Positions 1 to 64,000 of a DNA stretch of 64,000 bases are shown here, piece by piece. The DNA comes from Octopus vulgaris. Its lineage: Eukaryota. The notes under the pieces were generated by a model, which worked only from the letters and a program-made list of their open reading frames with translations, was not told the origin of the DNA and made no database searches. A program made the position numbers and the translations under genes. The stretch covers positions 47,988,001 through 48,052,000 of the forward strand of contig OX597821.1 of assembly GCA_951406725.2 (NCBI GenBank). The letters are read 5' to 3'. The number at the start of each line of letters is the position of its first letter. The first letter of the stretch is position 1.

Positions 1-306
1 GTCAAGAATGACCATGGGATTGCACCTAGAAAGTTACCCTCCTAGACACAAGTCCGGGCAAGGTTGTTTATGGAAGGCTAGCAGTCACCCATGCATACCA
101 GCCTCCCCTCTCCACGCCACCAGCGTTATCCAAGGGAAAGACAAAGGTCGATACAGCTTGGCACCTGTGACGTCGCAACTCATTTCTACAGCTGAGTGAA
201 CTAGAGCAACGTGAAATAAAGTGCCTTGCTCGAGAACACAACACGCAGCCCGGTCCGGGATTCGAGCTCACAACCTCACGATCGTAAGCTCGACGCTCTA
301 ACCATT
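1..306 (-). mobile_element. tRNA-derived SINE, cut by the window edge
   Basis: Minus strand begins caatggttagagcgtcgagcttacgatcgtgaggttgtgagctcgaatcccgg (A-box/B-box tRNA-like head), followed by a non-tRNA body. Confidence 0.65.
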
Positions 307-319
307 GTATATATTATAT

Positions 320-677
320 ACAATTGTAGCGTGGACGGTGTTTGTAAGCCATTTAAGAAACACAAAAAAAAATTAGATTCACTTCAACATTTAAATTTAA
401 TTTGCCAAAATATTTTTGGCGCTTTCAGACCATGACCTGTTCACTGACAAAATTCCATTCTGCATTCTCAGATGCAGCATGGAATTTTGTCAGTGAACAG
501 ATCTCAGTCTGAAAGCGACGAAAATATTTTGGCAAATTAAATATAAATGTTGAAGTGAATCTAATTTTTTGTGTGTGTTTCTTAAATGGCTTATAAACAC
601 CTTCCACACAGCAATTGTTTTCATTCCAGCACACGATCTCAAATCAGGTCACTTGCCATGCAAGTACATATCCGTAA

Positions 678-678
<1 letters not shown>
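320..678. mobile_element. Fold-back (palindromic) insert, Penelope pLTR-like, family A copy 1
   Basis: About 321-465 is the reverse complement of about 472-617; the right arm continues ~60 bp further; (TA)n on both sides; homologous to 23155-23460. Confidence 0.7.
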
Positions 679-822
<144 letters not shown>

Positions 823-2455
823 CACTGACAAAAATAAAATTAAGACTGATGATAAAAGTTCTATATCATACAAAATATTTTGTTACTAACACCATACAAA
901 TTATTTTTATCTTTTATACCTAATGCAGAATTTATTTCTCTTTTGAATGATGCAGACAATAGCTATTTTTATACAACTTGAAGAATACTAATGCTAAATT
1001 AATATAAAAATTTTAAATTTACCGGCAAAATTAGTTTAAGACCGTATCATTATAATTTTATTTAAAGCTTATGATTGTAGCAAAAATTAGCAACAAGAAC
1101 GAAATACATATTAGTACTTTGTGCTGTAGCCTTTATTCTTAATAATGGCTGAACAATGCCTCAGCATTGAATTCACTAAGTGATTACAAAATTCTATGGA
1201 AATGTTTTGCCATATTTCATTGACATAATCGAATAATTGTTTTAGATTAGATGGTTTTTTAGCATGGACTTTTTTGGAAACATAATTCCACAAGTTCTCA
1301 ATCGGATTCAGGTCTGGGCTCTGGAGAGGCCATTCGATTATGTCAGTACTATGGTGATCAAAAAATTCCATAACCTTTTTGGCTCTGTGCACAGGACTAT
1401 TGTCCTGCGGATAAATAGCTCCTGGAGGCATTTGGTGAGTCAAATATGGCACAACATTATCCTTTAGTACATTCATATAACCTACATTATTTAGCTTTCC
1501 ATCAACTTTAACCAGAGGGCCAACACCAAAGATACTAAATGCCACCCACACCATCACACCCCACCCCCTGCTTGCACTGTCTTTTTCACGCATTTCAGAT
1601 GGAATTCCTCGGTTGGGTGACATCTGACATATGTTTTACCATCTGATTCAAATATACAGAAGCATGACTCGTCACTCCAATGGACCCTGCACCAATCTTC
1701 GGCAGTCCATTGAGCATGGCTTTTTGCGAAATTAAGGCATTTGAGTTGATTTCTTTCAGATATTATTGGCTTTTTCCTAGCAATTCGTCCATGTAGCCCA
1801 AATTCTCTCAAACGGTTGCGGACGGTTTGTGGTGTAAAAATAACACCATTCTCATTGGACAATTGTTTACAAATGTCAACGGCTGTCAACATTCAGTTGC
1901 CTTCCAAAAGTCGATGGATTCAATGGTCTAACTACACTGTCGTTTTTCTTGGGGTGCCAGTCCTTTGCCAATCTTTATATTGACCAGTCTCTGAGTATAA
2001 CTTCCACACTTGCACACAAGCCATTTTACTGCACTTTAGTTGCTTGCTAATGTTCAAAAAGGAAACTTTTTGCTGGTGAAGTAATACGATTTTTGCTCTC
2101 GTGACTGGACTGAGGCTACGTTGTCTTCCTATTATTAATCAATTGTATAATAACGTTAAATTATAACACTATATAGTGCAGTTAGGCTAATTGTGTGACC
2201 ACCCATTTTGGCAAAAAAATTTGCATACATATTACATGGTCTTAAACTAATTTTGCCGGTAAATTTGAAACGTTTATATTAAGTTAGCATTAGAACTCTT
2301 CAAGTTGTATAAAAATAGTTGTCTGCATCATTCAAAGGAGAAATAAATTCTGCATAAGGTGTAAAAGATAGAAATAATTTGTATGGTGTTAGTAACAAAA
2401 TATTTTGTAAGAAATAGAACTTTTATCATCGGTCTTAAATTTATTTTCGCCAGTG
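823..2455 (-). mobile_element. Full-length Tc1-family DNA transposon with ~220-bp IR-DR terminal inverted repeats
   Basis: TA|CACTGACAAAAATAAAATTAAGAC at the left end and GTCTTAAATTTATTTTCGCCAGTG|TA at the right; TIRs 823-1044 and 2236-2455 with inner/outer AAAAT..TAAGAC direct repeats; TA target site. Confidence 0.95.
1111..2133 (-). pseudogene. Tc1 transposase pseudogene (DD34E)
   Basis: Motifs GRIARKKP, WSDES, QDNSPVH, WPLQSPDLNPIENLW, with 34 residues between the second D and E; start codon decayed to ATA, in-frame stops in the N-terminus, frameshift near 1560. Confidence 0.93.
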
Positions 2456-2469
2456 TATGTATGTATATG

Positions 2470-2684
2470 TAACTACATGTTTATTGTTGGTGATTTTTTC
2501 CTTCTGTGTTCCTTTTCTCTTGGACTTTCCTCTGTCTCCTGTTTCTTAAGAAGAGCTTGGCTTGAAATGTAAAACAACCTTTCCATCCTTCCTTGAGTGT
2601 CTTTTAATACATTGCCTGTACCACATCCTCACATTGTTATTTTTTCTTGCTGTGCTTTTCCTTCATTTGTTTTTGGATTAATGT

Positions 2685-2688
<4 letters not shown>
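2470..2688 (+). mobile_element. Short (TA)n-embedded element, family B (degenerate hammerhead-like core)
   Basis: gaagagcttggcttgaaatgtaaaac and terminal ttggattaa resemble 39624-39826. Confidence 0.5.
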
Positions 2689-2732
<44 letters not shown>

Positions 2733-2829
2733 ACACACACACACACATATACTTACATAATTATTTCCAGGACATGAAATGTGTTTCATTGCCAAGAAAA
2801 ATATACAGAATATATACTATTGCATTATC

Positions 2830-2860
<31 letters not shown>

Positions 2861-3599
2861 TGCTGAAACCAATAATATATATATGTATATATATATAATT
2901 TATATAGAGAGAGACAGAGAGAGAGTGAGAGAAAGAGAGAGTTGTGCAATGAGAAAGGATGAAAGACAAAATAAAAGAGAAGAAAAAGAATAACAAAGAA
3001 ATAAAGCAAGGAGAAGAAGCAAAAGGGATGTTTTTGTCTTTTGCAATGGGAATGAAAAAAAAGTTAAAAAATATAGCCAAGACATTCCCTCCACTCACCA
3101 TCCATTCTCTATGTAATCTGAATTGATGCGTCTTCCTCAGAAACTTCTACTGCATGTTTATTCTGCAATAGTCCATTTGTTTATTTCACGATTGTCATCA
3201 TGTTGCCAAGTGGACAGAACCTTCCAGAAGAACAAAATAAAACAAAACAAAAAAAAGAAAAAGAAAACGCCAAACTAACAATCTTAACTGAGCCAAATGG
3301 AGCTGCTTTTCTATTTCTGTTGATCTTTCAGAATGATGCAAGAGGAATCAAGAGAGGAATTGTTCTTCTCTGTTATCATCAAACTGATTTTTCCATTTGA
3401 ACTGACATTTATAGAACAACAACAACAACAGTATCAACAACAAAGGCACAAACATCAACAATGACAAAAGCCACATAAAACTTAACACATCTACCCCCCT
3501 CTCCACACAGTTCTTCTCTCCTTCCTCTTCAACAAAGTGACTGCCACATCCTATCTGCCTTGATTTCTTTGCTTATAGAATCAGAATCTTAAACACATT

Positions 3600-5060
3600 C
3601 CTCACAATATTAGCCTTTTTTAATTCCTTCTCTTTCTCCCTCTCTCTTCCTCCATCTCCCTTTTCACATTTCTCTCCTTATTCCTCTCTTATTTCTTTTA
3701 CATTCTCTTTCCTTTTTCAATTCCTTCATTTGTTTTTTTTCTCAATACATCTGATTCATTCATCCTAATCTTTCTTCTTCTCCTCTTCCTCCTCCTCCTT
3801 TTTTTCTCCTCCTCACCCTTTTCCTTCTCCTCCTCCCCTCCTGTTTTACTTCCTTTCTTTCACTGCTAACATTTATTTGCATCATTTTGCTGTTTATGCC
3901 ACCTTCCCTTACCCTCCCCTCAGCATCATCATCAACATCACTGACATTGACACAATTGGCATCATCCTCACTGTCAGCCTCTTGTTCTTCTTCCTCCCTA
4001 TTTTCTTTCTAATCATCATCATAGCTGTTGTTTTCATCACCACCACCACCACCACCATCAGTACCATCATCATCGCTATCTTCATCTCATTGTCCACCAT
4101 CATCACTATTGCCACTAATTTTCTCATCTTTGTGTTCTTATTGTTCATGTCATTATCACCACCACCAACACCAACACCACCATGCATATTACTGACATAT
4201 CAATTTTTGTCCTCAACCCTGTCATCATCTCCCTGGTGTCTACTATAAACACCAACATGTAAATCCAATACTGTTCTGTTCAGCTGACACAATAATACTG
4301 GTTTTCCTATTTGTGGTATCCTGAAAACACTGCACTCTTGTACAGGTGTTAATGAGTACAGGTGTTGATTATCCAGAAATTAAGAAATAATGTTGTTGTT
4401 GTTGTTGTTTTATTGTCCAAACCTCCATCTTATTTTTAAGAGATATATATAGATGGACTCTTAGATGACTTACACACCTGTTGCTGTGGTTGTTGTAGAA
4501 AAACTTAATAGATTACAAGAGGTGTATCAGTAATGTACACAATAAATAATAAATGTATATATATATATATATATAATATCTTCTCTCTTCATTCCTTTGC
4601 GCTACATGGGCTCAAATCTCCTCCCCTTGCCTCTGTCCCCCTCCCTCCTACTTCTCTTCACCCCTACCCTCTTTCGCTCAGCTCGCTTCTTTCTTATTCT
4701 CTTTCTCTCTTCTCTCATACCCACCTTTCCCTTCTCCCTTCATCATCAACCCTCTCCCATAAGCCCACCCTACCCCTACACATTCCTACCCCACCTTCCC
4801 TATCATTCCCATCCCTTACACTCTCTCCCACATACCCCACCTCTCTGCCTACCCACAAACCCCACCTCTACCCCTACCCCAGCCTAACTCGCACCCCACC
4901 TCTACCCCACCCCAGCCTAACCCACACCCCACCTGTGCTTTCCCCACTCTCGCCTCCCCCACCCCCCAACACCATCACACCATGCCACACTACACCATAC
5001 CACACAACACATCACATCACATCACACCAGCACTGACCAAATCCCATCCCCACATTTTCA
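3600..5060. repeat. Low-complexity pyrimidine-rich / (CAT,CAC)n tracts
   Basis: CT-rich and CAC/CAT-rich sequence; the Pro/Leu/His-rich ORFs here are compositional. Confidence 0.7.
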
Positions 5061-5109
5061 CACCTACACATACAAACACGCACATGTCAAGATCACTGGC
5101 CCTCTTTCA

Positions 5110-5420
5110 CACGCACATATGTACTCTCTTACACATATGCGCACCTTCGTTTTTGGATCACTGCTACTTTGTTATCTCCCCTTCTTCTTAGCTCTCCTGT
5201 GTGACCCTTCTATCCGGCATTCGCCATGATAGATCGCTAACCACTACACATTTTTTTCTCTCCTTGTTTCTCTCCTTGTTTCTTTCTGTGTTCTTTTCTG
5301 TGGAAGAGCTTAGGCTCGAAACATTAAAGACTTTTTCAATTCCTGAGCATTATACTAATACATCTGTTTGTTTTCTACTCCATCTTTCTTCATCTTTTGT
5401 TTTTTGGGAATTATCCCTAT
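5110..5420 (+). mobile_element. Short element, family B-related (hammerhead-like gaagagc-ttag-gctcgaaac)
   Basis: Homologous to 27758-27962(-); ends in (TA)n. Confidence 0.55.
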
Positions 5421-5444
5421 ATATATACATGTGTGTGTGTGTGT

Positions 5445-5992
5445 GTGGACTGTGTGATAAAAAGTTTGCTTCCCAGTCACATGGTTCTGGGTTCAGTCCC
5501 ACTGAGTGACATCTTGGGTGAGTGTCTTCTACTATAGCTTTGTGCTTACCAAAGACTTGTGAGGGAATTTGGTAGACAGAAACGGTAAAAAGTCTGTCAT
5601 GTGTATGTGTGTGTGTTTGTGTTTGTCTCCTCACCACAGCTTGACAACAGGTGTTGGTGTATTCATATTCTTGCAACTTAGCAGTTCAGCAAAAGAGATT
5701 GACAGAATAAATACTAGGTTTAAAATGAATATGTCACAGGGTCAATTTGTTCAATTAAAACTTTTCAAGGCAGGTGCCCCAGCATGGTCTCAGTTGAATG
5801 ACTGAAACAAATAAAAGATCATGTGTGTGTGTGTGTTTGTGTTTGTCCCCTCACCACAGCTTGACAACAGGTGTTGGTGTATTCATATTCTTGCAAAATG
5901 AATATGTCACAGGGTCAATTTGTTCAATTAGATCTTTTCAAGGCGGGTGCCCCAGCATGGTCTCAGTTGAATGACTGAAACATGTAAAAGAT
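5445..5992 (+). mobile_element. tRNA-derived SINE family S1 with tandem duplication of its 3' half
   Basis: ggttctgggttcagtcccactg...ttgggtgagtgtcttctactatagc...gactgaaacaa; 5820-5992 repeats parts of 5605-5820. Confidence 0.8.
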
Positions 5993-6521
5993 TATGTGTG
6001 TGTGTGTGTGTGTACTGAACATAGAGAAAGTAAAACAAACATTGTTACGTAAAATGACAGTATTTTAGATTTATGCATGTAGCAGATGACATGGAAGTGA
6101 ATGGAAAGAGCATCAAAATAATTGTGTTGGTAGCACTTACCGAATATATTTGCCACAGCTACTGAGAGGTTCTGATCAAAGATTGATTTTTCTTCTGCAA
6201 AAGTTCACATAAAATCAATAGTATAAAAACGAAAGATCAATAATTTACAGAAACTCAATCACTCTGATTTTTATATTTGATTTTTTTTCTCAGATGTCAT
6301 TGATATTTATAGCATGCTATGTATTTTTGAGTTGAGAAAAGAGAACCTTAAGTATGAAATATTTGATGCTTAAGATAGTTCTCTTGGGGATCTCTCTACA
6401 CACACTCTGTACCGAAAATCTCTGGCTAGAAGATAAACTAACAGAGGGACCAGATTGAAATGGCTAGAACCTCATAGTAAAGTTTACATTGTTTAATTAG
6501 GAACAGGGATTAAAACTGTCA

Positions 6522-6568
<47 letters not shown>

Positions 6569-6584
6569 ACAGTAGTAGTAATGA

Positions 6585-7253
6585 TGATTTCAAATTTTTC
6601 CACAAGGGCAGCAACTTTGGGGGAGGGGATGGGTTTATTACATCGACCCTAGTGTTCAACTTGTACTTATTTTATTGACCCCTAAAGGATGAAAGGTAAA
6701 GTCAATCTCAGTGGAATTTGAACTCAAAACATAGTGATGGGTGAAATACTGCAAAGCATTTTGTCCAGCTTGCCGCCTTAATAATAATATTAATAATAAT
6801 ACTTTCTACTATAGGCACAAAGCCTGAAATTTGTGGGGAGGCAGGTAAGTCGATTACATCAACCCCAATATTCAACTGGTACTTAATGTATTGGCTCTGA
6901 TATTATGAAAGGCTAAGTTGAGCTCAGAATGTAAATGTGGACGAAATGCTACCAAGCATTTTGCCCATTGTGCTGGTGATTCTGCTAGTTCGCTGCCCCT
7001 AAACAATAATAATAATGATGATGATGACAATGATAATGATTTCAAATTTTGACACAAGGTCAGCAATTTCAGGACAGAGGGATGAGTTGATTACATTGAC
7101 CCCCAGTACTCAAACGGTACTTATTTTATCGACCCCAAAAGGATGAAAGGCAAAGTCAACCTCAGTGGAATTTGAACTCAGAACATCTTTAGATTGACAA
7201 AATGCCACTAAGCATTTTGCCCAGTGTGCTGGCGATTCTCCCAGCTCACCATT
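6585..7253 (-). mobile_element. Three tandem copies of (TAA)n-associated tRNA-derived SINE family S2
   Basis: Each copy has gacccc..aaggatgaaaggcaaagtcaacctc..ggaatttgaactcagaa...gccgcctt; copies at about 6585-6780, 6800-7000 and 7035-7253, separated by TAA/TGA runs. Confidence 0.85.
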
Positions 7254-7257
7254 TTAA

Positions 7258-9239
7258 CCCTCTAGTGGTGAAGTTCTGTAATTTCCATAGCTAGTGTGGT
7301 GGGGTATAGAGAACTCCACTCATAGTTTAGCTATGTTTAGTACTTTTTATTAGTTTATATGTGTTCTGAAGCAATAATATTACCAAAAAGCATATTCTGA
7401 TATAATGTATTTATTTAACATGTAAACAAAAAGCAAATGAATACTCTTTGAAAATGAAGGTCAAACAAAATAAAACTATTTTTTGGTGGGGAGAGTGCTC
7501 CTTTCATATTTACTGCTTACTCATTGTTTGCACTATCATCCTCATCACTTTGAGCAAAGCAGTCAATGCAAATGTGCATCACATGTTCCAGGTAGATAGG
7601 CTTATAGCACTTCTGGTGGCAATTTCTTGTCTTATGATCTCTTGACCTGGGGCATAATGAGCATATTTGTATGGAATCTTCATGATGATATTTTGGAGGC
7701 AATTCCTTAGATACTAAGAAATGTTGAATCTTCCTTTTCAAGTCTTTCCTCAAATATGAAGATACAATTATCAACAAATTCCTCAAAGAACTTTCTAACA
7801 GGTGCAAACTTATCTTCTAACCTTCTTTCAGCCCAGGTGTGGATGTCATCAAACCTCATAGACCTCTGCAGGATACAAAATCGCTGCAAAGACATAGTTG
7901 CTAGAAAAAGCTCAAAACTTGTACCATTGGTTGCACAAACATCTTCCATATTCATTTGGCTAACTCTAAAAACTCCTTAGAGATTAAAGCAGTCCTATTG
8001 CAGCTTTCATCTCCTTTTCATTAGTATGTCTCTCTTTTGACTTATCTTTATATTTTCCTTGTTTACTGTCAGTTTAGAAATTAGTGCAGGCTGCTAATTC
8101 ATTCAGAAGTTCTTGTATGAGAAACAAATACCAACAGTCCTTTGCAGCATACACATGTTTTGCTGCCCGTCTTGGTCCTGGTGAATCCTGGTATATGTTG
8201 TGTGCACTTGCACTCCATGGTAGACATGGGGGAACTTTGCAGCATACACATGTTTTGCAGCCCCTCTTGGTCCTGGTGAATCCTGGTATAAGTTGTGTGC
8301 ACTTGCACTCCATGGTAGACATGGGGGAACTTTGCAGCATACACATGTTTTGCAGCCCCTCTTGGTCCTGGTGAATCCTGGTATATGTTGTGTGCACTTG
8401 CACTCCATGGTAGACATGGGGGAACTTTGCAGCATACACATGTTTTGCAGCCCCTCTTGGTCCTGGTGAATCCTGGTATATGTTGTGTGCACTTGCACTC
8501 CATGGAAGACATGGGGGAACTTCTTTCCAGAGAGTTTTATTATTTTTGCTTATAAGCTGTTTTTCTGTGTTGCTGGTAGCCTGCTGTTCTTCTTCATCAT
8601 TAGCTTCATCTGTTTCTTCTACAGGATCATCTGAGGTAGTCTGCAACATGCCATCTGCTTCAGTTCCTCCTTCATCTGTCATTTATTCTTCATCTGTTGT
8701 TTCTTCCTCAGCTATACTCTCTTCTTCCTTTTCATCTCGTTCTTCATCAAGAAATTATCCTAATTTGTCTATGTCTAATTCTCTCTCTCAATTATTCCAG
8801 TTGTCTTTCATAGTCCATTGGGAATCTGAAAGGAAAGAAGATTTCTCACTTTTATGACATTCAGAACCATCTAATAACAAAAGAAAAAAAAAGATGTTGG
8901 TCAGTTGAAAATAATATATAAGTTTTTGCGAGAAATAATCAGCCTTTCAGATATAAAAATAAATAAAATAAACAGTAATAAAGAAAACGAAACAAAAATG
9001 TACCATCTCAATAAATAGTACAGTGAATGGTATGGTGAAATATGCACAACCCTAGACACTAATAATATGTGTGTACACTTCTCATTACTCAGCAAGTGAC
9101 TGAGTGGAATTGTGAATTAACTCAGTGGAGTGTGCCAAGAAAATACATGGATGGAAAGCACTATCACTGCTACAAGATGTAAGATACACATATACAAACA
9201 TCACCTGGGGTGTGAGATATCCTACTGCTCCACTAGAGG

Positions 9240-9240
<1 letters not shown>
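7258..9240 (-). mobile_element. Internally deleted piggyBac transposon
   Basis: TTAA|CCCTCTAGTGG ... CCACTAGAGGG|TTAA; minus-strand fragments with an acidic N-terminus, ATMSLQRF..RFDD...DKFAPVR and a C-terminal Cys-rich domain (CSLC..CHQKC..ICIDC). Confidence 0.92.
8140..8519. repeat. Four near-identical 95-bp tandem repeats inside the piggyBac transposase
   Basis: Unit starts ctttgcagcatacacatg at 8140, 8235, 8330 and 8425. Confidence 0.95.
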
Positions 9241-9789
<549 letters not shown>

Positions 9790-9791
<2 letters not shown>

Positions 9792-10165
9792 CCTGAAATT
9801 TTGGGGAGATGGGGTATGTCAATTACACTAATTAAGTGCTCAACTGATATTTTATCAACCGTAAGGGGATGAAACACAATGTTGACCTTGGCAGAATCTG
9901 AACACATAATGTAAAGATAGATGAAATGCTGCTCAGCATTTTGTTCAGCATGGAAAGGATTCTACCAGCTCACTGCCTTAATAATAATTATTATTATAAT
10001 TATAATTCATTCTGCTATAGGCACAAGGCTGTAAATCTTGGTGCCAGAGGTTAGTCAATTACACTGACCCCAGCAGGAAACTAGTACTTGTTTCATTGAC
10101 CCCAAAAGGATGAAAGGCAAAGTCAACCCTGGTGGACTTTGAACTCAGAATGTAAAGACAGATGA
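9790..10165 (-). mobile_element. Two SINE S2 copies
   Basis: Same gatgaaaggcaaagtcaacc / gaactcagaatgtaaagac motifs as 6585-7253. Confidence 0.75.
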
Positions 10166-10169
10166 AGGC

Positions 10170-11630
10170 ATAAGTTCTGTGTGTGGCTGTCTATGTGAAC
10201 AGCTCAGGGAATTGGTGCCATCCTTGCCCTGAATGGGTCAGTGTATCCTCTGTGTTTATGGGCATTCTGCAGCAAGTTACACAAGGAAAACTTGGTGTCT
10301 CTTAGTCTTGGTCAGCAACTGGGTTAGAGCTGGTGTTGTATTTGGGGTAACCCTTTACATGAAACTCTCAAATAAAAACACTTGGTGAGCAAACCCTGTA
10401 GAAAATCATTTTCATTTGTTGCAATGATGATAATACCAATCCAAATTATAGCAACGAATGGGAAGACTCCCTTGGATATCCAAGACACTAGATCTCCCAT
10501 GACCCTCAGAGGGCAATGGAGTGAAAGACCAGACTCCACTCAATTGTGGTATTTTTACTGGTCAAAATATACAACATACTCACAGATATAAGTGGCCTGT
10601 TGATATAAATAAAAAGGCAATTAAGTGCCATGAACGAGCCTTGCTAGACAAGAGCAATGGCAAATGTAAAGCTGAAAGAAAAAGATCATTAGAACTTTGG
10701 AACCTGCTGAGTATGTTCCAGATTACTGAAAATGGACTTATGAATCATATAAGTATGCTTTGAAATAGAGGCTTTCTTAATGAAACCCCAGTTCAGACAA
10801 TCAGAAAAGGGCTCTGTAGTAATGATAACCTCAATGAGGATAATGTAGGTGAAGGTCAGCAGATTAATAAGCAAGGTGAAGGTGTAGTAAAGGAGAAGGA
10901 CTTGTGTGGAGGAATGGGAAAAAAATCAATATAATGTATTGATTACCAGACCCTCTATTACTCAGAGGATGTGACTGAGGAACAGAGGGACCTAATGATA
11001 AGACTCAAGGAAATAATCATTACAAAAGAAGAGACCAAACCAGTGATGCTTTTACCATGTGTGTGAATATGTGACACAAAAGGTTGATGGAATCCTGAAG
11101 TATTTTTCCCAATCCTCCACACAAGTCCTTCCCCTTTACTACACCTTCACCTTGCCTATTAATCTGCTGACCTTTACTTACATTATTCTCATTGAGGTTA
11201 TCATCACTGCAGAGTCCTTTTCTGATTGTCTGTGTTGGGGTTCGATTAAGAAAGCCTCTATTTCAGAGCATACTTATATGAGTATGCTAAGATGTGGAAG
11301 TTGTGAGAGTCAAACATAAAGCCAGATTTATCAGAAACAAGGAACTTGGTTAGATCCACTTCAATTTTAGTCGGCAAACTAGTTGGGAAAAAAAGATAGG
11401 AAATCAAGTAGTCAGTAGGAGCCATGGTGAAAGCAAGAAATCAAAAGCGATATTAAATCCTTGTGTAAAGATCTGGTTTATAGCAAAAATCAGCTATTCT
11501 TGGAACTGAAAGCATACTGCATTAAATACTGTCTGTCCGAGGTCCTTGTTGTGACCTAACAGACAGTACAAACCCCTGATACACACAATATCTTCAAACT
11601 ACAGTATTGGATACTGTGCAATGTCTTGAA
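10170..11630 (+). mobile_element. Decayed, internally deleted R4/Dong-like non-LTR element with an internal inverted duplication
   Basis: ITENGLMNHI, EPW*K and KSAILGTE..LH remnants; 3' end gtccgaggtccttgttgtgacc; ends at (GAA)n. Confidence 0.45.
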
Positions 11631-11631
11631 T

Positions 11632-11788
11632 AAGAAGAAGAAGAAGAAGAAGGAGGAGAAGAAGAAGAAGAAGAAGAAGAAGAAGAAGAAGAAGAAGAAG
11701 AAGAAGAAGGGGAAGAAGAAGAAGAAGAAGAAGAAGAAGAAGAAGAAGAAGAAGAAGAAGAAGAAGAAGAAGAAGAAGAAGAAGAAGA
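11632..11788. repeat. (GAA)n tract
   Basis: Direct reading. Confidence 0.95.
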
Positions 11789-12280
11789 GATAAGAAATTA
11801 CATCTATTAATTGTTAATGTTAATGATTCTGTGTGTGTTTATGACTGTGTGTGAGAGAGAGTGTGTGTTCCATTTTTACTCATCCAAATGATTTAGAGAA
11901 GAGCAAGTAAATCATTATTATAAAGAAAGAAGTGTATGAGAATTATAACCTGATGTAGGAGCACACGTGTGTTGACAGAGTGGAGATAGAAGTGAGCCTT
12001 ATCAAAAACTGTCACAATGGAACTGTCTTTCAGGTAAATTTTGACCAACAAAATAAGAGATAAATGCTGTCTTAATGAGAAACATTTCAAGGAATTTTAT
12101 TATGTCAGACATTACTGAAATGTTTTCGTATGTCAACAAGAAAACCATCACTTTCACTGATATTCTCAAGAATATAGAGCAAGAGATGACCGGTGTGTGA
12201 CATTGAACATCAACTCTTTGAAGATCTGGTTCTATGTAAACCATAATGACCATGAAAGTGAAGAAATAGAGACTCAAACA

Positions 12281-12427
12281 TCATGAGTCAAGGTGGTTGT
12301 TTACAACTTTTTTCATCATTTTCTTCTTGTTGGAGCTGATGATAGCATGACAGTAATTGCCAGGACCAGGGAAGATATCTTTGTTGCCAAAAGGAAAAGG
12401 AAACCCAAAAGTGGAACCTAGCAAGAT
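12281..12427 (-). CDS. Candidate terminal coding exon (PGPGNY motif)
   Basis: Acceptor ctttcttttcatttcag| then ILLGSTFGFPFPFGNKDIFPGPGNYCHAIISSNKKKMMKKVVNNHLDS*; non-repetitive context. Confidence 0.2.
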   Translation of the reverse strand: MLLGSTFGFPFPFGNKDIFPGPGNYCHAIISSNKKKMMKKVVNNHLDS

Positions 12428-13009
12428 CTGAAATGAAAAGAAAGATGTGAAAATATATATTGTAGTGACACACAACTGGCTCAGACCATTATAATAAATA
12501 ATTGTCACTAAAAGTAAAAGATGATTAATGATATAACAAAAAAATCACAAATAAAGTAATTTTCCAAATGATAGAAGGCAGATAGAATGACATTAAATAC
12601 AGTAATATAAAACTGATATTAAATAAGTATAAATTTCTGTTTTAATGCTTGCATCAAAATAAGTAATATGATATTGCATTTTTAAATGCAATGATATTCA
12701 CTTGGGAATTCAACTTAGTTTTGTTTGTATTGCACTTGGCAACCTGCTACAATGCAAACATCAAATTATCTACATATACATTTGTTTCTAGAAAATTCAC
12801 TTTGAATATAAAAGGAAAATGGTTAGAATCAAACAATGTTTATTTATTGATATAAAACAATGTATTTTCCATGATAAAATTACAAATGAAGTAATATAAT
12901 AATGTGAAAACATGAGAGTTTCAAATGGAATGTTTTGGTATATATTTACTGAGTTTAATGTATAAAGAATAAAATATTTTGTTTCCTACACTTCACTGCA
13001 TCACTTCCA

Positions 13010-13084
13010 TTATTTTTATTATTATTATTATTATTATTGTTATTATTATTGTTGTTGTTATTATTATTATTATTATTGTTGTTG

Positions 13085-13163
<79 letters not shown>

Positions 13164-13375
13164 CATTAAGGTAGTGTGCTGACAGAATTGTAGAATTGTT
13201 AGTGTATTGGACAAAAAGCTTAGTAGAATATCTTCTAGCTTTGTATGTTCTGAGATCAAATTCTATCAAGGTCAACTTTGCCTTTCTTCCTTTTGGGGTT
13301 GATAAAATGAAGTACCAGTTGAGCGCTTGGATCAATATAATCAACTAGTCCCCTCTTCTACCTATAACAGAAAGA
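13010..13375 (+). mobile_element. (TTA)n tract followed by SINE S2 (13166-13375)
   Basis: aaggtagtgtgctgacagaattg...ttctgagatcaaattc..gtcaactttgcctttcttccttttggggttgataaaatgaagtaccag. Confidence 0.75.
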
Positions 13376-13403
13376 ATTATTATTATTATTATTATTATTA
13401 TCA

Positions 13404-13980
13404 TTGAGTGAGAGAGCAGTGCATGCCATCAAAGTGACACTAGGGCAAAATATACAAAGCCCAGTATACCCATCATGACTACCCATCTGATAAGGGTACA
13501 CCAGGCACATGCATCACAACCATATGTGCGTGACAAGGTGCTCTTATATCAAGATAAACAGCGCATGACCTTGCAGGTGGGGCCCAGTTAAAATTTTCTT
13601 CCGGTTGAGTAACTCATTCTGCTCAAAAGGTCCATGAATAAGGATTGTTTAAGGACATTGAACGAACCACCCATGATTCCAAAAGGGAATTATCCAAACC
13701 TCTAAGAATTCCTTTCAACACACAGCTATGATGCTCCCCCACTACTTCTGCTCGCGATCAGAGATGCACATATCGTCAGCTACTAAGGGACATGCTCAAC
13801 TAGTTAATGTCAAACAACTGACAAGCAAATCCTTGGTATTGAGCAGAATATTTGCTGTAGCCCATCTTTTATATCAAGACAAAACAATGTACATGATAAC
13901 ACTTCAAATCAGTTAAGATCAGAAGCCATGAGAGCTACTGTCTGGTACTGCATCAGAGCAGTAGTACTGCATCAGGGCAT
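13404..13980 (-). mobile_element. Unclassified ~575-bp interspersed element embedded in (TAA)n
   Basis: Complex, GC-richer block with sharp boundaries and (TTA)n on both sides; no ORF. Confidence 0.5.
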
Positions 13981-14026
13981 TATTATTATTATCATTATTA
14001 TTATTATTATTATCATTATTACTATG

Positions 14027-14121
<95 letters not shown>

Positions 14122-15349
14122 AATCATTACAAAATTCTTAGGGCACCAAACAAACATACCTTCCAATATTTATTCCAGCTCTTTATATTCTAAGTTGAGA
14201 TCTTGCCAAGATCAACTTTACATTTCATCTTTCTGAAGTGTTGATAACGATAAAATACCATTCAAGTACTGGGTTGATTTAATTGACTACTGATCCCCAA
14301 TCAATTCGAAGTCTTGCTCCTATTCTAGAAGTAATTAATATCATGGATATGAAGAGTATAATCATAAAAGTTTAAGAAAATACAAGTCAAACTCATCTTG
14401 TATTTCATAAAATCTGAAGTGAATTTCACCTGAATTTGACTTCCCCATTTATATTTATGAAGTTGATACAACAAATACCAGTTAGACACTGGGATTTGAT
14501 TTAAAAGCATGGTCATTAATGGCATCAATAGAATGTCTGATAATATTTAATGTTGTCATCACTTGCTCCAGAATTTAAATATTCCAAGGAATGACTTGAT
14601 AGACCATCATTAAAGGGTTGATTGAATAATACAAATAATCTCACAGGGTTAGTTTAAAAGTGGAGAGAAACAACAGATTTTGTGGAGTACAAAACAGATT
14701 GTCTCTTTGTATTTTATTGTGAAGGTCTCAGTCCTGAATAGGTCGTGGATTGATTTCACACGGGCCATAAAATAATTTCTACTAAGGGACTGAGATTGAG
14801 TTAATTAAATCTGCTGCTCTTTAATAAATATATTATCATCATCCTTACCACCACCATTATCACCACCATCGCCACTGCCACCACCACCACCATATTCGTT
14901 TCACCATCACCACAACTACTATATCCAACTCACCAGCATCATAGTTATCTCACTATCACCACCACTGCTTCTGCCACTGCCACCAGTACCTCCCCAAAAC
15001 CACACTGCTTCTGCACCATTTGTAATTTATTATTGATATAGAATGTAGGATACAGATTGTAAAGAGCTTTTTAGAAAGATTAGCAAATGTTCCTCAGATC
15101 AAAAACCTTACTGCATGAAATAACGATGTAAGATATCAGATAATAAAGTTACTGATATACAAAAATATCAGATGGTCCTGCCTGGAATGTTTTTTGATCA
15201 TAAACTGGCTCAGTCAAAGATGACATGGTGTTAAATAACAATAATATGAAACTATTCATAAGTAGCAATTAAGCAGTGAAACGATCAATACTATCCAATC
15301 AATAAACATATTTTAAAATTGCATTTTCAAACCTTCTTTCACATATATG

Positions 15350-15401
<52 letters not shown>

Positions 15402-15417
15402 CATACACACGAGTAAG

Positions 15418-15583
15418 CATATAAATGCAAAACAAGGTGGAAAGAATAGTACTAGAATACCAAAGATAGGGTAATATGCATTTTTATTAAAGCTACAAAA
15501 AGATCACAAAACCTTTTACTCAGTAACAGTAACTGAGTAACAGTTTTTGTGATATTTTTGCAGCTCTAATAAAAATGCATATA
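15418..15583. mobile_element. Small fold-back insert with one-sided extension
   Basis: 15474-15523 is the reverse complement of 15532-15582; ~55 bp extra on the left; TA-rich flanks. Confidence 0.6.
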
Positions 15584-15702
15584 TACAGGGGTTGGACAAA
15601 ATAATAGAAACACCTAGCATCATAATTTTGAAATATCTATAAAACCATCAAAAGCTTGTTTATTTTTACGTTCTTTGATTTATTATTAGTGTTGCTTAAT
15701 AT

Positions 15703-16110
15703 TAGAAATATTAAAATTTCTAAGTCTCTCTAAAGGAGATTACAGCAGCGTTACTGGAAATTAATAGTTATCGCCATACTAATATGGCAGTCTTATAAAT
15801 ATAAGGCTAAAGCTGTCGCTAATTAGCTCCATAAGGCCATCGCCTCAAGCTAGCTATTTGACACACAAACTGCATCCATTATAAACCTTCAAACTACGCT
15901 GCATTGATAAAGGGCAAATACCCTGAAACATGTCTGCAGCTGTCTGACTGGCAGGATGAAGCGGCTGACCTTCCCTGTTCGAAGGTTTATAATGGACGCA
16001 GTTTGTGTGTCAAATAGCTAGCTTGAGGCGATGGCCTCATGGAGCTAATCAGCGACAGCTTTAGTCTTATATTTATAAGACTGCCATATTAGTATGTCGA
16101 TAACTATTAA
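15703..16110 (+). mobile_element. Fold-back Penelope-type insert with a hammerhead-like motif in the loop and a 12-bp TSD
   Basis: gttgcttaatat at 15691-15702 and 16111-16122; 134-bp inverted arms 15761-15894 / 15977-16110. Confidence 0.8.
15898..15940 (+). ncRNA. Minimal type-I hammerhead ribozyme candidate (U3-A8 core variant)
   Basis: GCUGCA-UUGAUAA-AGGG(caaaua)CCCU-GAAAC-AU-GUC-UGCAGC: 6-bp stem I, 4-bp stem II, palindromic ACAUGU stem III, GUC cleavage triplet. Confidence 0.6.
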
Positions 16111-16459
16111 GTTGCTTAATATGTTTTGCTAAAATTGCTGTTTCTTTTCGGATATCATCAGAAAAAGGAAATTAAAATTCATTAAAATGAAAGATTTATC
16201 GAACTTTCAAAGAGGTCAAATTGTTGGTGCTTGTATGGCAGGTGCTAGTGTAATGAAAACAGCCGAAATGTTTGGTGCATCAAGAAGAACTGTCTCGAGA
16301 GTAATGACAGCCTTTGAGAAAGAGGGGAAAAACCTCCTCGTCAAAACAAAACTCTGGAAGATAATCAAAACTTTCAGACTCTTATGTGAATTGTTAGAAA
16401 GGATCACAAAAATACAGCTCCCAAATTTACTACAGAGCTAAATGACCACCTCGAGAACC

Positions 16460-17155
16460 TATATTATCAGGGTCGACAGTGGCAATGGTAGCAGCAGCAG
16501 AGACATGAACAGAACCACCAGCAGCCCCATTGCCAGTGATAACAACAACAGATGTAGCACCACTAACACCCGAGCATGGAGATACATCGGTTGTTCCGGT
16601 AACACATTCAATCAATGCCTCTCCAACCACAGATCCTCCTTCAGGGTACCGGAAAGGAGATATGTTATTGTTTTAGCCAGCCATGAATGGTAGATGATGA
16701 TCGCTGGGATTCCATACACAATATCATGGAGAATCCTAGAAAATCTAGGCCCCTACATAAAAGGGAGAAAACATTGTAGACAGTGCATAGTGGAATGGGC
16801 AAGGATACTAAAGGACTCCCTCGACCCAGGGAACATCTTTAACTCAAGAACAGAGATTTTCGGACTGTGCTTGCATTTCAGGAAATTCCTGCTGGCCTAA
16901 TGGAACCCACAAGATAACAGGATCATTTATGATCGATAGCCAAAGGGAGTTCCATGTTGTTGACATTGAGTACTCCATTTTCTAGATCAGCCACTCACTA
17001 GAGAGAACATAAGCCAACAGGTTTGTGATATGATGATATGCAATCAAGCTAAGCACTTTATGGACGTGAAAACCAGGGCAATCCCATAAACTAACCTTAT
17101 CTAACTTTATTTATATACTATGCTGCTTCTTTTTCGGATTTATGTTTTACCGACT
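16460..17155 (+). pseudogene. Penelope-like element 3' fragment (GIY-YIG endonuclease plus 3' non-coding region)
   Basis: RYIGCSGNTFNQCLSNHRSSF...LASHEW*...YTISWRIL...PY...CRQC..E...FNSRTEIFGLCLH..FLL; one TAG stop at 16691-16693. Confidence 0.8.
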
Positions 17156-17184
17156 ATATATATATATATACTCTTTACTCTTTT

Positions 17185-17430
17185 AATCTTTTACTTGTTT
17201 CAGTCATTTGACTGTGGCCAGGGCTTTTGGTCAAAGAAATTGGCACCAGGACTTATTCTTTGTAAGCCTAGTACTTACTCTATCAATCTCTTTCACCAAA
17301 CTGTTAAATTTTGGGGATATAAACACACCAGCATCGGTTGTCAAGTGATGGTGGGGAGAGAAACAGATACCTAAATATATATATATATACATATACTATA
17401 GGCTTCTTTCAGTTTCCATCTATCAAAACC
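17185..17430 (-). mobile_element. SINE S1 fragment
   Basis: ttttacttgtttcagtcatttgactgtggcca...aggacttattctttgtaagcctagtact. Confidence 0.8.
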
Positions 17431-17489
17431 AGAAGGCTTGTTCAGCATGTATGTATATGTAGTATACATACATATATATACATAAATAT

Positions 17490-18310
17490 ATGTTTCCATC
17501 AGATGTGTCTCAGACGGATCTATGGCATTAAGTGGGAGGACCACATCAGTGATCTTGAGATATTAGAAAGCTCTCGGTGTGAAAGTATAGAAGCTCTTGT
17601 GTTGAAGCAAAGATTCAGATCTAGTGATCATCTGGGCAGGATGAAAGATTCAAGGATGCCAAAACAACTCTTTTATGGAGAGTTAGCTAAAGCGAGAACG
17701 ACCTCCACATAAACCAAAACAGAGGTATAAAGACTTGCTGAAGGCTTCCTTAAGAGAGGCCAGCATCTCTCCTAACACATGGGAGGGCATAGCTATTGAC
17801 TGTAGCAGGTGGAGAAGGATTGTGTATGAGGGGACAGCTACTTTTGAGAAATCTTGAGTTGTACATGAAAAAGTAAGGAGGGACGTCAGGAAGGGCATCG
17901 CTGTTGCACTTCCAGATGGTAATGGTCTTCCTATGACGCTGACATGCAGTGTCTATGCAAAACTCTGCCTCAGTAAAGCTGGACTCAAGAGTCATCTTCA
18001 TAGTCATAAAGTGGGACTGATGATTGACAACCAGGCCGCTAGTGGTGGTGCTACACATCATACTAATCATATCTGTCAGGCATGTGGAAGGGAGTGTAAT
18101 TCAGCAGGAGGACTTAAATGACATGCAAAGGTACATGAAGCCCAATTACAATTACAGCCAGCTGTTGCCAGTAAAAGGTTTTAGCTGCCAATTCTGTATA
18201 AGATATTATAGATCTCAAGCTGGGCTAAAACGTCACATTCAATCACAGCACCATTAACAGTTAAGCCTCGTGCAATGGTCATACTTGATATCAAGGGGGC
18301 AGCCATTATA
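17490..18310 (+). pseudogene. RTE-clade LINE 3' fragment with three C2H2 zinc-finger remnants
   Basis: FHQMCLRRIYGIKWEDHISD...RMKDSRMPKQLFYGEL...RYKDLLK; then CSVY..KAGLKSHLHSH, CQAC..AGGLK*H..H, CQFC..QAGLKRHIQSQH. Confidence 0.8.
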
Positions 18311-19420
18311 TGTAGTATATACATACTTACATACATACATCCATCCATATACTTCATAAAAAATATACATGTAAAGTAAAGGAGCTGATAAAACAAAACA
18401 ATATCAGAGTGTATAATGAGGAGATAGTGTACAGAAAGGCAAAAAAAAAAGTAGAGAAAGGTATAAGATCTTGGTTTATGCCCTTTACTAAAGTAAGTTA
18501 AATGAATTAAGAGAAGTACAAAGAAAGAGACAGAAATAATATCAATTTAAAAAGGACTTCTTACATTGCAAATTTTGCATAAAAAGGTGATTGGGTAATA
18601 GAATGTTGGGGCCAGAGCTGGAGATACAATCATGCCGACATTGAAAGTGGGATGACAAAAGGTAAGAAAGAGGGAGAGCAAGAATACACACACATACATA
18701 TAGATTGAGAGGTAGATACACATATATATATATGTATAAACATATCATTATATCTACAGGTACATATAGGAGTGTGAATGTGTAGGTGTGTTTGTATGTA
18801 TGTCTGTGTGTGTATGCTTGTTTATGTCTGTGTATGCTTTCAATAAGATATTATCAGAATCATTTATGTAAATTTTTTCAGCAAATACATTTGATGATTA
18901 ATATTCAGTTTTCAATTTTTCATTTTTAATTCCATTATTTTATTTAACAATTATACAAGTGACCAAATTTTTATTATTTGTATTATTTTTTTTGCAAAGA
19001 TTATAATAATACCTTTATATTTGTTAATTAATAATGATATAAATGTTTATAATTAGCTTTGCAATATTGATAACTGGTTTCAGAAGTGCATGGGTGGTTG
19101 GGGATGTAGCAAGTCTTAATTTCTGAGGATTATCATTTTTAATTAAATTTAGAAAACAGTATTTGTTTGTCATCTGATAATGTTACTGAAGCATAGACTC
19201 TTGGGTGTTTTTGAAATCCATGTGCAGAATATTAAAATGGATTCAGTTCTATTTCTCTGATCCTCAGCTTCTAATATTTCCATATATGCAGATATGTGTA
19301 TACAGACACACACACACACACACACACATATATGTGATCATTCATATATACAAGCTTAACTATATGCATACAAACTACCTATATACAAATGTATTTGTGT
19401 ATGTGTGTGTACATTCATAT

Positions 19421-19462
<42 letters not shown>

Positions 19463-19826
19463 ACACAAAGCACATTAGCATTTAAATGATATATAAAATT
19501 TATATTCTATTTATTTTCCAACAATTTTGCTGATATATATGTGTGTGGGGGCACGTGTACACACATACATATACACACACATATAGATGGGTGTATATGT
19601 ATGCGTGTACATATAGACACATCCAAACCACTAAGTTTTGAGGATACAAACACGCCAACACTAGTTGTCAAGCTGTGATGGGGAACACACACACACACAT
19701 ATATATGAATATATGTGTTTTTGTATATAGATATGTGTATGTATATGTTTGTATATGTGTGTGTGTGTATGTGTTCGTGTGTGTGTATGTATATCTATGT
19801 ATATATACATGTATATATATATATAT

Positions 19827-20036
19827 AGTTAATCCAAACAAGAAAACACAAAAAATCAAAAAAACACAACAACACGAGGACATGGAACAAATAAAGTATT
19901 ATTGGACGCTCAGGAAAGAAGGGAAGCAGGAGGGTTTAACGTTTCGAGCGGAGCTCTTCGTCGGAAACATAGGAGAAGGAAAGATCCCGAGAAGGGAAGA
20001 CAGAGGAAAAAAAATCGCCAGTAGTACTCACGAGGT

Positions 20037-20040
<4 letters not shown>
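19827..20040 (-). mobile_element. Short (TA)n-embedded element, family B, best-preserved copy
   Basis: Reverse complement closely matches 39624-39826; contains GTTT-CCGACGA-AGAGC(tcc)GCTC-GAAACGTT-AAAC. Confidence 0.7.
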
Positions 20041-20084
<44 letters not shown>

Positions 20085-21539
20085 TATATATTTATCAATA
20101 ATATAGTGATTGTTCCTTATCAGGAACAAAATGTTTAATAGGACTGCTATAGAAGTGCTCAAGTAAATGAGATGAGTATTACAAACTTTGGTTGTAGAAC
20201 AAACAACAAATCTAAGGTCATCCACTTAAAATATCACATTTCGAACATTTAATTACATATAAAGAAACTTAATGCTTTTTCTTATACATAGAATACGGAT
20301 GCATAAAATCACAGATGAAACAATAATCAATTTAGACAAGCATTTAAAAAAAATGTGAGTACTGTCTATTGCAGTTAAATATTAATACTTCAGCATCTAA
20401 AAAATTTTTTTTAACAATATAACACCTAGAATAATAAATATATAAAAATATAAAAATATATAAATATATGAAAATATAAAAATACGTATATATAAGAAAC
20501 ATATAAATATATAAGATATAGATAAAAGTTCATCGATTAAGAATTTTTTTCAATTAAAGTTATATTTAAGATAAGGGTAAACCTATTAAGAAAAACCAGT
20601 GTCCAAGTAAAAAAAAAACCCTATTTACAGTCTCTATGGCCATTTCAGGGGCTCATCAGCATATTTAATGCACGAGGATGCATTACCATAATGACTCCTT
20701 CATCAGGGGAAAATAATAAAACATCACTTACCAAGACGTGACTTTTTTAGAAAAAAACCAATGCAACATTGCATGGTTACTTATTTAAGAGGTCATGCTC
20801 AGACCAGTCCAAATATTCAAAAGTTTTTTTATAAATTATTAATTACGTGTTGATGTAAAGGAGATATTTGGTTACTAAGCCATAAAGAAAAGCAAAAGAA
20901 GGAGAGAGGATGATAAAGAATGAGGGCAGAAACAGGTGTGCTGCCATAGAGGTGATACATGGCTACCCAGCCAGAGGGAAGAATAAGGGAAAGACAGAGA
21001 GAGTGGGAAACAACAAAGGTGCAGGAGAGACATGGTGGTGAAGAGTCAGGGTATACTCACAAGTAACAGGGATCAGAGCATAGATGGGATAGTAGAGTAA
21101 CAATAAGAGAGATAAACAGTGTCAAATGCCAGGGCATGCCCATAAGGCACAGAGGTCATAATATATGCAGCCAGGTATTGCAAAGAAGGTGCGAGTAGGG
21201 AGTGAGGATTGCAGTGACTGGTGAGAATCTGGGTATAAAGATGGGGTAATGGAAAGCAGTGATACAGTGAGCAGGGCAGTTAGGGTAGGGATCAGGAGTG
21301 GGAGATAATCATAGTGTACGAAGAGGTAATGTGAAGAAGAAAACGATGCAGTTTAGAAGAGGAGATGTAGTTTGGTTTCTTGTGGTAGGGTGTGTGAAAA
21401 TTATATTGTTACATGTGGGTGGAATACAGTGCTTCTAGCACTCAATTTTGCTGATGTGGGCAGGTCTTTTCAAGAACCTCATACTGGCAGAAATCTCGGT
21501 CCATTGTCATTTCCTCCATGAGCTCCAACACCCTGAGGT

Positions 21540-21850
21540 CAGTGCTTACCACTTCATTTCATGTCTTCCTGGGTCTCCCTCTTCCATGAGTACTTCTGTA
21601 TACAGCTGTCTTCATTGATACATATCACATGTCCAAGCCAACTTATTCTCCTCTCCTGCATGCCATATTTAATTCGTCTCATGCCCAGATTTTCTCTCAA
21701 CACAGTTGCACTTTGTTATTCATGCACACTGATGTTGTATATTCAAAACAGAATGAAGGTAGTATTCTTCAATCTACGTATTTCCTCTGCATTCAGAGCC
21801 CATGTCTTATTATTATTGAGTATAGTCGTTTGTACACAAACATCATAGAA
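21540..21850 (-). mobile_element. Decayed RTE LINE fragment
   Basis: Similar to 51840-52350 (catgtcttcctgggtctccctcttcc...). Confidence 0.6.
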
Positions 21851-22618
21851 TCTACCTTTCATATATGTATGCATGCATATGTACACCCCCAAATATTGTA
21901 GCCATAGTCATTCAACTTGAAATGCACACAATTCCAAATGTTCACATTCATATTCACACACATATACACATTATCAGCATCACTGTTTAATGTTAATCTT
22001 CCATGTTAGGATGGGTCAGATGGTTCAACAGGAGCTGGCAAGCCAGAGGACTACACCAAGCTCCACTACCTGTTTTGGCATGGTTTTTACAGCTGGATTC
22101 CCTTCCTAACATCAACCACTTTACAGAGTGGGCTGACACTTTTTATGTGGCACTAGTACTGACAAGGTCACCAAGCACCTTTCAAGACAAAGATCCTTTG
22201 AAAGGCATGTATTGGAGGAGATGGCTTAGTGGCAGATGATGAGAGAGGGACAGAAACAGCTGTTTTGGTGTAGAGGAGATACATGGTTTCTCTAGTCAGA
22301 GAGAGGGAGAAAGAGAGGGTGAGTAAGAATGAAAGAGGGTAAGAGAGAGAGAGAGAGAGCAAGCAAAGGTGAGAGGTTGTAAAAGAGAAGGTGGCAATGT
22401 ACCAGGGCATACTATTAAGATACAGGGATCAGAATATAAGTAGGATGGTAGAGCACTGCCAAGGGTGCATGAGTAGGGAGTTCATGCAAATACAAAAAAG
22501 GTGGGAGAGGGATGCAGGACAACATGATAACGATTGAACTTAAAGTGAAAACAATAGAGTCTGAAAAATGAAAGGGAAAACAATAGAGAGTGAGTGAGAT
22601 ATATATATAGAGAGAGAG

Positions 22619-22792
22619 CTAGCTAGTTATACAAATAAGATAGATATAGCTAGATAGATAGATAGACAGATAGATAAGATATAGACAGATAGATATAGAG
22701 AGATACATATAGAGATAGATATAGAGATAGATAGAGAGATATAAATAGAGAGATAGAGAGAGATGGATAGAGAGATATAGATAGATATAGAT
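22619..22792. repeat. (GATA/GA)n microsatellite
   Basis: Direct reading. Confidence 0.85.
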
Positions 22793-23154
22793 GTCACTGA
22801 CGCTAGAAAACTGGGAATAAATATTTTTGAAAACTTTCAAAGATGTGAGTCTAATATAAAAAGCAATACCTTAAATCTTTTTTGTGACCAATGGATGCAA
22901 GGGAGACAATCAATTTCTGAAAGTTACTTCACAAAGAGTTACCTCCCTTCTCCACATAACCCAGGAACGGGCGTTTTCTGCCTCCAGGGAGCCCGTTACT
23001 CAGTATGTGAACATTTTTAAGAACCTAAAACAATCCCTGGAACATAAATAATGTATATTCCCATTTTGGAGAAAATCAGTTGAAAAATACGGCCATTATA
23101 ATCTTTTACACACACAGACAGAATGGGTATTATAAATATATTTATATATATATA

Positions 23155-23460
23155 TTTCGGAGATGTACTCGCATAGCAAGTAATTTGATCTGAGATCGTG
23201 TGCTGAAACGAAAACAATTGCAGCGTGGGAGGTGTTTATAAGCCATTTAAGAAACACACAAAAGCCGTTCGATTCACTACTTTAAGTTAGATGCAGCACG
23301 GACTTTGTCAAAGTCTGCTGCATCTAAGAACTTTCTTAGGTGCGCACGGATTTTAGCGACGAAAATATTTTGACAAATTAAACTTAAATGTTGGAGTGAA
23401 TCGAACGGCTTTTGTGTGTTTCTTAAATGGCTTATAAACACCTCCCACGCTGCAATTGTA
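23155..23460. mobile_element. Fold-back insert, family A copy 2
   Basis: Arms about 23214-23278 / 23395-23459; nested hairpin ttagatgcagc..gctgcatctaa; the ~60-bp extension matches 620-678. Confidence 0.75.
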
Positions 23461-23589
23461 TATATATATATATATATATAATTTAGGTTAGTTGAAATAT
23501 GTTTGTCACATATTTCAACTGCTGAAGACAAACATATTTAAACTAACCTAAATTGTGATTATATGTAAACACTGTTTAGTGCATTTACT

Positions 23590-23638
<49 letters not shown>

Positions 23639-24827
23639 AGTATATATATATTACATTATTGGGCATGAAGATGCTAACATAGTTGCTTAACTATATATAA
23701 TTATACTCCATGTGTTTATATGTTTGGAAAATAAAAACATGTTTTCACCAAAGAAATGTTTGTGCATCATAGTTCAACTGGAACTATATTGGATGTGTTT
23801 GGCATATATCATTTATAAAGCCATATGGTAAAAAAAAAAGGAATCACATGTTGTTTTGAGTCTTTTGTAAAAAAAAATGTTTTTAGTATATTCCTTTTGG
23901 AGTTTTGCAGTTGAAAGGTGTTTTCTTTTTTCTAGCATAGGAAAGAAATCTTATTCAATTATAGGAGAGAACAAACAAGAAAAGAAGTTCACCTGTTAGA
24001 GACAATGTAAGGAAATAAAAACATGTATATATATATGTGTGCGCATATGGGTGTATGTATGACTATGTGTGTGATTGGTGAGTGTATATTTGTACATGTG
24101 TGTTTGCATCAGTTACGTCACAAAATGTCAAGACAAATTTCACAGTCATACAAGCTGTGTCATTCATCTGTAATATTACTTGGAAAGAGGTGATGTTTGG
24201 TGACAGGAAGAGCATCCAGTTGTAGAGTCCCTGTGTCAGTGCATTTTGTATGACTCTTATAAACTTGGAAATATGGATGTTAATATGATGATGATTATGA
24301 TGATGTTGATGATGAGGAAAATAGTGTTGACAATGCAGTGATGATAACAGAAGGGCAGTGGGAGGAGGGTAGTGAAAGAGAGGAAATATGGAAGAGAAGT
24401 TAAGGACAGATGACAAGAAGAGAGGAGAAGATGGAAAGATGAGAGGGGAAAAAACACAGTCGTGAGACAGAGGGAAAGAAAGAGGAAGCAAATCTTTTTC
24501 TTCTTTCATTTTAACCAGCTTTCAGATAGTTACACGAGCAATTAGTTAAGAACTAATTAATGGGCAATTAATTAAAGAGCCATCATGAAACATGATCTTT
24601 CTAATGCTCACAATGATAATTAGGTAGGCATCCTATAAATGAAATGGGTGTTTTTATGTGAGGAGGAACCAGTGGGTCGTAATATCAATTTAAACTATGA
24701 TTCTGTGATTATCATTATTACACGAAAGAAAGGAACCACAAAGAAAGAGGAGATAGAAAAAAAAGAACAAATAAAATAGAAATAAGGAACCAAAACAAAG
24801 TATGGAGGTAAACAAGCCAATTGCTAA

Positions 24828-25320
24828 TGAAGAATTAGAGGTAAGATTTTTAGAAAAAGAGATGATGAGCACCTAAATCAAGAAATAGTGGTAACATTTT
24901 TAAATAAGGTATTTAAGCATCCCTAATACCAAGAGTTACAGGTAAAATGTTTAGAAAACTTACTGAAGCATACCAAAATCAAGAATTAATGCCACAGTAT
25001 TCTGAAAGTTTTTTTAACAATACCAAACTCAAACACTATTTGTAGGAATTTCAGAAAAGTCCTTAGCAGAACCCAAACCAAAAATTAATGATAAAATCTT
25101 TTTTAAAAAGTCCTTAGTAGCAGTGAAGACAAGAATTAGTTGCAAGATCTTTTGAAAAGTTCTTAATTGTATCAAAGCCAAGAAGTAGTGGGATGATAAT
25201 TTCAAAAACTTCTTAAGATCTCCAAAGCCATAAGTTTTGTAATTTTAGAAATGTCCTAAGTAGCCTCAAAGATTAGAATCAGTAATAAAGATTTCAAAAA
25301 ATTCCTAACAGTATCAAATA
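24828..25320. repeat. Degenerate ~50-bp minisatellite, ~10 copies
   Basis: Recurring caagaattag..aagatttttagaaaagtccttag motif at ~50-bp spacing. Confidence 0.6.
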
Positions 25321-25494
25321 TTGATTTGTGAATGATAGTTCTCTTTATCTTAGTTTCCTGTGATGTGTATGTTTATGTATGAATTTCAATGTGCATATGT
25401 ATGTGTATGTACTGCATATGTGTATGTATGTACTGCATATGTGTGCGTATGTACTTCAAAACATTGATCAATAGATTTCAAATGATTTTAAAAC

Positions 25495-25701
25495 CCTTAA
25501 GCAATTTAACCAGCCTGTATCTGACCAAAATATTGTATCTGTTCAAAGCAGTCAGACCCAGCTTCTTACACCCACCCTACAATGTCAATATAAAAATAAA
25601 CTATCACATCATTGAAATCTTGAAGCTGCAAGGTTAATTCAAAACAATGTAAATAAATAAGCATTACATTTGACAGAATAATTTGAACGCTAAAAGGTTA
25701 A
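25495..25701. mobile_element. TTAA-type MITE (piggyBac-like ends)
   Basis: cccttaagca ... aacgctaaaagg|ttaa; related to 57733-57953. Confidence 0.45.
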
Positions 25702-26075
25702 GGTGTTATATTTTGTTGCAGACAGTGGTGCTGGTGCCAATGATGGCAGTGCTGTTGCTATTGTTGTTGTTGTTGTTGTTTTTGCTCTTGTTGTTCTTGG
25801 TGGTAATAATAGTGATGTAGCTGCTCATGTTGTTGTTGGTGGTGATGATGATAGTCATGTTGATGTTGACAGTGCTAGTGTTAATTGATGAAGTAAAAAC
25901 TACAAAAGCTCCCAATCCAACCAAAAATATAACAAGATGTTTATAAACATGGGTGTAAAAATGCTAACATAGTTGTTTAACCATGTATCCTCAGTCACTG
26001 CCATCACCACCTTTGCCAGCACCATACTATACTTCACTGATACCATACCATCACCAACACCTCCCCCTCCCCCCA

Positions 26076-26200
26076 AGCCATACCCTCCCCAAAACCACAC
26101 CATCCCCAAAACCACACCATCCCCAAAACCGCACCATCCCCAAAACCAGACCCCTCTCAAAACCATACCCTCCCTAAAACCATACCCATCCCAAAACAAC
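26076..26200. repeat. 17-bp minisatellite (CCATCCCCAAAACCACA)n
   Basis: About 7 imperfect copies. Confidence 0.8.
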
Positions 26201-27757
26201 ATTTTCACCAATATCATGCTCTCAACAATACCATATCCTACCCCAAGACCACACCTCCATCAATACCACACCCACACTCTCACAAAAAGGACACACTCCC
26301 CAAAACCACTTCTTTAACAACACCACATCCTCACCCTCACAGGCTTCACCCTTTCAGGAGGGATATGGTGTATTTTATATTTACCAATTATTTCTGATAA
26401 TTGGTTGTTTATTTGTAAGGAAGGAGGAGTGGAATGGTGGTGGAGGAAACAGGGAAAGAAAGAGAGGGAGATTGAAGAGGAGATGGAAAAGGACGAAGAG
26501 GGGGTGAGAGAGAGAGGAAGCAGAGAGAAATAGAAGAGAATGAAGAGGGGTGAGAGAGAGAGAGAGAGAGATACAGAGTGTCAGTTGTAGAAAGAGAGAG
26601 AGGTGGAAAGCAGGAGAGAGAGAAACAGAGGTAGAGGAGGAAGGGAGATTGAGGGTGTATGCGAGAAAGTGAAAGTAAGGGAATAGCTGAGGAGAGTAAG
26701 AGATTGTGACAGAGAAAAAAGAAAGATTTAGGGAAAGAGAGAAGGGAAGGGGGAGTTTATGAGAGAAAGGAAAGGGTGGTGGAGGAGAGGAGAGAACTAG
26801 GAGTAAATAAGTAATTAAGGAAAAAAGTGTGAAAATAGAGAGGAGAAAGCAGAAGGGAAAGGAGCAGAATGAAGAAGATGTTGCAAAAAATGGGAGAAAT
26901 GAAGATGGGGAGGGAGAATGAGAGATAATGAAAAGGAGAAGAAGATGGGAACGAGGAAAAGAAAGAGTAGGAGGAGGTGGAAAAAAATAATAGGAATATT
27001 AATAATTTGTGATAATAGAGCTAGAATGGGGGTGGGGTGGAGTAGCATGTGATCGTGTATGTTGGGATGTGTGTGTATGTATGTGGTGCCATGCATGTTG
27101 GGATGTATGAGAGTGTGTGTGCATGTAGATGTGGAAGAGTGGAATTAAGCATGTGTATGCATGTGTGTGCACGTGTAGGTATGAGTGCATCTGCATATTT
27201 ATGTGTAAATGAGAGTTAGTATGCGTGTATGTAGGAAGTAACGAGTGTGTATTTGTAAGTAGGTGAGAGTTTAAGAGCAGGTGTGTATAAGCGATGCAAC
27301 GTCCACAGACTTCTTGGACATCTTCTTGACCACACTTGTTGATGGTAGTGGTGATGGTGGTGGGGAGGTAGATGATGTCTAGGTTGTGTGATGTCTGTAG
27401 GTCATGTTTGTGGGAGATGAATGACAGAGAAGGGAATTGGAATTCTGAGGGAGAAATGAGGGAATGAGAGATTGTAAGGGTTTATGGGGAGGAGTATAGA
27501 TAGATGGGGTGGTTGTGGTCTAGTTAACTGGTGAGGTAGGTGTTGGGTAGAGATGAATAAGGAGGGAGGGTAATTAGCTATATAACAAAAGGGTATATAG
27601 GAGAGAGGTGGGGTGAGATGTGAACCCCAATAGTTGCAATGTGTTTAGAAATGAACCCTTGACATTCAGCCTTAATATGTGTATAAATGTGTTTATTTTG
27701 AAGCAGAATTTTAATTTGTTATTGTGGAGTTATATACGTGTGTGTGTGTGTGTGTGT

Positions 27758-27962
27758 AGTTCAAATTAGTAGAAAACAAAAGACGAAGACAAATGAAGGA
27801 ACAACAAGCAGATGTATTAGTTTAATGCTCTTGAAGAATGGAAAAGTTTTTGACGTTTTGAGCCTATGCTCTTTGGCAGATAGGATAGAGAGGAAAAAAT
27901 GGAGAGAAGAAAAATGTGTAGGGATTAATGGTTCAACATGATGAAATGGCCGGAAGAGTCTG
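27758..27962 (-). mobile_element. Short element, family B-related
   Basis: Minus strand ctgccaaagagcataggctcaaaacgtcaaaaac; homologous to 5200-5420. Confidence 0.55.
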
Positions 27963-27989
27963 AGTGAAAGGGAGATAGATATATATAGT

Positions 27990-28235
27990 ATGGAGGCATG
28001 TGGTTTAGTGGTTAGAGTGTTGCATTCATGATCACAAGACTGTGGTTTCAATTCCTGGATCTGGTGGTGCATTGTATTCTCGTATAAAACACCTTATTTC
28101 ATGTTGCTCCAATCCACACAACTGGGAAAAATAAGTGTATGCCAGACTAGCATCCCATCCAGGGTAGGAGTATGTAAAAGCCACAGAATCCAGGAAACCA
28201 CAGCCTTATTAGCCTATAGCTCAGGATGGACCTTC
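27990..28235 (+). mobile_element. tRNA-derived SINE with a V-domain-like segment
   Basis: tggtttagtggttagag...ggtttcaattcc head; gactagcatcccatccaggg; related to 56591-56892. Confidence 0.6.
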
Positions 28236-28261
28236 AATACTTTTTGTCTATGTAGCATCTT

Positions 28262-28990
28262 TAGGTGACTAGATGACCAGGGGTGGATGCTCCAAGAGTG
28301 TAGCTGCTAGAATAGGCTAGGCAAAGTTCAGAGAGCTCCTGCATCTGCTGTTAACAAAAGGCCTCTCACTCAGAGTGAAAGGCAGACTGTATGATGCTTG
28401 AGTGTGAATAGCTAAGCTACACGGCAGTAAAACATGGGCTGTGACTGCTGAGGACATGCATAGGCTTGAAAGAAATGAAGCTAGTATGCTCCACTAGATG
28501 TGTAATGTCAGTGTGTATGCACGATAGAGTGTAAGTACCCTGAGAGAAAAGATGAACTAAGAAGCATCAGATGTGGTGTGCAAGAGAGACAACTGTACTG
28601 GTATGGTCATATGATGCATATGGACGAGGACAACTGTGTGAAGTGTTGCATTCTAATGGTGGAAGGAACCTGTGGAAGAGGTATACACAGGAAGACATGA
28701 GACGAGGTGATGAAATGCAATCTCCAAATGCTGAGCCTCACAGAAGCAATGACAAACAACCAAAACCTTTGGTGATATAGAATGCTTGAGAAGACCCATC
28801 AAACCAAGTGAGATTATAGTTGTGGCCAATGCCAGTGTCACATAACTGACCTGTTAAAAGCACACTTCAGATGTTGAGCAATATGCTGTGCTTGTGAAGG
28901 TCTGTTGAGCTGAGTGAAATCATATTCATGGCCCATGCCAGTGCTTTCCAATTGGCACCCATGCTGGTGGCATGCAAAAAAGCACCATTT
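28262..28990 (+). mobile_element. RTE LINE 3' fragment
   Basis: KGLSLRVKGRLYDA...WYGHMMHMDEDNCVK...GRGIHRKT with many stops. Confidence 0.8.
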
Positions 28991-29004
28991 GAGTATTTGA
29001 TACT

Positions 29005-30002
29005 TATGCTGACATGGTTGCTACGTTAGGGGATGGCTCTCCAGTTTTACCAAAAGTACAAAAGTGAGCAGCTGAATTTAAAATGGGGAGAGTCTTGAAG
29101 ATGACCAAGGTTTGGATGTCCTGCAACTGCCACCATCAAGGAAAACATTGATCATGTTCACCATATGATGATGGATAATAGACGATTGACTATAAATCAA
29201 ATAGCCAATGCTATTAGCATATCTTGTGAGAGAGTTGAGAATATTCTGCACAATGAACTTGGCATGACAAAGGTTTCTGTTCAGTGGATGTCACATCTGA
29301 CACCTGATCAAAAGCACACCAGGCTGATCTCAACAACGGAAAATCTGACTTTGTTTGAAATAGATCCAGTTGGTTTCCTAAAATGTTTCCCAACTCAGGA
29401 TGAGTGTTGGGTTCATAACTTTAAAGCAGGAACAAAGAGATAATCCATGCAGTGAAAACACCCCTCCTCACTTGCTCCAAAGAAGGCCAAGGTTGTTTCA
29501 TCTGCAGAGAAGATAATGACCTCAGTTTTTTGGAATGCAAAAGGTATTGTGTTTATTAACTATCTTCAAAAGGGTCCCACCATCAATGGATGGTGCCAAC
29601 TTGCTGAGGCAGTTATGAAAGGCTATCAAGACCAAACACCCAAGAAAGTGATGAAGGGGGTTTTGTTTAATCAGCACAATGCTCCACCACACAAGTCCAT
29701 TTCAATGGCTGTTGTGTTTGACTGTGACTTTCAGCTGGTTGATGAGCCTTCCTATTCTCCTGATTTGGCACCATCTGACTATCATCAGCTTCCCAACACG
29801 AAAGAAACACTTGGCTAGGTATCAGTATCTCAGTGATGATGTCATATCTGTTGTTGACTTTTTCGATCGGCAGGATGGAAGCTTCTTCACCAATGGGGAT
29901 CCATGTGGACCACAAGGAGGTCTATGTTGAAAAATAAACCTCATTTGGTCACATTCATTGAGAGTATCTTGGTTAGCCCATAAGCTTTCCAGTTGACCCT
30001 CA
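29005..30002 (+). mobile_element. Mariner (DD34D-type) transposon remnant, 5' truncated
   Basis: LGMTKVSVQWMSHLT, TQDECWVH, SVFWNAKGIVFI, HNAPPH, YSPDLAPSDY; TIR-like end aagctttccagttgaccctca|ta. Confidence 0.88.
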
Positions 30003-30800
30003 TATGTAGCTGTATGTGAAGGTGTGTATGTAATGTAGAAGTATGTATACGTAACATCATGTGTATGCATGTGTCCATAGTATAGTGCATGTAAAATTAT
30101 GTGTATGTGTGTATATGGTGTATATGTGAATACATGTGACACTATACTTTCAATGCAAAGTAGATGATGTGAGTCTATGTTCTTGGTTTAATGATTCACC
30201 AAGGGAGACTCCTACCTGCTAGAAATAGATTCCTAAAAGTAGTAAAACAAAAACTTGTCTCGAAAAGGGAGTATTACTTGACACTATGCTGGGCAAAAGG
30301 TTGTGATGACCTTTTAAGAAAATACTTTCTGTATATTGATGAATGAACAGAATACATGGAGCTGAAGACAGAGACACTGAATCAGTAGAAAATATAGCTT
30401 AATTAGGAATTAAATAATGAGATTCTAATCCAAATCATAATAGTCATTATAAGAACTACTTTGGTATAATAAAATATGATGATTTTGTTTCTCAAATTAT
30501 TGATTATAATGCTTATGATATAATATGTGTGCTTAAAGAATAATTACTGATGGTTGAAGTCAAGAAATAGAAATCACAGAAAACAGTCACAAGGGTGTGT
30601 GTGTGTGTGCATACATGTATGTGTGTGTGTGTGTGTGTTTGGGTGATATCTATTATTCTGAAAAGCATATTTCACTATTCTGAGATGCAAAGGCCATATT
30701 TAGTGTCATCTTGGGACCAGTGCAATAGATGCATTTCTAACAGGAAATAGGCTAAAAACACATGTAATAATATGAACATGCTTAAAAGTCCTTAATACAG

Positions 30801-31717
30801 CACCGAATATATTTCTGAGGATCATAATATGCCAAAGAAGTTGTGGATTGTAAGTTTAGGCATTCTAAGTAGTCAAATACATGATATATAGTCAAAACCT
30901 ATGTAGACAATCTAATGGATCACTGGATAACTACTGAAAGTTTTGCCTTAATACAATGTGTTGTAAATATTTCAGCCAGGCATTGTTCATCTCTCTAGAA
31001 GCTTTTGACTATAGTTGGATAGTGTAAATATGAGAAAGTGTACTAAGTACTGTATTTCAACTCTCATTGAAAATTATAGATACAAGAAGCCTTGTGCAAA
31101 ACTGTGCTTATAGCATTAAAGAATTCGATCAAGACCGCAATATTACAAAGAGTAAGAATGAAAACAGATTAATAGCAGAATTTGCAATAGCATCTACAAG
31201 ATTTACACAAACAAATCACCTCATAATTACTACAAGACTTACCAAATTACAATATTTTATTAGTTGGAAACCTAATGAAGTATAGCAATTTCTCACCCTT
31301 AAGCTACAACATATCAGTGTGAGAGGGCGAGACAGACACACAGACAGAGAGGAACTGATCAATTGCATCACTTCACAAATTAGTACATTACACAATTTTA
31401 ACAAGACTTTTGAAACAATTAATGATTTAAAGTTTAATTCAAAAGTAAATTAGCCAACAAGAATGAATTATATCAATTAAAAAGATTTTACTAAAACAAA
31501 TTCTTCATATTGAGAACACATGAAAATGACTTGACTGAAACGGTAATTTCTCAATACTACAGATTATTAATGTTCATTGGCTGGCAGTGGGGGTGCATAC
31601 TAATTAGGTGCATATTAATTAAGTTTATAATTTCAGATGGATAATTTACAAAACAGAGTGCAATCATGGAACTGCTCTATGGAAGAACCTGAAGACTTCA
31701 TATTTTTATATTTATAA
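30801..31717 (+). CDS. Candidate spliced host exons 30801-30849, 31080-31151, 31637-31717
   Basis: AG/GT boundaries (gtaagt and gtaaga donors; tttcag acceptor) with compatible phases give TEYISEDHNMPKKLWI|IQEALCKTVLIALKNSIKTAILQR|MDNLQNRVQSWNCSMEEPEDFIFLYL*; no homology recognised. Confidence 0.22.
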
Positions 31718-31951
31718 TACATGATTTCACTGCTAGATTCTTATAACATGTGTAAAGAATGAAATGAAAGAGCAACTGCTGCATTGTGAATAGGGCCTGT
31801 TACTTTCTGGAAGATTATCATGTTGCATAATAACATATCACAAACAAGATTATGTAACCAGACAAATATATATATAAATGTGTATGTACACACACACACA
31901 CATGCACAAACACACACACACGCGCACACAGACACACACACACACGCACAT

Positions 31952-31987
<36 letters not shown>

Positions 31988-32074
31988 TTCATGCTGAATT
32001 TGACAGTTTGCATTAAAGAAATAGAAAGCACAATATTCCATTCAAAATCTTCAAACATCTCTTTGCTCCTGGAC

Positions 32075-32600
32075 ACCATCTGGCCTTGATATCACAGGCA
32101 GAGTGATTAGTGTCTTTCTCAACCATGTTTTCCACACATAGAAATTCATGGGATCAGGGGTATTAGGAGGCCAAAAATAGGGGCTGGATAAGTGATAGAA
32201 ATTTTCTGACAATCACTTCCAAGTCTTTCTGGAGGTATGGCAAAGAACCAAATCTTGCTGCCACACATATGGCCTTCCAGGAGCAACCCTTTTCAACCAG
32301 GGATTGACCACAGTCTCCAACAGCTTTGTAAAACCATTTGAATTGAGTTTAAGGTCTTGTTCAAAGATGTGAGGATGATGCCTGATATATGGACAGTCAG
32401 AATACCTGTTGTGTCTCTTCCTGCTGACCACAGTTTCATAGTCTCCATTGCAACTGTCCACGTCATATCATACAGCCTTTACAGTGTTCACAGAGCATTG
32501 AGAACTAGTCATGGTGTAGGCATTTTGATGCCCAATGCAAATCATCATGACACAGGTTCACATGTAGGTTCCAGCAGCATCTTGACTTTAGCTGTTTTAT
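32075..32600 (-). mobile_element. maT/DD37D-like Tc1-mariner remnant
   Basis: PHIFEQDLKLN...VVNPWLKRVAPGRPYVWQQD..CHTSRKT...WPPNTPD. Confidence 0.75.
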
Positions 32601-32956
32601 GACTACTGGTCAGTTACCCAAGAAATAATACACACACACACACACATACATGTGTCTGATCATATATACAGCCATGATCTGTCAAAGAAAGGGCACCAAA
32701 GACAAAATTGTTAATGACATTCTAATATGGATTTTTATTGAGCTAAGTATCTGCTATGCCTATTGTGTTTTGATCAACTACTGATAACAAATCTTTAATG
32801 TGTCAAGTAAGGACTTCAATGCCTAGCTGCTTGCTGACATTATCAATCCCTGACAAAATCCTGTTTGGGTATTTACAGTTATTTTTTAAAATCTGAACAA
32901 ATAATTCTGATTCACTTCCTAGACAGTGAGTTGGGGCTTGGACTCTGCAAATCCTG

Positions 32957-33029
<73 letters not shown>

Positions 33030-33424
33030 TTACTGTTGCACTCTATACCTAAATTAATACCCTTTTGTAAGTTAACCATGATGTAAAACATTACTAATTT
33101 TTACTATTGTTACCTATATTTTAGCACTCTTTGTATGACTTAAATTACCATGTATGGTTTTATACTGTTCATGACAATTTTTCTGATTTTCTTCAATATT
33201 TTACTTAATTTCTCTATATTTTAATTCATTTGATTAAATATTTTAGAAGATATATTGCTTTTTTATAACTTGAAATTCATTTGAACGTTTCACCATATGT
33301 TTGGTTTATCTTGGTCACTTTAATCACCTCTAAAAATATGAATTATATTTTGTGAGACAACATGAATCATCCCTTAAAACTGTAACGTATTACTATTATT
33401 TATAGCAACATAAATATGGTTACT

Positions 33425-33722
33425 TATATCTCTATAACACATTGATATTAATTACATCTAGTAAATTTATATTCCTCAAATTCAAAAACACAAAGTCATC
33501 CCCAAAAGTGTAAGTTGTTGTATAAATAGAAATGTACCTACTTCAATATCCTTATAATCTACTGACATTATTAATCTTTAGTAAATTTATATTCCTCAAA
33601 TTGAACAAACACAAATCCTTCCTTAACACTATAACTTATAACTATAGATGATATAAACAGAAATATTCTTTCTTAGAATATTCCTGTATTCTATTGACAT
33701 TAATAACTTTGAGTAAATATAC
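33425..33722. repeat. Diverged ~120-bp tandem triplication
   Basis: agtaaatttatattcctcaaatt at about 33460 and 33580, with a partial third copy near 33712. Confidence 0.6.
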
Positions 33723-34837
33723 ATTATTCATGATTATCCATTGTAAATTGCACCTATAAAACTTTGCTGTCAAAACCATAACTTAATATTATTAGTTATT
33801 TAATCAACCCTATTAACTGTAAATTTAATTTCCTGACTTAATCGTCTTCTTATTTTGGTTTCCAAATTTTAGCTAGAATGTGTCATTGGCTTTATAGTTG
33901 CATTAATTTTAAAAGGTCAGTCTGTATTGCAACCAGCTTAATTCATTATTCAATTATTCATTATTTATACCTGTTTTAACTGTAACTATATCCTAAATTT
34001 TCATTAACTCTGCCAGTAATCTTGTCATAATTTACACCTATACCTTTACTAATCGTAAAACAGTGTTCTGGAAAATTTTGTGAAAGATAAATTTTTGGCT
34101 GAGTTTCAGAATAGCTCATCCACATAAGCCGGGTTTTCTATGTTTTTATAGGTTTTTTTTTTTTCAGTTTTATTTTTGCATCATGCACTTCAAAATGATG
34201 GAGGGAATTTTTTTTTTTTTAAAGACTTATTTTCAAACCATAATTTTTTAAAATGTATACCATCTCACCCCACCCCCCTTGAACCTTCATAACAACCATC
34301 ACCATTAAAAAAAGATTTTTCCCCCACTTTCTTATAATATTCCATATTCTGAAACACATGTAGTTCAAATTTTTTGAGGAAAAGAAACAAAAAAAAAATT
34401 TTATTTATTTATTTTAAACATTGACAACCCTCACTCCCCATCATAATCACCAAAAACAGCAATCACCACAAAGCAAATTTTTTTTTTTTTGCTTTTACAT
34501 TAGTTTTTAGTCATTTTCTTATATTCCACTTTCTCAAATATTTGAAGTTTGTATTTAAAACCAAGCAAACAAAAATTCTTAGCCCCTTTCCTTCAGCATA
34601 CCTTTCACAATAAAAAAACAAAAGTCAAACACAAGTTGATAAGTGAAAAATTGAAATTAGAATTTTAAAAGAAGAGTCTGTAAAATGATTAAATTGTAGA
34701 AAATAAATTTTTAATTTTTGGCTGAAGACGAGTACGAAACCAAAAAATCTCTCTTTCCCTCACCACCTCTGTCTATCAAATAGCTAATGTTTGTCACTGG
34801 AATACCTAGTCCTAAGTAAAAACCTTACATTTAATTT

Positions 34838-35230
34838 TACTCTTTTACTTGTTTCAGTCATTTGACTGCAGCCATGCTGGAGCACCACCTTTAGTCGAGC
34901 AAATCGACCCCAGGACTTATTCTTTGTAAGCCCAGTACTTATTCTATCAGTCTCTTTTGCCGAACCGCTAAGTGACGGGGACGTAAACACACCAGCATCG
35001 GTTGTCAAGCAATGCTAGGGGGACAAACACACACACATACACACATATATATATATACATATATACGACAGGCTTCTTTCAGTTTCCGTCTACCAAATCC
35101 ACTCACAAGGCATTGGTCGGCCCAGGGCTATAGCAGAAGACACTTGCCCAAGATGCCACGCAGTGGGACTGAACTCGGAACCATGTGGTTGGTTAGCAAG
35201 CTACTTACCACACAGCCACTCCTGCGCCTA
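34838..35230 (-). mobile_element. SINE S1, near-complete
   Basis: Head ggcgcaggagtggctgtgtggtaag...gagttcagtccc; internal (TA)(TG)n; tail gactgaaacaagtaaaagagt. Confidence 0.9.
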
Positions 35231-35939
35231 CATTTATTTTTGTTTATTTTTGTGTCATGTGGGAGCTGAAAAATAGTATGTAAAATTGAATTTAATGGGA
35301 ATTGTCATGTAAATAAGTTAAGTATTAGTATAGTCTTGTTTTCCTCTTAATTTTGTTTTTGACATATAGAAAAAAGTATTTACAGTATGTCATTGACCTG
35401 ACACCAGCATCGGCCATGATTAGAGTTTCACTTGGCTTGACAGGGCAACACAAGCTTGGTATATCATCAAGGGACTCAGTCACCTGTCACTGCCTCCATA
35501 GTATTGTATGAGAGAGTGAGTTCATTATGTATTTCAGTTCTGAATGTTATGAAGCACGTGTTGTGGTTAAATTACTTGATACAGTTATAATATTTTGAGA
35601 CAGAGTTTTTTTCAAAATGTTCAGATTAAGAAAGAAACTTTTTTTAAAGTAGAATGGCACTAACCTTTAGGAAGAAATTTCACAAACTGTGTAGACTTTA
35701 ATAAATGTTCAAGCACTTTCAGTTCTTAAAGTTATAAAGCACATGTTATGGTTTAAAACAGAAAGAGCTACTAAGAATGAAGAATAGTAGAAGAGTCATT
35801 GAATAGTGAGAGAGGAGTAATGCATGAGGAATAGTAGAAGAATCATTGAATAGTGAAAGAGGGGACCAGAGGAGTAAAGTTGAAAAAGTGCAACACATTT
35901 GTTTTCACATTTATTATTATATATATTTAAATATTCTTT

Positions 35940-36148
35940 TATTCTTTTACTTGTTTCAGTCATTTGACTGCAGCCATGCTGGTGTACCACCTTTGGTCAC
36001 ACAAATCGATCCCAGGACTTATTCTTTGTAAGTGTAATACTTAACCTATCACTCTCTTTTGCCAGACTACTAAGCTATGGGGACATAAACATACTAACAT
36101 CAGTTGTTAAACGATGGTAAAGAGACAATCTCAGACACACACACAAAT

Positions 36149-36198
<50 letters not shown>

Positions 36199-36384
36199 TT
36201 GTATCAGTTATCAGCCATGCTGGAGCACCACTTTTAGTCAAAAAAATTGATCCAGGACTTATTCTTTGTAAACTTAGTACTTATTCCATTGGTCTCACCT
36301 TGGGCAAGTATCTTCTACTATAGCCTCGGGCCAACCAAAGCCTTGTGAGTGGATTTGGTAGATGGAAACTGAAAGAAGCCTGTC

Positions 36385-36422
<38 letters not shown>

Positions 36423-36632
36423 ACATATTTGTGTGTGTGTTTGTCCCCCCAACATCACTTGACAACCGATGCTGGTGTGTTTGTGTCCCTGTAACTTAGT
36501 GGTTTGGCAAAAGAGACCGATAGAATAAGTACTAGGCTTACAAAGAATAAGTCCTGGGGTCGATTTCCTCGACTAAAGGCGGTGCTCCAGCATGGCCGCA
36601 GTCAAATGACTGAAACAAGTAAAAGAGTAGAG
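35940..36632. mobile_element. Cluster of SINE S1 pieces in both orientations
   Basis: 35940-36150(-), 36200-36293(-), 36297-36632(+). Confidence 0.8.
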
Positions 36633-36649
36633 AGTAATATATATATATA

Positions 36650-37150
36650 TGTCAATATCAAAATCAATGGAAACTGCAGTTGTGATCCCTGTGCCGGTGG
36701 CACGTAAAAAGCACCATCTAAATGTGGCTGATGCCAGTGCCGCCTAGACTGGCTTCTGTACAGGTGGCACATAAAAAGCACTATCCAAATCATGGCCGAT
36801 GCCAGCGTCGCCTTGACTGGCTTCCGTGCCAGTGGCACCTAAAAAGCACCATCCGAATTGTGGCCGATGCCAGCGCCGCCTTGACTGGCTTACATGCCGG
36901 TGGCACATAAAATGCACCAATCCGATCGTGGCCATTGCCAGCCTCGCCTGGCACCTGTGCAGGTGGAACGTAAAAAGCACCCACTACGCTCATGGAGTGG
37001 TTGGCATTAGGAAGGGCATCCAGCTGTAGAAACACTGCCAGATCAGACTGGAGCCTGGTGCAGCCTTCTGGCTTCCCAAATCCCCGGTCGAACTGTCCAA
37101 CCCATGCTAGCATGGAGAACGGACGTTAAACGATGATGATGATGATGATG
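36650..37150 (+). mobile_element. RTE-associated 3' UTR with ~60-bp internal tandem repeats and a (GAT)n tail
   Basis: ggtggcacgtaaaaagcacc repeated ~5 times; ends aacccatgctagcatggagaacggacgttaaacgatgatgat. Confidence 0.75.
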
Positions 37151-37330
37151 ATATATATATATATATACGAGTGACAGGACAAATGAAAGAAAGACACTCA
37201 AAATATTTATTGGGAGTTATATATATGGATCAAAACAGTTTGATCAAAATTCATTGGTACTTTTGAGTTTCAAGTATGATGTTAATCATCAGCCTGGCTG
37301 ATAACTAGCATCACACATACATATATATAT

Positions 37331-37407
<77 letters not shown>

Positions 37408-37479
37408 TATATACATACATATATATTTATAGTATGTGTATATATGTATAACTGTGTGTGTGTTTGTGTGTGTATGGTC

Positions 37480-37980
37480 GTGGAGTGATGCACACCAAAT
37501 TTCCAGCAACTTGATGGTTTTAGGAGTGGTAAGTAATGAAAGTCATGTCATGCCACCCAACATCTTTCCACATCTTAGAATTAAACCTACTGGACAGATT
37601 GATGTTGGGCACAATTGTTAAGCCCTAAATGGATGAAGTATGCAAATCATGTAACACAAAAATTGTGCCCTCCAAACTTGCCAGACTTTGTATCCCATGG
37701 ACTATTATATTTGGAAGGTTGTTGAAAGGGAATATTAATTGACATCCTCACAATACACTGATGTCTACTGTTGTCCATGTGATTTCCAAAATGTCAATAA
37801 TTCTTGTCCAGTATTTAAGCAGTCATCAAAACTGAAAGTGGATCCATAAAATAATCTTATAAGAAAGCTTGTCAAGAACATGTACACAAATTTCTAATAA
37901 AATACATTTAGTTTTTGCTAGATTACAGTTGCTTTGTTAAATTACCAAATATGTCCTCAAATATCTCTTGCACTCCATAA
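37480..37980 (+). mobile_element. maT/DD37D-like remnant
   Basis: LMVLGVVSNESHVMPPNIFP; cccatggactattatatttgg. Confidence 0.55.
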
Positions 37981-38757
37981 ATGTATTTGTTGATTTAATG
38001 TTGTTTAGACCCTGGTCAGCCCTAGTCTATCAGACTTATGATCAAAATTTCCCAGCTGTTTAGCCCTAGGTCAATCCTGACACACGAACCCTTTCACTAA
38101 AAGCAGTCAGGACATGACTCTTACCTCTGTACATATAGACTTATATAATACAACATGTCTTTCCTTTTCAAGCAGTACTCCTCACCTCAAAGAGATATCT
38201 TCATTGTACACATTATATCATTATATAGTTGAAGATAGAAGTAAATAAATCCTATTTAATACTTCTTGATAGACCATAAATACAATTATGCAACAACAGC
38301 AGTAGAATGTGGTAGCATTCTAAGTTTATACTTAGTCATTCAAGAGGTTGTATTACTACAATAAACATACAAACAGCAGGTTTATGCGATAAATCTTAAA
38401 CAACTTAATAAAGCCTGTTGCCGCTGTGTTATGGCTGCCAGTATTAACAGCAGGACAAATGCATGTTTCTTTATCAGGAATGATATTATATGATAGAGTC
38501 ATATCAATGCCTTCAACACTGAATTAACAGCAAAAGATATAAACTATGAATTGCTAATCAAAATATTGCTCGTTGAATAATGGAGAGAAAAACATTTCGT
38601 AGTGTATAGGAGGATACATCTACAATAAAATGTTATATACACCATATATGGATGGTCTTAGTCAATGTCAGTAGGTCAAACAACCAGAATAGCCATGTTA
38701 CATCTGCTGAAATGGACTAAGCTTATTTCTAGAGCAGATTACTAAAATTATACACAA

Positions 38758-38832
<75 letters not shown>

Positions 38833-38982
38833 CACACTCACACACACACACACGCTCACACATATACACACAAACAAACACAAACACACTGAAACACACA
38901 CATGTAGAAATATATATGCACATACATACATATGTATTTACACATATATGCATATATATTCTTACATACATGTATATAAAGG

Positions 38983-39147
38983 TGCAGGCGTGGCTGTGTG
39001 GTAAGAAGCTTGCTTTCCAACCACATGGTTTCAGGTTCAGTTCCACTGTATGGCATCTTAGGCAAGTGTCTTCTCTTCTACTATAGCCTTGGACTGACCA
39101 AAGCCTTGTGAGTAGATTTGGTAGATGGAAACTGAAAGAAACCAATC

Positions 39148-39180
<33 letters not shown>

Positions 39181-39340
39181 CATGTCTTTGTGTCTGTATT
39201 TGTCCCACATCACTTTCCTAAGAATAAGTCCTGGAGTTCGACAAAAGAGACCAATAGAATAAGTACTAGACTTTAAAAAACCCTTTCAAGGTGGTGCTCC
39301 AGCATGGCTACAATTAAACAACTGAAACAAGTAAAAGATA
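38983..39340 (+). mobile_element. SINE S1
   Basis: gcaggcgtggctgtgtggtaagaagcttgct...actgaaacaagtaaaag. Confidence 0.85.
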
Positions 39341-39623
39341 ATATATATATATATATATATATATATTCAAAATAAGCAACAAGAATGACTCCGGTAATTT
39401 GGTATGATCGTTTTGTACTACATCATTTTATTAAATGTTGTAAGTATTACAACAGTTTTAAAATGCTGAGCACTCATCAGCCAATTATAGAGGTTTTCCA
39501 TTAATACAAAAATGTTCATATCAAGTGGCAACATTATAGAGAAGGTAGATCTATAAACAAAGATGTGGATTTAAATTTTAAGAACATTTGAGGTAGTGGA
39601 GCCCATCAACTGAGTTGAGTTCC

Positions 39624-39820
39624 ATGTGACCGCGTGTGTACCGTTGGCGATTTTTTTTCCTCTGTCTTTCCTTCCCTGGATCTTTCCTTCTCCTATGTTT
39701 CCAACGAAGAGCTCCACTCGAAAAGTTAAACCCTCCTTCTTTCCTGAGCGTCCAATAATACTATATGTGTTCCACGTCCTCGCGTTGTTGTGTTTTTTTT
39801 TTGTGCTTTCTTGTTTGGAT

Positions 39821-39826
<6 letters not shown>
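39624..39826 (+). mobile_element. Short (TA)n-embedded element, family B
   Basis: gtttccaacgaagagctccactcgaaaagttaaac; homologous to 19827-20040. Confidence 0.7.
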
Positions 39827-39858
<32 letters not shown>

Positions 39859-41689
39859 GGTCTTATTGAAATTCTTCTGAGAGCTGGGATCTACAGCCTT
39901 GAAACCTGCATCCTTCATCTTCTTCTCTCTGAATTGGGCAGGTGATCTGGATGCTAGTAATTAGCTCCCAAAGACAGACAGACTTCTTCAGCAAGAGTGA
40001 GACTGGCCTCATAGACGTCCAAAATTTTGTTTTCAGGATCATCTCAGGTGGTCTCCCATTTTATGCGATCACTCTCTTGAGTGGCTGGAAGTCATGGCTA
40101 TTGATCAGAAAGCATCGAAGTTTATGTGGGACGTTAGAGTATAGTGCTTTGAATTTGAATGCAGAGGACTGCATGAAGTGAAGAAGAGATGTTGTCATCA
40201 ACTACCTGTGCCTATTGTTCAGATTCCCTTTCAGTGCCCCATCGTCACAGGATCTGCCTATCTTATATTGGTCTTGCCAGCCATGTCCAGTCTCATAAGA
40301 GGCAATGTGCCAGAAATGGAGAAAGTTGAGTGTCCAGGGTTAACACTGTCATCACCTTTGTTGGACCATCATACACAAGTAATGCATGAGTGTGTGTGTG
40401 TGTGTGCATGTGTGCACATGTTTGTGCGTGTGTGCATGTGTATGTGTGTGTGTTTATGTATGTATTTGTGTGGAAGTTTTCTGCATGCCCATTACTATTG
40501 TTGTTGTTTGGTAGATTTAATCTGGTCATCTGGTTTAACAGCACCACCTGGCCCATAGGTGTCTTTAGTGGAATGTACTATGTTACAAGCATTTAGATCA
40601 GGTCTTTAATCCTCCCTTTGTCAAAGACCCTGTAAAGGGCTATAATGCTGATCTTGCTTTTCAGTTTATTACAACGATTACCCCAACTTCAGTCTCTTCT
40701 ATTTACCAAAAGAGCTTTCTGCCTGACCAAGACATCAATATGTAACACATGCACACAAACATTTATATGTTTACTTATTAAATCTCTAAACACTTTCAAG
40801 AATATGTCGTCTTTATTAAATTTTTTCTTTGGTTTCATTGTTTTAGGGTTGCATTTTCATTCCCTTACCCCTGATCCTTTTATACTCGCTCTCACAAGTG
40901 ACCACTTTATTACTATCTCCGCAAACACCATCTCACAAATAAGAGTATATTGCTGTCATCATACACCACCCTTTCTCATTTCTTTGGATAAAATTACACC
41001 TCAAACTTTTCTTTAGCTCTGAGGGCCATTTTAAGTTAAAAAACAAACACATTCATTACATTCTATAAAGTCGTTGGAATTAGCAATGACATCCAGACAT
41101 TGGAACAGAACATGGTGCTCTGACTTTTCAGATCTAGCCAAACCATCTAACCCATTCCAGCACAGAGAATGGTCATTAAATGATTATGTATGTTTATACC
41201 AATGTGTTCAAGTGTATGAATGTTTATGCATTTGTTTTTTGTGTGTCTTTACAGTGACACTGAGTGAAACAGGGATGTTGTTTACCCTCCCTGTATATAA
41301 TGCCTTCAATAGCACAGTTTTAATGTTTGGACACAAACATCATCATCATCGTCGTTTAGCGTCCGTTTTCCATGCTAGCATGGGTTGGACGGTTCTTCTG
41401 GTGTCTGTGAAGCCAGAAGGCTTCATCAGGCCCAGTCAAATCTGGCAGTGTTTCTACGGCTGGATGCCCTTCCTAACGCCTAGAACACTAGGAGAAAATA
41501 TATGGTACAAGGGTTGGCAACAACAAGGGCTTCCAATTGTAGAATATTGCTTCAATAAGTTTGGTCAAATCAAACCAGCATGGGTGAAAGAAAAATGGAC
41601 ATAAAATCAGTAACATTGTTGATGATACTGATGATGTTGATGATAATACATACACACATATGAGAATTAGACTCCATCACAGGTGATGC

Positions 41690-42350
41690 AGTTGTGCCAT
41701 CATTGAACTCAACTTTCAAAATCTTTCTGAAAATTTCTGGTGTGCACCCTTGTCCCTACTTCCTCACAACCACTTTCTCCAAGATTACTAGATCTGACCA
41801 GTGTATTTGCTGGTTCCCTGCTTTGTTAACAAAAATAAGTGTGTTCATGCATTGTCATGATGGATATGGGTTGTTTTTGAGACTTTTGTCTAGTGTCTCC
41901 CTCTTAAGAGCTTCTCTCAGCACTTTGAGTGCCTTAATGTACTTCTTATTGTTCATGGAACAAACACTTTCCAAAGAGATTGATAACCTTGTCATCACAC
42001 AAAAAATAGTCATCATATCTTTCTATGCTTTTGAATTTCTTAGGCATTAGAGAAGAGGTGTGATGCCATTTCATGAACTAAAATTTTCTGGATCATAAAG
42101 ATATGACCAAGTTTCATCCCCTGTCACCAGGTTAGAAGAACACTTTAACCATATTGAAGAAACTTCCAGCCTTCTCTCTTTCAGATCAAATGCCAACTGT
42201 TGAGATACTCACTTTGCACACATTTTCCGGTACCCTAAATCTTTTACTATCTTTTGTAATGCATTGCAGTCAGAGTCCAGTTGTGCACAAACCTCACAGA
42301 TTGTGATTCATCTGTTTGCAGAGATCATTTCATACACTTGATGGCTATTC
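41690..42350 (-). mobile_element. Decayed mariner remnant
   Basis: Contains gtttcatcccctgtcac (minus strand VTGDETW) within a stop-ridden transposase-like region. Confidence 0.5.
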
Positions 42351-42472
42351 ATGTCAGCAGTTGCAGCTGATGGACCCCTACTGTGTGGTTTGCCTTCAAT
42401 GCTGGTTTCCCCTTCTTTAAATTCCATCCCTCCACATACATTGTTCTTGTCAATAGTGTAATCTCCATAAAC

Positions 42473-42673
42473 CAGTGCTTTTCAACCTTTTTGCTGGAGC
42501 GGAACCCCAAGGAAACATTCCACTGGCTCGAGGAACCCCTGTGCAATAATTTAATAGTCTTATGCACACATATCTGCACAGGAGACTTAAAAATTACTGC
42601 CGATTTTAGCAGTTTTGTAACTTCTTGCAGAACGCCTGGACTGTACTGGTGGAACCCTGGTTGAAAACCACTA
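42473..42673. mobile_element. hAT-family MITE with 8-bp TSD
   Basis: ccataaac|CAGTGCTTTTCAACC ... GGTTGAAAACCACTA|ccataaac. Confidence 0.9.
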
Positions 42674-43914
42674 CCATAAACTACTTATAGCCATCGTCTG
42701 TGAAAATGAGACAGCTTACACTCCTCCTTCATCAAGAACTCGATGACAGCATGTTGCTTCTGTTTGGAATCCATTATTTGTCTGTAATGAAGAGGAAGAA
42801 GAATTACTCTTCCAACCCGTACAGTTTGAACAGCTTATGTCAGTTAATAAAGAAAGTTACACTCAATTTTGCATTACTTTTGGTACCATCCTTATGTGGG
42901 TGTGTGGGTATGTGCATAGACGTGTGTGTATGCATGCACATGTGTGTGTGTGTGTTATGAGAAAAATGAAAGAATAAGATTATAAACTCCAGCAAAAACT
43001 AGCCCACCTTCAAAACAAGAAAATACCAGAGAGGCAGCTGAGAAGGCATTCTCTAATATCTTTCTAATTTCCGATTCCTGACAACTTCAGTGTTATAACA
43101 AACAGCCAATATATTGGCCAAGAAAAGGCCAACACCAATAAAACAAAAAGGAAAAAAGACTGAACCAATAAGAAGACCTTAATCATTATCAGCATTAGTA
43201 CCATCATCATCATCATCACCACCACCAACAGAAGCAGCGCACAACAATCAACAAAACAAAAAATATATTTCCCACAAAAAAACATGTCACAGTGGAGGGT
43301 TAAAATACCCAAAAATATATAAAGAACCATAAAAACACACAGCTAGAAAGTAAAAAAGAAAGTAAAAAAATGAAGAAAAATCAATCAGAAAAAGGAATTG
43401 GAGTATCAATCAAGTTAGCTAAATTTCCGTTATGTCGTGTTATTATTGATTTTTGTAATTGTCTCAAGTGTTGAAATTTTCCAAACAGTTATTCCACCAC
43501 CACTCCCACAACCACCATCACAACCACTCCACTCTCCTCCTCCCACCTTTAATTTGTCTTATAATTTTTTGTTCTCTTTTTATATTTTTGTTCTTTTTGT
43601 ATTTCCTATTCATATATGTTATTTTTTGTTTGTTTAAAAATTTTGTTTTTTCTGATATTGTCAATGGAAAATATTTTTTTGTATATTTTGCAAACTGTTT
43701 CTTATCCTCTTAGTCTCAGCATCTCTATCTCCCCCTTCTCTTTCTCTCTCTCTCTCTCGTACTTTCCTCTTAACCTATCTTTTTTATTTTTTCTTCTCAT
43801 CCTTTTTTCTTCATTGTTCTGCCTCCTTCCCTCTCCCTCTCTCTAATCCGACTTTTCTTCTATGCCTTTCAATCACTGACATACAAAATGATGAATTCAA
43901 ACGCCCTTCTTTAT

Positions 43915-44133
<219 letters not shown>

Positions 44134-44493
44134 TTAAGCACACACACATGTATTCATAGCAGCATGATACATAAATATCACTTCATTTCACCAAATAACA
44201 TCCATTCCATAATCTTGAAATCTTTACACATCCTACAGTGATGTACCAGCCACCACCACCACCACCACTACGATCATTAGCAGTAGTACCACCACAACCA
44301 CCACTGCTACCAATAACACCAACACTACTCCAAACATCAACAGCGCCACCAGACTCTGTTCACTGATAAAGGATTCTTTCATCATTGTTTTCATTCACAT
44401 TGAACGTTTTTCAAGACAAACAGAGGAAAAAGGTATCAGCTCTAATATTACTACTCTGTCAATCAATCAATCAATATATACATACATACAAAC

Positions 44494-44589
<96 letters not shown>

Positions 44590-44636
44590 CAGATATATGA
44601 ATGCATCTTTTCCTGACTTATGAACTCTTTGACAGC

Positions 44637-44675
<39 letters not shown>

Positions 44676-44759
44676 TATATAACAAAACCTAAGTGATTGC
44701 TTGCAAGATATTTAGTTATGCCTTAGCAACATCATCTTATGCAGATTTTAATAAGATTA

Positions 44760-45825
44760 TCATCATAATTTAATGTCTGTTGTCCATTCTGGCATAGGTT
44801 GGATGGTTTGACTGGGCTGGACGGCTGGAAGGCTTCACCAGACTCCAGTCTGATTCGGCATGGTTTTCTATGGTTGGATGCACTTCCTAACACCAATCGC
44901 TCTGAGAGGGTGCTTTTACATGCCTCCAGCACAGGTGCCAATTTGCGTGACACTGGTATCTGTCACAACTGTGATTTTGCTCAGCTTGATGGGTCTTATT
45001 CACAAGCATGACATACTGCCAAAAGTCTTAGTCATTGCCTCCATAAGGCCCAACACTCGAAAAGAACTCAACCAGTTTGCCTCCGTGAAGTCCAACACTC
45101 AAAAGGAATTCAGCCATTTTGCCTCTGTGAGGCCTAACACTTGAAAGGAACTCAGCTACTTTGCCTCTATGAGACCTAACATGCAAAAGATGTTCTTTAC
45201 ATGCCACCAGCATGGGTGCATTGGCTTGAGAGGGCCTCTCAAGCACAGCACATCACCAAAGGTCTCAGCCACCAGTCATTGACTCTGTAAGGCTCAAATT
45301 TCCAAAGATTCTGCTTCACCACCTCATCCCATGTTTTCCTGGGTCTACCTCTACCACAGGTTCCCTCCACAGTTAGAGTGTGACACTTCTTTACACAGTT
45401 GTCCACATCCATATGCATCACATGACCATACCAGCACTGTCGTCTCTCTTGCACACCACATTTGATACCTCTTATACCCAACTTTTCTCTCAAGATGCTT
45501 ACACTCTGTCAAACAAGCACACTGGCATTGCACATTCAGCAAAGCATACTGGCTTCATTTCTTTCAAGCCTACACATGTTCTTAGCTGTCGTAGCCCATG
45601 TTTCACTGCCATGAAGCACAGCTGTTTGCACACAGACATCATACACTCTGCCTTTCACTCTGAGAGAGAGGCTCTTTGTTTCCAGCTGAGGTAGGAGCTC
45701 TCTGGACTTTGCCCAGCTTAATCTTATTCTCATAGCTATGCACTTGGAGCATTCACCTCCACTACTACCTTGGTTACCTAGGTAATGGAAGCTATCTACT
45801 TCCTGTAGCTTGTCCCCGTCTCCCA
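44760..45825 (-). mobile_element. RTE LINE 3' fragment with 3' UTR (contains ~40-bp tandem repeats at 45035-45185)
   Basis: LQEVDSFHYLG...KGRVYDVCVQTAVLHGSETW...WYGHVMHMD...GRGRPRKTW. Confidence 0.88.
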
Positions 45826-45924
45826 CCAGCAGTTGATGGAGTCTATTTTCTGCACATTTTATGAAGTAATTATTAGTTACTAAATGTAAATTACACAATT
45901 GAGGTTTATCAAATCATCAGAGAT

Positions 45925-46144
45925 ACTCTTTACTCTTACTTGTTTGCCATTTGACAGTGGCCATGCTGGAGCACTGCCTTTTGTTGAGGAAATCGACTCC
46001 AGGACTTATTCTTTGTAAGCCTAGTACTTATTCTATCGGTCTCTTTTGCCGAACCGCTACATTACGGGGACGTAGACACACTAACATCGGTTGTCAAGCG
46101 AAGTTGGGGGTACTAACACAGACACACAAACGTATACACGCACA

Positions 46145-46202
<58 letters not shown>

Positions 46203-46372
46203 CATATATACGATGGACTTCTTTCAGTTTCTGTCCACTAAATCCACTCACAAGGCTTTGGTCGGCCCAAGGCTATAGAAGAAGACACTTACCCAAGGTG
46301 CCACATAGTGGGACTGAACCCGGAGCCATGTGGCTCATAAGCAAGCTACTTACCACACACCCACTCCTATGC
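45925..46372 (-). mobile_element. SINE S1, near-complete
   Basis: Same consensus as 34838-35230. Confidence 0.88.
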
Positions 46373-46489
46373 CTGTGTAACTTTTATACAAAACATTCTT
46401 AGATTGTTGAAATGTTGACAGAATCAGTTGTGGTAACTTACATAATGTAACTAATAATCCCTTTATGTTAATGAAATGTATGTACAATG

Positions 46490-47110
46490 TGTAACTAGAT
46501 ATCTTGGGAACAATCTCACATGTACTCTGTGAAACACTTGAATCCTAAATTTTTAAATAAACGTTTTGCAAAACTCTTGAAACAGTTGCAATATTTGAAG
46601 AAAGATTTTCACATCAAAAGAAATAATACAGGTAATTAACTATGGAGGTCTTTATTTGGGATATGTGAAATAACTGAATAGGGAACAACCAAAAGATTCA
46701 AGAATGGGATAGAATTAAATTAAATACAAATTGCAAACCCCAAAAAATCTTACTTACTGTCCATAATGCAATGAGAATTATATCAACCAAACAAGATCAA
46801 AATTCATATCTCATGTTAGAGTACATAAACAAATAATGAAAAATTCATCTCTTAGAAATGTTCCATGTTGTGAACATCTAGAAATTTGTGCAAATAGGAT
46901 ATTCAAAATATTTCCCATTTTCAAAATAAAGAAATAAATCAGGCAATTGCAAAAAGCAAAAGAAGAACACTCTATAAGAATTCTTAATTTGGAGCTAAGC
47001 CAAAAATAATCAACATATTTCCTAAATCAAATTTCACATAATGTTTGTTGCAAAAACTAGACAGTGAAAGCACTTACTCCCAAGACAGAAACTCCCTACC
47101 AAAACGTTCA
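46490..47110 (+). mobile_element. Heavily decayed Penelope-like GIY-YIG remnant
   Basis: Scattered frames resembling YVI..., LTVH, IFPF.K and KE..F...KP; many stops. Confidence 0.3.
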
Positions 47111-47127
47111 TGTCATTCTGTTTTTAT

Positions 47128-47535
47128 AGGTGTGGCTGTGTGGTAAGAAGGTTGCTTCCCAACCACATGATTCTGGGTTCAGTCCCACTGCGTGGCACTT
47201 TGGGCAAGTGTCTTCTACTTTAGCCTTGGGCCAACCAAAGCCTTGTGAGAGGATTTGGTAGATGGAAACTCAAAGATGCCTACTGTTATATATATATATA
47301 TATACATGTATATATATGTATGTATATGTATGTATATGTTTGTATGTCTGTGTTTGTCCCCCCCCCCACCACCATCGCTCGACAGCCGTTGTTGGTGTGT
47401 TTATGTCCCTGTAACAAAAGAGACCGATAGAATAAGTACTAGGTTTACAAAAAATAAGTCCTGGAGTCAATTCATCTGAGTAAAAGTGGTGCTCCAGCAT
47501 GGTAACAGTCAAATTACTGAAACCAGTAAAAGAAA
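47128..47535 (+). mobile_element. SINE S1
   Basis: gtgtggctgtgtggtaagaag...gggttcagtcccactgcgtggcactttgggcaagtgtcttc. Confidence 0.88.
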
Positions 47536-50500
47536 AAGAAAGAATTAAAATACTTTTATTCTAAGAAATTTTATTTTTGTTTGTTTGTAGCAGGTCATTT
47601 TTTCTATCAGCAGTCAAATATGTTTATTCGCAGTGTGTTTTCTATCTATGCATTTGTCTGTTTTAGTTTAAACAAACTTAACATTTTTTGAAAATCTCTA
47701 TGTTTACTAAAGTCTTTGCTGCAATATTTCTCTTTGTATATTTGTTCTCTTTCCTTCACAGCTTCCATATCTCACATTTCTTGTGCATTCGGATATGGTA
47801 CTGCTTTTTAGTGTGCATCTGATAATTCAGTGTTGCTTAATTTGTTTTTACTTTTGATGTTTTCATTAAAAGATAAGTCTTTCTATTTAATGTAACTTTT
47901 TGAGAGGATCCCATCTTGGAGAATCAAGTTGCTATTTTTCTCTGTTTGATCTCAATGGGTTCACAGTGGAAAGTCATCATTGTTTTTTATGCTTACTAAT
48001 TTTATCAACAGCGATTGTGTAGCATATGTGTTTTATTTCAAGATATTTAATTTTGCTTGCATTTGAAAGTTCATTCTATTTTCTTTAGTTAGTTTCAGAC
48101 ACTTTGGTGTGTGCATGCATGTGTGTGTGTGTGTGTGTGTGCATATGTGCATGTGTGCATGCATGAGTGAGTGAGTGATATATAGAGAGAGAGGGTGCTT
48201 GTGTATCTGAGAGTGTCTGCATGTTGTATACAAATTATATTGTATATGAAATGATACATATGGACAGTATTTACTTTGCTGTTTCATGTTTTCTCATATT
48301 CAATAGTCCACACAACTATTTTGTTTATCTTGTGTCTCCAATTCCTTTGACATACTTGTTATATGCCATTTCAACAGCATATTTCATGCTATATTTAGGA
48401 ACAAAAAAGAGGAGATAACTAGTTTGAGAGGAGAAAATTGAGAAAACTGTGTACAGCTATTTCTCCTGGCCACCAGTAGTCAAGGGCAATTCCATCTTTC
48501 TAAGGTGCCTTCCAAATTGTTGGGCTTGCTAATAGCAGCAGTTGTCTTATTAGCATTAGTGTCTGACTATTCTTTGACTCTCTGTATGTTTGTATTAGTT
48601 CTGTTTTTTTTTTTTTTTTAATACATATTGCTTTTTTTGTTTTGTTGTGTTTCTCTCTAAGATCTTATTTCACAAATTTTTGACTTCTTTAATTGGAGTG
48701 GTCCATTAAAGGTTATTTTTTACTTGCCCACCTTATAGTACTACTACTGCTCCTATCTGTTAGGCTTTTATAATGTTAGTATAAATGTCAGTATATGTAA
48801 GTGCCAACAACATTACATCTTTAGATTTATTCTCTTTTAGCTAAGACTGGTTAACCAGAAATAATGTAGTTATTGTTTCTGTAGTTTATCTGCAGCCTCT
48901 GTATACCGGTTCATTGCATACTTTTGATGGTTACTTTTAAAGAAATACTTTGATCATGAGTCACAATCAAAAATTCCCTGCATCTCAGCTTGAGTGTGGA
49001 TGATCACTGAAAGTGGATGGAACTTGCAGAAGAGAGAGAGAGATCCAGGAAGACATGGGATGAAATATTTAACACCAATCTCAAGATGCTGAACTTTACA
49101 AAGGAGATGACAATGAACTGAGATATCTTGCACTTTACTGTACACAAGAAAACCCATCCACCACAGCAGAATTGAGATCCTAAAACCACCTTGGTCTGTA
49201 AGGGGCTCTGATCCACCTCAACCTCCATCCTGTCTGTCCCATCAACCTCCCTCCACACACGCTTCATCCCTTAACACTCTCATTGTTCTCTTCCACTTAC
49301 TGTCTCCACCAGTAACTTCCTTTCTATACCTTCTCTCCTTTGTGTTGGTCTCCATCATTAACACTTCACTTACCTACTATCACCCTCAATGCCCTTCACA
49401 TGCCTACTGCAACCCCCACCCCTGTACCTTTCTTATATTTCTTTCCATGATTTGCTAGTCACCTCAATCCTGCCCTCTCATCTAAGGTAACACCTCACCT
49501 ATTCTTACTACCCTCAATGTCACTCGAGGCATGTCCCAACATCATCATCATCTCTCACACAATCCCTCTCTTTATCTTTATCTCTAATTCACTCTCCTTT
49601 CTTTTCCAAATGGGATACCCATCTATGACAGCGAGACACCTATCTCTGTCACTCTATACTTCTAACCTTTGCACTGGCAAAAGGCACACCCCTTCAATAC
49701 TACTCCCCACTCCAGTTGAGTGGTTTTTGTTTTGCAAGGTGCTTAGTGACACTGTCAGTACTGGTGCCACAAAAAATGCACCCAGTACACTCTAAAGTGG
49801 TTGGCACTAGGAATGGCATCCAGCTATAACAATCAGACAATGGAACTCAGTGTGACCAGTCCCTGTCAAACTGGCCAACCCATGCCAGCACAGAAAACAG
49901 AAGTAAAATTTCGAGGAATTGACCATCTAGGTACGCTTCTTGCTGCCAACTTACAATGACATTCTGCAACACCAATTTTTGCTTAGTTCCACAGTTTCCA
50001 TTTTCTTCATAGCTATTTCTCTATGCAGTCTCTGTTTTGTATTTGTTGGCTTATTTGAACATAGAAAAGCATTTTGTTTGGTTCATATTTCTTGGCTATT
50101 TGCATTAATTTCTCATTGTTCTTTATTGGATATTTTTATAATCCAACTGAGGATATTTTATACAAGTATTTTAGTTTCATTATGCCTTTACCTCTATATT
50201 CATGGTCAATATCTTTTTGTGTCAGATTTTGTATTGTTTATTTTAAATGCTGTCATTCTCTTTCTGTTTTTTTTTTCTCTCCAGTTTCATGAATTCATTT
50301 AAGTCCAGTTGAGAATATAATAACCATAATTTATTACTGGAACAACAATAAGTTATAAAATAGATGCCTATTACCATTTTTGCATTTTATTGCATTCAGT
50401 ATAAATCTAATGTGTCTATAATTTTCTTTATTAATTTTTCTTCTCATTTTTGTGTGTTTTACACTGTCAGTTTGTTGATTCTTAACTATTTACATGTCTG

Positions 50501-50893
50501 TACTGGGCCAAATTCTTTTATCACTCAGTGGAATATTTTTATGTGATTTAACACCAAAGACTAATTAACTAAATTTGAAAATAGCAATAATAATGTTCAA
50601 TAGTTCGATAAATGATCAGCAACACCTGGAACTAGAGATTACAAGACAGAAAACATGTTTCTCATTGTTGAAAAATAGTTTTTACATTCAAGGTATGATG
50701 AGAGACATTTTCCAGAAATATCTTTATATATTTACACACACACACACACACATACACAATAATAATTCATTTTTAGAATATTTATATGCTATATTTATAG
50801 CTTAATCAACTTCAAGTTAACAGTTCCAAGATAGAAATATTTTATGTTCTCTTGAAGTATCTAAATTTTTATGTCAGTAAAATAAATGTGAGT

Positions 50894-50953
<60 letters not shown>

Positions 50954-51456
50954 ACACATGTACTCACATGCTAAAATCTTAAGTATGCAGTACAAAATAC
51001 ATACCCACCTCTCTTTGAGCCCTACCAATAATAAAAGACTACGAAACTTGGAGGATGTTTAAAATAGTTGCTTAATTATTTCTCTCTACAACTTTGTCTG
51101 CCAACTCAGTTAAAAGCCATGTTATTTTCTGTGTTATATAAATAAAAGAAACATCTTTTAATCACCTCCTGCTGCAAACATTCAGGCCAGATGTCCAGGC
51201 TGAGAGTTATTTCCTCCCTTCCAGCCACCACTCATAATGGTCCAGAGAAAAGATGATGTGCATTCTATGTACTCCTCCCCCATTACAAAACCAAAATTTT
51301 TGTACCTGAATAATAAAAAAATTCAAAAATACTTTTTATCAGAAAGGAATTTACACCTACAATTATTGCCAGTATTTTAAATGATACCAATGAATATGGA
51401 CATACAGACAGACATTTGGTAAGCTATTTCAAATTGTAAAAATGACTTTAATATAA

Positions 51457-51625
51457 ACTAGCAGTATCACCCGGCGTTGCTCGGGTTAGTTTCGACCCTT
51501 TAGAATTGGAATTTTTGAAAAGTAAAAATTTTGCATTATGTAGCTTGTTATTCTCTTTAAGTGAACATTTTTATGGTTGAAATACACTGAAAAATGGCGA
51601 CACAGCAGTCAAAACTTTGTAAATA
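51457..51625 (+). mobile_element. Helitron-like (HINE-type) terminal piece
   Basis: actagcagtatcacccggcgttgctcggg is nearly identical to the terminus of the element ending at 61865. Confidence 0.6.
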
Positions 51626-51629
51626 ATTT

Positions 51630-52350
51630 CGATTTCAATTTCACTTGCCTCAACAGGTCTTCACAAGCAGAGTTTAGTGTCCAATGAAGGAAAGGTATGC
51701 ATAAGTGGGCTGGTTACACCCCTGGCATAGGCCGCAAGGTTATGGTCTCATTTAGCTTGCCGAGTCTTCTCAAGCACAGCATATTTCCAAAAGTCTCAGT
51801 CACTAGTCATTGCCTCGGTGAGACCTAATGTTCAAAGGTCGTGCTTCACCACTTCCTCTCAGATCTTCCTGGGTCTACCTCTTCTACAGGTTCCCTCAAC
51901 TGCTAGGGTGTGGCACTTTTTCACACAGCTATCCTCATCCATTCTTGCCACATGACCATACCAGCGCAGTTGTCTCTCTTGCACACCACATCTAATGCTT
52001 CTTAGGTACAACTTTTCTCTTAAGGTACCTACACTCTGTCGAGTATGCACACTGACATTACACATCCATCGGATCATACTGGCTTCATTCCTTGCGAGCT
52101 TACACATGTTCTCAGCAGTCACGGCCCATGTTTCACTGCCATGTAGCATGGCTTTTCGTACACATGCGTCATACAGTCTACCTTTTACTTGGAGCGAGAG
52201 GCCCTTTGTCACCAGTAGAGGTAAGAGCTCTCTGAACTTTGCCCAGGTTATTCTTATTCTAGCAGCTACACTTTCACCGGACCCTCCCCCGCTACTGACG
52301 TGGTCAACTAGGTAACAGAAACTATCAACTTCTTCTAGTTTGTCTCCCTA
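51630..52350 (-). mobile_element. RTE LINE 3' fragment
   Basis: TKGLSLQVKGRLYDACVRKAMLHGSETWAV...WYGHVARMDEDSCVKKC...GRPRK. Confidence 0.9.
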
Positions 52351-52367
52351 GAATGTGGCAAAAGTTA

Positions 52368-52425
<58 letters not shown>

Positions 52426-52449
52426 CTATATATATATATATATATATAT

Positions 52450-52752
52450 ATACTGTTGTGTCTGGGGAGAGTCACTCTCTTCTGGTGCTGGTAAAACTTC
52501 CCCCCCCCATTCCTCTAAAATTCCTGCCGCATCCTGCACCCCTTTCAATAGTTTTGAGAATCAAAGCTATTGAAAAGGTTGCAAGATGCAACAAAAATTT
52601 TAGAAAAATGAAAAAGAAGTGGAAACTCCACCAGTGAGCGTATTAAACCACAAGGCACCAAAAGAGAATGACTCTCCCCAGACACAACAGTATATGCTTC
52701 AACACACAAACTCACATAAAGAATCTTGCCAACCAAATCCAAAAACGAAATA
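52450..52752. mobile_element. Fold-back insert with one-sided extension
   Basis: atactgttgtgtctggggagagtcactctcttctggtgc (52450-52488) is inverted at 52655-52694; ~58 bp extra on the right; TA flanks. Confidence 0.65.
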
Positions 52753-52754
52753 TA

Positions 52755-53303
52755 TTGGGTTGTCCAGAAAGTTCGTGCCGATTTTTAAAGGAAAGAAAAA
52801 GGTCAATAAATACTTGCCATTACATTTTTAATCAACCAAATATGAACCATTTTGTAGCACAATGTGTCTCCATCTTTCCTTTAACTTGAAAATACCCTCT
52901 TCCCAGAATTGAGGTGGTTTCATGGCAAAGAATTCATCAAGGTATCTTTTTACGTCATCCAAGGAATTGAAATTTTTACCATTAAGACTATTCTACAGAG
53001 ACCTGAATAAGTGGAAATCCGAAGGCGCAATATCTGGTGAATATGGAGGGTGGGGTAACACATTCCAGCTGAGCTGCAGCAATTTTTGTCAAGTACCAAA
53101 AATGAAATTTCTTATCTTCCATTTTAAAGGGTTACAGAATTAACACAGGTTATAGGAACATAAACCTTCTTCTACGAAAAGATAGCTTAAACTGTGCTCT
53201 AAATGGAGGTGTAGTCAAATCCTATTTTATGGACTCAAGCATGTTCTAAATAAGTCGAAAGGTAAGCTACTATAAATTGGCACAAACTTTCCAGACAACC
53301 CAA
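52755..53303 (-). mobile_element. Internally deleted mariner
   Basis: TA|TTGGGTTGTCCAGAAAGTTCGTGCCGATTT ... AAATTGGCACAAACTTTCCAGACAACCCAA|TA; minus strand HPPYSPDIAPSDFHLFRSL. Confidence 0.9.
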
Positions 53304-53325
53304 TATATATATATATACATATATA

Positions 53326-53546
53326 CGGGGGGGGGGGGGCTGAAAAGTTCCTGGCTTTGGGCAAAAGGAAACACAGATGGATCAGTTACTTAAGATTTTA
53401 TTCAGCATATTCCATTCCCAGACTCGCATGCTCACTGCAGTGGCCCTTCAATTTTTCCAGTCCCTGCAAAAGAACTCAGAAGGTTGGGACTCCAACCACA
53501 CCTTTCATGACACCCTTAAAGTCAGGAACTTTTCAGTACCTCTTGT
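53326..53546. mobile_element. Mariner-type MITE
   Basis: gggctgaaaagttcctggctt ... aagtcaggaacttttcagtacc inverted ends in TA context. Confidence 0.65.
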
Positions 53547-53709
53547 GTATATATGTTCTTTTATTCTTTAACTTGTTTCAGTCATTTGACTGTGGCCATG
53601 CTTTTAGTCGAGCAAATCAACCCCAGGACTTATTCTTTGTAAGCCTAGTACTTATTACATCGGTCTCCCTTGCCAAACCACTAAACACACCAACATCAGT
53701 TGTTAATCG

Positions 53710-54590
53710 ATACAATGTAATTATTCTTTTTCATTCCAGGAGCCATTATATTAAACATTTGCAAAGAGTAACCATGCCATGCACAAAAAATTCAGCAAAA
53801 CTGTCAGATTTTCAAAGAGGTCATATTGTTGGGCAATCTGAGGCTGGTCTTAGCCAGTGAAAAGTTGCCAAAAATCTTCAAATTCCTTTTGCTACTGTAA
53901 ATAGAATTATAGTGCAATTTAAAAGCCAAGGAAAGAATCAACAGATTCTCGTCCCGACTGACCTGGGCCCTTAGAAAGGGTCAGGGTTAGGGTTAGTGGA
54001 AAACGAACCCCGTTCAAAGGCTTCTGATATTGCAAAACAGCTAGAAGTTAGTCCAAGAACGTGTGTTATATATCTGCATAAGCTTGGATATTATGGAAGA
54101 GCCACTAGAAGAAAACCTCTCCTTCAACCAATTATCATGAAAAGAAAGAAATGAGGACACGCCATAAAAATCCAGTTCATTTTAGGATAGAGTGATTTTC
54201 TCAGATGAACCCAGATTTGCATTATTTTCAGACAGTAGACGTGTTTGGGCATGGAGGCTTCCCAATCAAGAATTTGATTTGAAACAACTCCAACCAACTG
54301 AGAAACATGGCGGTATCTCTGTAATGGTACGGGGAGCTGTCACCAGCAATGGTCATTCTGAGCTGATTGAATGTGTTGGAACCATAAACTCTGTAAAATA
54401 CATCGAAATACTTAAGCAAGGACTACTTCTGATGTATTCACATAATAACATGTCAATTGAAAATCTTTGGAGTATATGAGATAGAGCTATACGAAAACAC
54501 GACACAAACCTAAAGCTAAAGGTGAATTCTTTTGATTGTTGCATGAAAAGTGGGCAGAAATTCCACTAAGCTCAATGCCGAAAAGACGCA
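53710..54590 (+). mobile_element. Tc1-like transposase remnant
   Basis: LSDFQRGHIVGQ, GYYGRATRRKPLL, IFSDEPRF, IENLWS; stops and a deletion. Confidence 0.85.
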
Positions 54591-55392
54591 TGTCGGGGGA
54601 TTTTGCCGGGGCAGGGGCAGACCAAACCCATAACATTACTTGACATGGCAGATTTGCCAGAGGGGTTGGGTCTACCCCTCTGGCGAATCCGGCATGTCAT
54701 GTAATGTTATGAATTGGCCCTGCCCCTCTGGCGAATCTGACATGTCATGTAATATTATGGGTTGGCCCTGCCCCTCTGGCGAATATCAGAGATTCGCCAG
54801 AGGGACAGGGCCAATTCATAACATTACATGACATGTCAGATTAGCCAGAGGAGCAGACAAACACATAACATTACATGACATGTCGAATTAGCCAGAGTGG
54901 CAGACAAACCCATAACATTACATGACATGTCAGATTCGCCAGAGGGGCAGGGCCAATTCATAACATTACATGACATGTCAGATTAGCCAGAGGAGCAGAC
55001 AAACCCAGAACATTACGTGACATGTCGGATTAGCCAGAGGGGCAGACAAACCCATAACATTACATGACATGTCAGATTAGCCAGAGGGGCAGGGCCAATT
55101 CATAACATTATGTAACATGTCAGATTAGCCAGGGGAGCAGACAAACCCATAACATTACATGACATGTCAGATTAGCCAGAGGGGCAGACAAACCCATAAC
55201 ATTACATGACATGTTAGATTTGCCAGGGGGGCAGACAAACCCATAATATTACATGACATGTAAAATTCGCCAGAGGGGCAGAGCCAATTCATAACATTAC
55301 ATGACATGTCAGATTAGCCAGAGGGGCAGGGCCAGCCCATAACATTACATAACATGTCAGATTAGCCAGAGGGGCAGACAAACCCATAACAT
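54590..55392. repeat. 47/49-bp minisatellite (~16 units) with an internal inverted block
   Basis: Unit cataacattacatgacatgtcagattagccagaggggcag(acaaacc/ggccaatt); units at about 54670-54784 are reversed. Confidence 0.92.
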
Positions 55393-55801
55393 TTTTATTG
55401 TTAAAGTGAAAGTATCTGACATAACAGAGAAATGTTTTTGTTACACTTTTAACACGTAATACTGAAATAGTGGAGAAGATATGATATTGCTATGGGCTCG
55501 CCCTAGGCAAGAAGTTGAACATTTTTTTTGCCCATGAAACTACATGGACATGTAGTAAGACATGTGTAAAATTTGAATGAAATTCGTTGTGTAGTTCTCA
55601 AGTTTTAGGGAATCGTAGTGGAAAAGATATGATATTGCTGTGGGCTCACCCTGGGCAAAAAGTTAAAATTTTTTTTTGCCCTGGACCCCTAAGTAAGGCA
55701 TGTGTAAAATTTAAATGAAATTAGTTGTGTAGTTCTCAAGTTTTAGGGAAACACACAGACAGACAGACACACACACATTCTCAGTTTTATATATATAGAG
55801 A
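55393..55801 (+). mobile_element. Helitron-like (HINE-type) terminal piece
   Basis: Internal ~140-bp duplication; terminus acagacagacagacacacacacattctcagttttatatatatagaga resembles 61468-61505(-). Confidence 0.55.
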
Positions 55802-56590
55802 TTAAGAGAAAACTAATGGAAAGGCTGGCCACATACTTTGATTGGCAATAACTATCTTCATGGAATTTCTTAACTAAAGCCCTGACATACCTTTGCTTGA
55901 AATAGTCTTGTTGATTAATCTATTAATTTGTTAACAACATGAACTTAGAATCTTTAATTTCTGTTTATTCTGGAAGTAAATCTATAATGCCAATAAATAT
56001 TCAGATAATGGGCTTATTGTATACAGTGCTCAGGTGCATTAAAACATTTTGAGAATCCACTAAATTTTAGTTTCAGTTACAATTCTTTAAATTCAAAAAT
56101 CTAGAATACTTCACAACCACTTCAGAAAATACTTAAATATCATATTCTTATATTATTTAAAGTATGAACTTATTTTAAAAATTGTTATACAAAATGTTTA
56201 CAAGCATTTGATTGGTTGTTTGTCTTTTTATTATTGATTCTCCTTCTGAGAACTATTCTCTTGTGCATCACCACAATCTGATTTTCCTTCTTGATTCTGC
56301 TGTATATTTCTTTTATGCCTGAAATTATCTAGGATACAACTAACAAATTGACTGACAAACTTCAACACTTCAACAGTGTTGCTCTACAGCTGGTTATCAA
56401 CAGCTGCTTGTCAATGTTTCATTTGTAAAAATGTTTTGTACTCTTCTTTCAATTGCATCTTGTAGAATAACATTAATTCAGTTTAGAATTAGGAACTCAT
56501 TAATGTGAAGTTAAATTTATGAGGTAAAAGGCAATAGGTGTGTGTGTGTGTGTGTTCCTAAAAACTATCCAAGTACCTATACACCTACAT

Positions 56591-56892
56591 GTGGAGGCAC
56601 ATGGCCTAGTGGTTAGAGCAGCGGACTTGCGGTCGAGGGATCATGGGTTCGAATCTCAGACCGGGTGATGTGTGTGTTTATGAGCGAAACACCTAAGCTC
56701 CATGCAGCTCCGGCAGAAGGTAATGGCGAACTTCTGCTGACTCTTTTGCCACAACTTTCCCTCACTCTTTCCTCCTGCATCTTGCAGCTCACCTGCAATG
56801 GACCGGCGTCCCGTCCAGGTGGGGAACCTATACGCCAAAGAAACCAGGAAACTGGCCATTATGAGACAGGCATGGCTCGAGAAGGAACAAAC
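56591..56892 (+). mobile_element. Full-length tRNA-derived SINE (V-domain-like) with 12-bp TSD
   Basis: atacacctacat at 56579-56590 and 56893-56904; head tggcctagtggttagagc...gggttcgaatc. Confidence 0.88.
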
Positions 56893-57732
56893 ATACACCT
56901 ACATATCTATCAAGCTAACTAGCTAGTTATAAGTCTATTTATCTGCCTGCCCGTCCATTTACCTACCAACCTACCTACATATCAGCTATTTGTCTATCTG
57001 CCTGATTGTTTGTGTACGAAAAGTCCAGTTTTAATGCTCATTAAACAAACCTCTGGTCTTTAGCTAATTAAATGCCATAATTACTTAAATATGTCTGCCA
57101 GCTGGTATGTTCACCTTGTTTTATATTATCCTAATGTTACTCTATCATCTCATAGTTTTATTGATGAGTAAATGAAAGACACTGAACATTTTGATGTCTT
57201 CTTGACTCCGCCCACATCTTCACCTCTAATTTCATGTTATTACATTTATCCTTTGTGTATGCCTCTACCCCAACCTGTCTTAATTTCCTCTACATTTTCA
57301 CCTCTCATTGATTCTACTATATTTCTCCTTCCCCCCTGCAAACCTTCCAACACAGTAACACCATCCTTCCTCTCCAGCTTATCTTTGTAAAATATCAACA
57401 GCTGAAGTTCTTGGTGAACATCATTTGTATCAATTTCAGTTTTGTAGAACATAAAACAGCTGTGGCAACTACCTGTTCTCCTTTGAATGCAAGCTTTAAA
57501 AACCATTTAAGTGAGTGTGTTGCATAAATATGGAAGTAGTTGTAAAGAAATCACTCTTCTGAAGAGGAAATTAATGATGAGGTTGGAATAAAACAAATTC
57601 ATTATAGCATTTCGCAAGAGAGGAGTGAAAGAAAGTTTTTATTTACCGAGGAATCGAAATTTGGTGCGAAGGAAATAGTATGGCAACAAATTGACATAGA
57701 AGGTGGAATACAGCAGAAATTTGTTGAATTAA

Positions 57733-57953
57733 CCCTTTAGTGTTTGCATTATTCTGCCAAAATTAATGCTTTTTTGTCCTCATTGTTTTGAACTAATCAT
57801 GCATTACCTTGTAGCTATGAGATTTTGATGAGGTAGCTGTTAATTTTTAAAGCAATATTGTAGGGTTGGTGTGAGAGACTAGATCTGGCCATTTTGAACA
57901 TAAAACAGGCAGAATACATTTGGCCGGATATGGCTGGTTTAAATGCTAAAGGT
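57733..57953. mobile_element. TTAA-flanked MITE
   Basis: ttaa|ccctttagtgttt ... aaatgctaaaggt|ttaa. Confidence 0.7.
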
Positions 57954-58226
57954 TTAATGATCAGAGGACAATGTGAGACAAAGAATGACAGTGATATTAA
58001 GTATTAATTTCTAAATATTTAACAAGAAGATTAACCACGTCAATATCAACGTCTTTTGAAAGGTGTACTGTGGTTATGGACACAACCCATTTACTCAAAG
58101 CCAAAGAGAAACAAAAAGAATGGCAAAAGACCACAGATTTTGAGGGAAGCTATTGCTAAATAAATTTTTGCCAGCAAATGACTGGTATTCTATTTTATTA
58201 ACCCAGGAAGGATGAAAGGGAATTAA

Positions 58227-58287
58227 GGTTCACCAATCCTCAGTCAAATCGTCCAATCCATGATAGCATGGAAAGCGGACGTTAAAC

Positions 58288-58323
<36 letters not shown>

Positions 58324-58754
58324 ATATAAAGAAAAGAAGAGTAAAGATGCCGCTTGCTAAAAATTAAAACAGAAGCTTCAAAAAACCACCAATTCTACAA
58401 TAAATACACAGCCAAGCAATGTAGTGAATATTAAAAAAAATAAGCCTACCTTCAGGATGGAATCTACAGGTAGTCTAATACATACCCCAATATCAATTGA
58501 TTTCATGCTGAGCATGAGAGACATGCTTTGCAATCCTCATTTGTAGACAGTATTTAACATCTATTTCTAAAATATTCATTATGTGTGTGTATTTATTGTA
58601 GAATTGATGGTTTTTTGAAGCTTCTGCTTTAATTTTTAGCAAGTGGCATCTTTACCCTTCTTTTCTTTATGTATCATCATCATCATCATCATCGTTTAAC
58701 GTCCGCTTTCCATGCTATCATGGATTGGACAATTTGACTGAGGGTTGGTGAACC
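58227..58754. repeat. Inverted duplication (~180-bp arms) that includes an RTE (GAT)n tail
   Basis: 58227-58410 is the reverse complement of about 58585-58754. Confidence 0.85.
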
Positions 58755-58970
58755 AGATAGCTGCACCAGGCTCCAATCTGATCTGGCAGAGTTTCTACAG
58801 CTGAATGCCCTTCCTAACACCAACCACTACGAGAGTGTAGTGGGTGCTTTTTACGTGCCACCGGCATGAAGGCCAGTCAGGTGGTACTGGCAACAGCCAT
58901 GCTCAAATGGTGTTTTTTACATGCCACCTGCACAGGAGCCAGTCCAGTGGCATTGGCAACAATCTCGTTT
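58674..58970 (-). mobile_element. RTE-associated 3' UTR fragment with (GAT)n tail
   Basis: catcatcgtttaacgtccgctttccatgc...ggtgctttttacgtgccacc. Confidence 0.8.
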
Positions 58971-59074
58971 GAATGTATATATGTATATATGTATGTATGT
59001 GTGTATGTATGTATGTATGTATGTATGTATGTGTACAAATACCAACATACATATTATTATTTTTATTATTATCT

Positions 59075-59292
59075 AGGCAGTGAGATGGCAGAGTCATTAG
59101 CATACTGGACGAAATGCTTAGTGGTAGTTCACCTGTTGCTATGTTCTGAGTTCAAATTCCACTGAGGTTGACTTTGCCTTTCATCTTTTTGGGGTTGATA
59201 AATTAAGTACCAATGAAACATTGGAGTTGATGTAATCAACTGGTCCCTTCCCCACCAAATTCCAGGCCTTGAGCCCATAGTAGAAAGGATTA
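59075..59292 (+). mobile_element. SINE S2
   Basis: ggcagtgagatggcagagtc...ttctgagttcaaattcc..gttgactttgcctttcatc. Confidence 0.8.
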
Positions 59293-59803
59293 ATATTATT
59301 ATTATTAGCATTATTATTATTATCATCATCATTATTATCCTCATCACTAATATTATTATACCCCAATTTGTATTATTAGTTTTTTGTCGATACTATTGTT
59401 AGTGCTAACAGTAGAAGTGCCATCACTACTATTGTTGTTACTGTATTTTCTAATGTCACCACTATCATCATATTTATCACTGTCTATTGTGTCTTTTTAT
59501 TCCTTTGCCCTCTGTATCATTACCGGTATCAATATTCATTTTATGATTCTTGTTTTCTTTCCTCTTCCATATATATACAGCATTATGTATGTTCCAGCAA
59601 GATTTAGTAAATAACCGGCAAGGCATTACTCTGCATAATTCCACCATGGGTAAAATTCATACAGCTCTTATATTTGGAATTTAAAAAAACAAGGGAACCA
59701 ACTACAGCTTTGTACAGTCCATTATAGTATCTGCTCCAGCCCATTTTATTGGTAACAAGTGCCAACTCTGCTTAACAGAAAAGTTTAGTATTCTCCCTCT
59801 TGA

Positions 59804-59980
59804 CCCTTTCGACACCAACCTGGCTGAAACTATTAAAATCTTCCATCAAACCTTAGTCACAATTTATGTTCCTAACACTAGCTTAATGATAACTAAGTTA
59901 TTGTACTAAATTCTTTGTTATATTTAAAATTAATTGAAAGAAACACAGAGCATCTCAACAGAAATACAGTAACGAAAGGG
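59804..59980. mobile_element. TTAA-type MITE
   Basis: ttga|ccctttcgacac ... gtaacgaaaggg|ttaa. Confidence 0.6.
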
Positions 59981-60167
59981 TTAAATTCCAAATTGGAGTT
60001 AATTTCCTCATGTCACAATTCTTCAAGCTGCCAACTGGATAACACCTAGTATGTCTCTAATTGTCCCTAGAATGTTCATACCTCTATCCATTGCTGCACT
60101 AATAAACTGTTCTCTGCAATGATGATGATGATGATGATGATACTGTTGTTGATAAATATATACATAA

Positions 60168-60330
60168 GCGCAGGAGTGGCTGTGTGGTAAGTAGCTTGCT
60201 TACCAACCACATGGTTCTGGGTTCATTCCCACTGTGTGGCACCTTGGGAAAGTGTCTTCTACTTAGCCTCAGGCCAACCAAAGCCTTGTGAGTGGATTTG
60301 GTAGACAGAAACTGAAAGAAGCTCGTTGTA
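60168..60330 (+). mobile_element. SINE S1 5' half
   Basis: gcgcaggagtggctgtgtggtaagtagcttgc...gaaagaagctcgttgtatata. Confidence 0.85.
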
Positions 60331-60377
<47 letters not shown>

Positions 60378-60381
<4 letters not shown>

Positions 60382-61865
60382 TATTATAATCTTATTATAA
60401 AAGGCAGATTTTATCTGCCTCCCTTTGTCTCTTATAGAAATCTACAATATAGGATTTCTTCAATTACAATTTACCTAGCATTTTTAAGAGTAGAATGCAT
60501 CAGGTCGTGCCAGGTCCAGTTTTTAAAATTTCAACCCCAATTAAGCAAAATTTAGAGAAAACTCACATTGTGGTGTGTAAGTCAAGTGCTTTTCTTAGTG
60601 TGGGCTATAGCACACGCACACACACACAAAAAGGGAGCGATCTGATTCACTCACGCTATCACTCTAATTTCTACGACTTTCTCTCTACAAGTTTGCAACG
60701 ATTAAAGTGAAACTATTTCTATAAAACGAAAAAAAAAAACACAGCAAACAGAAACAAATAAATACATAACGATTTACTCCTCACACAATTTCTTCAATTA
60801 GAGTTTACCCATGATTTTTCAAAGTACTTCCATTGGGTCATGTCATACAAAATTTCTTTCAATTTTACCCCCAATTAAGACAAAATTCGAGAAAACTCAA
60901 TATTTTAACATTTCACTCTGAAAGCATTGATGTACATGTGTGCGTGCGTGAGTGTGTGTGTGTCATTCTTCACACACACGCATACACATACATATATGAC
61001 AGTGACAAACACAAACGTTTCAAACAACTACATACAAACACGTGTGTGTTTGTTATTAGTAAAAAAGGCGCCAAACACAACTCACTTATCATTCCAACAC
61101 ATTTGCAAAGACACACAGACGGTCGAATTGCTATAACAATACAGAAAAGGTAAATTGGTTTTTAATTTACTTTCTGTCATTAAATTTTGGTAGTATTATT
61201 TATGTGTATACATAAATATATACACATATTCTGTATATATTTTATTATATAATATTATATATAGATATATGTATATATAATTGCAGTATGAAACAGTGTT
61301 TATGTATAAACAGACGACACTTATATATAGTTATTAATAAATGTATGTATCCGTTTAAAAGAAAAACCAAAAAATATTTTAGTCTTTATAAATGTTGTGT
61401 TCAAAATAACATTTTCTTTTAAGAATGTGTATATAACAAAGTATGTGTATATAACTACGTGGCTTATATCTTTATATATAAAAGTGAAGTTGTGTGTCTG
61501 TCTCTTACGATTTAGATTCCTAACTACTCCCACATTTTGCGGTGCAGTGTAACCAAAACCGGGTATCTTATAGTCGTGATTCATATCGAGCCCTTCTGGG
61601 TATTAGCGTGCATCTACGATGAGTCTACGATTTAAAAAAAATTTACCATCATATTTTTCCATTTTAATGCATTTTTTTCGCTATTATATAAGGGAAGTAA
61701 CTCTCTAAAAATATCTACGATGTGTCAACGATTTAAAGAAAAATTTACCTTAATTTTTTCCATTTTTAATGCATTTTTTTGCTATTTTTTGTCTATAACT
61801 CTCTAAAAATGCTTATATAGTTATTTCCCTTACAAACCCGAGCAACGCCGGGCGATACTGCTAGT
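60378..61865 (-). mobile_element. Compound Helitron-like (HINE-type) non-autonomous element
   Basis: Terminus actagcagtatcgcccggcgttgctcggg at 61865; 3'-type ends at 61468 (atctttatatataaaag) and 60378 (atcttattataaaag); internal duplications. Confidence 0.55.
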
Positions 61866-61895
61866 ATATATATATATATACATACATATATATAT

Positions 61896-62738
61896 GAAAA
61901 AACAAGTCAAGATAGAAAATGCTAAAATAATTTTATAAAGAACATTTCAGTGCCGGTTTCAGTCATTTGAGACCTTTTCAACTGTAACAATTAAAAAATT
62001 ATATTTAGAAAAATTAAAAGAAAAGTTTTTTTAAAAGAATATTTGTATAGTGTTTGAATATAAGTGGCATTTTCCTTGTTTCTGCCTGTCTCTGTCTCTT
62101 TTGTTTACTCTTGTGGGTTCAAGGTCCATGTGAATTCTTGGTAGGGAAGAAGAAGAAGAAGGAGGAGGAGCAGGGGGAGAAGGGGAGGAAGAATTAGGGA
62201 TTGCCTTGATTGTGGTTACTTGCAGTTCCTGCTGTTCAATTCATGAAAATATTTCTATTAAAAGGTTTGTTTAAAGAATTTACGTAGGTGTTACACTAAA
62301 ATGCTTTTTAGTATAACACCTAAGCAAATTCTTTAAACAAACCTTTCAATAGAAATATTTTCATGAATTGAACAGCAGGAACTACTAGCAACCACTGACC
62401 AACAACAATCAAGGCAATCCCAAATTCTTCCTCCCCTTCTCCCCCTCCTCCTCCTTCTTATTTCCCCCTCCCCCGGACCTTGAACCCACAAGAGTAAACA
62501 AGAGAGACAGAGACAGGCAGAAACAAGGAAAATGCCACTTATATTCAAACACTATACAAATATTCTTTTAAAAAAACTTTTTTAATTTTTCTAAATTTAA
62601 TTTTTTAATTGTTACAGCTGAAAAGGTCTCAAATGACTGAAACCGGCACTGAAATGTTCTTTATAAAATTATTTTAGCATTTTCTATCTTGACTTGTTTT
62701 TTCATATATATCAACTCGTGTATCCCACTTCGTCCTTA

Positions 62739-62740
<2 letters not shown>
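61896..62740. mobile_element. Large fold-back element (~400-bp arms) with a hammerhead-like motif in each arm
   Basis: 61896-62301 is the reverse complement of 62306-62703 around a few-nt loop; ~30-bp extension on the right; (TA)n flanks. Confidence 0.85.
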
Positions 62741-62797
<57 letters not shown>

Positions 62798-64000
62798 GTA
62801 TGTATGTATATGTATGTGTGTGTATGTTTGTATGTCAGTGATGATGATGATACTAAATAGAGAAACACTGGTTGGCAACAAAACTACACTCTACAAAAAT
62901 CCCCCCACTCCACAAGAATAGATAATTTATAATGTTTGACTATCCCCACCTCCATTATGATCCAACTATTGGCACATAGTAATTACTTCAAGATAAGCAG
63001 GATACACAACAGGTACATTATTTACTGCCTCTGATTACTTTCTACTAAACAATCAACACACAAAAACATCCATCCTTAACTACACTATTAACTAAAGAAA
63101 GTGAATATTACTAAAAAGTGGTCAAGTTTACTTTATCATAAATGAAAAATAGAGAAACTTTTCTGTACACTTGAAAAGTTACTGTACTAACTTGATAACA
63201 ATATGGTTAAAATTTGTAGATGAGGCTGTGTCAAGACGATTCCACAGTTTCCACTAGGTGATTTATTTCTGCTAAAAAGGATATTCTTTCAACTTAGCTC
63301 ACTTTTTCTTATACATTCATTTGCGTGTATGTTTCTGCATGTACATAGCTATATGTCTGTATATGTGAGTGAGTATGTTTATATAGTTGCATTGGAAAAA
63401 ATAACCAAGTGTTGTTTGAGAATCAGTCCTTCTTAAGATATGTTGCATCATTGCATTGCAGTAAGAAATATCCACCTTTGTGTTTGCAATAAATCAGGTG
63501 TGAAACCCATTAGCTTTTTTCACAAATGTTTTCACATCTTCCATGATAGAGGTTATTACAGTTGCCTTGGATTTTGAAAGAATTGAAAGGAAATGAAATT
63601 CAGCTCCTGTTTTGTTTCTCTCCGGCATTGCTTCACCATAGCCACATTTTATTGGCTAGAACAAGTAAAAGTGATTGCTCTAAAACAGCAAGTTAAATAT
63701 CAGAAATTTAATTGGTGTTTGGAGAGTTCATATTGATTGATATAAAATACAGTTTGAGTACTCTGTGAGTTTAATATCTTTTCAAGAATCAGGAAGATGT
63801 CATACCCCATTTCCCATGTCTCATTCTTTAATAGCAAGATAGTTAATCACACCTCCAGGAATATTCCTCATTGTGAAATATCATGCAACCAAGTCCATCA
63901 TGTTTTTATCAAAGATTAATGAATATGTCGATTAAAGTGTTTTTGTCAGGTGATATCAATTTTCACTCTAAAATTGACTTTATTTTATTTTTATTTTAGT

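Follow-up and report, generated by a model that had tools for sequence, protein, structure and literature searches.

A probable Penelope-like inverted double insertion carrying a U3-A8 hammerhead motif of an abundant octopus repeat family

Introduction

The hammerhead ribozymes of axolotl HHR_Amex1, newt satellite 2 and Schistosoma Sm-alpha have C3-G8 as their core pair. In natural hammerheads U3-A8 is an active covariation (PMC3088659), and it is found in the hammerheads of the Schistosoma Cercyon Penelope-like elements (PLEs), with about 1,300 matches (Cervera and de la Pena 2014, PMC4209133). Cleavage of dimers through a palindromic helix III is established, and HHR_Amex1, a poor self-cleaver as a monomer, cleaves well once dimerised (PMC7229834). 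The layout described for PLE insertions comprises an inverted 5'-truncated copy and a tail of 30-40 bp (PMC8557442; PMC8969392). The PLE protein of Anolis cuts and extends both strands of AT-rich DNA; two internal RNA start sites bound the tail, and uncleaved RNA is used (PMC11167929).

How does the octopus insertion described here compare with these systems? It lies in the window, the whole 64-kb stretch of DNA that was analysed. Like PLE insertions (Craig et al. 2021, PMC8557442; Frangieh et al. 2024, PMC11167929), it has a flanking inverted repeat with a one-sided tail, two 3' ends, an AT-rich target, what appears to have been an uncleaved RNA template, and a hammerhead within about 200 nt of the 3' end. 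Unlike them, it has a tail of 58 nt rather than 30-40, a clear 12-bp target-site duplication (TSD), and neither a linked reverse transcriptase (RT) or GIY-YIG ORF nor an ORF start in the ribozyme. The Cercyon hammerheads resemble its motif in the U3-A8 pair, the type I topology, the palindromic helix III and their occurrence mostly as single motifs in truncated elements; in them helix II is long, helix I is short and A9 is followed by an additional base, whereas the octopus motif has a 6-bp helix I, a 4-bp helix II, no such base, and the bases for tertiary contacts (PMC4209133). The closest architecture is that of the retrozyme hammerheads of HHR_Amex1, newt satellite 2 and Sm-alpha, which share the 6-bp and 4-bp stems, the loop 2 sequence CAAAUA, the loop 1 bases U1 and U6-A7-C8, a 1-bp helix III and a palindromic tetraloop; by this likeness dimer-dependent cleavage would be expected of the octopus motif as of theirs, and what sets it apart is the U3-A8 pair and a dispersed, PLE-style inverted insertion (PMC7229834; PMC2632901).

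U3-A8 cores, palindromic dimers, inverted copies and tails have each been published already. The canonical architecture, U3-A8 and the PLE-style inverted insertion were not found together in the open-licence literature, and a literature search for hammerhead ribozymes and octopus returned nothing on this family, which is apparently undescribed and may already stand in repeat databases. We put at about 0.8 the probability that the insert consists of an inverted and a sense 3'-end fragment of an abundant family, likely placed by PLE machinery, and that the family carries a U3-A8 hammerhead predicted to be efficient only as a dimer.

Results

The 408-bp insert (15703-16110) is abutted by an exact 12-bp direct repeat, 15691-15702 being identical to 16111-16122, where the chance recurrence of a 12-mer at a fixed place is 1.5e-7. 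Its features, in window coordinates, are as follows.

15586..16470, + strand: host, a decayed Tc1/mariner-type transposon with interrupted leader and ORF from 16187; right limit approximate
15691..15702, + strand: left TSD, 12 bp, single copy in the empty site
15703..16110, no strand assigned: whole insertion, inverted copy and sense copy, 408 bp
15703..15760, - strand: 58-nt tail, 3' extension of the inverted copy only, from contig ends at 15703 and the predicted fold
15761..15894, - strand: arm 1, inverted 5'-truncated copy of the family 3' end; beyond 15882/15884, loose ends continue as the complement of the 3' part of the loop
15893..15894, no strand assigned: probable 2-nt microhomology at the inversion junction; arm 1 reaches 15894 and family contigs match from 15893
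15895..15976, + strand: loop, unduplicated part of the sense copy; includes the ribozyme and the 3' side of the extended stem I of native copies
15898..15940, + strand: type I hammerhead motif, U3 (15904)-A8 (15909), stem I of 6 bp, stem II of 4 bp
15928..15933, + strand: palindromic helix III region, 6 nt, predicted dimer interface, with loop AT, GC or TA
15977..16110, + strand: arm 2, native 3' part of the sense copy, stopping 58 nt short of the tail end at a second 3' end
16111..16122, + strand: right TSD, 12 bp

The arms (15761-15894 and 15977-16110) are 134 bp each, differ at six positions and enclose an 82-nt loop (15895-15976), as a sequence-only reading had reported together with the duplication, which is indeed exact. 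The 58-nt segment outside the left arm (15703-15760) is unpaired with the right arm, so the ends are asymmetric. Five of the arm differences are private changes in arm 1 and one is private to arm 2, an asymmetry that is not significant (p 0.22); the family has the arm 2 letter at five of these positions and the arm 1 letter at the sixth, and so the two arms probably did not differ when inserted. The insert had also been said to split a Tc1 leader, and it does. The host ORF (ATG 16187) matches Pfam HTH_28 (E 1.5e-7) and HTH_23 (E 1.6e-7), and contigs of public runs that leave at 15702 continue as after the right duplicate, giving the empty Tc1 site with one 12-mer (42 contigs in run X1, 19 in X5 and 29 in X8; absent among the best six rows for run X2).

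The fixed 3' end of the family (15703-15722) is predicted to fold as a 7-bp stem-loop, and the tail as three small hairpins (z -1.8, not significant alone); the fold at the tail end is a candidate start structure for the RT. The Rfam MIR7723 match to the insert (73.7 bits against a gathering threshold of 200) was rejected as an identity and reflects the long hairpin alone, and a Helitron 3' end was set aside on the presence of a TSD and the absence of a CTRR end.

The window is AT-rich and rich in microsatellites, and blastn found no second copy of the insert family in its 64 kb. Next to the left end of the Tc1 copy lies a separate 109-bp near-perfect palindrome (15474-15582; 54-nt arms, 89% complementary, 1-nt spacer), with no further copy within the window, which may be a MITE or a second insertion of the inverted double kind. 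On the other side, an unrelated GC-richer segment (16465-17130) with no other copy in the window cuts off the Tc1 ORF and has a weak HYR_4C match below the cut-off. Tc1/mariner-type transposase remnants occur at 1114-1892 (- strand) and 29105-29815 (+ strand), with DDE_3, HTH_Tnp_Tc3_2 and Transposase_1 domains, and 53810-53860 (+ strand) is a short match to the start of the host Tc1 ORF. ORF fragments at 45536-45913 (-), 51859-52347 (-) and 17323-17712 (+), which have no Pfam match, resemble C-termini of RTE-type LINE proteins. A tandem-repeated stretch at 8074-8682 (- strand), open in several frames and without a Pfam match, lies within what resembles the start of a piggyBac-type transposase.

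Parts of the element are present in 20 of the 24 listed public runs, under four organism labels. Four runs, one per label (X1, X2, X5 and X8), were aligned to 15640-15985 at 80% likeness, with 2665, 1914, 1831 and 1165 contigs aligned; the contig evidence comes from the best 24 of 507 loose ends and the best 32 of 7616 pieces. Depth is not copy number, but that of the family exceeds the single-copy level by a factor of thousands, and the family is therefore abundant. Contigs end at 15703 in all four runs (47, 55, 49 and 34), with long unrelated A-rich flanks (agreement 0.47-0.50), and because they stop there in unrelated surroundings we take 15703 as a fixed end of the family. Outside these runs, metagenome scans gave no match to the ribozyme motif and none to a 26-mer of the tail, and a term search of the Craig 2021 supplement (PMC8557442) gave no family sequence and one chance 12-mer. 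Viral-contig hammerheads were discarded as chance: among 47 core-plus-loop-2 matches, four had a paired stem II and none of these four a stem I of more than one pair.

The orientation of the parts follows from the joints. Contigs leaving the inner end of arm 1 enter the complement of the 3' part of the loop, and two opposite-strand joints (15870 with 15984/15985) agree that this part of the loop adjoins the arm natively. The native order on the + strand is ribozyme, 36 nt, arm and tail, and arm 1 is therefore an inverted copy. Family contigs match from 15893 (24, 10 and 12 contigs), with upstream letters that differ from arm 1. Seven of the 12 listed joints connect the tail or arm to a sense copy at differing junctions, from 15753-15858 to 15893-15958, each in a single contig with sides of 25-37 nt; none of the seven starts at the predicted cut site, 15935, a small sample biased by the stretch aligned. 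Three further listed joints (15792 with 15936 and with 15938; 15866 with 15947) resemble internal deletions. An intron between the ribozyme and 16079, suggested by two joints at 15792, was rejected, microhomology or deletion explaining the joints. A second 3' end near 15760 is seen at the insert locus and in two listed records (13, 30) that end at 15759-15760 with long unrelated flanks, and the depth ratio of outer arm to outer tail (1.1-1.5) is weakly in its favour. The family includes two or more diverged subfamilies that share the 3' end, with about 85% likeness over 15703-15792, and that part from this copy at 15792/15793. In two contigs the ribozyme is joined, 2-4 nt past the cut site, straight to 15792.

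The hairpin is thus real, as the sequence-only reading held, but the inversion arose at this insertion; it is specific to this insertion and is not the architecture of the family. A foldback or MITE-type DNA element, in which the arms would be terminal inverted repeats and the hammerhead a captured sequence in the spacer, would account for the long arms, the TSD and the lack of coding capacity, and the native upstream sequence, an imperfect inverted complement of the downstream one, could form a longer native hairpin. Such an element should not have a one-sided 58-nt tail and unlike ends, nor junctions that vary between copies, and the direct joint of arm 1 to the ribozyme occurs only in this copy, other upstream letters standing there in family contigs. 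We consider this explanation very unlikely. The hairpin has the layout of PLE insertions, a 5'-truncated and inverted double insertion that carries a 3' tail.

The hammerhead motif consists of stem I (15898-15903/15935-15940), the core TTGATAA (15904-15910), stem II (15911-15914/15921-15924) and GAAA (15925-15928), with cleavage predicted at 15934^15935. The core features are present: a Watson-Crick U3-A8 pair, G5, A6, A9, G12-A14, A15.1-U16.1, C17 and the NUH site. A type I hammerhead descriptor gave this single match on both strands of the 64-kb window, reproducing the letters and the U3-A8 core of the earlier reading; 30 block shuffles gave on average 0.1 loose matches, and in none of the 30 were a stem I of at least 6 bp and a stem II of at least 4 bp found together. 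In the predicted fold the pair probabilities are 0.85-1.0 for stem I and 0.97-1.0 for stem II. Taken by itself, the 82-nt loop is no more stable than its shuffles (z -0.41), and Rfam finds no hammerhead at the gathering threshold and none at E<=10; its models may penalise U3-A8 and the missing helix III.

Is the U3-A8 core a trait of the family or the decay of one copy? In all four runs no alternative letter reaches 5% anywhere in 15899-15929. None of the 26 positions of 15904-15929 varies at 5% or more, compared with 6 of 26 at 15941-15966 (Fisher p 0.023, positions not being independent). The one second family copy listed in full also has TTGATAA as its core, and at least 42-52% of the ribozyme depth passes through 15904-15909, assuming that the depth at 15910-15915 does not exceed that of the next bin. 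Because the core is invariant, a second copy shares it and depth reads through it, U3-A8 was inherited by many copies. The proposed check against a family consensus thus came out for TTGATAA, with CTGATGA not seen and alternatives below 5% in the four runs. On these sequences, U3-A8 appears to be a family trait and not private decay.

A different account is that the core is a decayed C3-G8 ribozyme, altered by two transitions and inherited by a subfamily without selection. A founder effect could propagate such a dead core, and one X8 contig (depth 7.8) has C at position 3, its position 8 not being shown. The aligner seems to trim contigs leftward of about 15905 (no 5' partner letters are listed at 15898 and 15901, where they would be expected), so that a C3-G8 sister subfamily could be hidden among the family copies. 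Against decay, both changes are present with no half-way form listed at 5% or more, the core is invariant in all four runs while the palindrome and stems covary, among contigs aligned on a U3-A8 copy, and U3-A8 is a compensatory pair of demonstrated activity (PMC3088659). Decay is in our judgement improbable. In the 3' strand of stem I the family varies at 15940 (C>A, about 50-65%) and 15937 (C>T, about 30%), with matching 5' letters in two listed contigs, from which we infer covariation of stem I.

The monomer can form at most one pair in stem III: the two-pair form has probability 0, since a 2-nt loop cannot close, and the result is a 1-bp helix III with a palindromic tetraloop. In the runs, the alternatives at 15930/15931 are G/C at 12-17% and T/A at 5-10%. 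The depths of the alternatives match between the two positions in eight of eight comparisons (ratios 0.99-1.04), so that the linkage is read from depths and not from single contigs. AT, GC and TA are three of the 4 of 16 dinucleotides that preserve the palindrome. Such palindrome-preserving variation fits selection for a double hammerhead, lending support to the earlier suggestion that stem III acts as a dimer, and the ribozyme is predicted to cleave well only as a pair.

Loop 2 (CAAAUA, 15915-15920) has the same sequence as in the full-length ribozyme of Schistosoma, and the bases of internal loop 1, U1 (15941) and U6-A7-C8 (15895-15897), are present as they are there (PMC2632901). Because of these matches we class the motif as a canonical type I hammerhead and not as a minimal PLE one. 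By eye, the native upstream sequence is an imperfect inverted complement of 15941-15973 and would form an extended stem I; the 5' strand that closes internal loop 1 is absent here, cut off at 15893. The motif had been called apparently complete, which holds for the core and helices I and II but not for this strand. With neither a stem to close loop 1 nor a tandem partner, the ribozyme of this copy is likely weak or inactive, and selection likely acted on the source RNA of the family and not on this copy. From the predicted cut site it is 176 nt to the nearer 3' end and 234 nt to the end of the tail.

Discussion

How might such an insertion have formed? A GIY-YIG-type cut in AT-rich DNA would leave two 12-nt 3' overhangs. 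Primed by the top strand, cDNA would begin at the tail-end start site and extend over 15703-15894; primed by the bottom strand, it would begin 58 nt further upstream in the RNA, at a second start site, and run from 16110 back to 15893. Both cDNAs would halt early and join at the 2-nt microhomology, the two halves of the insert being first-strand cDNAs that grew inward from opposite 3' overhangs. Because the bottom cDNA runs through the cut site, the RNA template would have been uncleaved or religated. In the family RNA, two ribozymes would pair by the helix III palindrome to give an active helix III, and the dimer would have loop 1/loop 2 contacts of the Schistosoma type. The 58-nt tail exceeds the published 30-40 bp, which counts against the PLE machinery.

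Is the family the end of a PLE or a retrozyme that PLE enzymes mobilise? We regard the two as about equally likely, and hold each tentatively. In the first, the family would represent the pseudo-LTR that belongs to an autonomous PLE, and the insert would be a copy with extreme 5' truncation. The inverted copy, the tail, the AT-rich target and a depth peak at the 3' end fit an autonomous PLE (PMC8557442; PMC11167929; PMC8969392), as do U3-A8 in the Cercyon PLEs and canonical hammerheads in PLEs of Selaginella. Animal PLE hammerheads, however, are usually minimal (PMC4209133), and there is no ORF start between the ribozyme and the tail, although an untranslated leader or an intron could mask one; Poseidon of Anolis differs in that its ORF starts inside the ribozyme (PMC11167929). 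The 276-nt sense reading is closed in all three frames (5-10 stops), with no RT or GIY-YIG domain in the insert, and a 40-aa open frame had no protein homolog, which is a weak test. Among 30 of about 177 listed ORF-type stretches of the window none has a PLE domain, only DNA-transposon and weak domains being found.

In the second, the family would be a non-autonomous non-LTR retrozyme, with a monomer of about 300-400 nt and a circular RNA, that borrows PLE enzymes, and the insert a twin-primed piece of it. This is favoured by the canonical type I architecture, with the loop 2 of Schistosoma and U1 and U6-A7-C8 in loop 1, and by the nearest likeness, axolotl HHR_Amex1 with its 1-bp helix III and palindromic tetraloop (PMC7229834). 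The 276-nt sense reading is without an open frame and is more structured than shuffles (z -3.75), and the native upstream sequence, readable for about 30 nt in short contigs, folds back on the downstream one. Retrozymes have been described as PLE derivatives (bioRxiv 10.64898/2026.07.22.740005). Tandem arrays define the retrozyme class, however, and no head-to-tail junction is seen among the best 24 of 507 loose ends; those past 15703 are heterogeneous (agreement about 0.5). The 64-kb window has no second hammerhead motif, tandem repeats of the class being 150-450 bp. None of the public runs with the element is catalogued as RNA, which weighs neither for nor against a retrozyme. The most novel outcome, and one we consider rather doubtful, would be that the family is a non-autonomous retrozyme whose U3-A8 hammerhead is canonical and stabilised by tertiary contacts, and whose insertions bear every mark of a PLE (two RT start sites, tail, twin-primed inversion and 12-bp TSD).

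The finding adds a high-copy family to the PLE/retrozyme group, which is of modest importance. The insert is a clean natural record of two-ended priming and matches the in vitro biochemistry of PLEs. The three palindromic loop variants offer a probe of the double-hammerhead model, in which matched pairs should cleave and mixed pairs should not. If the family proved non-coding and tandem, the structure of the insertion, beyond sequence likeness, would tie retrozyme mobility to PLE enzymes. If the retrozyme reading is true, the insert would be direct evidence, from its structure, that animal retrozymes move by means of PLE enzymes, and the AT, GC and TA subfamilies would be mutually incompatible partners, a natural self-recognition code of double hammerheads.
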